A DNA stretch of 64,000 bases, taken from assembly GCA_951406725.2 (NCBI GenBank), contig OX597821.1, positions 22,258,001 to 22,322,000 on the forward strand, written 5' to 3'. A program made the translations under genes and the position numbers. Below the pieces are notes generated by a model. That model searched no databases. It saw only the letters and a program-made list of their open reading frames with translations, and was not told the DNA's origin. Positions 1 to 64,000 of the stretch are shown here, one piece after another; the stretch's first letter is position 1, and every line of letters starts with the position of its first letter. The stretch is from Octopus vulgaris (lineage: Eukaryota).

Positions 1-568
1 TTCTCTTCCTACTAAACCTAGACAATTGCGGAGGGAAACAATGGCCGTGCTTATCTTTCTTACGCTTTTTTTATCGTTAGTTCTGCTCTATTTGTTCATT
101 TGTCTCCAATCTCACTGTCACTTCTTCAGTGACTTATTTTCTCACACATTAATTTCAAACTTTCAATCGTTTCATTGAATTGGTGACTGTATATACACGA
201 CACGATCGTATACAAGATAATTTTTAAAAAGTTTATTTAGTTAGTACAATAAATAGAATAATACAAAATTTAGTTATATATTACAGTAAAATATACCTAT
301 AGCAACAAATTCACAGTAAGGTTTGCTTGAGTTATTGCCTAAGTTGTTACCAAGTCTTCCTTCAATTATGTTGGTACTTCTGGCTCTCATTTTTTAAGTA
401 TTCTAGTGTGTCAATATTTTAACAAAATGGTGGTATCTTTTTTTAATAATAATGTTACTTTGTAAATTAAAATCAACCAGACGGGATACAGACACAGAAG
501 GCCCCTAATTCTTCATCAGTTATCAACCAAAATGGTAATACTCAGTTTTGCACCATTAATGAGAACTT

Positions 569-991
569 CCAATCTGTGGTAAATCATTCTCTCGTAATAT
601 TCATTTGGTTACTCACATTCGCCTTCATACTGGTGAGAAACCTTATCATTGTGAGATCTGTGGTGAGTCATTTTCTCAAAGGCATCAGTTGAATAGACAC
701 ACGCATACACATGCAGTAGAGAAGCCATAACCTTGCATTAGTTGTTGTAATTCATTTTTTGGAAATGGTGTTGTAACTACACACGAAAATGTTCATACCA
801 GACACAACCTATGTAATGGTAGTGTCTGTGTTAAAGCATTCTCTCATAGACCTAACTTAACTGTCCATGAACGAATCCCTACATGAGAGTAGCCATGTCA
901 GTGTGACAAGTGTGGCAAATGATTGTCTCGAAAAAGCCACATGCATAAACATGTGGGTATTCACAGAGACTTGTTACTGTCTCAATGTTAA
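569..991 (+). pseudogene. Degenerate C2H2 zinc-finger array (about 5 fingers)
   Basis: Manual translation from 569: [53 protein letters not shown]...KAFSHRPNLTVHERIPT*E*PCQCDKCGK*LSRKSHMHKHVGIH. Canonical HTGEKPY linker and CxxC/HxxxH motifs, four in-frame stops (first TAA at 728-730). Missed by the ORF track. Confidence 0.9.
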
Positions 992-1430
992 AATTTATTA
1001 AGTCATAACAATAATTAACACTATTTGGTCTGCTAAAACACAGGCTTTTTTCCTTTCATCAGTTATAGGAATTTCTTAATAAAGAATAATGAATAAAATA
1101 TCTATTTTGTGCTTGTTGCCAGCGAAAGTTGCGGAAAATATAGGGCCGAGAGCAAACAAAACATAGATAACAAGCAATACAGAGTGAACATATGAAAGTG
1201 AATAAATGTAATTTAAGACGATGGACAAATACGAAATAAAGACGAAACGAGCAAAATATAGTCTCAGGGCCAAAAAGACAAGAAAGGTGGGTAACGCTTA
1301 GAAGACATCCTAAAGGATTAGAAAACAATAAATTGCAAGACATGTGCCAGTGGGACACAGGCAATTTGAGACCGGTCAGCAACGTGACCGGTGTGAAGAA
1401 ATAGTTAGCGACTGGGTGGCCAGGGATATA

Positions 1431-1854
1431 CTCTCTTTTTACTCTTTTACTTGTTTCAGTCATATGATTGCGGCCATGCTGGAGCACCGCCTTTAATCGA
1501 GCAACTCGACCCCGGGACTTATTCTTTTGTAAGCCCAGTACTTTATTCTATAGGTCTCTTTGGCCGAACCGCTACGTAACGGGGACATAAACACACCAGC
1601 ATCGGTTGTCAAGCAATGCTAGGGGGACAAACACAGACACACAAACATATACACACATACTTATATATATATATATATATATACATATATACGACGGACT
1701 TCTTTCAGTTTCCGTCTACCAAATCCACTCACAAGGCTTTGGTCTGCCCGAGGCTATAGTAGAAGACACTTGCCCAAACTGCCACGCAGTGGGACTGAAC
1801 CCGAAACCATGTGGTTGGTAAACAAGCTACATACCACACAACCACTCCTGCTCC
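1431..1854 (-). mobile_element. SINE family A (tRNA-derived head, CORE-like segment, internal (TA)n(TG)n, (GTAAAAGA)n tail), full length
   Basis: Reverse complement of the copies at 13368, 23733, 34418 and 43216. Head GG(C/A)GCAGGAGTGG(C/T)TGTGTGGTA with B-box-like GGTTCAGTCCC; TTGGGCAAGTGTCTT CORE-like motif. Confidence 0.92.
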
Positions 1855-2247
1855 TATAGAAGTAAACTCAACAAAAAAATGTACTTCATTCAGGGAGAGA
1901 TAAATATCAATTTAAACGCACAACTGAAAGATTGCTTTAAGATACATGGCGTACTTTATAAATATGCCTGTTCAAGCATCATAAAAGCATGAAACTATTT
2001 CGGTTGTGTATTTAATTTCATATAAATACAAACACTCACATACACAGGTATGTATAGATATGAGTGTGTGTTACAGAAACACATACATACGTACCAGGCA
2101 CACACACACACACATACTTGCTTTGGTATATACATGTGTGTGTGTATATGTGTCTACGCCTATATCTATGCATTTGTATATACTACACGTCTATATGTGT
2201 GCCTATCCACACACTCGCACATTCTCACACACACACACACACACTTA

Positions 2248-2278
<31 letters not shown>

Positions 2279-2436
2279 TGTATGTATGTATGTATGGACA
2301 TCTTTCCTTTTTCGGCTTGAAAAATATTTCAAATTTCTTTTCTCATTTTTATTCGTTTGTAAATTACTTCATAAATCTTTCCTTTCTCTACTCAATATAA
2401 GTCATCGATATGTATATATGGATGCATGGAGTTTTT

Positions 2437-2508
<72 letters not shown>

Positions 2509-2764
2509 TGTATGTATATGACCTACTGTAATATTTGATGTCTGGGAAGCCTGTGTTTTATGTGTTATTAAAATGGCTGATGTGTTAAACAAATTGTCTG
2601 CTAAACTTGTATGAAAAAATATTTTCATATCCTCTCATATATATTTTCATTTTAATTATTTTCTGTTATAAAGTTACAATGGCGCCTTCCGTGACGGGAG
2701 CCAATGCTAAACGGTTGGAGAGACTTATTGTGTGTACGTGTGTGTGCGTGTCTGTCTGTGTGTA

Positions 2765-2800
<36 letters not shown>

Positions 2801-2958
2801 CGTGTGCTTGATTGAGTAGTTAATAGTTTATTGTGTGGACTCAGGGTTTGTGAACACAGGGAGAGATGAAGAACTAAAGGATGGACTGCGAGTTGAGATC
2901 GATGGCGGGATAAAGGGGTGTAATACTGATAAAATAGATTATTAAGGAAACACCTAGC

Positions 2959-3065
<107 letters not shown>

Positions 3066-4060
3066 GACCACCAATACAGCCCCAAAACAGCTGGACTCTC
3101 TTATCCCAGAGAAGACCTAGATGGAAAGTACTCAGCATGCAAAACAAAAGTCCATGCATAGGTATGTTGCTCGGAAGCTTGAAGAAGACTGTAGAATTGA
3201 CACGAAGCGCAGACTCTCTTGGACACAAGACCACTACATCATATCACACTTTAAAGGCTATGCGTTTGCAATCTAGGAACAGGAGATTGCCACAAAGTAC
3301 CTGGTGAACAAGAGAGACAGTGACGCTCTTGTAATCCCAAGGTGCAACTGCATGTGTAGGCCATGTCATGTTTCTGTGGAAGGCATTACGCATGTGATTT
3401 GCAGCAGTCCAAAAATGTCGTCAAGGTACTACCTCCCTATGCGGCACGATGTTGCCAAAACAATTTACAATGCCATCCACAAAAAAGACTGTCCTGAAAT
3501 AAACTTAGAAAACCACTCTGTTATGGAATACATTCATAAACACCAACTCAAGGAATACTGGTGAAATATTCCCATCAAAACTTCTCTCAAATGTAAACAT
3601 AAAAGGCCGGATGTTGTCGTTTGGGACGGAGGGGCAAAGGTATGTACCATCATAGAATTCTGCTGCCCTGCAGATATAAATACCTCTTTGAAAATCAAAG
3701 AAGAAGAGGATATCTATGGACAACTGCTTCGAAACCTTCATCTTCTATATCCAGACTATGAATTCATATTCATACCAATAATAATTGGAGCATTAGGTTT
3801 TGTTAGTAAATGCTTAAAGGAGAATCTGGATAAACTGGGATTTTCAGAAAGAGAAATCGGCCGGCTAATTCGTACATGACAAGTCCAGTCTGTGAGTGGA
3901 ACAGTAAAAATACGCAAGACTTTTCTCAAGTTCCAAATGTGAATTTGTGTGTGTTAACTACATCCCAAAGATGAAGCGATATATCTTTGTTAGAAACCCG
4001 CTTCCAACTCAATGGAAGATTTATAATAATTAAATGATAGAAAACACATGCATACATAGA
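3066..4060 (+). mobile_element. 5'-truncated R4/Dong-type non-LTR retrotransposon (zinc-knuckle relic plus restriction-like endonuclease), pseudogenised
   Basis: Translation: KSMHRY..SHFKGYAFAI*EQEIATKYL..CRPCHVSVEGITHVICSSPKMSSRYYLPMRHD..KHKRPDVVVWD..IIEFCCP..IPIIIGALG..VSGTVKIRKTFLKFQM* (stop 3940-3942). Abuts (GATA)n at its 5' end. Confidence 0.88.
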
Positions 4061-4076
4061 TGTTAGGTATATATAT

Positions 4077-4115
<39 letters not shown>

Positions 4116-4284
4116 GTAAGAAATAAATTGATCTTCGTGAATGGGCCGTACCCAAAATATCAATTCACGTAATCCCACAACACACGAACCAATGAAAATT
4201 TGCTGATTCTTGATTTACCGAACACAGTTTAGAAATTTACCTTAGAAATTTATCAAGTTTTGATCTCACCTTCCTTCTCTTCTT

Positions 4285-4364
<80 letters not shown>

Positions 4365-4429
4365 AAGGATGGAAATTTACAAGATTTATTAATGTATCAC
4401 GACATATGTTTCTGTTTCCTACATGTTTA

Positions 4430-5139
4430 TTGGAGAGAACCATTTCATATTGTTGGGTACCAGGATAGAATTGTGAACTGATGTATTGTCCTGGTACGTG
4501 TAGAAGTGATCTGGCCTTTTGCGAAGAAATCGCTTCCTGAATTCCTTCAAAACCTTCACAAAGTACTCTTTGTTGAAGGGAACCCAGTAGACGATACTCT
4601 TGCTCTCGAAAAAGGAGCTCATCATGTGCTTTCCGGTGAACTTGCTTTGCGTGGCCTTCTCGGGTGTAGGGGAGTTAGGATGCTTCCATTGTGTCCTCCG
4701 TCTTTTGGCCACTGATCCAGCAGTAGATCCAGCTTTCGTCACAAATTACCAGAGTCTCAAGTACTCTTGGAGTAGAGATAATGAGCTCAGCCATCTCCCC
4801 AGTCACCAAACGACACGTTTTTTTTCTTCTGCTCGTCAGTGAGCACCCTCGGAGCAAATGCCACACGAACTCCAAACAGTATTCTTATTGTATTTTAAAC
4901 ATATTCATCCAGAAAACTGCGAATTTTCTCAACTGGCTCTGATGTTCTGAAGTCCCTTACTTTCTCACACTTCTCGTTACCTCTCATCTCCGCTCTGCCG
5001 TCCTTCAACTTCATGCGCAAGTGAAGAACAGTTGCTTAGCCCATACAGGTTAATCCATAATGTCTGGATAATTTCATAAGGTTCTGCTGCATAATTTGTC
5101 CAGTTTAGCACAAAACCTTATTACGTAGCGAGTTTCCAT
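4430..5139 (-). mobile_element. Degenerate mariner transposase
   Basis: Fragments METRYVIRFCAKL (ATG at 5139), LETLVICDESWIY, QWKHPNSPTPEKA, HMMSSFFESKSIVY, YQDNTSVHNS; multiple frameshifts. Confidence 0.85.
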
Positions 5140-5346
5140 ACGGTCTTCTCCCTACTGCATTCCGAAAACTAATCAGTTGTGACAAGCAGTGTTTAGGAGG
5201 CTGAGTTCAAAGTACTGTCAGAGCTGTGTTCTTCAATGTGGAATTTTTTAAAAAAATAGTTTATAGGTCAGCTTATGAGATTTATAGTAATGCTGTACAG
5301 AAATTACCATAATCAAGTCACAAAACTTCTGGAATGCTCATCATCA

Positions 5347-5451
<105 letters not shown>

Positions 5452-5512
5452 AAAAGAAAATGGAGATTGCAAAGTTAATAACTGCTTATTATTAACAGCA
5501 AATTAGCCATCA

Positions 5513-5598
5513 TCCCTTACAGCTTCTTCAATCAATATTCAGAAAATATTTATTAAATATTAAATTTATATGACCTGAGTATAATATCTTCAGAGGGA
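5513..5598 (-). ncRNA. Degenerate type-I hammerhead ribozyme fold in a Penelope-type repeat
   Basis: Reverse complement: TCCCT-CTGAAGA-[long helix II]-GAAG-AAGCTG-TA-AGGGA. 5-bp helix I; GAAA mutated to GAAG. Confidence 0.5.
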
Positions 5599-5667
5599 AA
5601 AATATATACCCTTGTATGTTTTATATGTACTTATAGATTCATTATAGCCGGCTGAACAAGCTTAAAA

Positions 5668-5733
<66 letters not shown>

Positions 5734-5737
5734 AACA

Positions 5738-5930
5738 CGTGACCCGTTGACGATTTCTTCTTCTCCTTCTTTGGACTTTTCCCTTTCTCCATTCCGACGA
5801 AGAGCTATGCTCGAAAAGTTAAGCCTTCTCCTTTCACCGAACGTCAAGCTAATATACTTCTTGTGCACATTCTTTGTTCTTTTCCGTTTTTTAACCATTT
5901 ATTTGAGCTGTTTGTTTATTTGAATTGACT

Positions 5931-5932
<2 letters not shown>
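5738..5932 (+). mobile_element. Short TA-flanked Penelope-type terminal-repeat element with a minimal hammerhead-like motif (5791-5825)
   Basis: Homologous to 23096-23310; contains CCGACGA-A-GAGC-tat-GCTC-GAAA-AG-TT. Confidence 0.6.
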
Positions 5933-5984
<52 letters not shown>

Positions 5985-6205
5985 CATGGAGGGTGTGTCT
6001 GCATGACTTTTGCCTGTTAAAAAAAACTTCCTGGTTGCGTCGCACATACATTTAATTCACTTTCCACGAGTTTGGCACAGCTAGATAAATATTATATACA
6101 ACAATTGTCGCGGGAAATAGACTGGTTTGATATCTAGTGATAGTTTTTGAGTGAATATAAAGCATTCACAAGCTGAAATAAATTGAACTCAACGCAGTGA
6201 AAAGG

Positions 6206-6249
6206 AAAAGTCTAACGTTTTGATTTAAAATCTTTCGTCGAAGATTTTT
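6206..6249 (-). ncRNA. Degenerate minimal hammerhead-like motif
   Basis: Reverse complement: AAAAATCT-TCGACGA-AA-GATTT-T-AAATC-AAAA-CG-TT-AGACTTTT. Same architecture as 23165-23199 with core mutations. Confidence 0.35.
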
Positions 6250-6607
6250 CTCACCGTCATGCATTTGAAGCACGTATGTATAATGTTGTCTAATACACAC
6301 TCACACGAACAAAATCACACTCATTCATGTGTACGTATGTAAATGCATATATGCACACGTATTATACAAATAAACACAGACACACACACATAGATGTGTG
6401 TCTGTGGATATGCATATATACAAATATAGGAATATATATATATATGTTAATATATATAGAATTTAGAGACAAACCGCTATTTAGTTATTCAATCAATACT
6501 GAGAGGATATTTTATCTATAATAGCCACATAGAAATTAACTAAATATATTATAATTAAAATATATATATATATATATATATATTATACATATGTATCATA
6601 TAGTGTG

Positions 6608-6663
<56 letters not shown>

Positions 6664-6667
<4 letters not shown>

Positions 6668-6860
6668 CGAGCAAAACGCCCCTCCAATGGACGATGGTGA
6701 GTTGTCAAACAGTTAAGCCAATTTTTTTTCAAAACTTATACACGCCCTGATACCGTCGGTATCTACATATCAAATTTGAGCGCAATCGGATGGAGGATGC
6801 CCGAGATCTTAGAAGCCACACACACACACACAGACTGAACGGATATTATATAATAGATGT
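6664..6860 (+). mobile_element. Helentron/HINE-like non-autonomous element, 3' part
   Basis: AAATTTGAGCGCAATCGG segment, short (CA)n, and a terminal TATTATATAATAGAT; the same end architecture occurs at 49204-49603. Confidence 0.5.
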
Positions 6861-7143
6861 ATATATATATGTATATATATATATATATATGCATATATGT
6901 ATAAGTATATATATATATATATGTATGTATATGTATATAAATATATGTATATATATATATATATGTGTGTGTGTATATACATATGTATATACGTATAAGT
7001 ATGAATATATATATATGTATATACATATATATATACATTATATACATATATATATGTATATATATATGTATATATGTATATGCATATATATATATGTATG
7101 TATATATATATATACGTATATATATATATATATATGTATGTAT

Positions 7144-7218
<75 letters not shown>

Positions 7219-7308
7219 TAAAATATAAAATATAAAGTTATATCTTGAGTGACAGCAACGCTCAAGATATACAACGGACTGGTAATAGAAGTGCTCTAAT
7301 GAGCTGTA

Positions 7309-7983
7309 TACACTTTTTTTATCCGAAGGGAGGCAATGCGAGCAACAACTAAAGGAACATTACAAAATCCACAGAAAGATCAAATATATTCATATATTCA
7401 TTAATATCTATAAAGCCCGACGTTCAAAATTTTTAAAATTTAGTAATATATAAATATATCATATAAAAATATAAATTTTGCATATAACACCTTGAATTTA
7501 CGCTTAAAACATTAAGTATAAATTTGTTACAATAAAAGAAATAAAAATAATAAATAAAAAATAAAGCGTACAATGACATAATAAAAGACGAATTAAAATT
7601 CTAGAGAAATGTACATAGAAGATAATAATTATGCAAGTTTACAAAAATACAAGTTTACAAAGATACATAGAAGTCCATCTACGGGCTGTTTCGGAAACGC
7701 GCCAATTAATATGAGACGTGTCATATATTTCAAATTGACACTCCCCTCGTCAGGATGTCCTATACGCACAACACATAGTATACGGGAACAAATGCACAAT
7801 TACATACCGGCTATATTCAAAAACGAGACATTGCGTACTCCCAGAAATTCTTATCCTATTTTAAAGGTCGGGCTTTATAGATATGAATGAATATATGAAT
7901 ATCTGTATGTTTTTGATCTTTCTGTGGATTTTGTAACGTTCCTTTAGTTGTCGCTCGCATTGTCTTCCCTCGGATAAAAAAAG

Positions 7984-7990
<7 letters not shown>
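7309..7990. mobile_element. Penelope-type element with ~125-bp inverted terminal arms and an internal hammerhead
   Basis: 7314-7435 is the reverse complement (with mismatches and one indel) of 7860-7985; hammerhead at 7676-7757 in the spacer; (TA)n flank on the right. Confidence 0.7.
7676..7757 (-). ncRNA. Type-I hammerhead ribozyme candidate (intact core)
   Basis: Reverse complement: CATC-CTGACGA-GGGGAGTGTCAATT...AATTGGCGCGTTTCC-GAAA-CAGCCCG-TA-GATG. Helix I CATC/GATG, ~14-bp helix II, GUA cleavage triplet. Confidence 0.72.
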
Positions 7991-8024
<34 letters not shown>

Positions 8025-8259
8025 ATATATATATATATATACAAAATAAGAAAATGGAGAAATACATCTAAATCAAATATCAATTACCAGATAATACTCA
8101 ATCACATACTTTATTAAACCACCACATAAGAGACTGTAGGGTTAAATATAAAAAGCAGAACAAATCAGTGTACATAAAGGAATGTACATAAAAAAGTGTA
8201 CATAAAAGAGTAATGTTGTATAATAAGTAGAATATATATAAAAGAGAACATAAATATAA

Positions 8260-8367
<108 letters not shown>

Positions 8368-8369
8368 GT

Positions 8370-8750
8370 GGAGGCGCAATGGCCCAGTGGTTAGGGCAGC
8401 GGAATCACGGTCGTAGGATCGCGGTTTCGATTACCAGACCGGGCGTTGTGAGTGTTTATTAAGCGAAAACACCTAAAAGCTCCACGAGGCTCCGGCAGGG
8501 GATGGTGGTGATCCCTGCTGTACTCTTTCACCACAACTTTCTCTCACTCTTACTTCCTGTTTCTGTTGTACCTGTATTTCAAAGGGCCGGCCTTGTCACT
8601 CTCTGTGTCACGCTGAATATCACCGAGAACTACGTTAAAGGTACACGTGTCTGTGGAGTGTTCAGCCACTTACACGTTAATTTCACGAGCAGGCTGTTCC
8701 GTTGATCGGATCAACCGGAACCCTCGTCGTCGTAACCGACGGAGTGCTTC
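8370..8750 (+). mobile_element. SINE family C (tRNA-derived head), tail type 1
   Basis: A-box TGGCCCAGTGG, B-box GGTTTCGATT; body GCGAAAACACCTAAAAGCTCCACGAGGCTCCGGCAGGGG shared with 20889, 41348, 49668 and 57938. Confidence 0.9.
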
Positions 8751-9065
8751 CCCCCCCCCCAATGTATGTATGTATATGTGTGTGTATTCTAAGCGCATAT
8801 ATATATATATACACTCGAAATGTCTGTTATTGTCAATGTATTTGAATACTTTTATAAGTTTGTTGTTGTCAAGTCCACAAATGAATGAATGAATTAATTA
8901 ATTAATTAATTAAAGCCACTTAATTCGCTGACGTGTGTAATGACGCCTCGGTCTCGCGTATGCAATATAAGGAGTTGTAACAGTTCGACTCACTGCTAGT
9001 TTTCATACAAAGAATACTCAAAAATTCTCTCGTATATGACTTAAAAATCCCAAAACATGACCATC

Positions 9066-9240
9066 GGGCGTTGCTGTGTGGTAACAAATTCGCTTTCTAG
9101 CCACGCCTTTCTGGATTCAGTCCTACTGCTGGACATTTTGGGCAAACAATTTCTATTATAGCCTCAGGCGAGCAAATTCTTGTGAGTGGATTTGATAGAT
9201 GAAGACTGAAAGAAATTCAACATATGTGTGTGTTGCGTGT
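9066..9240 (+). mobile_element. Old degenerate SINE A, 5' half
   Basis: GCTGTGTGGTAA..GGATTCAGTCCTACTG..TTGGGCAAA..GTGAGTGGATTTGATAGA. Confidence 0.7.
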
Positions 9241-9265
9241 ATGAGCGCACACATCCTTTATATAT

Positions 9266-9489
9266 ATTTCTTTACTACCCACAAGGGGCTAAACACAGAG
9301 AGGACAAACAAGGACAGACAAAGGGATTAAGTCCATTACATCGATCCCAGTGCGCAACTGGTACTTAATTTATCGACCCCGAAAGGATGAAAGGCAAAGT
9401 CGACCTCGGCGGAATTTGAAACGTAACGGCAGACGAAATATGTCTACGCATTTCGCCCGGCGTGCTAACGTTTCTGCCAGCTCGCCGCC
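9266..9489 (-). mobile_element. SINE family B, long Tx1-type tail (B1), full length
   Basis: Head GGCGGCGAGCTGGCAGAAACGTTAGCAC, central GCCTTTCATCCTTTCGGGGTCGATAAA.TAAGTACCAG (resembles Nin/Deu-type SINE domains), tail GCCCCTTGTGGGTAGTAAAGAAATA. ATCCTTTATATAT is repeated on both sides (possible TSD). Confidence 0.9.
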
Positions 9490-9506
9490 TTGATATATAT
9501 ATCCTT

Positions 9507-9578
<72 letters not shown>

Positions 9579-9769
9579 TGTATGTGTGTGTGTGTATGAG
9601 CGCGCGCGCGCTTGTTAACTTGTGTTGGTTGGGTTTGTATCCCCATACATTAGCGGTTCGACAAAGAGCGCGATAGTATGTCTGTACTTGAATGTGAGTT
9701 TGCCGCTCCTTTTGGTTCAAAGTATCTTTGTTGCAGCATATTTGCGCACGGAGACTGATGACTGAGGGT

Positions 9770-11510
9770 TTGGAATTTTCCTGCATTAAATTGCTTGTTT
9801 TTTCTCTTCTTTTTTTTCAGCCCATTTATATAAAGCATCTTGCTTCAAAAAGATCCTTGATTGCTTGTCCTAATTTTTTGTCGTCGGCATACCCAGTAAG
9901 TATGGCTGTGTGTAGCATGTCCGAAAGTGCTACCATAAACAGCAGCGGCCGCAAGACCATTCCCTGAGGCACTCCACTCGTCGTTACTGTCTCCATGGAG
10001 AAGGTTCCATTGGCTTCTGTCTCTGAAGAAGCCGTGTAACCAGTCTTCCAGTTTTCCGCCTATGCCGAGTCTCCGTAGCTTGCAACATATCATCCCGCAG
10101 TCAACCTTATCAAAGGCCTTTGCCAAATAACATCCACATTTGAGCTATTCATTAGTTTTTACGACAGCCAGTCGTAACGCTGCAGACGTTATGTAAAGCA
10201 ACTTCTTCCGGAGCGGAAGCCATGCCAGGTTCCAGGAGACAAGTCGTTATTTAATAAGAACGTGACCAGATGTCTCCTGACAATACGTTCCATGACTTTG
10301 CTGATATGTCAGATTAGAGAGACAGGCCTGTAATTTTTAGCCTCCGACCTACTACCTCCTTTATGAATAGGACATATTGTGCCTTCCTTTAACTCTCTGA
10401 GAAGTCTCCCAATTGCAAGGAAACTTTGAAAGAGGATCTGCAGTGTTCTTGCCAAAACCCCTTTGCATTTCTTTGGAAGATTTCTGGGAATACATGCTCA
10501 TTTCATCAATGGCTGATATTTCATCTGTTTCCTCTATTTCAATGTAATCAATAACAGCTATCACTTTGTGTAGAGCTCTTGTGTCGAAGAACTTCTCCGG
10601 CATAGCTATTTGCAAGTGTCTTAGAGCGTTTTTATAGGCAGCTAAAAGCCGCGATTTGTGCTGCTGAACCCCACCGTTGGTCGGAATTCCTTCCTATTGT
10701 TCTACTGGGCTGTCCTTCAGCCATCAAAGCAGATTTGGGATACTCTTCTGCTGAACTCTTATATGGTACCACTTTGGCACAACCTGGCCAAATGTTAGCA
10801 CATTTTGTTTTGCACATTCAGTGTTTCAATTATCCTCTGGAGGTTTGCAATCACCAAGCCATTAACAGTGGCTCTATCTTGTACCGTACTGAAGCAGACT
10901 CTTTTGCAATTCTATAGAAGGTTTTACGTTTAGCCTTTACATTTTTGATAGCTCTGGCTTCTTTCTCTGCTCTCTCCTCTTCATAGGGGTGTTTCAGTTC
11001 ATTCCCATTCTCAAGTGATGTTTGTTTGTTTGAGATAGGATTCTTCACTGTTCTTTACTGGTTCATTTAGACGGTTTGAGATATTTTTGCTGGTCGTCTC
11101 ATTAGAATCTTCTACTCCCTGAGAATTATACTTTTCTGTCGATTTAGCATTCTCTCTCGAGCAAACTTACTGTATTTGTCACGCATGATGCTCATAAAGT
11201 GTTGTACCTTTATGTCAATATCTTACGTAAAGATACTGGTTGACCAGTTTTGTTTCATGGCCTTTTTCTCAATACCCTTCCAACCAGCTTTATGAATGTT
11301 CAGGATGGAGAGGAGTTGGATGCTTCTATTAGTCTGCATGTCTGCAGTTTTCTGCTGACCATATCTTGTTAGTTTTATTAAATTATAGTCCGAGAAAAAT
11401 GGTTGGTGTCACCTTAACATTATGGACGAGCGTCGTGTTATTTCAGAATCAGAGGTCCAGAACATTTCTACTCCTTGTTGGGTGGAGAACCAGTTGCTCC
11501 ATGAAGAGCG
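9770..11510 (-). mobile_element. Degenerate CR1/L2-group LINE ORF2 (endonuclease linker to reverse transcriptase)
   Basis: RT motifs AKAFDKVD, SGVPQG, GYADD and NYRPVSLI; linker EEERAEKEARAIKNVKAKRKTFYRIAK. Many stops and frameshifts. Confidence 0.88.
10624..10800 (+). mobile_element. Gypsy-type integrase fragment embedded antisense in the LINE
   Basis: ERFYRQLKAAICAAEPHRWSEFLPIVLLGCPSAIKADLGYSSAELLYGTTLAQPGQML matches the ERFHRQLK..W..LP.VLLG.R...K.D...S.AELVYG..L.LPG pattern. Confidence 0.85.
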
Positions 11511-11727
11511 TGCTGTACATTAGCTCAATTTCTTCATCAAATCGACTTCATCAAATCGACTGTACAGGTGTCACGGTGTGCCACACGTCAGATGTCGAAG
11601 AGATCGCAGAGTAACGTGAGGTGAAGTGCTTTTCTCGAGAACACAACGCATAACCCGGTCTTGGAATCGAAACCCCGATCTCACGATCATGACTGCAACA
11701 CGCTAAACACAAAGCCACGCGCCTTCG
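11510..11727 (-). mobile_element. SINE family E (tRNA head, CORE-like), 3'-truncated
   Basis: Reverse complement GAAGGCGCGTGGC..GGTTTCGATTCC..; homologous to 15738-16048. Confidence 0.7.
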
Positions 11728-12001
11728 CATATTAACAACGTTATAAGCACCGACGTTATTGTTCACAATTTATATTGTGTAACTAAAATGAGTTTGACAT
11801 TCTTCTGAAAAGAGGTCATTAGGAAGAGTTCTCTCCCTTAGCTATGCGGGAAATGGAGATTGATTTTAGGAATTTATGACGCCATTTTGGTACCTGTTTA
11901 AGTCCCTTTCACTCCACTTCATTGGTTTTTGTTTGTTTGTTTTTGTTCTGGAAAAGGCTGGTGGTGCTGGTGGTGCTGGTGGTGGTCTGTCTGGAGCTGG
12001 G

Positions 12002-12190
12002 TATATTATCCGAAGTATACAGTATCATACATCCCTCACAGCCGATCTTACCAACTGGTTTCGCTCTAGGGGTACAACGGAGTGTTATAGGGTTATATAA
12101 TCGGATTGTTACCTAACACTCCGTTGTACCCTCAGCGCGAACCTGATTAGTAAGTCGCCCGTGATGGATATATAATGCTGTACACTTCGG

Positions 12191-12200
<10 letters not shown>
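12002..12200. repeat. ~200-bp imperfect palindrome (hairpin element) next to (TA)n
   Basis: TATATTATCCGAAGT..GGGTACAACGGAGTGTTA pairs with TAACACTCCGTTGTACCC..ACTTCGGATAATATA; loop about 20 nt. Confidence 0.9.
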
Positions 12201-12227
<27 letters not shown>

Positions 12228-12917
12228 TTGTCTCATTTTTATTTCTCTCTTCCTTAATCTCTCTCCCTCCCGTACTTTCTTACTTTATATCGTGTGTGTA
12301 TAACTATATTTGTTTGTATATTTGTGTATATCTATCTATAAGTATATGTGTGTATTTGTGTGTATGTGTGTGTTCAAGTGACTGTGTGTTTATGTATACG
12401 TATATATCTATATGTATATATCTATATATGTAATCGTCACTCTCTGACAGAAGCCATATTCCTTCCTCTCCCGCCATTCCATCAATATTGGCTACTTCAC
12501 TGTCTATTTACACCAATAAACACTACATCAACACTAAACGAACACTACACCACTGTTACCATCACAACAACAACAACAACATTGTCGCAACAACCACTGA
12601 TACAAGCACCGCTGCCATCGCCACCACCTCCACCACCACCGACATATCATACCACCTCGCCACTACGCCGACACCTTGGCACCACTAACAACCAGCACAA
12701 CCAACACCGCCACACTAGCAACCAGCACCACCGCCAACACCAACACGCTACATCCACACACTACCACCGACACATCTCCACCACCACTACACCACACCAC
12801 CACGCCATCACCAATCCACTAATGAACCGAAAACTATAGCAGGAATATATATTTCTGCAGATCGATAATAGCTCAAAAGTGCTTCATGACATTTTTAGGA
12901 AAGATTTTTGCAGGATT

Positions 12918-13060
12918 CTTGTTGTTGTTGTTGTTTTCGTCATCATCGCCGCCATCGCCGTTGTTGTTGTTGTCGCTGCTGCTTTGTGATTATTATTATT
13001 ATTGTTATTGTTATTATTATTATTATTATTATCATTATTATTATCATTATTATTATTATT

Positions 13061-13138
<78 letters not shown>
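12918..13138. repeat. Compound (TTG)n/(TTA)n microsatellite
   Basis: Direct reading. Confidence 0.97.
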
Positions 13139-13142
13139 ACGA

Positions 13143-13360
13143 TGGCAAGCTAGCAGAATCGATTGAACGCCAGGCACATTGCTTAACAGTATTTCGTCCG
13201 GTTTTACTTTCTGGGATCAAATTCCACCGAGGTCGACATTTTTTTCATCCTCTCGGGGTCGATAAAGTAAATACCAGTTGAATACTGGTGTCCAAGAATT
13301 CGGCGTATTCCTTCCCCCGAAAGTACTGGCTTTGTACCAAAATTAACAAAAAATTATAAT
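13143..13360 (+). mobile_element. SINE B (short tail, B2), degenerate
   Basis: GGCAAGCTAGCAGAATC..CAAATTCCACCGAGGTCGAC..TTTCATCCTCTCGGGGTCGATAAA. Confidence 0.8.
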
Positions 13361-13367
13361 AATAATA

Positions 13368-13812
13368 GGCGCAGGAGTGGCTGTGTGGTAAGTAGCTTGT
13401 TTACCAACCACATGGTTCCGGGTTCAGTCCCACTGCGTAGCATCTTGGGCAAGTGTCTTCTGCTATAGCCCCGGGCCGACCAATGCCTTGTGAGTGGATT
13501 TGGTAGACGGAAACTGAAAGAAGCATGTCGTATATATGTATACATATATATATATATATATATATATGTGTATGTGTGTGTGTGTTTGTGTGTCTGTGTT
13601 TGTCCCCACAACAACGCTTGACAACCGATGCTGGTGATTTTACGTCCCCGTCACTTAGCAGTTCGGCAAAAAGAGACCGATAGAGTAAGTACTGGGCTTA
13701 CAAAAGAATAAGTCCCGGGGTCGATTTGCTCGGCTCGACTAAAGGCGGTGCTCCAGCATGGCCGCAGTCGAATGACTGAAACAAGTAAAAGAGTAAAAGA
13801 GAAAAAAGAGTA
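13368..13812 (+). mobile_element. SINE A, full length, young
   Basis: Nearly identical to 23733-24150, 34418-34828 and 43216-43624. Confidence 0.95.
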
Positions 13813-13817
13813 ATATG

Positions 13818-14035
13818 GTGGTGGTGAGCTGGCAGACTCGTTAGCAAACCGGAGAAAATCGCTCAGCGGTATTTCGCCCGTCTTTACGTTTTGAGTTCAA
13901 ATTCCGCCGAGGTCGATATTTGTCTTTCATTCGGGTCGATAAATTAAGTACCAGTTGAGTATTGGGGGTCGATATAATCGACTTGCCTTCTCCCCTCAAA
14001 TTCCAAGCCTTGTGCCTATTGTAGAAAGGATTGTT
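13818..14035 (+). mobile_element. SINE B2
   Basis: Family head, central domain and tail CCTTGTGCCTATTGTAGAAAGGATT followed by (TTG)n. Confidence 0.88.
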
Positions 14036-14314
14036 GTTGTTGCTGTTGTTTTGTTTTTACCAATCCGGATATCATTACGCGTTCGTCATGATCTTGTATT
14101 TATTACGTAGTTGATACCGCTGTTAATGTTGATACTGATAATATAGTTTTTTACTGTTAATGTTCTTATTAGTTGTTGTATTAGATATGTCATTGTTAAT
14201 AATGTCGTTAGTATTTGTTGTTGTTGTTGTTGTTGTTGTTAGTATAGCTTGTTCTTTCCTTTCTACACACAATATTTGCTGACATAACACTTCTTACGTT
14301 GCCCTGTAGAGTCT

Positions 14315-14351
<37 letters not shown>

Positions 14352-14379
14352 TGTTGTTGTTGTTGTTGTTGTTGTTGTT

Positions 14380-14660
14380 GCAAAAGACGCGATTCGAATG
14401 ACTCGGCCAAGCGCCGAAACTAGGTACCTTAACGGCATTTTAGTTAAGTCTCTTTGCAATCTGAATTCAAAATTTGCCGAGGTCAGCTTTACTTCACATC
14501 TTTCTCGGAGTTAATAAAACAAAGTACAAGTGAAGTACTGCGGTCGATATAATCGATCGAACTCTTTTCCTATGGATTCGTGGCCTTTTATTTTCATTGT
14601 TTCAGAGATCGATAAAATAACTTGCACATCATGAGTCAATATCATTGACTATGATATCGC
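14380..14660 (+). mobile_element. Degenerate SINE B fragments
   Basis: TCTGAATTCAAAATTTGCCGAGGTCAGCTTT..AAGTACAAGTGAAGTACTGCGGTCGATATAATCGA. Confidence 0.6.
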
Positions 14661-14693
14661 TCGTTCTCTATCGATTTGTGGATTATTGTTATC

Positions 14694-15068
14694 GGCCAGG
14701 GCCTCATCGACTTTTTTCCAATTCCATTTGAAATCAAAGATGAGGGTTAAGTGGGGTGTGTTGCTCCAAATTGAATTTACTGAAAGGTGGATGAATGTGG
14801 TAAGGATGGCTCGAGTGAGTGGGCCTACGCTAAACTAGCTGCTACAGATTAAGGGGTTCATTGGAGGAAGGGGCACTCGTCATGCACCTCTGGTGAGTAA
14901 AGTATCCTGAGATCTGTGAGGTTCTTTGCTGAACCTGGGTGTCATTTACCCCTACTGGAGAATTTTTGCTAAAAGCTATGGTTTGTTTTTTTTTTATAAA
15001 TCCCCACTGCCCTCCATCTTTGTATTGTCTTAAATGTTTTTGCAATCCTTGTAGCCAATACAGAAAGT
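14694..15068 (+). mobile_element. Tx1/L1-clade LINE 3' end (ORF2 C-terminus plus 3' UTR)
   Basis: GQGLIDFFQFHLKSKMRVKWGVLLQIEFTERWMNVVRMARVSGPTLN*; UTR ends CCTTGTAGCCAATACAGAAAGTA, matching the tail of SINE B1. Confidence 0.7.
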
Positions 15069-15109
15069 ACTGTTGTTTGTGTTGTTCTTGTTCTTGTTCT
15101 TGTTTATTC

Positions 15110-15430
15110 CGGCAGAATCGTTAGCATGCCGGAGAAAATACTTAGCAACATTTCGTCCGTTTTTACATTCTGAGTTGAAATTCCGCCGACGTCGACTTTA
15201 CTTATCATCCTTTCTGAGTCGATAAAACAAGTATAAGTCAAGCACTGAGGGTCGATGTAATCGACTAACCCCCGACAAAAAAAAATTTCAGGCCATGCAC
15301 CAACAATAGAAACGATTAAAAAGACATTACTTCTGGTTCTTTATATTCCGAGTTCAAATTCCGCCGAGATCGACTTTGCCTTTCAGCCTTCGTGGGTCAA
15401 TAAAGTTGAATACTGTTCTAAGCAGTGATG
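15110..15430 (+). mobile_element. SINE B2 plus an adjacent partial B copy
   Basis: GGCAGAATCGTTAGCATGCCGG..GAAATTCCGCCGACGTCGAC; a second GAGTTCAAATTCCGCCGAGATCGACTTTGCC near 15350. Confidence 0.8.
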
Positions 15431-15502
15431 TATGCAATTCTCCACTGAAGGCTGTCCGTAACACTTAGTTAAGACATTTTCAGATTTTATTTTCTTGCTA
15501 TT

Positions 15503-15567
<65 letters not shown>

Positions 15568-15737
15568 GCTCTTGTTGTTTTCAGGAACAACCCAATGTAA
15601 GTGGGGAGAGATTAAATTGTCTTGAAGATGATGTCAGCGACATATCGACATTACTTAACATGACATCAGCTGCATGTTGTGATATGGTGTACTGGGTTCT
15701 GTGATTATATATTGTATGGTGATGTATCGGTTGCGAG

Positions 15738-16048
15738 AGCGTGTGGCCGAATGGTTAGAGTGTTGCATTCACGATCGAGAGAGCATGGTTTCGATTCACA
15801 TGACCGGAACAGCTAGTTGTGTTTTTCAATAAAAAAAAAACAATTCATCACACGCTGCTCTGCAATCACGTTGACACCTGACGTATGACCCACTGCGTAC
15901 ACCTGTATAGCCAATGTCGATTAGGTGAACGGAGTGAACTCATCTACAACATAAACATTTAATCACTATAAACAAGTCACCTGTGCAGGTTATTCGGCAA
16001 GTAATTGCGAAACCCTCATCTCTCTTCTATGACAATGGAGTCCACAAT
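15738..16048 (+). mobile_element. SINE E, degenerate full length
   Basis: GCGTGTGGCCGAATGGTTAG A-box, GGTTTCGATTC B-box; homologous to 11510-11727. Confidence 0.65.
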
Positions 16049-16226
16049 TTGAAAACAGAAACCAGGTACAAGAATATCACTTAACTCTACCATTTTTCAA
16101 TATCCGAACCAATGCATGAGTATCTAAGGCTGTGTTTAATAGATATTAACATAAAAAAAAAAAACAATTTCTGCACATTTAAGCTACGTCGTTTCGGGTA
16201 TATTTGGATGGTTCACTGAAGAGATG

Positions 16227-16276
<50 letters not shown>

Positions 16277-16315
16277 GACAAGAAGAAGAAGAAGGAGAAG
16301 AAGAAGAAGAAGAAG

Positions 16316-16346
<31 letters not shown>

Positions 16347-16509
16347 TGAAGAAGAAGAAGTTGAAGAAGAAGGAGAAGAAGAAGACAAGAATTAGTTTTA
16401 TCTCAAGATATCGAGCACGGTCTTGACATTACCGCTCGTATATCCGTAACAGAATACAATCATCCAAATACACACACACACATCCAAACACACACACACA
16501 AACATATGC

Positions 16510-16561
<52 letters not shown>

Positions 16562-16624
16562 GCAGACAAGTATACATTTATGCACATGAGCATAGATCTG
16601 TGTATAAGTGTGTGTGGGTGAGTA

Positions 16625-17012
16625 TATTTCCAACCGCTAGAAATAGCTGCCAAGTTTTCAAATCATACTCCTTCGCTTGATCATATAGTTCTGGGTATCA
16701 TGTATTTGGGAGAAAGACGGGATGGTCATGGCTGGAATGCTGTTGATCATTGGTCTCTTCGATCAGAAGTTATATAGAGTTATATAACTACAACCCTGTA
16801 ACATACGAGGGAGCTCCTGCGTGCTCCCTTGATGGACTGAGAAATAGCAGCAAAATTTCATCTCAAATTTCACACCACTACCTAGAGAGGCAAAGAATAC
16901 ATTGGATACTATAGTCTTAGGTAGACAATGTCAGAGAAAAGTAATGGATGGCTACGATTGGAAGAATTGAGCTCTATCTGATCAAGGACGACAAGGGAAC
17001 TACAAAACAACA
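16625..17012 (+). repeat. Two tandem copies of a retroposon 3' module (GAAATAGCAGC...GGATGGTCATGGCTGGAATG...CAACAAC)
   Basis: The same module recurs three times at 39985-41000 and partially at 42090-42230. Confidence 0.6.
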
Positions 17013-17143
17013 CTTTTTAATAATATAACTTATAGCTTTCCTCTATCTCGTATCTGTGCCTACACTAATACTTCGATCTTTTTGATCTCCAGAGGAGTAA
17101 TTATAAAGTTTTATCTCACGCACACACACACCCACACACATAC

Positions 17144-17180
<37 letters not shown>

Positions 17181-17417
17181 TATATCATGCGATATTTTCC
17201 AACTATCTGTTACCCATATACCAACAGGAAACCACGACACTGCGTAACCTTCCTCTACTAATCGCAGACCACCTTACGGTAATAATAATCAACTTCTGTT
17301 GTTCAAATTCAAAATGGCTGACGACTATCATCACGCTTGAAACTTAAGTGTATAAACAAATTTGAATCAAACTGCTTTGATCCATATATTTGATATATAT
17401 ATATATATATATACTGT

Positions 17418-17477
<60 letters not shown>

Positions 17478-17480
17478 TTA

Positions 17481-17642
17481 GGCGCAGGCGTGGCTGTGGG
17501 GTAAGAAGCTTGCTTCTCAACCACATGGTTACGGGTTCAGTCCCACTGCGTGGCACCTTGGGCAAGTGTCTGCTACTATAGCCTTGTTCCGACCAAAGCC
17601 TGGTGAGTGGATTTGTTAGGCAGAAACTGGAAGAATCCCGTC

Positions 17643-17645
<3 letters not shown>
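17481..17645 (+). mobile_element. SINE A 5' half, next to (GATA)n
   Basis: Direct similarity to family A. Confidence 0.9.
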
Positions 17646-17712
<67 letters not shown>

Positions 17713-17834
17713 TGTGTGTGGGTGTGTGGGTGTGTGTAGGTATACATGCACAAACACACTTATATATATAAATCTGGGCATATCTGTATGTATATATGAA
17801 TATATGTCAATGTTTATAGATGTATATGTATGTT

Positions 17835-17896
<62 letters not shown>

Positions 17897-18019
17897 AACG
17901 CCTGTGCGTACGCACACGCGCCCGTTTTTAAGCCTAATGATTGCTGATGGATACACAAACACACTCTCATTCTTACACGCACATACAATACGCGCGCGCA
18001 CACACACACACACGCACAC

Positions 18020-18073
<54 letters not shown>

Positions 18074-18275
18074 GCATGCATGCAGAGAGTTTCTGGACTG
18101 GATAACCATCAAAAGCTGAGAAGGAAGTTATATATCAAAGTATGGATTCCGTTTGAGTTGGCAAAGAACCGGGTGTGGTGAAGCATGTGCGATGCACGGG
18201 TGGATTTGAATGGGAGAAGGGAACAAACATCGCTCAGTCATCGAGTGCAAAATATTTCAGTGTTTTGCCATTCAC

Positions 18276-18289
18276 GATGATGATGATGG

Positions 18290-18321
<32 letters not shown>

Positions 18322-18367
18322 GTGATGGTGATGGTGGTGCTGGTGCTGGTGCTGGTGGTGGTGGTGG

Positions 18368-18398
<31 letters not shown>

Positions 18399-18406
18399 GG
18401 TGGTGG

Positions 18407-18450
<44 letters not shown>

Positions 18451-18477
18451 GTGATGATGATGGTGGTGGTGATGATG

Positions 18478-18549
<72 letters not shown>

Positions 18550-18634
18550 GTGGTGATGATGGTGGTGATGATGATGATGATGATGATGATGATAGTGGTG
18601 GTGGTGGTGGTGGTGGTGGTGGTGATGACGATGA
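18276..18634. repeat. (GAT)n/(GGT)n microsatellite
   Basis: Direct reading. Confidence 0.97.
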
Positions 18635-18946
18635 TACGTCTTGTGGCAACCGTTGACAGTTCCAGACCCTAACGTAGGAAAGTGAGAAATTCGCGAGAAA
18701 AGATCACGGTGTGAAGACTAGTTTCGGATGTGCACCCTGCGCAAACCGAAACGAATGCTCTACGTGTAATTGTATGTATGTATGAGATCTTTGTGTGTGT
18801 GTGTATGTGTGTGTGTTTGGTTATGCGCAAATGTGGGAGAAATATGGAATTGTGGGTATAGATGTTAACATAGCAAACATCTTCTGCACGTTTAAACTTC
18901 GCCGCTTCCGGTATATTTAGATGTTTAACTGAAGAGATGATGATGC

Positions 18947-18983
<37 letters not shown>

Positions 18984-18986
18984 GAC

Positions 18987-19018
<32 letters not shown>

Positions 19019-19239
19019 GGAGGAGGAGGAGGAGGAGAAGAAGAAGAAGAAGAAGAAGAAGAAGACGAAAGTTAGCTCTTTCCTAAGATATTGAGCACGG
19101 TCGTGACATTATCGCTCGTATAATTAGTCACAGAATACACGCAACGAAACACACACAAGTATACAGATACACACACAAACATATACACATATATGCACAT
19201 ACATGTGTGTTCGTGTGTGTGTGCAATATATATATTTAT

Positions 19240-19297
<58 letters not shown>

Positions 19298-19563
19298 CTC
19301 TATAAATACGCATATTTTTATAACATGCATAAATGTATATGCATATACATGTATATAATTATATGTGTATATGTATGTGTGTGTATGTGTGTGTGCGTGT
19401 GTGTGTGTGTGTGTGTAGAGGACCGACTCAAGGTATCGGCAACATGGTCAGTTCTCCGGGGCGCCAAGGAGCGGGTGACAAAGACAAGGAAATTTCCACG
19501 ACCGTTAGCTTATAATACACAGTATAGTTTATATTAATTTATAAATAATTATTTTTGGCCTAA

Positions 19564-20797
19564 TATTAGGTTGGCTTCTAGGTTCCCGCCGTTTGTTTTT
19601 ATTTAAATTTTTTAAAAGGTTTAATAAAAAAATAACAACTAATTAATCAATAATGTATTCACCCTTGTTGTTTACAACTTCTTCCCAACATTGAACAAGA
19701 TTTTCAATACCTCGTTGGTAGAAATCACCCGATTTCGACTCGAAAATTTGATTCATCGAAGCTCTCAATTCTGCATCAGTATTGAACGAAACTACGTGCA
19801 TAGCATTTGAAAGAAATCGAAAGAGGTGGAAATCCGTTGGTGCCAAATCAGGAGAGTACGGCGGTTGTGGCAGCACTTCCCAGCCATGCATTAGAATGGC
19901 TCCCTTGGTCATATTGGTGATATGAGGGTGGGCGTTGTCGTGCAGCAGAAGAAATCCATGCTTCCGATTAGGTCTTTCCTCTTGAATAACCGTGTTGAGT
20001 CGTTCCATCTGTTTAATATAGAGTTTCGCGTTGACCGTTTGGTTCCGTTCAAGCGATTCGTAATGGATAATCCCTTCCCAGTCCCACCATACGTACAACA
20101 TCGTTATACGTGGATGAAGATCTTGTTTCACGTGCGGTATCACTTGTTTACCGGGGCTAAGCCATTCCTTACGCTGCTTCATATTGATGTACAGGCACCA
20201 TTTTTCGTCACCAATAACGATTCGAACAAGCAATCCATCGGAGATTGTGGCTCGTTGAGTTTTGTTGTTGTCACTTAAAGCATACGGAACCCATGCCCCT
20301 TACTTCTGAACCTTTCCCATCGAGTGAAGATGCTTCTCTATAGCTGTGTGGGAGCATTCTATTTTCTCAGCCAGTTCCCTTGTCGTTTGACGAGAATTTT
20401 CGCGCAAAAGTTGGTTTAATCGCTCTTCATCGAACTCAACTGGACGGCAAGAATGAGGTGCGTCTTTGAGGTGAAAATTACCATTTTTGAACTTGGCATA
20501 CCAATCACGAGCGGTTCTTTCAACTATAGCACCCTCTCCATACACAGCACAAATGTTGCGAGCAGCTTTAGCGGCCTTAGAGCCTTGATTAAAAGCAAAA
20601 AGAAGGAGGTTCGAAAATGCTCGTTTTTCTTAACTTGACATTCCATTTTAATGATCTGAAAATAAACAAAAATTAGCTAAAATTAACTAGTAAAAAAAAC
20701 AAAATAGATTCCAAAATGATTCAAAAATAGAATTCTCGAAAAAAATGGATTCCAAAATTAAAAAGAAAAACGCGCGAACTTATTTTGTAAATATAAT
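19564..20797 (-). mobile_element. Near full-length mariner (DD34D) element with a disrupted transposase
   Basis: ATG at 20646 (MECQVKKNEHFR), HTH region, WVPYAL, GDEKW, HDNA, YSPDLAPTD; 34 residues counted between the 2nd and 3rd Asp; stop at 19643. One frameshift near 20605 and an in-frame TAA at 20300. Left TIR TATTAGGTTGG...; right TIR degenerate. Confidence 0.95.
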
Positions 20798-20888
20798 TTT
20801 CTCCGCTGATGACAGCGCTTTTTCTGATGAAGGGAAGCGTTCCCAAAATATATTAGAAACATTAAACGACCTATGTAGAGCGATATGT

Positions 20889-21190
20889 GAAGGCGTAATA
20901 ATCCAGTGGTTAGGGCAGCGGACACGCGGTCAGAGGATCGCGGTTTCGATTCTCAGACCGGACATTGTGTGTGTTTATTAAGCGAAAACACCTAAAAGCT
21001 CCACGAGGCTCCGGCAGGGGTAGGGGGTGACCCTTGTATTACTCTTTCGCCATAACTTTCTCTCACTCTCTATTCCTGTTTCTTGAATAACGCTGCGATG
21101 GACTGGCGTCCCGTCCAGCTGTGGGGAACACATACGCCACAGAAACCGGGAAACCGGGCGCATGAGCCTGGCTAGGCTTGAAAAGGGCGA
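20889..21190 (+). mobile_element. SINE C, tail type 2 (V-domain-like)
   Basis: Family C head/body followed by CTGCGATGGACTGGCGTCCCGTCCAG. Confidence 0.88.
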
Positions 21191-21389
21191 CGAAGTAGAA
21201 CGATATAGTATCTTGTCGTTGTCTTTATTTATCGGTATCACCTTACTTAGCCTAACTTCTCTTTCACCTGCATTGCTTCAAAGCCTTCCTAAAAATATAT
21301 TTATATCATCTACTCATTGAAATTGCAGCACTCCTCTTATTTTTGCCTCTTATAAACTTGGTCTCGGTCGTCGTGATCTAGCATAAAAA

Positions 21390-21566
21390 ATAGATTTCCT
21401 ACCAAGCCGTCATCATTCCAAAATATCTGATATCACGTTTTTTCCCCATTGCAAAAACATCATGACGGAATCGTTCTCCTTGCTCATCGCGTAGGGATTT
21501 TCTAGAAAGGCATCTAGAAAAGAATGCAGAATGTATAATTTCACGCATGATATCCAATAGCTTATG

Positions 21567-21627
<61 letters not shown>

Positions 21628-21628
21628 C

Positions 21629-21681
<53 letters not shown>

Positions 21682-21900
21682 TAAAAGTATCAGGAGCTTT
21701 TTAGGTTTACCACTACATGCAGGGGACTTATTATCCCCCAGGAAGTTTTCGCATAATTACTTAAAAGCCCGCCAGGCTTTGAATTCCAGCACATTGAGGG
21801 TTTCTTTATATTCAGTAACTTTTAAAAGCCCCTTGATTTGCAGCCCTATAAAATCCTTCTTTGCCACACTCAGAATCGAGAATGGACTTCATCTGTTGTT
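21390..21900 (-). mobile_element. Degenerate DNA-transposon transposase C-terminus (probably Chapaev3/CMC-type), split by a microsatellite
   Basis: LSVAKKDFIGLQIKGLLKVTEYKETLNVLEFKAWRAFK*LCENFLGDNKSP [(TA)n(CA)n at 21569-21683] VKLYILHSFLDAFLENP..DEQGERFRHDV. Superfamily name is from memory of the K.H.LHSHLD.F..N....SDE.GERFHQD motif. Confidence 0.72.
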
Positions 21901-22011
21901 TGCCAAAAGGTTTCATTAAACCAAGTTTATTATGGAAGGGTGGTAGAAATAGTGTCTTCGAATCAACTGAGGGGACGAATTATTGAACACAGCAAGGAGC
22001 AATGCCTGTTA

Positions 22012-22221
22012 GGAAGTGGGCTGAGTGAGTCGGCAGAAACCATAGTGGGTATAGTCATAAAAACTATCAAGATTTATTTGAAACAATATCATGTGATGTC
22101 AGCTAAGATCTTGATTTAGGATTTCCTTTACCAAATATCACGATAATGCTTCAAATAAATCTTGATAGTTTTTATGACTAATACCCACTATGATTTTTCT
22201 CGACTCCCTCAGCCCACTTCC
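22012..22221. repeat. Inverted repeat, ~85-bp arms, ~40-nt loop
   Basis: GGAAGTGGGCTGAG..CATAGTGGGTA.AGTCATAAAAACTATCAAGATTTATTTGAA pairs with TTCAAATAAATCTTGATAGTTTTTATGACT..TACCCACTATG..CTCAGCCCACTTCC. Confidence 0.92.
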
Positions 22222-22466
22222 GATCGTACTGTATTACCTCTGGATATCCTTGTTGCGTATTTTGATTTTAATCTCCTTATTTTGAAATTGTATGGATAAT
22301 ACCATACTAAATTCTGGTGCTTCAACCTAAGTACCATATTCATCTGAATTGCGAGGATGATCCGGTTCTTGACTGAAGATTGAAGGCTTCGAATGTCCCG
22401 TCCGTATTTTTAGTATCGTCTCCTAAATGTTTTACGTTCTTGTCCCAGTTTGTATTTTTTTACATT

Positions 22467-22530
<64 letters not shown>

Positions 22531-22830
22531 CACAACCCCACCATTTACTGACTTATATATATATATATATATATATAAATGTATGCGTATACATGTATAT
22601 GCATACGTGTGTCTGAGAATATATATATATATATATATATATGTTGACTGATGATAGAGTATGGACGGATTTTTGAAGTCCAATGAAACCCTACATACCT
22701 ATTTGATTATGAAGATTTACAAACATACTTTCTCAGTGAAACTCAATAGACCCACCATTATAGATTATACCAAATGTACATTTTCGGATTTTTCATAATA
22801 TGATGGAAGTCTTTGGTATAGCAATTGCAT

Positions 22831-22917
22831 GCGACTGAAGAGAGCTTTATCTGTTATGTCGATTATACATTGATGTAAGAATAGGTTGTTGTATAAAGCT
22901 TGAAACACGTGTACCGC
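22831..22917 (+). ncRNA. Type-I hammerhead ribozyme candidate (intact core)
   Basis: GCGA-CTGAAGA-GAGCTTTAT...ATAAAGCTT-GAAA-CACGTG-TA-CCGC. 9-bp helix II, palindromic helix III, GUA triplet, helix I 3/4 paired. Confidence 0.75.
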
Positions 22918-23036
22918 GACATCCTTTGTGTTCTGATTTTTATTTCATTTGATGCATATACCCTCTCATCTCTGCTACTAGCTGGCATTTACAGGTGCTT
23001 ACTCTTATCAAGTATTCATCCTGAATTTATTATATC

Positions 23037-23095
<59 letters not shown>

Positions 23096-23096
<1 letters not shown>

Positions 23097-23303
23097 ACCT
23101 CGTGAGTACCGCTGGCGATTTTTTTTCCTCTGTCTTCCCTTCTCGGGATCTTTCCTTCTCCTATGTTTCCGACGAAGAGCTCCGCTCGAAACGTTAAACC
23201 CCCCTTCTTTCCTTCTTTCCTGAGCGTCCAATAATACTATATTTGTTCTACGTCCTCGCGTTGTTGTGTTTTTTTTGTTTTTTTTGTGTTTTCTTGTTTG
23301 GAT

Positions 23304-23310
<7 letters not shown>
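23096..23310 (+). mobile_element. Short TA-flanked Penelope-type element with a minimal hammerhead (23165-23199)
   Basis: GTTT-CCGACGA-A-GAGC-tcc-GCTC-GAAA-CG-TT-AAAC; (TA)n on both sides; paralogue at 5738-5932. Confidence 0.7.
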
Positions 23311-23356
<46 letters not shown>

Positions 23357-23732
23357 TTGTATGTATATATACAGGAATATATACGTATGAGTGGTGGGGT
23401 TGTATTTCTAAAAAGTAATGTAAACTGTTGATCCTATAGCAGTAACTCAGAGAGCCACGTCTTAATTAGCTGATAATTATAAGATAACAATCAGACGTGT
23501 CTCTTCAGACATGGTTAGTAAATGTGTACTGCTATAAAGTTTATATATATATCGCGCGCGCGCGTCTGCGTGTGTGTGTGGGGGGTTTGTATGCATATGT
23601 ATGCGTTTGTAAATATACACATACGTACATAAATACACAGGTGTATGTGTGAATGTATATATATATATATATATATATAAGTAAGTAAGTAAGTAAAAGC
23701 CTTCGGCATTCATTAATTTGGAATAATTAATA

Positions 23733-24150
23733 GGCGCAGGAGTGGCTGTGTGGTATGTAGCTTGCTAACCAACCACATGGTTCCGGGTTCAGTCCCACTG
23801 CGTGGCATCTTGGGCAAGTGTCTTCTGCTATAGCCCCGGGCCGACCAATGCCTTGTGAGTGGATTTGGTAGACGGAAACTGAAAGAAGCCTGTCGTATAT
23901 ATGTGTATATATATATATGTGTGTGTATGTGTTTGTGTGTCTGTGTTTGTCCCCCTAGCATTGCTTGACAACCGATGCTGGTGTGTTTACGTCCCCGTCA
24001 CTTAGCGGTTCGGCAAAAGAGACCGATGGAAAAAATACTGGGCTTACAAAGAATAAGTCCCGGGGTCGAGTTGCTCGATTAAAGTTGGTGCTCCAGCATG
24101 GCCGCAGTCAAATGACTGAAACAAGTAAAAGAGTAAAGAGTAAAAAGAGT
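23733..24150 (+). mobile_element. SINE A, full length
   Basis: Family consensus match end to end. Confidence 0.95.
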
Positions 24151-24776
24151 ATATATATATATATAGTATTGTGTCTGGGGAGAGTCATTCTCTCTTAGTG
24201 CCTTATTATTTAACACACTCACCGGTTTGATTTCCACTCATTTACTTATTTATCTTTCATAAAATTTTCGTTGCGTCTTGCAACCTTTTCAATAGTTAAT
24301 ATAAACAAACATATATGCGTATACATGCATTCTACATGTGCGTATATACACAAGCGCGCACACATGAACACTTGCAAACAAAAGTTAAGTGATGCGGAGT
24401 GATAACGAAACATGAAGGGCGTTACCGACACCACAAGAGCAAGTATCTGCGATCGATTCTATATCATCGATGTTTTTCACACTGTACCAAAGTCTTCGAT
24501 TTTTACGGAGATGTGCAGGTTGCATATCTCTTTTCTGGCACACTGTCAACAATGGAATCCAGTTCCACTGATTTCTACAGTGTTCTGTCTTTCTTCTCTC
24601 TCTCTCTATCATTCTCTCTCTTTCTTTCTCTCTCTCTCTCTATCTATCCTTCTCTCTCTCTCTTTTTCTCTCTCATATTCACTCCACCTGCATCCCACCC
24701 GCTCTCGGCTACAGACTCTTCACGTCAGTTTTACAAAAGTACTCTATGTGGATGATGGACCTAAGTTGTGGTTGAC

Positions 24777-24863
<87 letters not shown>

Positions 24864-25532
24864 CCAGACAGCCAGACAGACAGGCAGGCAGGCAGGCAGG
24901 CTGGCAGGCAGGCAGGCAGGCAGGCAGACAGCTATCTATCGCGAAGTTGTGCTTGCAAATATTTCTACCTCCAGTGCAACCAGGCGTGTAAATCAAAGGG
25001 AACTCGATACCTAAGAAACTGTAAAGTTATAATGTAGTTTAGCTAAGATCCCTTTACATCAAACTATTCAGAGTTCATTCCCAAAATCAATCTTCTGACT
25101 ATGGTGGCTGATGCTTAGAACTTGAGTGATTTCCAGTGATACCCCAGTATGAGAGACGATATGTCATGAGATTCAGGCTGGTCTCATCTAGCTTTTTGAT
25201 TTCCCATACAGCAATGATCTACATGTGGCAAATTTATTCACTTCTAGTGTTGTATTACACTAGCAAAAGTGAACTTTACCTTAGTGACGACAGTTAGTTA
25301 TTAGCTCAGTCTTTCTGAGAATATCGATGTCATAGAATCGATCACAAAATCTCGCCTTCGTGTAACAGATAGCACACATCACGTTTTGCTTCCCCCAACT
25401 CGCACCTTCTTTCGTGTTTTTCTTAGAAATGAAAGGTACACATGTCTGTGTATACTTAGATCCACAATGTCATAAGAACTGATCTGCTTGCTAACGTGCA
25501 TGTGTGTCTGCGCGTGTATGTATGTGTGTGTA

Positions 25533-25757
<225 letters not shown>

Positions 25758-25875
25758 CAAAGCAGTTTCATTCAGGCTCCTTGGTACCCTGAATCAAACT
25801 GTTTTGATCTATACATATAATTCCCAATAAATGTGTTGAGTGTCCTTCTTCCGTCTGTCTACTCACTCGTATATA

Positions 25876-25951
<76 letters not shown>

Positions 25952-26310
25952 AAGCACGATATATGTTTTTATGTGCTACTATTAGTTTCAAGTGCCGAGA
26001 GTATACCAGACAATACTTTTTAACACGTCTGGTATTCTAGCACAATTTTCAGACACTGCCCACATGGCACAACAAACTAAAAATGAGGCGATAGGATGAG
26101 GAAAAAAAGCGAGAAAGAAGTGGATATAAAAGGTGGAAGGTTGAAAAACTGGAAAACAAAAAAGAAAACAGAAAGTAGCAAAAGGGGGAAATTAGGGTTA
26201 CTTCCCCTTAGACCGTAAATATAAGACTGTAAAGACTGGATTTACGAAATAATTTTTATCTCTCACCAGATGTAGTACTTTTTTTGTTGATCACGGAATA
26301 GCATACATAA

Positions 26311-26341
<31 letters not shown>

Positions 26342-26359
26342 TCTATCTATCTATCTATC

Positions 26360-26398
<39 letters not shown>

Positions 26399-27120
26399 TT
26401 CAACCTATCTATGTGTGTGTGTATTTGTGTGCATGTGTATGTGTGCGAAACAAGATTCGCATGACTTACACTTAACAGAGTAAATGTCAGCTGCAGTAAC
26501 GAAAGAGCTCATGGAAAAATTATAAAGAAATCGGTCCTGCCATATTAGTATCTAATGAGAAATAAATCGGAAAGAAATTTCGCTATACCACATTAAAAAG
26601 GAAAAAAGACATTGTTAGTACAACCTCAGAGTTTTAATATTCTTTCACATTACGTCATTTTGATTCAGTCCACTTCATCAGGCAGGCCAATGATTGAAAT
26701 TCCCAGTGACATGTTAACAAATAGCAGTTTAATCTATCAGTCAGGCGAAACTTCGTATTGTGAATTCCTCGTCAATTGCTCAACATAGACATAGATTCTT
26801 ACGGGGAATTGACTATATAATAACATCTACATTAACTCAGTACACTACATCTGAATGCATCCTAATCGAATTCTTAAATGGTTTAACGAATCTATATATA
26901 ATTTGACGATGCAACGTTAGTCTCTTCGGTAGAATATCTTCAAGCTCATCTCAGGTTGTATTGCAGTGAAGCCTTATGAAGCTTAACCAGATGTGTCTCA
27001 GGGTTGTTAATGGGGGGTGGGGTTCAACAACTTTATGCAAATATATTTTACTACATACGTATAGTAGAAATTTTTTCGCGGTATTTCAAGAGAAACATAT
27101 ATATATATAATTTTGTGTGT

Positions 27121-27176
<56 letters not shown>

Positions 27177-28044
27177 AAATGCATTCCAGGTAAGAATTTA
27201 TTGATCACATTTTTGTCAATATAGACAGGTGAAGAGAGATACGGGTTTACATTTGTACATATCATTTAAGTTCATCCATTGCTAGACAAACTGTAATCAA
27301 GTATTCAGTTACACACAGAATATCTGTAAACAGGAACCATGAGGAAATCATTGAACTTGCTGTGAGCTATTTGGAGTGCAGATAGCAAGTACATAATATA
27401 TTGAACTACCGGCCCTGAGGTTCTCAGTTCGAAACTCACGATGGTATTTCCTAATAACTGTAGGACAGAACATTTTTTTTCTTCTCAAGTCTAAATTGTT
27501 CAGCAGTTTATAACAATACACAAGGCCGGATCTGTAGAATGTTATCTAAGGTCCTTTCCAACTAGAAATTATTTTTAATTTTCTGTGTTATCGCTAGACA
27601 GAACACTATATTCTACATGACCCGCGAACTGCTAACTGTCAGAAGTTGGTTACTGATCATCTGCAGATACATCTGCTGCCAACAGCACATTCTATGAGGT
27701 GGGGTTCGAATGCTGTAAGCTGATGGTACATAGACACCCGTCAAAGCTACAGAGGTTCTCAGACGAGCGAGTGCATTCGACCTTTACAAGACAGATCTTT
27801 TTGCAGCTTGTCACATTGCTTGACCAAGGACTGCAGCTCTGTCAAAGGCCGAAACCGAGAGCCTGGCGTCCGGAATGCTTTCTGACGCTCACTGATCTCC
27901 GCTAGGTGAGGATGGGTTTCGAAGAAGTTCCACAATGATGATCAATAAGACGACTAATGATGAGAAAAAGACTACATCGCTGACAATGAACTAACTAGTT
28001 TGTTTTGCCGGCCTGTTTGGTCGAGGACTCTTTTTTTTTTTTTA

Positions 28045-28419
28045 CATCATTTTACTTTTCTACTTGTTTCAGTCATTGGACTGTGGTCATGCTGGAGCAC
28101 CACCTTGAAGTGTTTAGTAGAATAAATCGACCCCAGTACTTTTTAGTTTTTAGCCTGTTACTTATTCTATCAGTCTCTTTTGCCGATGATAAACACATCA
28201 GCATTGGTTGCCAAGTGGTGGTGGGATACAAACACACACATACACACACGCATACATACATACATACATAATACATACATACATACATACATACATACAT
28301 ACATACATACATACATACATAATACATACATACATACATACATACATACATAATACATACATACATAATACATACATACATAATACATACATACATACAT
28401 ACATACATACATACATACA

Positions 28420-28452
<33 letters not shown>

Positions 28453-28705
28453 GACGGGCTTCTTTCAGTTTCTATCTACCAAATCCATTCACAAGGCTTT
28501 ACTCGGTCCAAGGCTATAGTAGAAGACACATGCCGAAGGGGCCACACGTTGGGACCGAACCTGCAACTATGTGGTTCTGAAGGAAGCTTCTTACCATGGA
28601 AGGCACTTACCCAGGGTATCACACAGTGTGTTCTGAACCCAGAACCGTGTGGTTAGGAAGCAAACTGGGAAGCAAACGTCGTGCCACACAGCCACGCCTG
28701 CGCCT
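28045..28705 (-). mobile_element. SINE A, older copy with expanded internal (ATGT)n and a duplicated head segment
   Basis: Tail at 28045-28105, body to 28595, second head segment 28600-28704. Confidence 0.82.
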
Positions 28706-28829
28706 AGAATCCTTAAATATGTTTTAGCCCGAAGGCCGCGGCCATGCTGGGGCACCACCGCTGAATGGATAACTTTTAGAAATACTTGGCCTGGAGAGTA
28801 TTATTGAAAAGTGTGTTTACTACCCAGAT

Positions 28830-29170
28830 GCCCCAGTGCAGACAGTGGAGCGTGTGTGAAGTGCAGACAGCTCAGGGAAACCGTCCTACATACAAACGTT
28901 CAGTATTCAAGCATTTCTGATTTGCGGTGTTATGTCGAACAGCTGTTGTCACTCGTCGCATGGCTTTGGCTATCGGCCGAGTCCATCATAAAGATTTTCC
29001 ACCTACACTTCTCTGACCAAGAATTACAGGCAATCCTATTTTCTTTAGTAGTCTGGTGGACAGACAGTTTCGGTGAACCCCCCTCATCGACTTGTATCAA
29101 GTTCCACAAAGAAAAGATGATGGAATTAGAGGAGGTGATCTCCTGTAAGTTTCTTAAAAGGTACCAGTAA
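28830..29170 (+). mobile_element. Tx1/L1-clade ORF2 C-terminal zinc-knuckle relic
   Basis: CVKCRQLRETVLHTNVQYSSISDLRCYVEQLLS..LSAESIIKI..VVWWT matches a CxxC..ET..H...C pattern. Confidence 0.7.
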
Positions 29171-29483
29171 TGAAAATGGTAATAGTGAATGCAACAAATT
29201 TAAGCATCTGCCTGTAGGTCGGCAAAAAAAACAAACCAATAAGGTATATTGATAGGCCCTAATTAAAGGATGACTTGTATCAAGCGGAATACTTTGTCCC
29301 TTATAGATATATAGTCTTTTGATTTTCTTCCTTTTACTTCATCCGATTTCTGAATAAACCCTCACCTCTTATGTAACCTCTCATTGTAAAGTATGTTCCT
29401 TTTGCCCGGAACCTTTGCGGCAAATAAAAGAAATTATCATTGTTATTGAAAAAGTAACAGCAGCAGCTGTGGTGGGTGGGAGG

Positions 29484-29552
<69 letters not shown>

Positions 29553-30264
29553 TATCTTTTCGGTGGGAATTTTATGAGTTATATTCAATTTTGAAAGAAA
29601 AAGAGATCTCCATGTACTACATGTAACATGTGTGTGCGTATGTGTACACACACACACACACACATGTGTGTGTGTTCATGACGTTTTATACGTATGTATA
29701 TTTGTACGTATGTACATATATGTGTGTAGGTGTATATATAATTATACTTACATATATATATATATATAGGTGTGAATGTTGGTAGGTATGTATGATGTAC
29801 ATATGTGTGTATATACGCGTGCGCCTGTGTGTGTATGTGAGTGTATACATGTTTGTATATAAGTATATATGTATATGTAATATCCACATGCACACACACA
29901 CACATTTCCAACAGCGACAGCCTACTCCATTGTCTGAACGTAAAGAAAGAGCATAAGCCCTAGCTACAAGTTCACACTCTATCGTCTGCTTCATCCATTT
30001 AGAGGACAAATCAAAATAAATGACAACAACGAAATCCCGCAAACAATGCAATAGCCACGCCACATTCCTTCACCTAATAACAAAAACAGCAACAGCAGTA
30101 ACACCAACAATGAAAGAGTGAAAGAACATGTGTACAGAGAAAAAAAAAGAATTATATATTTATACATATATCGAGCGAACGAGTCGAAATGAAAAGTTCC
30201 TCCCCATTTCATTTATTGAAGCTAATCTACAGAATGGCTTGAAAGAAGTTATGTTAAACCAATG

Positions 30265-30535
30265 GAGGCGATGATGATGGTTGATAGTAGCGGTGGAGGT
30301 GGTTATGATGATGGTGAGGTGGGAGGGGGGTAATGGTAAGGGTAGTAATAGAGATGTTGATGATGATGATGATGGTGGTGTTGACGTTGGAGGTGTTTGT
30401 GGTGATGGTGTTTAGTGATAGCGATGAGGTTGGTGGCGATAGTAGTGGTGGTGCTGGTGGTGGTGATGATGATGGGGGGGTGGTGGTGGTGGGTGGTGGT
30501 GGTGGTGGTGGTGGTGGTGGTGGTGGTGGTGGTGG

Positions 30536-30566
<31 letters not shown>

Positions 30567-30955
30567 GGTCGTTGTGGTGGTGGTGGTGGTGGTGGTGGTG
30601 GTGATGGTGGTGGTGGTGGCGGCGGTGGTGGCGGTGGTGGTGGTGCTGGGGGATGGAGGAAAGCGCAATGAATATAAAGCTGATGATGGTTTTGAGGATT
30701 GTGGTGGTGGTGGTGGTGGTGGTAGTGCTGCTGCTGGGAGGGGGGCGAATGGGCTTGAAGGTGACGACGATAACGATGATGATGATGATAATGATGGAGT
30801 GAGCATTGGTAAGGGACAATAGAGATGCTGACGATGATGTTGAGGATTGTGTGGTAATGGGTGATGGTCGCAGTTGTGATGGTGATGGTGATGGTGACGG
30901 TGATAGTGGTGGGATGGGGGTAGTCACGATGCTGCTGGTGATGATAATGATTGAG
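30265..30955. repeat. (GGT)n/(GAT)n low-complexity tract
   Basis: Direct reading. Confidence 0.93.
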
Positions 30956-31091
30956 TGGGAAAACGTTTGATAAAATGTCGGCCAATTGTTCGAACTCTCC
31001 ATTAAGGGAGGTATGTAAGGTATGTGATAAGAAAACGGCACTATGTAACTCACCGCATTACAATACACTGCTTCCTACTACCACCTGTGAA

Positions 31092-31158
<67 letters not shown>

Positions 31159-31389
31159 GACAGACAGACAGACAGACAAATAGATAGAGTCCAAGAAGGA
31201 GGAGAGTATGAGAGAGAAAGAATGATAGATTGTGTACATTTAGTGGAGAGGGTGCACTTACTTGTACGTGTATTGGTGTTGATTGCCGGGGTGTAGTGGT
31301 GTCAGGGTACTGGATACTATAAGAGAGAACAAGGAGACTGTGTACGTTTGTGTTTATGTAATGGGGGACTGTCTGCACGTATGTTTATC

Positions 31390-31521
31390 TATATATAATA
31401 TATATATATGTGTATATATACATATATATATATATGTGTGTGTGAGTGTGTGTATGTATATACGTATATGTATATATATATATATATATATGTACATATA
31501 TATGTATATATACGTATATGT

Positions 31522-31572
<51 letters not shown>

Positions 31573-31573
31573 G

Positions 31574-31604
<31 letters not shown>

Positions 31605-31629
31605 ATGTATATGTATCTCACTATATATG

Positions 31630-31677
<48 letters not shown>

Positions 31678-31995
31678 GTATATGTATATATATACATATA
31701 TATATGAATATACACATTTATATACACATACACACAACAATATATATACATATACACATATTTATATACATGTACATATATATATATATATATATACATA
31801 TATGCATATATGTATATATTTATATACATATATGTACATGTGTGTATGTACATGTATATGTGCGTATGTTTGTGTATGTGTGTTTGTGTAGATATATGCA
31901 TGCGTATGTGTATACATGTATGCATGTATATGTTTGTGTGTGTGTGTGTGTGTGTGTGTGCATGCGTAAAATATATACATTTAGCTGTATATACA
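31390..31995. repeat. Degenerate (TA)n/(TG)n tract
   Basis: Direct reading. Confidence 0.95.
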
Positions 31996-32677
31996 TAAGA
32001 GTACGTCAAGAAAAAATCTTCCGATACGCTACTATATAAACGTGGGTGGGTGGGTGGGGAGGGGGGAGGAGAAAGCATGGAGAAGGAAATGAATAAATGG
32101 GTGGATGAAGTGGTGTTTAGGTGTGAGAAGGTGAGGGCGGCGGCGGCGGCGGATAGAAGACGACGAGGTGTGATTGTTTGTAAAAAGATGAAGTTAATAC
32201 TTGACACATAAACAATGCATACACAAACACAGGTACGCACACACTCGCACACACACACACGGATACCTATACGCACGTACAATAGTAATTATTCAATAGA
32301 TGCGGAGAGTGTGTTTGGTTTCTAAAGACTGAGAGAGAGAGAATCAATAGACTTTTTGGTGAGGTTTAAAGGTTTCAATGACGATGACGTCACAACAATC
32401 ACCTGCTTCGTTTGTGATATCTACTTTGTAATTAGTTTCTCTTTTGGTTGCACTGCACACACTGTGGCAGAGAGAGAGAGGGAGGGAGCGAGAGTGTGAG
32501 TGAGAGAGAGAGGCAGAGAGAGGAAGAGTGAGAGAAAGAGAGTGAGTGCGTGTGTGTGTGGTGTGTGTGTGTGTAGGTGAGAGAGAAGTAGTGAAAGAGG
32601 GGTGAGAGAGGGGCAATGAGAAGTGGTGTGAGAAGAGATGGAGGTATGATGTATGATTATAATGAGGGCGGAGTCGA

Positions 32678-32728
<51 letters not shown>

Positions 32729-33255
32729 GTATATGTATGTATGTATATATGTATCTATGTATATATATATACACACACACACATACACTCATACAAGTAT
32801 ACATGCATATGTGTATATGTGTGCGTGTGAATGTATGTATGTATGTATGTATATATATATATATATATATATACATACATACATACACGCAAACACATAT
32901 ACAAGTTTGTATGTTAGTTTGAGCATGCATAAATAAATATATATAATATGTATGTATGTATGTACATATGTATGTATGTATATGTGTGTGAATGCGGTAA
33001 TGGTTTTATCGTACAAAAGCATAAAAGTTGTGAATGTACCCTATTATTAGAAGTGTGTAGAGTCTATTGTATGGGTATATATGGTAATTTTTAGGTATGG
33101 CTTTGTAATCAGCTATCATACACACTCAGGAACAAACACACACACACACACACAGAAAGACACGTTTACGCTGCTTTTTAAGTGGCTTTTATTATAGTGA
33201 AAGAATGTGAAACGTTTGTATATACAATATATACATATATATATATATATATATA

Positions 33256-33750
33256 GTAGCTTGCTAACCAACCACATGGTTCCGGGTTCAGTCCCACTGC
33301 GTGGCATCTTGGGCAAGTGTCTTCTGGTATAGCCCCGGGCCGACCAATGCCTAGGTCTGGCTTTGTAATCAGCTATCATACACACTCAGGATCAGCACAC
33401 ACACACACACACACAGAGAAAGACACGTTTGCACTGCTTTTTAAGAGGCTTTTATTATAGTTTATAGTGGATTTGGTAGACGGAAACTGAAAGAAGCCTG
33501 TCGTATATATGTATATATATATATATGTGTGTGTGTGTGTTTGCGTATCTGTGTTTGTCCCCCTAGCATTGCTTGACAACCGATGCTGGTGTGTTTACGT
33601 CCCCGTCACTTAGCGGTTCGGCAAAAGAGACCGATACAATAAGTCCTGGGCTTACAGAGAATAAGTCCCGGGGTCGATTTGCTCGACTAAAGGCGGTGCT
33701 CCAGCATGGCCGCAGTCAAATGACTGAAACAAGTAAAAGAGTAAAGAGTA
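33256..33750 (+). mobile_element. SINE A interrupted by a copy of its upstream flank (33353-33465)
   Basis: SINE reads ...GACCAATGCC, then the insert, then AGTGGATTTGGTAGACGG... Confidence 0.9.
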
Positions 33751-33766
33751 TATATATATATTGCAT

Positions 33767-33925
33767 GCGCAGGCGTGGCTGTGGGGTAAGAAGTTTGCTT
33801 CTCAACCACATGGTTCCGGGTTCAGTTCCACAGCGTTGCTCCTTGGTCAAGTGTCTTTTACTATAACCTCGGACCGATAAAACCCTTGGAAGTGGATTTG
33901 GTAGACAGAAACTGAAGTAAGTCCG

Positions 33926-33973
<48 letters not shown>

Positions 33974-34080
33974 TTGACCCCCCCCCCTACAGCTTCACAA
34001 CCGGTGTTGGGGTGTCTTTACATCCCGGTTCACTAGCGGTTCGGCAAAACAGATCGATAGAATAAGTACCAGGTTTTAAA
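33767..34080 (+). mobile_element. SINE A, older copy
   Basis: Family similarity. Confidence 0.85.
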
Positions 34081-34417
34081 AAAATAGAAAGAAAGAAAAA
34101 GAAAAAGAAAGAAGCCGTAAGGTTGATTGATTCTTCATGGCGATACCTCTCTGCATGGCTGCAATCTAATACTTGGAATAAGTACAAGAAAAAAAGATTT
34201 TTAAAAAAATACATACACGCTAGAATAAAAAAAATATCTGAATGGATTTCGTTCATTTTGTTCATTTTTCGAAGAAATGTGTGTTATCTCCCTTGCAACA
34301 TGTCGGCCGAAACAACTTTCGTCTCTTCAACTACTTTAAAAAAAAAAAAAGAAAAGAAACTCTTGCCTCGCCTAATAATTGGCGTCTGGCAGGATGTTAT
34401 TAATGTAATATTACATA

Positions 34418-34828
34418 GGCGCAGGAGTGGCTGTGTGGTAAGTAGCTTGCTAACCAACCACATGGTTCCGGGTTCAATCCCACTGCGTGGCATCTTGGGC
34501 AAGTGTCTTCTGCTATAGCTCCGGGCCGACCAATGCCTTTTGAGTGGATTTGGTAGACGGAAACTGAAAGAGGCCTGTCGTATATATGTATATATATATA
34601 TATGTGTGTGTGTGTGTTTGTGTGTCTGTGTTTGTCCCCCTAACATTGCTTGACAACCGATGCTGGTGTGTTTACGTCCCCGTCACTTAGCGGTTCGGCA
34701 AAAGAGACCGATACAATAAGTAATGGGCTTACAAAGAACAAGTCCCAGGGTCGATTTGTTCGACTAAAGGCGGTGCCCCAGCATGGCCGCAGTCAAATGA
34801 CTGAAACAAGTAAAAGAGTAAAAGAGTA
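34418..34828 (+). mobile_element. SINE A, full length
   Basis: Family consensus match. Confidence 0.95.
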
Positions 34829-34929
34829 AGAATTATGACGTCATGTTTGGAATAGTTTGACATTTATTTCATGGCAATATTTCTGGTTTCAAATCCTCAG
34901 GTTTTCTCAGTGTTGGTTTTTTTTTTTGT

Positions 34930-35220
34930 TTTATGTTCTCTCTTGTTTCAATCAATAGACATGCTGGAGTTGCACATTTTTTTATATCTAGTATTTATTG
35001 CATTGGTTATTTTTGCCGAGCTGTTAAGTTGCGGGGATATAAACAAACCAATACCGGTTACCAAGCGGTCAGGGTGGAAATTCAGCACACACACATAAAC
35101 ATACACGTGCATACAGATATAGATACATATATAGACGCATCCACACACACACATATATATATATACATACACACACATACAAACACACACATACACGCAT
35201 AAACATACACATGCACACAG

Positions 35221-35278
<58 letters not shown>

Positions 35279-35536
35279 TATATAGACACATACACACATA
35301 TAGATACATACATACACATACATACATACACACATACACATAAACATATACATGCAGACAGATATAGATACATATATATAGACACATGCACACACACATA
35401 TATAGACGCATACACACACATATATAGATACATACACACACATATATAGATACATACACACACATATATAGACACATACACACACATATATAGATACACA
35501 CATACATGCACACAGATATAGATACATATATATAGT

Positions 35537-35599
<63 letters not shown>

Positions 35600-35750
35600 C
35601 AGACTTCTCTCAGTTTCCGTCTGCCAAATCTATTCACTAGGCTTTGATCAGCCCGTAGCGAAGATACTTGCCCAAGGTGCCGTGCAGTGGGACTGAACCG
35701 TAGTCAGCGTGGTTGCAAAGCAAGCTACAAAATCACACGACCACATCTGA
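34930..35750 (-). mobile_element. SINE A, degenerate, with greatly expanded internal microsatellite
   Basis: Tail half at 34930-35075 and head half at 35597-35750 bracket about 520 bp of (CA/TA)n. Confidence 0.75.
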
Positions 35751-35787
35751 GCTTAGCTAGTCGATAATTCAGTAAATTAGCTTCGTT

Positions 35788-35998
35788 ATTGACCCTTTTC
35801 TTCCCATATTTCTGTTGAGATACATTACATTAATTTTCGAAATAATGTGGAATTCAGTAAAATAACTACATTATTAAGCTAGCATTTGGAACAGGATGAA
35901 ATGTTGATGAAATTTTTTAACCTAGATCCCTAAAATATGAAATTTGTATCGTAGTACCAGCGGGAGTCTCGGGCGGGTGGGGAGCAAACGAATTAAAT
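35788..35998. mobile_element. Possible piggyBac-type MITE (degenerate TTAACCCTTT...AAAGGGTTAA ends)
   Basis: TTGACCCTTTTCTTCCC at left and GGGAGCAAACGAATTAA at right; a similar end CAAAGGGTTATA occurs near 44320. Confidence 0.35.
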
Positions 35999-36131
35999 GG
36001 ACCAAAATGTAACAGGATACTAATATAGATCAGGGGTTGGTGACAGTTTAGTATTGCAGAAGGGACCTCGAATGATTCTGAGCTGCTGACTGCTGCGCTA
36101 AATTTTTCTCTTTTATGTATGTATTTTTGTA

Positions 36132-36180
<49 letters not shown>

Positions 36181-36196
36181 ATGTATATATATACAC

Positions 36197-36356
<160 letters not shown>

Positions 36357-36399
36357 GAAAGAAGCCCTAAATAGCACATGAAAATTAATCAATATTTGC

Positions 36400-36890
36400 A
36401 CGAATTATTGCATAATAGCGTACGATTGATTATATTGAATGATGGCGAAACCATTGTAAATGGAAGTAGCATAATGATTTGCCCATTCCTTTTTCTAATG
36501 TCAGGCATTGTAAATACTATAGGGATATTTGTGAATTTTCGGATATTTATCTGACAGGATAAACGATTTTCAGCTTTGTCTTGTAACCAATATCCGTGAA
36601 TGTGCTTAATACGGTACACATCATGGTTATATGCCCCAATATATTTATCATATGTAACATAGACAAGTGTATCAAATACCATGCAACATAAATTTTTGAT
36701 TCATTAAAATCATTCCCTATCACATTTACCAAATAGTCATTGAGACCAGTTTCATATGAGTAAAGGATTTGATCTCAATAAGGAAGAATTTTCCGAAGCT
36801 GACATCCCATTAAAGAAAACGATAGGCTTATTATCTGGAGATAAGAGAGCAGTCGTGGACATGTTTTTTGCCTCAATAGACGTCATTATC
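36400..36890 (-). pseudogene. Possible decayed membrane-protein (class A GPCR-like) fragment
   Basis: One frame reads NDFNESKIYVAWYLIHLSMLHMINILGHITMMCTVL...GKSLCYF...SIVRYYAII with stops; weak resemblance to TM1 (GN) and TM3 (DRY) regions. Confidence 0.22.
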
Positions 36891-37067
36891 TCGACAAACG
36901 TCTTGACTTAACTACTGGTGGGGCATACATTTTTCTGGAAAGTTCTAGTGAGGCCGGAGGATGTCTATAGCTACTTGCTTTGACTACACAGATACCTTAA
37001 ACATTCAGCGGAAGTAAGCATTGTAATGCTAACTATAGCATGTTCGCAAGATGCTAGTGACATCTGT

Positions 37068-37330
<263 letters not shown>

Positions 37331-37551
37331 ATCTATCCAGCTAGCTATCTCTCACTTTCTGCTTATATTGTATCATTTACTTATTTCAGTCATTGAAATG
37401 TGACCATGCTGAGGCACTACATTGAAGGGATTAGTCGAAAAATTCGACCTTAGTATATATATATATAGCAACAATAGCAGCGTGGAAGGTGTTTATAAGC
37501 CATTTAAGAAACACACAAAATTGTTAGATCCACTTCAACATTTAAATTTCA

Positions 37552-37602
37552 TTTGTCAAAATATTTTCGTCGCTTTGAGACCGCGACCCGTTCACTGACA
37601 AA
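37552..37602 (-). ncRNA. Minimal type-I hammerhead with a G3:C8 core variant
   Basis: Reverse complement: TTTGTCA-GTGAACG-G-GTCGC-ggtctcaaa-GCGAC-GAAA-ATAT-TT-TGACAAA. Perfect 7-bp helix I, 5-bp helix II, palindromic helix III. Confidence 0.72.
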
Positions 37603-37661
37603 ACTTCGTTCCAACACACAATCTCAGATCAAGTCACTCGCTATGCAAGTACATCTCCGTA

Positions 37662-37754
<93 letters not shown>

Positions 37755-37779
37755 AGGTTGAAAAGGAACACACGAGTTG

Positions 37780-37970
37780 ATATATATGGGAAAAAAAGTC
37801 AAGATAGAAAATGCTAAAATAATTTTATTTTATTGGTTTTATTGACCATTTAACACCTTACCACTTTCATACATGGGTAATATGAAAGTAGTAAGGTGTT
37901 AAATGGTCAATAAAACCAATAAAATAAAATTATTTTAGCATTTTCTATCTTGATTTTTTTCCCATATATA
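37780..37970. repeat. Near-perfect ~190-bp palindrome
   Basis: TATATATGGGAAAAAAAGTCAAGATAG...CTTTCATA [CATGGGTAA] TATGAAAG...CTATCTTGATTTTTTTCCCATATATA. Confidence 0.97.
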
Positions 37971-38021
37971 TATATATGTGTGTGTGTATTTTCAATGTGT
38001 ACAAATAACACGGAAAAAATA

Positions 38022-38258
38022 AATAGTTACCTGGGTAGCAAAAATTCGCATAAGTGCCATGGATATTACAGCCTACTTATAAAGGTAGAAATTCCAGGGT
38101 TGGGTGAAAAACTTTTGTATAACAGATAAATTAAGAAATGGAGTCAAACGCAGGTGTCCACAAAATCATTTTGCGCAACACTGGAATTTCTCCCTTTATA
38201 AGTAGGCAGTAATATCCTTGGCGCTTATGTGAATTTTTTGCTACCCTGGTAACTATTC
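38022..38258. repeat. Inverted repeat, ~95-bp arms
   Basis: AATAGTTACCTGGGTAGCAAAAATTC..GAAATTCCAG pairs with CTGGAATTTC..GAATTTTTTGCTACCCTGGTAACTATT. Confidence 0.92.
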
Positions 38259-38265
38259 ATATATA

Positions 38266-38321
<56 letters not shown>

Positions 38322-38329
38322 ATTTTTTT

Positions 38330-38645
38330 CTTTCAAAGTCTTGTACTTATTCTATCAGATTGTTTTACCGAACCGCTAAGTTATGGGAACGTATATCAAA
38401 CTAACTCTGATTGTCAAGCGGTGGAGGCGGACAAACACATACACATATGCACACACATGCACACATACACACACACACACATATATATATATAGACGCAG
38501 GCGTATGCTTTCTAACTACAAGGTTCCGGTTTCGGCCGCACTGCGTGGCACTTTGGGCAAGCGTCTTCTATTTTAGCCTTGGGCCGACCAAGCCCTTGTG
38601 AGTGAATTTGGTAAACGGAAACTGAAAGAAGCCCGCCGTGTGTGT

Positions 38646-38704
<59 letters not shown>

Positions 38705-39525
38705 TGAATCTGTCTGTGCTTGTCCACCCATCCCTATCACCGCTAGACAACTGGTGTTGGTGTGTTTTCGTCCCCGTAACTTAGCGGTCCGGGCAAAAGA
38801 GTCCAATAGAGTAAGTACTAGGCTTTAAAAAAAGAGGGGTCGATTCGTTCGACTAAAACCCTTGAACGCGGTGCTCCAGCGTGGCCCCAGTCAAATGACG
38901 GAAACAAGTAAAAGAACGAAATAATATAAATATATATATGGAGTGGCTGTGTGGTAAGTAGCTTGCTAACCAACCACATGGTTCAGGGTTCAGTCCCACT
39001 GTGTGGCATCTTGGGCAAGTGTCTTCTACTATAGCCTCGGGCCGACCAATGCCTTGTGAGTGGATTTGGTAGACGGAAACTGAAAGAAGCCCGTCGTATA
39101 TATATGTATATATATATATATATATGTATGTATGTGTGTGTGTTTGTGAGTCTGTGTTTGTCCCCCTAGCATTGCTTGACAACCGATGCTGGCGTGTTTA
39201 TGTCCACGTCACTTAGTGGTTCGGCAAAAGAGACCGATACAATAAGTACTGGGCTTACAAAGAATAAGTCCTTGGGTCTAGTTGCTCGACTAAAGGCGGT
39301 GCTCCAGCATGGCCGCAGTCAAATGACTGAAACAAGTAAAAGAGTAAAAGATATATATATATATATGACCGACTTCTCTCAGTTTCCGTCTACCAAATCC
39401 ACTAAAAGGCTTCTGTCAGTCCGGTGACTATAGTAGAAAGCACTGACCGAAGATGGCACGCAGTGAGACTGAACCCGGAGTCATGTGATTGGCAAGCATA
39501 TTTTTTAGTATGTAGCCACGCCTAC
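38330..39525. mobile_element. Cluster of four SINE A copies (- 38330-38440, + 38495-38915, + 38940-39350, - 39366-39525)
   Basis: Family similarity on both strands. Confidence 0.88.
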
Positions 39526-40018
39526 ACCACTCGAGGAGAATGGTAAATTGGTTGGTATGTAACATGTCGCTATCTGCTTCAAACTTATGTAATTAACCTA
39601 ATTAGGAATTAATTACAATCTGGCTGCGGAGAGGTTTGGTAAGATTACCAAGAAAATTTGTCGATGATTTAATGAAATTCGGACGACGGTTAGTCTGTCT
39701 GCCTGTGTGCCTGTTAGTCACGTGCAGTGAGATGTGAGTGGCTGGGCCGAGAACGTGTGGGAAAACCAGTTGTCGGGGTTAAACGTTCGTATCAGCTTGC
39801 TTGCTGTAGCGTAATGTTTCATTGGTCCAATGCTAAACATTTATATGTGCTGTGATTTGAGTAGACAGGAGTCGTACGTAGTGTATTTATTGCCTTGCTC
39901 GGGGGTGGGAATCTGGGAGTGACTACTTATGTGGTAAGTTGAAAATAGCGTCATCATCATCATCATCAACAACAACAACAAAAGAACTGCTAGAAATAGC
40001 AGTTGAATCTTAGTATCT

Positions 40019-40133
40019 TAAGAAAGAAAGAAAGGAGAAAGAAAGAAAGAAAGAAAGAAGGAAGGAAAGAAAGAAAGAAAGAAAGAAAGAAAGGGGAAGG
40101 AAGGAAGGAAGGAAGGAAAGAAAGAAAGAAGGA

Positions 40134-40172
<39 letters not shown>

Positions 40173-40384
40173 GAGAAAGAAGGAAGGAAGGAAGGAAGGA
40201 AGGAAGGAAGGAAGGAAAGAAAGAAAGAAAGAAAGGAAGGAAGGAAAAAAGAAAGAAAGAAAGGAGAAAGAAGGAAGGAAGGAAGGAAGGAAGGAAGGAA
40301 GGAAGGAAGGAAGGAAAGAAAGAAAGAAAGAAAGAAAGAAAGGAGAAAGAAGGAAGGAAGGAAAGAAAGAAAGAAAGAAAGAAA

Positions 40385-40469
<85 letters not shown>

Positions 40470-40487
40470 GAGGAAAGAAAGAAAGAA
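40019..40487. repeat. (GAAA)n/(GGAA)n homopurine tract
   Basis: About 470 bp of purines only. Confidence 0.98.
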
Positions 40488-41191
40488 TGGACATTTGATA
40501 ATGTTTTGGGTACATTGACCGATAATAAGGTAGGATGGTCGAAGATGGAGCGCCCTAATCATAGCTCGGTATGATCATAGCTGACTTAGGGCTAAACAAC
40601 AGCTACAATAACAAGTACCAACACCACTAGAGATAGCAGCCAAATTTCACTGAAACACCATCTTACTGTCCTAAGTAAAAAAAAAATGGAAGGAAATACG
40701 ATATTAATAATGTCTTGGATACATTCACTGATAACAAGAGATGGTCATAAGTGGCTTGGTCATAGCTGAATTCGGACTAAATAATAATAAGATATCAACA
40801 CCACTACGAGAGTGATGAAATAGCAGCAAAATTTCACTGAAACCACAGCTTACCATCTTTAAGGAAAAGGAAGGACTTATTTGATAGTGGTGTCGTCTTA
40901 AATATATTGATTAATAATGATAATTACATAGGATGGGCATAGGTGGAGCGCTCTTAACATAGCTTGGATTGATCATAGTTGACTTGGGGTTAAACACAAA
41001 GTACTAGTATTACTAAAAACTTCATTGTAACCACCAAGTAGCCAATGACTAGTGGTTTTCAACCATTTTCTTTTTACCTATGAGCCCTTTTGTCCCCAAT
41101 AGTCATTCGATGTTTAAGAAATCCTATCATATTTTTATAATTAAATATTATTACGGATTGCTTTGAAAATATTTAAATAATTTGTGCATAT

Positions 41192-41674
41192 AGGCGTAGG
41201 AGTGGCTGTGTGGTAAGAAGCTTGCTAACCAACCACATGATTCCAGGTTGAATCCCACTCCGTGGCACTTTGGGCAAGTGTCTTCTACAATAGGCTTGTG
41301 AATGGAGTTGGTAGATGGAAATTGAAAGAAACCCGTCGTATATATTATTTGTTCCTTTTCGAGGCAGTTTCCCGATTTCCTTGGCGTATAGGTTCCCCAC
41401 CTGGACGGGACGCCGGTCCGTCGCAGGTAAGCTGCAAGATGCAAGAGGAAAGAGTAAGAGAAAGTTGTGGCGAAAGAGTCAGCAGAAGTTCACCATTACC
41501 TTCTGCCAGAACGACGTGGGGCTTAGGTGTTTCGCTCATAAACACACACATCGCCCGGTCTGAGATTCGAACCCGCGATCCCTCGACCGCTGCTCTAACC
41601 ACTAGGCCATGTGCCTCCACTGTCGTGTGTGTATGTGTATATGTGTATATATATATATACATATATTTATATAT

Positions 41675-41712
<38 letters not shown>

Positions 41713-41990
41713 GTAAGTATGTATGTATGTATGTTTGTGTGCCTGTATTTGTCGCGCCACGCCATCGCTTGACAACCGGTATTGGTGTGTTTACCTCCCC
41801 GTATCTAGCGGTTCGGCAAAAGTGAACGATAGAATAAGTACTAGGCTTACAAAGAATAAATCCTGGGGTCGACTAGTAAGTACCAGGTTTTTAAAAAAAT
41901 AGACAAGCACTGGGCTTGATTCGATCGACTTAAAAATTCTTCAGGACGATGCCCCAGCAAAGCCGCATTCAAATAACTGGAAAGAATAAA
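41192..41990 (+). mobile_element. SINE A split by an antisense SINE C
   Basis: 5' half at 41192-41340; 3' half at 41621-41990. Confidence 0.85.
41348..41619 (-). mobile_element. SINE C, tail type 3 (V-domain-like), nested in SINE A
   Basis: Reverse complement of 49668-49970. Confidence 0.92.
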
Positions 41991-42228
41991 GGAATACATG
42001 TTTAACAACAACAAAAAATCTAACATAGAGCTCTAAGGGTCGTATATGAACCCCAGTTGAGGACCACTGCCAATGCCGGAACCCGACATTGGCAGAAACA
42101 GCAGCGAAGTCTTCCCCAAATCGCAACATGCATTAGATAACCGTCGACATAGATTCTAATCGTGACCATCCCATCATTTTAACGGGATGGCCACAATTGG
42201 AATATACTTTTAATCAGAGATTTGTTCT

Positions 42229-42646
42229 ACCTATTTCTTTATTACCCACAAGGGGCTAAACATAGAAGGGACAAACATGGACAGACATAGGTATTAAGTC
42301 GATTATATCGACCCCAGTGCGTAACTGGTACTTAATTTATCGACCCCGAAAGGATGAAAGGCAAAGTCGACCTCGGCGGAATTTGAACTCACAACGTAAC
42401 GGCAGCCAAAATACCTATTTCTTTATTACCCACAAGGGGCTAAACACAGAGGGGACAAACAAGGACAGACATAGGTATTAAGTCGATTACATCGACTTCA
42501 GTGCGTAACTGGTACTTAATTTATCGACCCCGAAAGGATGAAAGGCAAAGTCGACCTCGGCGGAATTTGAACTCACAACGTAACGGCAGCCGAAATACCG
42601 CTAAACATTTCGCCTGACGTGCTAACGTTTCTGCCAGCTCGCCGCC
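42229..42646 (-). mobile_element. SINE B1 head plus two tandem body/tail units
   Basis: Junction AATAAAGAAATAG|GTATTTTGGCTGCC near 42415. Confidence 0.93.
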
Positions 42647-43215
42647 TTTTCTGCCACTGTGTGACTGGTGGAGAGGGTGATCCCAAACAACATCGCCGCC
42701 GCCGCCGCCGGCTCGACATGACATGGCTACAATGGTGATACTTTAGAACATAAACTACCAAAAGTGGTAAATAGCTGACGGTGAGGAAAGGGTGTGAGTG
42801 GAGAAAGGTCACAGAGGTCAAAAGTTCAATGTCAGATGTTGCTATTTGCTTCGGGCTGCTATAATTAACTTAATTACAACTTAATTACAATCTGGCGTCG
42901 CTGATTTTTATGGAAACACGGACGCAGTTGATGTGATAGTGCTAACGGTAGTGGAGGCGGTGGGGGCGGCGGTTGCGGTGGTTGTGGTGGTGGTTGTGGT
43001 GGTGGGTGTTATTAGAATGTTGTGGGTGTTGTAGTCTTGTGATGCTGCCACAAAAGATGTGTGTTGGCAGTTGTGTTATAGTGGTGACATTGTGATGTAG
43101 TGTCTGGATTTTGGTTTTGCTGTTGTACTGTAGTGTGGGTGGTAGTTGTGTTGTGGTGGTTACATTTGTGTGGTGTCGGTGGTTGTATTGTTGTGGTATT
43201 GTAGTAGTATTTATA

Positions 43216-43378
43216 GGCGCAGGAGTGGCTGTGTGGTAAGTTGCTTGCTTACCAACCACATGGTTCCCAGTTCAGTCCCACTGCGTGGCACCTTGGGCAA
43301 GTGTCTTCTACTATAGCCTCGGGCCGACCAAAGCCTTGTGAGTGGATCTGGTAGGCGGAAACTGAAAGAAGCTCGTCG

Positions 43379-43428
<50 letters not shown>

Positions 43429-43624
43429 TATATGTTTGTCCCCCTAACATCGCTTGACAACTGATGCTGGTGTGTTTACGTCCCCGTAACTTAGCGGTTC
43501 GGCAAAAGTAACCGATAGAATAAGTATTAGGCTTACAAAGAGTAAGTCCTGGGGTCGATTTGCTCGACTAAAGGCGGTGTTCCAGCATGGCCGCAGTCAA
43601 ATGATTGAAACAAGTAAAAGAGTA
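43216..43624 (+). mobile_element. SINE A, full length
   Basis: Family consensus match. Confidence 0.95.
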
Positions 43625-43859
43625 GTAAGATCGCAGTTTCGATTCCCGTACCTGTCAGTGACACATCATTTCTATTTGGCTGCACCTGCGCAAATTTTAA
43701 GTAGACCAAATTTTAAAATTTTCACTAAACTTTAAAATTTCCACAGATGCAGCCACTTTTCAATTTCTTTAGTTTTTCTTCCAATACGCTAAATATGAAA
43801 CCAATTTTTTTTTTTAAATTAAGAAATTGAAAAGTGGCCGCCAATCAGAGATCCCAAAA

Positions 43860-44060
43860 CATTCCATTTCACCTTGCTTCAGTCCACTCAGCTGTAAATG
43901 AGTACCAGCAATAGCTGGAAAGTTAACTCTGCTACAGACCGGCGTCCCATCCAGGGGCTTATTGTAATCCCAGTTACTTATAGTAATGATGGTGATGCAA
44001 TCCTCCTGATGTAGGAGGACTTCTTGAGCCAATCGAGAAAACTCCGCAGATCCAAGATCC
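43860..44060 (+). mobile_element. Old composite SINE relic (CORE-like, Deu-like and V-like segments)
   Basis: TTTCACCTTGCTTCAGTCCACTCAGCTGTAAATGAGTACC..GACCGGCGTCCCATCCAGGG. Confidence 0.5.
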
Positions 44061-44509
44061 CCCTGAAAGCTAAGACCTAGCGCCTTCTCTAACTGTAGTT
44101 CACCGACATAGTATTTAAACTGATCATATCAGGCCCAATGCATCTACCTGTTTTATATTCAAAATGGCCGCATCTGGCCTCTCATACCTACCGTACAATG
44201 TCATTGTGAAAATAAACACTCACATCATCGAAATCTTGAAGCTACAAGATGATGCATGATTAATTCAAAACTGTGCATAAATAAGCGTTATATTCGAGAG
44301 AATAATCTGAATGGCAAAGGGTTATATTAATAGTGGCCACATCCACTCCTGTCATTTTCGCTACTCTCACTAAATTTCCAGTAAATATACTTGAGGACAA
44401 CACTGCCCTTTTTCATAATGGAACTCGAAAAAGTCAGTGAGGGTTCTACTAAAGAGGTAAGTCTCTGTCATCACGGCTCTCAGCCTCATCTACCATACAA
44501 TTTCTTAAC

Positions 44510-45340
44510 CAAAATCCTTTCTGTTATAGGCCCAAAGCCTGAAATTTTTGGAGAAGGAGCCAGTCGATTAGATCAACCGCAGTGCGTAACTGGTACTTTA
44601 ATTTATCGCCCTCGAAAGGATGAAAGGCAAAGTCGACCTCGGTGGAATTTGAACTCAGAACGTGAAGATAGATGAAATACCTATTTCTTTACTAGCCACA
44701 AGGGGCTAAACACAGAGAGGACAAACAAGGACAGACAAACGGATTAAGTCGATTATATCGACTCCAATGTGTAACTGGTACTTATTTAATCGACCCCGAA
44801 AAAAATTAAAGGCAAAGTCGACCTCGGTGGAATTTGAATTCAGAACGTAGCGGCAGACGAAATACTGCTAAGCATTTCACCTGGCGCGATAACTTTTCTG
44901 CCAGTTCGCCGACTTATTAACTTTAACCTTTTAACAATAATAATAGTTCTTTCCAATTTTGGCACAAGGCTAGTAATTTTTAAGGGAATGATAGTCGATT
45001 ATATTGACTCCAGTACGTGGCCGGTATATATTTTATCGACCCCGAAAATAGGAAAGGCAAAGTCGATCTCGGAGAAATTTGAACTCAGAATGTAAAGAGT
45101 CAAAAGGAGAGCTGCTGAGGATTTTGTCCCGCTTACTAACGAATCTGCCAGGTTGCCGCCTTAAAATTTTGGATAAAGGGGGTTAGTTGATTACATTGAC
45201 CCCCAGTGCTCAACTTTAAAATTTTGGTTAAAGGGGATTGGTTGATTACATTGACTGCAGTGCTCAACTGGTACTTATCTTATCTACCCCCGGAAGGATG
45301 AAAGGCAAAGTCGAACTCGGCAGAATTTGAACTCAGAATG
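44510..45340 (-). mobile_element. Head-to-tail SINE B cluster, including a B1 unit inserted into a B2 copy
   Basis: Junction AGTAAAGAAATAG|GTATTTCATCTATC near 44680; further copies at 44945-45162 and 45165-45340. Confidence 0.9.
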
Positions 45341-45436
45341 CGAATTTCAAAGAAATGATAAAGATGAAAATGGTGATAATAATAATAATGAGGATGATAA
45401 CGAAGATGACTGTGATGATGATGGTGATGATGATGG

Positions 45437-45468
<32 letters not shown>

Positions 45469-45472
<4 letters not shown>

Positions 45473-45600
45473 CTTTTATTCGCCACAAGGGCATAGATGA
45501 TGGGTACATCACAAGGACAGAGAACAATTTGTGAATAATAATAACGAAGATAATAATAATCGTTCACATAAGGAAAGGGGAGTTGATGGAATCGCAAGCC
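45469..45600 (-). mobile_element. Tx1-type LINE 3' end abutting (ATC)n
   Basis: Reverse complement GCCCTTGTGGCGAATAAAAGAA(ATC)n. Confidence 0.6.
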
Positions 45601-45751
45601 AGGAAATTAAGTCAAATCCATTCTCTGAAATCACAATCACAACTGAGAATTAATCAAGGAATCACCATTTTGCGATCAACTTTCTACAATTTTAGAAAAA
45701 TGGAATTTATTTTCTGCTGTACAAATACTATTTTAAGGTGATTTTATATTT

Positions 45752-45823
<72 letters not shown>

Positions 45824-46136
45824 TGTGTGTGCTGTTCTTTCACCGCTGGCAGAATAGGAATAGCTAATAGCAACAAATAAGTCAATTGCAAATGGAGGGA
45901 GCAAAGCACACACACACACACACATATGCAAATGGAAATTTAAAAAAATATTATGGTTGCTGTAGTAGTGGTGATAATAATAAGTGTAGTGTGCTAGTAA
46001 TAATATAATGCGTTCGTGGTCGTCGCCATTTGTTAATTGGAACAAAAGGTTTTTTCAGAAAACGGGTAAAACCCGCCTCCACATTTTCTCTCGGCAAACG
46101 TGGGCTTTGGTCTAGAAGGAATAGGTTCTTGAGTGC

Positions 46137-46171
<35 letters not shown>

Positions 46172-46207
46172 TGTGTCTGTGTGTGTGTGTGTCTTTGTGT
46201 GTGTGTC

Positions 46208-46268
<61 letters not shown>

Positions 46269-46423
46269 CTTTGTGTGTGTATCTGTGTGTGTGTGTGTCT
46301 TTGTGTGTGTGTCTTTGTGTGTGTGTCTTTGTGTGTGTGTGTGTGTGTCTTTGCGTGTGTGTGTGTGTGTCTTTGTGTGTGTGTGTATGTGTCTTTGTGT
46401 GTGTGTATGTGTGTGTGTGTGTC

Positions 46424-46473
<50 letters not shown>

Positions 46474-46525
46474 TTTGTGTGTGTGTGTGTGTCTTTGTGT
46501 GTGTGTGTGTGAGAGAGAGAGAGAA
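46137..46525. repeat. (TG)n with periodic CTT interruptions
   Basis: Direct reading. Confidence 0.95.
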
Positions 46526-46849
46526 GAACCAACGTTTGCCCCTTCTGCCTCGTCCATGTTTACAATCTAGATTTCGAGCTGAAATAAATATCGTTTGAAT
46601 GAAAATACTCTTTCATTCTGTTCACCAACGATATTCATTGGACGGTGCCCAACTGGAGCACCGACATCATTTTTGGAACGCGGGCGTGGCTGATGGGTTA
46701 ATCACGATTATGGTTCAGAAGCTCGTTTTACGACAATATGGTTTCAAGTTCAGTCCCACCATGCAGTTCCTTCTATGTTTTGGATTTTCTTGTGATTGAA
46801 TTTATCAGGCGGAAATGTGATAGATAGATAGATAGATAGATAGATAGAG

Positions 46850-46959
<110 letters not shown>

Positions 46960-47105
46960 GTAGGTAGGTAGGTAGGTAGGTAGATAGATAGGTAAGTAGG
47001 TATGTAGGTAAGTAGGTAGGTAGGTAGGTAGGTAGGTAGGTATGTATGTAGGTAGATAGATAGAGTAGAGAGAGAGAGAGAGAGAGAGAGACAGACGGAC
47101 AGATG

Positions 47106-47370
<265 letters not shown>

Positions 47371-47739
47371 TTAAAAAGTAGATAGATAGATAGACAGAAG
47401 TGTGCGTAAGTAAATGTGTTTGTGTGCATGTGTTTGTCCCTCCACATCGCTTGACAACCAATCTTGCTCTGTTTACATCCCTTTAACTTAGCGGTTCAGC
47501 TAAAGAAATTGATAGAATAAGTATCACACTTCGAAAAAAAAAAGCATCGGGGTCAATTTGTTTGACTAAAGTGTGTGCCTCCAACATGGCGGCAGTCTAA
47601 TGAGTGAAGCAAATAAAATAGAAAAGATGTTGGCCTCAGTAATTATTTCGGCTTTGACGTCTCATTTATTGATCCCCCGTTGATTTCTCAAGTCGCTAAG
47701 TTACCCTTTTAGAATAAAGAAGTGTGACTCGACATAGCG

Positions 47740-48415
<676 letters not shown>

Positions 48416-49203
48416 ATTTAACAATAATCATGATGATGGTATGTGTGTGTGTGTGTGTATGTGTGTGTGTGTGTATGTGTGTGTGTGAGTGTGTGTGTGT
48501 GTGTGTGCGTGCGTGTTTGTGTTCGTATATGTGTGTTATAAAGAGAAACAGAGAGGGAGAGAGAATTTTTAAAATTAATATGGCAGTTTAGGGTTATTGT
48601 AAAATAAAGATGAAATAAGAATAAAAATGAAAGAAGCTAAGGGAATGGATTACGAACGTTAAGAAAGTTAGGGATAATGAAGAAGCAGAAAGTGAATAAA
48701 AACAGGAAATTGAAAAGAGAAGAATGGCATAAAAGAGTTAAATATTCAAGAAAAAGGGATATTGAAGCTTTATGAAAGGACCATAGTATAAAAATATTAG
48801 TCAATGACAGAAGCATAAAATGTAATTATTAATAGGTAAGAATATGTAAAGAAAGCAAATGGAGAAGGTAAACATAGGCTTACAACAAAGCAAATTGTCT
48901 AAAAATCAATAAAGTAGGATATCGATAAAATGGGAGGTAAAAGAAAATAATCCCTTACAAAATCAAAAAGATGGCGGTTAGATGAAAGATGATCGGGGTA
49001 AGGTTTTTCTTTTCTTTGAATCTATCCATGTTTTTTGAAATATTGCTTGTTGCAACCTGAACATTACTGACGTAAAATTGCCTTATATGGAGTTTTTCTT
49101 TTCTCTTCTTTTATTTATCTTATTTTCAGTAGCTCCACCTTAGAATTTCCCATCTACAAATGCTTCTTTCACAGCTCTATGTTTTATGTATTCTATTATT
49201 ATT

Positions 49204-49603
49204 CACTAGCAGTATCGCCCGGCGTTGCTCGGGTTTGTAAGGGAAATAACTATATAAGCATTTTTAGAGATGTAAAGTATAATAGCCATCTCAATATGGC
49301 TAACCACAAAGGGGGCGGTGTTACTGTAGCTTTTTACGTTCTGAGATTTAATAATAGATTTTTAGAGAGTTACTTCCCTTATATATGCCAAAAATGCATT
49401 AAAAATGGGAAAAAATGATGGTAAATTATTTTTTAAATCGTAGACTCATCGTAGACGCGCGCTAATACCCAGAAGGGCTCGATATGAATCACAACTATAA
49501 GATACCCGGTTTTGGTTAAACTGCACCGCAAAATGTGGGAGTAGTTAGGAATCTAAATCGTAGGAGACAGACAGCACACAACCTCACTTTTATATATAAA
49601 GAT
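49204..49603 (+). mobile_element. Helentron/HINE-like non-autonomous rolling-circle element
   Basis: Starts ACTAGC with hairpin CCCGGCGTTGCTCGGG; ends GACAGACAG..TTTTATATATAAAGAT, the typical HINE/Lep1 architecture. Confidence 0.7.
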
Positions 49604-49667
49604 ATTCTGACGTTTTCTGGGCGCAATCGCGAGATCGAAAATACACTACACTATGAAATGAAATTAG

Positions 49668-49970
49668 TGGAGGCACATGGCCTAGTGGTTAGAGTAGCGG
49701 ACTCGCGGTCGAGGGATCGCGGGTTCGAATCTCAGACCGAGCGATGTGTGTGTTTATGAGCGAAACACCTAAGCTCCACGCGGCTCCGGCAGAAGGTAAT
49801 GGCGAACTTCTGCTGACTCTTTTGCCACAACTTCCTCTCACTCTTTCCTCCTGCATCTTGCAGCTCACCTGCGACGGACCGGCGTCCCGTCCAGGTGGGG
49901 AACCTATACGCCAAGGAAACCGGGAAAATGGCCCTTATGAGCCATGCGTAGCTCGAGAAGGAAGAAACAA
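49668..49970 (+). mobile_element. SINE C, tail type 3, with target-site duplication
   Basis: TATGAAATGAAATTAGT is present both before (49652-49668) and after (49971-49987) the element. Confidence 0.93.
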
Positions 49971-50296
49971 TATGAAATGAAATTAGTCAAGTAATAATTA
50001 TAAGTATTAATAAGTATTAATTCTTGTAGTTATGGCATCTTAAGTCGTTTCAGAGATGGCAGCCAACTAATGTTCCTACAAATTCTTTCGATAGGTGTGT
50101 GTGTGTATATGTGTACACATACGTACACACTCTATAACATCCTGTGTTAGCATTGTATGTGTGAGTGTGTGTGCGCGCGTGGATGTAGAGAAATACAGGC
50201 ATATCAAATTCCATACAACAGAAAGTCTTCATTTATTAAAATTACCTCCGCCTCTAGATGATGTAACACAATTACCAAATGGCAAGTGAGATCAGC

Positions 50297-50344
<48 letters not shown>

Positions 50345-50349
<5 letters not shown>

Positions 50350-50503
50350 ATGTGTGGTAAAAACCTTACTTCCCAACCACATGGCTCCGGGATCAATCCC
50401 ACTGCGTGTCACCTAGAGCAAGTGTTTTCTACTGTGGCCTCGGGCCAATCAAAGCCTTATGACTGGATTTGGCATACGGAAACTGGAAGAAACCCTTCGT
50501 ATG

Positions 50504-50543
<40 letters not shown>

Positions 50544-50735
50544 CCCACCACCGCTCGAGAACTGATGTTGATGTTTTTACGTCCTCGTACTTAGCGGTTT
50601 GGCAAAATGGACCAATAGAATAAGTACCAGATTTTTAAAAAATAAGTACTGTGCTCGATTCAATCAACTAAATATTCTCCAAGGCATTACCCCAGCATGA
50701 TCGCACTCAAATGACTAAAACAAATAAAAGATAAA
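50345..50735 (+). mobile_element. SINE A, older copy
   Basis: Family similarity. Confidence 0.82.
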
Positions 50736-50959
50736 ATATATATATATTAAATCAGATCGAAGCAAAATAGATAAGACCCTGCTTCCGTATGTCGTTAAGG
50801 TATTTTGGCAATGTATCACCTGAAAATATTCGGAGGTGTATTACCTGGAGAAATGGTACTTTGTAAAAATACGAACTTGCATAATATTACGTATCAAGTC
50901 ATACAATTGTATTCGTGTTTTCAGTAATTATAGTATGAAAACATATAAGGTTTTATTCT

Positions 50960-50990
<31 letters not shown>

Positions 50991-51012
50991 ATTATATTAT
51001 TATTATTATTAT

Positions 51013-51060
<48 letters not shown>

Positions 51061-51061
<1 letters not shown>

Positions 51062-52222
51062 TTCATATATGCTCAACAGATTAGACTGTTGGATAAGAAA
51101 AGAATCCTGACATTGGGCTACGAGTAGTCTTACATGCTAAGAACCCTCCTAAGTATCCTAGCTGTCCCTAATAACACTGTTTTCTGCAACTGTACTAAAT
51201 TGGGTTCTGTGCCTATTTCCTCTATCCATCTGTTCAGATCCTTAGGGATAGTTCCCAATGCACCTATAACTGCTGGGATACTTGTTACCCGCACTTTCCA
51301 TAGACTCTGTAATTGAAAAGCTAGGTCCTAGTGCTTTGCTATTTTTTCTCTACTTCTTATATCAGCATCTTCAGAATTTGGGACTGTAAAGTCAATCACC
51401 GGGCACTTTCTATTCCCTTTATCTACTACTAGCAACTCAAGCCTTCTAACTTCTATTGCTTTGTCAGTCTGAATGTTAGAGTCCCACAACATCTTGTATT
51501 TCTTACTTTCTAGTACTTTACTAGGTTCATGTTCATATCATTTATCAGTATGTTCAAATCCTAGCTTTCTGCATAGCTCCCAGTGGATTGCCCTCCCTAT
51601 GTTGTCTTGACTTTTCTTGTATTCTCTCTGTGGCAGCATGATGCATTCACTTACTATATGAGTAACGCTTTCCTCGTTTGACTTACATAACCTACATTGG
51701 GAATCTACTTGATGTTTGTCTATCTTGGCTTTTATCCAATTAGTCCTTAATGCTTAATTTTATGCAGCTACTAACAAACTTTCTGTCTCCCTCTTCGGCT
51801 TTCCTTTCTGCAACCATAACCATGTCTCACTACTTATTGTTTGCTGCAACAATCTTTGGGAATCTGCCATGCAACGTTTTCTCCTGCCAGTCAGATACTT
51901 TCTAGATCTTTTTTTTTTTTTTTTGGTTTTCAACTTCGTTTGGGTTTTTGGTTTTCCTGTCTTGCTGTGATTCTAGCAGCTTTTAATAAACTTTCTTCAC
52001 CATTACCTACATAGGAGTCTATATCTACTCTAGCTATCTCTACGCAGTTTTCTACTGATGTTAACCCTCTTCCGCCTTCCTTTCTAAGAAGGTGTAATCT
52101 TGCTACTCCTGCCCTTGGGTGGAGTCCTCCATCTATATTGCATTCCCGCCTAGCTTTCCCTGCTTAGCTTTGCTGATTTAGATTTTGTCCAATCTACAAA
52201 AGCTGCTGAGTATCTGAGTAAT
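51061..52222 (-). mobile_element. 5'-truncated R4/Dong-type non-LTR retrotransposon ending at (CTA)n(TAA)n
   Basis: LHPRAGVARLHLLRKEGGRGL, CRLCKSNEESVTHIVSEC, IHWELC, MLWDSNIQTD, VIDFTVP, IPAVIGALG, QKTVLLGTARILRRVLSM* (stop at 51130-51132). Confidence 0.92.
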
Positions 52223-52423
52223 GGTCAGGCCTTCTATGGCTCATGTTGTGGGTTTTGTTCATTTTGTTGTGTGTTTAAAGTATGAATTTATTCATGTTCC
52301 TTTTTGGAGGGATGTTGCATAGTAGTGTGTGTATACTATTTTATAGTATTTATATTTATCCGTCGTTCTTTCGCTTTTGTTTGATTTTGTTATGGGTTCC
52401 GTTAATTATTATTATTAATATCA

Positions 52424-52472
<49 letters not shown>

Positions 52473-52484
52473 CATCATCATCAT

Positions 52485-52870
52485 CTTCTTTCAATTCTGT
52501 TTCCTTTTTTTTTCCTTTTCTGGCACCTTGGCCAGAGAAATGCTCCGTATACAGGCCATTAAAATAAACACACCAGGTTGTTCATTTACAAAGTAACGTG
52601 ACAGAAAAAAAGGGGAAGAAAGAGAAAAAGGAAAAAAATAAAAATATAAAAGTAAACAAAGAAAATAAAGGGCAAAAAAGGAAAGAAATTTCAGTGACAA
52701 TGCTCTTCTCGATAGGTGTGACGTACCAGCTATGACAATCTTTTGCACTTCCTCTATGGATGATTACCCAGGGATCATTCTTCAATAATTTTCAGTTCCT
52801 TTTTTGATCATTCCAGTTTGATCATTCGAGTTTCATGACACTGCGATCTTCAGGTTCCCGCTTGAAGATC
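52485..52870 (-). mobile_element. 3' end of a third R4/Dong-type element ending at (ATG)n(TAA)n
   Basis: GMIKKGTENY*RMIPG*SSIEEVQKIVIAGTSHLSRRALS followed by a 3' UTR. Confidence 0.72.
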
Positions 52871-53049
52871 GCAGAAACTCATGTGGTGCAAACTCTCAGT
52901 TTTAGTACCAATAGAAAAAACCATCGTCTACAATATATATTGAGTACTCCTATTCAATTTGTCTGACATAAACCAATGTACGAATTATATATAATCCTAG
53001 GTGTATACTAATGTGTGTGCGCGTACACGCACACACACACACACACACA

Positions 53050-53215
53050 CGAAGGAGGGGTGCTGAAAACTTCCTAGCTTTAAGGGTATCACGAGAGGTC
53101 TGGATGGAGGCCCAACCTTCCGTGTTCTGTTACAGAGCTTAGAAAAACTGAAGGGCCGCTGCAATATGTGTATGAATCTGAGAGAGGAATAAGTTGAATA
53201 AAATCATAATTAATT
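53050..53215 (+). mobile_element. Mariner-derived non-autonomous element fragment
   Basis: TIR-like GAGGGGTGCTGAAAACTTCC joined to a transposase end, SLEKLKGRCNMCMNLREE*VE*. Confidence 0.65.
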
Positions 53216-53236
53216 GATCTTCTATTTTCTTTATAC

Positions 53237-53307
<71 letters not shown>

Positions 53308-53519
53308 AACTATCTCGAGCATTTTATTGTTCTTATGTGTTTGAGTTTTTTGGTTTTTCTGTTGAAAATGAAACTCGTGTCGTGAGACATTCTCATTTTA
53401 GATTTAAAAAAAAACATCGTATCTTCCTCTACATGTATTGAGAACTCCTCTCCCATTCGTCCGACATAGCTCCATGCTCGTATATATATATGTGTATGTG
53501 CGTATGTGTGGTAATATAT

Positions 53520-53582
53520 ACCATTAACACGTCACAGTTTTCAACTTATTCATTTTACTTTTTCTTTCTTTTTCAGGTAAGT
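53520..53582 (+). promoter_or_regulatory. Candidate recursive splice site (3' splice site immediately followed by a 5' splice site)
   Basis: CATTAAC branch-point-like motif, then TTTTACTTTTTCTTTCTTTTTCAG|GTAAGT. Confidence 0.6.
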
Positions 53583-54074
53583 ACTTTTCTACATGAACGA
53601 TATTGATTTTCAAAGTTCGGATCTTGGTCTGTACAATACTGTTTCTTTTTTTTCTTTTCTGCTTTCAACTTTCTTTTATACATATTTCCGCTTGTAAATT
53701 CTTTAACTTGTTTATATATCTGTACATGAAACAGTCTGTGTATATTCGCGGAGTTTGTGTGTGTGCGTGAAACCGTTGATATGTTTTATATTTATTTGAT
53801 TTATAAAAATCTCCTCTATTGGAATATGGATAATTTTTTTTTAAGTTATATGCAGAATATTAGAAAATTCTTGAATATTTTCACCGTTCCACTTACAGTT
53901 TTTATTTTCAGAATATTTAGATCTTTTAAGAGATTGTTTATATATATCATTGCCAGAAAATCTCGACAATTCGTGTAAATGTAAACTGACTCAAAGTATA
54001 CTTGAAATATTTGCTTCCGGTAAACATCTTTTAACATTAGGTTATTGCTGAAATTGATGGATCAATCATACAAG

Positions 54075-54290
54075 TGGCGATTAGAATGTCACAGGAAAGA
54101 ATTGCAAGACGGATTCTTCGAGCCGAGGAAACTGGCAGGAGACCTAGGAGTAGACCAAGAACGAGACGGTTGAATAATATCCATAGTCTCAGGTGATCAT
54201 GTTTGGAAATCCAACCGGAGGCGTCTGAGGACACTACACCAATAACCCTCCCAGGAATAGCAGGTGGAGAAGATGGTTAGATGGATGTAT
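54075..54290 (+). mobile_element. RTE-clade LINE 3' end
   Basis: RMSQERIARRILRAEETGRRPRSRPRTRRLNNI followed by a GATGGATG tail. Confidence 0.75.
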
Positions 54291-54302
54291 TAAAAATATA
54301 AT

Positions 54303-54445
54303 CAGTCGTGGCCAAAAGTTTGGAACATAAGTGTGAAAATTAGAATTTTTATATTAAATGCCCAAAGCTATATTTGAATCGAATTGTACTTGGGCACAAA
54401 AAATGTTATTTTTTTAAATATGTTCCAAACTTTTGGTCATGACTA
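54303..54445. mobile_element. Tc1-type MITE with 27-bp TIRs
   Basis: CAGTCGTGGCCAAAAGTTTGGAACATA / TATGTTCCAAACTTTTGGTCATGACTA. Confidence 0.88.
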
Positions 54446-54639
54446 TATATTTACAGATATGAAATAAAAAATAATAATAGACAATACAATATAGTTACAC
54501 ACAAATATAATATTTATGCCTACCTGTGCATTCTCAGGACATACATACGCAGAGGCTAACGTGTGTATGTATATAAGATTGATCTAAGGTGCAGGGAACC
54601 CATACATTTAAGTATGGTACTCCATTCAATGATGTTACT

Positions 54640-55200
54640 CCATTCAATTTATTTGTGAAGATTGGATCTATCTATACTCCGATGTGCAAACTGGTCAGCT
54701 TAATATCGCATTAGAAGGATGTATGGATATAATATTCACACTGAGCTTATCAACTGAACCGTTGTTTTTATCTAGTGGATACATGTTTCTTTTCTGTACA
54801 GTTATTCCTATGCTTGCAGAATCTTTCACCTATACTCTGAGCTGTTTCTCCCATATATGTTTCAGGGAGATTTCTAATTGGTCCTTCTTGGCATCATATA
54901 TGATATATTGTGGGTCCAACTTTGCTTTGATCTCAAAATTATCTGTCTTTAACAGATGAGAACATACAAAGGACTGATTCTAATGGATCTACTTAGCTTC
55001 TTCGTTTTTCTTTTTCGACATTGATATCTCGGTAGATTAGTTATTTCATTATTGAATATGACATGTATAAACATTACACTATCAAACTTATTGCTGTGGT
55101 ACCACTTACTGTCCTTAGCTATTTTATTCTGCTCTCTGCCATTCTATCCCAACTAATTTATTCCATACAGCCTCCGCATACCTCTGTCTACCTGTCTTTC
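54640..55200 (-). mobile_element. Penelope-like element relic (GIY-YIG endonuclease region)
   Basis: ETYMGETAQSIGERFCKHRNN (YIGET.R.L..R..EH type motif); upstream WYHSNKFDSVMFI. Confidence 0.65.
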
Positions 55201-55534
55201 TTCCTGTCATCTTTACGCACTTCCAACATGTTATAAATTTCGCGTGAATTTCTTACAAGATACTATTCCAATAATAACAGGGGGAAATAAACAATTAAAA
55301 ATATGAATTCCCCAAAATATCTGTAAAATCTCAACTTCGCCATGCAAGATTCATCTTAAGGCACCGCCGCACCATTTTATTTTTCTCATCAAAGAAATAG
55401 ACAAACAATAACAGACAGGTTATATCTTGTTATAAGAAAATAAAACCTGCTAATGAAAAAGAAAAACCAGTAATCCATTGACGAATAATAATAGAGATGT
55501 GACATAAAACAGGCAGAACAGATTATCTTGGGTT

Positions 55535-55601
<67 letters not shown>

Positions 55602-55970
55602 CAACAACAATTATAATTATAAATTCATGCATAAAACAAAGCAAGACACCATAATCCATTGGATTAATTATTAAACCTTTTGTTTATTTTCGTGTGTTTG
55701 TGTTTCTGTATTGTTATATTCCATCAGTCGGTTTTGTTGTCCGGATTATCTTTTTATTATTTCCCTTTGTTATCATTAATTCTTACACTGAATGGAGTTT
55801 TTCACATTCATTGGATTTTAGCTTAATGTTTTGTTGCTTTGTTTTTTTTTTTAATATGGGTTTGTTTTTGTCGTGTTTTTTTTTTCTTCACAAGGGCGTA
55901 ATGGCATATTGCAGAAATCTATCGTGTTTCTAACACTATACTAGTAATATAGACAGACAGACAGACAGAC

Positions 55971-56054
<84 letters not shown>

Positions 56055-56354
56055 GCATATGTGTGGGTGTATCAATAGGCGTGCATGCACGCAAGACGGT
56101 TTATGATAGGTGTACCAAATAACCGATGAGATTGTAACAAGCTAAGTATTGTCTACTCGCAACAATTGTATAGGGGGCGAGGGTACGTCTGCGTGTGTTG
56201 TGTACTTTCAGCGCCAAATCGTCCGTCACCAAAATAGCCATCAGCAAAATAGCCGTTGCCCCATTTCGCTCCAGTTTCATTACGTCTTCACATAATTCTA
56301 AGGTGAGGTGGGGATTCTCAGCACACATGTACGCAGGGCTCGACATGATTTGCT

Positions 56355-56710
56355 CATGGATTTGGTAGGCGGAAACCGAAAGAAGCTCGTGCCTACATGC
56401 GTGTATGTGAGTGAGTCTTCACGTGTGTTCACCAGTTCGTAAAAAAAAAAAAAAGAAAAAAAAGAGACGTTACGCAGACGGTGCCGAACAGGGTCGTTTG
56501 CCTGCAGCCTACTGCAAAAGCATCTTTGGGCCGTGTCTTGTTCGATAGGTTAAGAGATTATTAATTGGCTTGTAAACAATTGAGGAATTGTGTCAGGAAG
56601 AGCATCCGACTGTGGAAGATTCTACGTTAACGTACTCTTCTCTGACCCATGCATGCATGGAAATATAAGCATTAATACGACCACGACAATGATGTTGATG
56701 ATGATGATGA
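56355..56710 (+). mobile_element. Old SINE with an A-type body and an alternative (GAT)n-ending tail
   Basis: TGGATTTGGTAGGCGGAAACCGAAAGAAGC..CAGGAAGAGCATCCG..GACCCATGCATGCATGGAAA. Confidence 0.55.
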
Positions 56711-56898
56711 TACCCCAGATTTCAGAATTGTAGGCGATCGCTTTGTTTTCCTAATGTGTAACGCTGATCCTGAGTAGGTCTACGTATGTAATGAAATAAG
56801 TGAATGTAAAAGAGCCAGACATTCCATACTTTCAAATGTCTCAGACTTAGTTGAACACCAATTCTGCATGTCCCGACATGCAATGGTTTATCTATGGT

Positions 56899-57131
56899 AG
56901 TGGTTCTCAAGCGAGGTTCATATGATTCTTGGGAGTTCATATAAGACTTTTCGGAGTCTGCGGCAGTATTTTAGAGGTTAATGAAAAACTTTTATTTTGT
57001 ATTTATAACGAAAAAAAGAAAAGAAAGAAAGAAAGAAAGAAACAGGTTCACACAGTTCAATATGTTTTCAGTCAGTGAAACATATTCTCTCAGAAAGTAT
57101 GTCCGGTAAGTTCACCGTTATCAATTCACCG

Positions 57132-57165
<34 letters not shown>

Positions 57166-57785
57166 TTTGGTCATTTTTTTTCTCAATAAAATAGCTTTTA
57201 ACTATTAATAGTGAAATACTATGGATTATATTTTCTCGGTAAACTTTCCTCCCAGTAAGCTTTTCTCACGAGGAGTGAACTTTCACTGCGGCGAATTAAT
57301 GGCGTTGAACTTACCTGTAATCCTCGGAGAGTGCTATTGCAAACCCACGCAAGTGAATAGGTGATAAATAAAATAACAATTTTGAAAGAACTATCTATAA
57401 AACTTGTTTTTAAGCATCAAAAGATCAATGGTTCTCAACCGGAGTCCAAATGGCATCTGAGGGTTCATATAAGATTTTGGGGGTGGAGATGAGGATTCAT
57501 GCAACAAAATGGTAAATTGGGGATCCACAATAGTATTTTAAGGGCCCCTGAAAAAATGCTGCTTTAGATGTATGTATTGGAACGTTATTTCAAGAAATAG
57601 CTGGGTTTCTTTCTTGAACGTTTTACATTGTTCAACCTAAACAAGTTAATGTGTGAAGAACAAATATGAATTTTGAAAGAAATATCTATAAAATTCGTTT
57701 TTAAACATTGAATGGGTATAAGGGCCGAATAAAATAAAATTGTAATCAAAGGGTCCATAGATAAAAGATGGTCGAGAAACCCCGA
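56899..57785. mobile_element. Two tandem hAT-type MITE copies (CAGTGGTTCTCAA-type ends); the first is split by a TIR element at 57105-57315
   Basis: TAGTGGTTCTCAAGC (56899), CAATGGTTCTCAACC (57426), GGTCGAGAAACCCC end; shared AATTTTGAAAGAA.TATCTATAAAA; nested TIRs GGTAAGTTCACCG / CGTTGAACTTACC. Confidence 0.65.
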
Positions 57786-57937
57786 TATAGATAGTCGGAT
57801 CCACACATATTTAGCTCCAGACCAGCATTGATCCAACAGATATAGGATCAAAGGCGTTCAGGAGAGAGAGAGGTCTGATTGGTAACCAGAGTTTCAGTAT
57901 TTTTCTAGCTATATATGTAGTTATATATTTGTTTGTG

Positions 57938-58222
57938 TGGAGGTGCAATGGCCCAGTGGTTAAGGTAGCGGACTCGCGGTCGTAGGATCGCGGTTTCGAT
58001 TCCCATACCGGGCGTTGTGAGTGTTTATTGAGTGAAAACACCTAAATGCTCCACGAGGCTCCGACAGGGGGTGGTGATCCCTGCTGTACTCTTTTTCTCA
58101 CTCTTTCTTCTGTTGGCCTGCTCGCTTAGCCAGCGGGGTGGCGTCATTCGAAGGCTAAAACAATGCGAACGCATTGTGACCAGCGATGTGTAACAACATC
58201 TGATGGTCTGGTCGGTCACGAA
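57938..58222 (+). mobile_element. SINE C, tail type 4
   Basis: Family C head/body, then GGCCTGCTCGCTTAGCCAGCGGGGTGGCG...TGTGACCAGCGATGTGTAACAACATCTGATGGTCTGGTCGGTCACG. ATATTTGTTTGT flanks both sides (TSD). Confidence 0.92.
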
Positions 58223-59489
58223 AAAGAAAAAGAAAAAAGAAATATTTGTTTGTATAATATGATGGTCTGACCGTTGCATCTGTGTATATGTTTATCACAA
58301 TCTTTACACATGGAAAAATGTCAAACATTTCTGTTACAGAATTGTGGACATGCGCAGACATCCACAGTTTCACTGCATTTTCTTTCTCTATCCCACTCTT
58401 TATTTCTTCATCTGTCCTATCAATCCATTTACCTATTTGTTTGTCTATCTACATATCTATCTATTTATCTTTCTATATTATCTATCTGTCTGTGCTGCCC
58501 ATCCATTTATCTACGATGTCTTTCTATCAATCAATTTATCTCTCTTTCTATCTATTTATCTATTTATTTATCCTGTCTATCTATCCTCTCCATTTATATC
58601 TAGCTAGCTACCTATGCTGTCCATCTATGTATCTTCCTCTTTGTCTGTTCCTCTTTCTATCTGTCTTTTTCTGTATTTAACCACTTACCAGATCGTTCTG
58701 ATTCTTTCCCCTTCCTTTAACCCTCTCTCTGCTCAGTTTCTCTCCCTTTTTCTCCCTTTTTATCTCCTCTCCTCTCACTCTTTCTCTCTTTCTTCTTCTC
58801 CTTCTTCTTCCTCTTTTCTTTCTTCTTCTTCTTCTTCTTCTTCTTCTTCTTCTTCTTCTTCTTCTTCTTCTTCTTCTTCTTCTTCTTCTTCTTCTTCTTC
58901 TTCCCATCTTCTTCTTCTTCCACCATTCGTATAATACAAGGTCAAAGCAACAAGATTTCACCAATTTCTACACAACTTACCATTTATCAGATCTCTACTA
59001 TTTCTTTATAATCCGATCTTCATGTTTTTTTGCCTCCAATCTTCTAGCATCTTTTTCCTTCATCTTTTTTTTTTTTTTTTTATAAAACATATTTCACATT
59101 TTTTATTACTTTTTCTTTCCTTTCTCATCTTTTTCCCCCTCATCTTCTCCTCTACAAATTCCCTCTTATTCCATATTCTTCTCACTATCTCTCTTAGTTT
59201 CTCTTAGTTTCATCTTTGTTTTTTGGTTTGTCTGCGGGTTTTTTGTTCTTTCTTTTTTTCTTCGTCTTTATTCATACTTATCTCCTTCTTTCATCGTCGT
59301 CATTTTCTTTCTTGTCTTCATCTTCTGTCTCCTTCTACCTTCTTTCTCTTGTTTCCCTTCTGTCAACATTATCATCGTCATCATCACCATCGTCATCAGC
59401 ACCACAATCATCATCATCTCTCCTATCGGGACAGTCGTCATCATCACCATCACCATCATCATTATCACCACCAACAACACCATTATCGA

Positions 59490-59542
<53 letters not shown>

Positions 59543-59651
59543 CCACCACCTTCATCTCATCTGTCGTCGTTTTCATTGTCTTTTTTTATTTTCTTAATCT
59601 CTCCTTTTTGTGCTGTCTTCTTCATCTCCCGCGCGCGTCATATTTTCCCAT

Positions 59652-59742
<91 letters not shown>

Positions 59743-59909
59743 CCTCTCTCTCTCCTCGTCTTCCACACAGACCGACAAACTCATACTTGAAATATAAGAA
59801 TTAAAAAAGAAAAATGACAAATTCTTCCCAAAATCACTCTTCAAACGGATTGCGTTTCAAATAACAGATATGAAAATCAATAACTTTGCTATAGATTTTC
59901 TCCTTCCCT

Positions 59910-59936
59910 TTATTATTATTGTTATTATTATTATTA

Positions 59937-59991
<55 letters not shown>

Positions 59992-60017
59992 CATCATCAT
60001 CATTGTTATTATTGTTA

Positions 60018-60054
<37 letters not shown>

Positions 60055-60071
60055 CATCATCATTATTGTTA

Positions 60072-60120
<49 letters not shown>

Positions 60121-60137
60121 CATCATTATTGTTATTA

Positions 60138-60192
<55 letters not shown>

Positions 60193-60203
60193 CATCATCA
60201 TTA

Positions 60204-60237
<34 letters not shown>

Positions 60238-60238
60238 C
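59910..60238. repeat. (TAT)n with higher-order CAT/TGT interruptions
   Basis: Direct reading. Confidence 0.96.
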
Positions 60239-60305
60239 GGTCGTGTTGCTGTTTTCAATCCATACTTTAACGCGCGAAATTCTCAGTTCGCAATCCATCA
60301 GTCTC

Positions 60306-60336
<31 letters not shown>

Positions 60337-60733
60337 ACACACACACACACAGTGGGCGCACATATATACACTACGCATGCATAGAGTCAGCTCTATTACA
60401 CATATACATGCATTCAAAAAAAAAATTGCAAGTCCTCCTCATTCTCTACTGCGCATGTGCATACACACATACACTTGCCCATGTCTCCTACCCGCCCCTC
60501 CTACAGACGACTTCACCTCACGTGCGTCATAACTACTCGAAATATAAAAAAAAACACAGACAATATAAAGAAAAGCACACAAGTATATAAACTAATATAC
60601 ACACACACACACACCGACACAGAAACGTACATCTTTTCACACTGCCACACATATGAAAACATAAACAGCCGTATATATAAACACACTTCATAGAAACTCA
60701 AAAATGTGATCACACATAAATGTGCGATTTGGC

Positions 60734-60841
<108 letters not shown>

Positions 60842-61000
60842 GTTTCTTTATTGGCCACACAGGGCTGCACACAGATGGAACAAGTTACAAGGTAGAGCTT
60901 TTCTTTTGGGGGATGAAGAGAACAAAAAACAAAAGAAAAAAAGGGGTGGCGTAGGTTTTCGATCAAGAGGGATCATAAAAGGGAAGAAAAGAACAAAAAC
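60842..61000 (-). mobile_element. Tx1-type LINE 3' end abutting (ATCT)n
   Basis: Paralogue of 47213-47370. Confidence 0.7.
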
Positions 61001-61037
61001 AAAAAAAAATTGAATAAAATAAAAAGAAAAAAAAAGG

Positions 61038-61093
<56 letters not shown>

Positions 61094-61147
61094 TGGATGG
61101 ATGGATGGATGGATGGATGGATGGATGGATGGATGGATGGATGGATG

Positions 61148-61207
<60 letters not shown>

Positions 61208-61410
61208 TTCTATATATCTTATTTAACTCGGATATCCTGTAGAAAGACGGAAGACTACGATATTGGTCTCGAGGAAGCATTTCGTATTGGTGCATAATGT
61301 TAAAAAAAGAAACAGAAATCTAGGACGAACAGACGAAAAACGTCTAAATACGGCAGTGGATTTGCTAAATCTTGATTTCTTCTTCTTCTTCTTCTTTGAG
61401 CGTCTTGATA

Positions 61411-61457
<47 letters not shown>

Positions 61458-61519
61458 AGTCTGTGCACAGCTCTCGCTGCTTGTAGGACGGATACATTTA
61501 ACGGTCGACCCCCCACCCT

Positions 61520-61760
61520 AAAGATAACCTCACTGCTCTCCTTTAACGGGCAAGACAAACTGTTCCTTTGTCTGATGGCAATTTTGAAAGCTCTTCTGTA
61601 ATTCTCTAGGCTGAAGGTCCTTCATTCGTATACTAGATATATTTTTTAACATCTTCTCTTTTCGTTGACTTTGTCAGGTTCTACCGGGAAAGGAAGTTGG
61701 GAGTAGAGAGCAAGTTCTCCCCTCCAATGAATGGTAAACATAATTTGAGTGGATGTAACA
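61520..61760 (+). mobile_element. Degenerate Tx1/L1 ORF2 C-terminal relic
   Basis: KITSLLSFNGQDKLFLCLMAILK..VDFVRFYRERKLGVE resembles 14694-14840 and 28830-29170. Confidence 0.45.
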
Positions 61761-62020
61761 ACTTTAAGCATGCGCCTGTAGTTTCAAGAACAACAACTGA
61801 GGGAGGACACTTGCCTATGATGGTCTTATTGATCTTGAATCTGAAGAATTCACTGACTGGCCCTAGTTGAAGGTCCTTCATCGTATATATATATATATAT
61901 ATATATATACATTTATGAACATACTGTATAGATTTGAAACAGACCTGATCGACAAATCTTTATGTATCTAAACTCCTCCTCCCAAACACATGTACGCTCT
62001 ATAAGTAAGCTGTCCATTTA

Positions 62021-62172
62021 GGCGCAGGCGTGGCTGTGTGGTAAGAAGGCTTCTTCCCAATCACTTGGTTCCGGACTGAGTCCCACTTCGTGGAAAATTG
62101 GGCAAGAGTCTTCTACTATGGCCTCGGCCTAACCAATGTCTTGTGAGTGAATTTGGTAGACGGAAACTGAAT
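62021..62172 (+). mobile_element. SINE A 5' half, truncated at a rearrangement junction
   Basis: Family similarity up to GACGGAAACTGAA. Confidence 0.88.
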
Positions 62173-62792
62173 TTTTAGCAAGTCAATAAACTGCCTAGAA
62201 AAATTCCATAGTAAACTTACGAAACAGTGGTTGTAGTAGATTTGAAACAGACCTGATCGACAAATCTCTCGGTACCTTCTCGTTGTATAATCTCGGCTCA
62301 GTGCTGGCGTGGCAGAAGGTTGGCTCAGCACTGGTTAGGCAAAGGTTGGCTCAACGCTGGTCAGGCAAAAGGTTGGATCAGCCGTGATCGACAGCTCTGT
62401 TGACACCTCATTGTATAACCTCTGATCAACACTGACATACCAGTCCCAACATATTGGTTTTCTTTTGCTCATATACTACATAAGACTATTTTCTTCACTT
62501 TAAACATCCTTTTTTAAAGAGGCCGTTATTTGATATACTTGACACGACTGTTATTTTTAGCAAGTCAATAAACTGCCTAGAAAAATTCCATAGTAAACTT
62601 ACGAAACAGTGGTTGTAGTAGATTTGATAGAGAACGCACTTCAATCAATATTTCTTTTAATTTGTTCGTTATATGAAATATTTTACTTTCGAGTAGTAGT
62701 ATGTATGTATGTAGTATATGTATGTGTGTGTAGTATGTATATATAATTTAAACATCTATGTTTACAGGTTTATATGCATTTCATATATTTGC

Positions 62793-62829
<37 letters not shown>

Positions 62830-63232
62830 CAGTAGCAGCAGCAGCAGCAGTAACGGTCTAGAGTAGTAGTAGTAGTAGTAATATGTGTTGACAACTTGTA
62901 AATTGCTCCGAGTGATGACAAATGCTTGCTAACCAATCAGTGTAATATAGACAAGACTACTTGGGAGATGTATGGGTGTGTGTGTGTGTGTGTGTTTGTA
63001 TGTGTGGGTGGGAATATGTATGTTGTGTGTGTGTGTGTATGTTTGTGAGTACGGGTATTATACGCATGCTGCGTTAACGCGTGATGTATGCATATGTGTG
63101 TGTATATTTTTATATAGCTGTGAGGTGGATGTACATATATATATATATATATACATATATACATATATATATCATACATATATCATATACACATGAATTT
63201 ATATATATATATATATATACATACTTGTGTAC

Positions 63233-63265
<33 letters not shown>

Positions 63266-63281
63266 CATACATACATGTGTA

Positions 63282-63342
<61 letters not shown>

Positions 63343-63478
63343 TATATGTATGTGTGTGTGTGCATGTATATATAATTTAAACATCTATGTTTACAGGTTT
63401 ATATGTTTCATATATTTGCGTGGGTATGTATGTATATGCATAAGATGCATGGATATGCATAAAAGTGTGTATACATTC

Positions 63479-63533
<55 letters not shown>

Positions 63534-63842
63534 TGTGTGTGTGTGTGTGTGTGTGTGTTGTATTTCTTTTCTTCATTGATGTGCTCTTCTTAACCTAACA
63601 ACACTTAACATCTAACTCGAATCCTGCCATATTATCTAAAACCAGCGGCATTTCAATCTTGATTTGACATTTACGCTGCAAGCTTCTAGACAAGACAACA
63701 CGAAAAGATGTAGCACTGAAGGCATTAGGCAGCTGTCCTACTTTGATAGGTGGTTTATAAGAAGGCCCTCTTAACGCTGGACCATACATCCGTAAACATG
63801 TGTGTGTGTGTGTGTGTGTGTGAGAGTTAATATAGCAATATG

Positions 63843-63903
<61 letters not shown>

Positions 63904-64000
63904 TATACAGACGTATATATATATATACAGACATATATATATATACAGACGTATATATATATATAATATATATATACAGACGTATATATATATATAATAT

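Follow-up and report, generated by a model that had tools for sequence, protein, structure and literature searches.

Two loci on the minus strand of the window, the 64,000-nucleotide stretch of Octopus vulgaris contig OX597821.1 analysed here, carry arrays of a SINE family, SINE B, which we take to be tRNA-derived with respect to the origin of its head. These arrays and a comparison case are as follows (window positions).

42599..42646, minus strand: head of locus 1, tRNA-like with an A-box-like motif (48 nt)
42415..42598, minus strand: unit 1 of locus 1, a core with the B-box-like GAGTTCAAAT and a B1 (Tx1-like) tail, TAA variant
42409..42423, minus strand: J1 junction of locus 1, AAGAAATAG followed directly by GTATTT
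42231..42414, minus strand: unit 2 of locus 1, identical to unit 1 at 177/184 positions; the flank after AAAGAAATA starts GGTA
44866..44914, minus strand: head of locus 2
44681..44865, minus strand: B1 unit of locus 2, core and B1 tail, TAG variant
44675..44689, minus strand: J1 junction of locus 2
44516..44680, minus strand: downstream partner in locus 2, a core with a B2-type tail, for which no sibling copy was detected (best non-self matches 86-91%)
9265..9491, minus strand: B1 monomer with the 13-nt TSD ATATATAAAGGAT, an off-site insertion serving as comparison case

Locus 1 is thus a head followed by two 184-nt units (96% alike, 7 differences); in locus 2 the head is followed by a B1 unit and then by a core whose tail is of B2 type. 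An earlier note on this DNA had described the B1 tail as running into the same internal head position at both loci, and this is readily seen: on the minus strand ...TAAAGAAATAG directly abuts GTATTT at 42415/42414 and 44681/44680, the position of the GTATTT that stands behind the head at 42598 (locus 1) and 44865 (locus 2). It had argued that the B2 tail at 44680 speaks against simple tandem duplication; the locus 2 partner does have a tail of B2 type, and duplication cannot make B1+B2 pairs of different tails and ages. No flanking TSD was found at either window locus, and in locus 2 the upstream unit is 8.5% diverged as compared to 6.1% for the downstream unit, so that the upstream unit is not the younger. 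With neither a TSD nor an age asymmetry, nesting is not proven by these two loci taken alone. Immediately upstream of locus 2, positions 44960-45340 contain an older SINE of B2c type and a partial core in which 55 nt are tandemly duplicated. Tail-to-head abutting is frequent among SINE B copies (also at 47809-48413 and in L064).

Genome-wide, a 17-mer spanning J1 is matched exactly 60,153 times in the 2.8-Gb assembly, the reversed control 3 times, and a 24-mer of the B1 tail 101,678 times. Roughly one third to one half of B1 tails terminate at J1; at least half of all B1 ends are off-site. The exact junction was found on 12 of the 30 first-listed B1 tails, 10 of these 12 entering a SINE core; conversely, 28 of the first 30 J1 matches continue into a core, the other two (L016, L022) being monomers with a GGTATTT-like flank. 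A sample of 664 kb, the window together with 600 kb drawn from random stretches, contains 58 B1-tailed units; a B1 tail is followed by a core at J1 in 28 cases and at a second junction, J2, in 5. The enrichment of 3′ junctions that the earlier note had proposed to tabulate is evident, J1 lying far above the ~1.2e-4 rate expected of random insertion at this base.

Four tail types are distinguished, with divergences from their own consensus of 6.4% (B1), 9-11% (B2a), 14.6% (B2b) and 15.7% (B2c). In the random sample, 11/15 B2a, 5/28 B2b and 1/36 B2c units are placed behind B1, and exact B2a matches genome-wide number 4,269 behind J1 and 3,319 behind a head, a comparison between patterns of unequal stringency. 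The family is high-copy, dispersed and TSD-flanked (a TSD near the tail in 30/53 B1 monomers), and the parsed arrays contain 2-5 units of mixed subfamilies. A- and B-box-like motifs in head and core were recognised by eye. Searches of the SINE with ARAGORN and Rfam gave no match, and its predicted folding shows no unusual stability (z -0.69); the idea of a ribozyme or of splicing at the junction found no support and was dropped. One 10-kb stretch (L069:4670) contains two near-identical B1+core arrays in inverted orientation.

The B1 tail resembles the 3′ ends of two LINE groups, whose partner role for SINE B is discussed below. Presumably the partner LINE is a member of the Tx1 clade. One group is associated with (TATC)n and has two 3′ ends in the window.

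60843..60990, minus strand: 3′ end of a Tx1-like LINE associated with (TATC)n, whose tail is homologous to that of B1
47216..47300, minus strand: second 3′ end of the (TATC)n LINE group, followed by (TATC)n

The 3′ ends of the other group, the J1 LINE, were examined in 20 of 39 listed relatives, taken best first with one short match skipped. Among these best 20, 16 end at J1 and continue into a SINE core (two of the 16 are near-identical and 7.5 kb apart), two end at the site motif followed by other sequence, one ends deeper in the core and one is off-site. Two J1 LINE copies end exactly as the B1 TAG variant does. No LINE junction was encountered at J1 in 716 cores, so the J1 LINE is rare. 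Of 28 tails of the (TATC)n group, 26 open with C(A/T)TATC, and J1 is not used by any of them. When J1 was searched for LINE tails of the (TATC)n type, 24 matches came up, and every one of these strings has a B1-like tail end. The B1 tail agrees with the J1 LINE in 38/48 aligned columns and with the (TATC)n LINE in 37/50, so the J1 LINE fits hardly better. Protein searching recovered the (TATC)n group only, with a 1149-aa ORF2 carrying PF03372, PF00078 and PF13966 (APE-type endonuclease, RT and C-terminal zinc finger); for the J1 LINE group the scan was limited to a 345-aa C-terminal frame, which carries PF13966 and is 52% identical to the (TATC)n group. Taken together, these data confirm that self-targeting of the SINE at one nucleotide is real and genome-scale, and that the site is common to the SINE and a LINE.

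Several further LINE observations are noted here. The (TATC)n group is young, many copies keeping the 1149-aa ORF2 at ~98% identity (including L416:2539-5985). The J1 LINE copy whose relatives were listed above, 5 kb long, stands in L414 with a head on one side and a J1 array on the other. In L434 and L436, J1 LINE 3′ ends are followed by the 13-nt site motif and then by identical unrelated sequence; these may be stacked elements. A further LINE whose tail is related terminates within the head of a different abundant SINE (L415:7437-7671; L084:4424), of the type found at window positions 43216-43440, which implies at least three target-specific LINE groups.

The sequence into which a B1 tail runs varies with the tail. 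Off-site flanks start with GG in 49/67 cases for TAG/TAA tails (p ~1e-6) and with A in 16/22 for CAA tails (p ~1e-9). J2, the other self-junction, lies in the A-box-like region: tails that end in AAATAAGAA run there into the head at AGAA(A/T)CGTTAGCAC; the 26 cases are mostly of CAA/CAG variants (L004:786, L010, L099, L107 and others). A few B2a tails also terminate at J2 (L143, L361, L364). At 22 TSDs, positions where just one side agrees with GGTAT favoured the downstream side 13 times and the upstream side 2 times (p=0.007), so that the B1 RNA likely carried GGUAU. The J1 LINE has a CAA-type tail and yet uses J1, so the link between variant and target may also reflect different partner LINEs. 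Endonuclease and RNA pairing probably both contribute to target choice. The earlier note had offered a Tx1 endonuclease or tail-target microhomology as directing B1 into pre-existing heads; the LINE at the same base (16/20) and the GGTAT microhomology of the tail variants lend support to this, whereas J2 and the one-headed state of most arrays (73/77) had escaped it.

Direct evidence of insertion comes from arrays with two heads. A double-head pattern gave 91 matches, and in 24 of the first 30 inspected (23 loci) the structure is nested at J1: an old head, a ~15-nt duplication (GGTATTT plus ~7-12 nt), a full B1, GGTATTT and the remainder of the older SINE. Of the other six, three end in flank and three are without a recognised B1 tail. 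In 12 cases the duplicated piece is closer to the downstream partner and in 3 to the insert, with 9 ties (p=0.035); three of the comparisons were out of register. A control site gave 49 matches, and none of the 10 fetched (7 distinct loci) contained a nested insertion there; the clearest are 5′ partial duplications within a single TSD. Such duplications of the head and part of the core, at times repeated, occur in L192, L198-L200, L167 and L185. One TSD encloses the whole L192 duplication, which suggests that the RT jumps between RNAs.

Double heads account for 4/77 headed J1 arrays (~5%); the remaining 73 (~95%) are single-headed, with a head of the incoming B1 type. Plain insertion fails to explain these arrays, and the old head has likely been overwritten in them. 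An older 5′ part was sought in the single heads and none was found, the heads being B1-type over their whole length; the B1-only head variant GCGTAGCC occurs in 15/48 single-head arrays, 15/53 B1 monomers and 0/56 B2 monomers. We parsed 70 of the 4,269 J1+B2a matches, of which 61 have a B2 tail and 48 are single-headed with a clear head. In these 48 the downstream B2 is 7.9% diverged and the first-unit B1 4.0%, with B2 the older in 39 vs 4 (p=2e-7); stand-alone B2a copies are 7.5% diverged. A first sample, whose loci partly overlap the later one, likewise gave an older downstream unit in 28 vs 4 of 32. In B1+B1 arrays this age asymmetry is absent (13 vs 15). CpG decay is 14% in downstream units and 22% in B2a monomers.

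Further observations concern the TSDs and other organisms. Several young-B1/old-B2 arrays have perfect TSDs. TSD mismatch is 5.1% for B1, 7.3% for B1+B2 and 6.8% for B2a (p=0.32), values that lean to nesting and do not separate the models; approached in three ways, this clock gave no separation. Organism B has a summed junction depth of 0.76 relative to core, organism C one of 0.08-0.10, a weak hint only, as depth is not copy number. Organism C contigs at L330 span the junction of flank and head by 40-58 letters and extend for 22 letters into the B2 tail, short of the 31 letters that the bridging rule asks for; in one contig the last 13 letters, at the head/core boundary, are unaligned. A SINE is probably present at L330 in organism C.

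We consider it probable that B1 is pasted into heads of its own family by Tx1-like LINE enzymes, aided by pairing of the RNA end, and that the old head is overwritten. The scheme builds on a site common to the LINE lineage and B1, whose tails are homologous. The LINE endonuclease would nick the head ahead of GGTATTT, and read-through B1 RNA from copies at such sites, ending GGUAU(UU), would pair with the nicked end, as the flank data suggest. Ordinary completion would leave two heads and a ~15-nt TSD, as seen in the ~5% of arrays described above. In the remaining arrays the new cDNA may instead anneal over the homologous old head and replace it, which would leave one B1-type head ahead of an older core and tail. 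The GGTATTT site would be kept after each insertion, and repeated rounds together with some local duplication could build arrays of 2-5 units. The ready promoter proposed in the earlier note is an unlikely benefit, since the insert comes with its own A- and B-box-like motifs and the old head does not usually survive.

Against this explanation weigh the missing age asymmetry of B1+B1 arrays, the perfect TSDs of several young-B1/old-B2 arrays, the lower CpG decay of downstream units than of B2a monomers, 4 pairs of downstream units sharing at least 3 variants, the near-equal fit of the B1 tail to the two LINE groups, the off-site B1 ends and the rarity of the J1 LINE. It also requires complete head replacement, and template switching predicts a single B1-type head directly. 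In such a single event, the RT on B2 (or B1) RNA of a decayed copy would halt at GGUAUUU, jump by microhomology to the 3′ end of a B1 RNA, and the chimera would integrate whole, true nesting being confined to the ~5% double-head class. The wholly B1-type single heads, the indistinguishable TSD ages and the 5′ partial duplications within one TSD, which show that jumps happen in the SINE family, all agree with this. It needs an exact stop at the J1 base, however, and headless units starting there are rare: only 24/716 cores have neither head nor tail upstream, mostly with decayed heads. Two tested partners were without a source sibling among the 40 candidates scored for each, and the use of the identical DNA base by a LINE is left unexplained. 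We regard template switching as the general cause as unlikely.

Still less likely, in our estimation, is that after some nesting many loci are transcribed as B1 plus partner and copied as a unit, with one master dimer as the extreme. TSDs do flank whole arrays (32/69 B1+B2a), B2a matches are mostly behind B1, and downstream units have a B1-type first base in 15/44 cases as compared to 3/24 monomers (p=0.08). Against this, a single master is excluded by the age difference of the halves, and partners include B1, B2a, B2b and B2c. Mutations of downstream units are mostly private and star-like: 11 pairs share at least 2 variants vs 12.7 expected, and 4 pairs share at least 3 vs 0.6 expected. The unequal ages and the mostly private mutations reject the master dimer with shared mutations that the earlier note had named as fatal to its proposal. 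None of the 11 pairs sharing downstream variants also shares upstream ones, a result from 48 samples, with which a version drawing on thousands of sources may be compatible.

Tandem duplication at the locus, or unequal crossover, following insertion and seeded by GGTA(TTT) at the two unit ends, is refuted as a general cause and the least probable of the three, since it is unable to produce B1+B2 pairs that differ in tail and age or TSD-bearing double heads, and private variants are shared in only 1/48 B1+B2a pairs; it likely contributes to B1+B1 arrays, in some of which (L001-3, L149, L160, L317) units have private variants in common, a pattern that points to local duplication, as may the 96% likeness of the locus 1 units.

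Comparisons with known systems draw on portions of the cited papers. In crocodilians, SINEU-3 and Tx1-Mar share a preferred repeat site, 313/347 SINEU-3 copies being flanked by Mariner-N4_AMi, and tandem SINEU-3 copies arise by sequential insertion that sandwiches the TSD (PMC4494074). In the octopus, too, SINE B1 and a LINE use one target site. That target is the SINE's own head, unlike the unrelated DNA transposon described for SINEU-3/Tx1-Mar, and most products are one-headed; the SINEU/Tx1-Mar head is snRNA-derived, whereas the octopus SINE is without an Rfam match. Sequence-specific insertion into multicopy targets is described for other Tx1-clade elements, namely Tx1L in Tx1D, Keno (U2) and Kibi/Koshi (microsatellites) (PMC4494074). 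The octopus sister LINE resembles Kibi/Koshi in using (TATC)n; as far as that portion goes, none of these elements targets a tRNA-type SINE bearing the LINE's own tail, unlike the octopus case. For R2Ol, SART1Bm and R1Bm, priming is more accurate or more efficient when the 3′ end of the RNA carries a few bases of the target (PMC6530143, PMC7265360). In the portions drawn on, that pairing is experimental and concerns autonomous LINEs in rDNA or telomeres, whereas pairing of the octopus SINE is inferred from junctions.

Squamate SINE-derived satellites and Dip multimers (PMC10702118) and bivalve tandem SINEs (PMC11481361) are ascribed, in the parts used here, mainly to duplication or unequal recombination. 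As there, the tandem units of the octopus correspond to a portion of the SINE and one terminal unit is longer; unlike there, the arrays are short (2-5), dispersed and of mixed-age subfamilies, and share a LINE target site. The parsed sample thus lacks the long homogenised arrays of a SINE-derived satellite (sSat), and with halves at 7.9% vs 4.0% and four partner types it departs from the equal ages and fixed combination of an Alu-like master dimer. A 3′ tail homologous to a LINE 3′ end, expected of a SINE, is present, as is the sequence-specific insertion of Tx1-type elements (16/20 at J1; 26/28 at C(A/T)TATC in the sister group). Octopus L1-Tx1 and SINE counts have been published, in the portion available to us, apart from any target analysis (PMC13282606). 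Our literature search, with Repbase and Dfam entries outside its reach, found no description of a self-targeting SINE/LINE system. By these sequence features, the octopus system appears to be a variant of the SINEU/Tx1-Mar kind, with the crocodilian system its closest counterpart.

A more far-reaching form of the overwriting model is put forward tentatively, at somewhat less than an even chance. In this closed loop, one LINE lineage would both carry the SINE and insert into it, the SINE RNA would inherit the landing sequence as a 3′ guide, and the tail variant would set J1 or J2; homology between RNA and target on both sides would allow scarless insertion overwriting the old promoter head, and tens of thousands of decayed SINEs would have been re-headed. 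If true, this would be natural RNA-templated, homology-directed editing at genome scale. The arrays also call for caution in repeat annotation, where they will be misread as satellites or dimeric families. The usual relation of LINE and SINE would be inverted here, the passenger multiplying the carrier's target. Tens of thousands of datable natural events bear on whether targets are chosen by the endonuclease or by RNA-DNA pairing, and on how the 5′ junction is completed when the cDNA is homologous to the target, both questions being relevant to retrotransposon-based gene writing.
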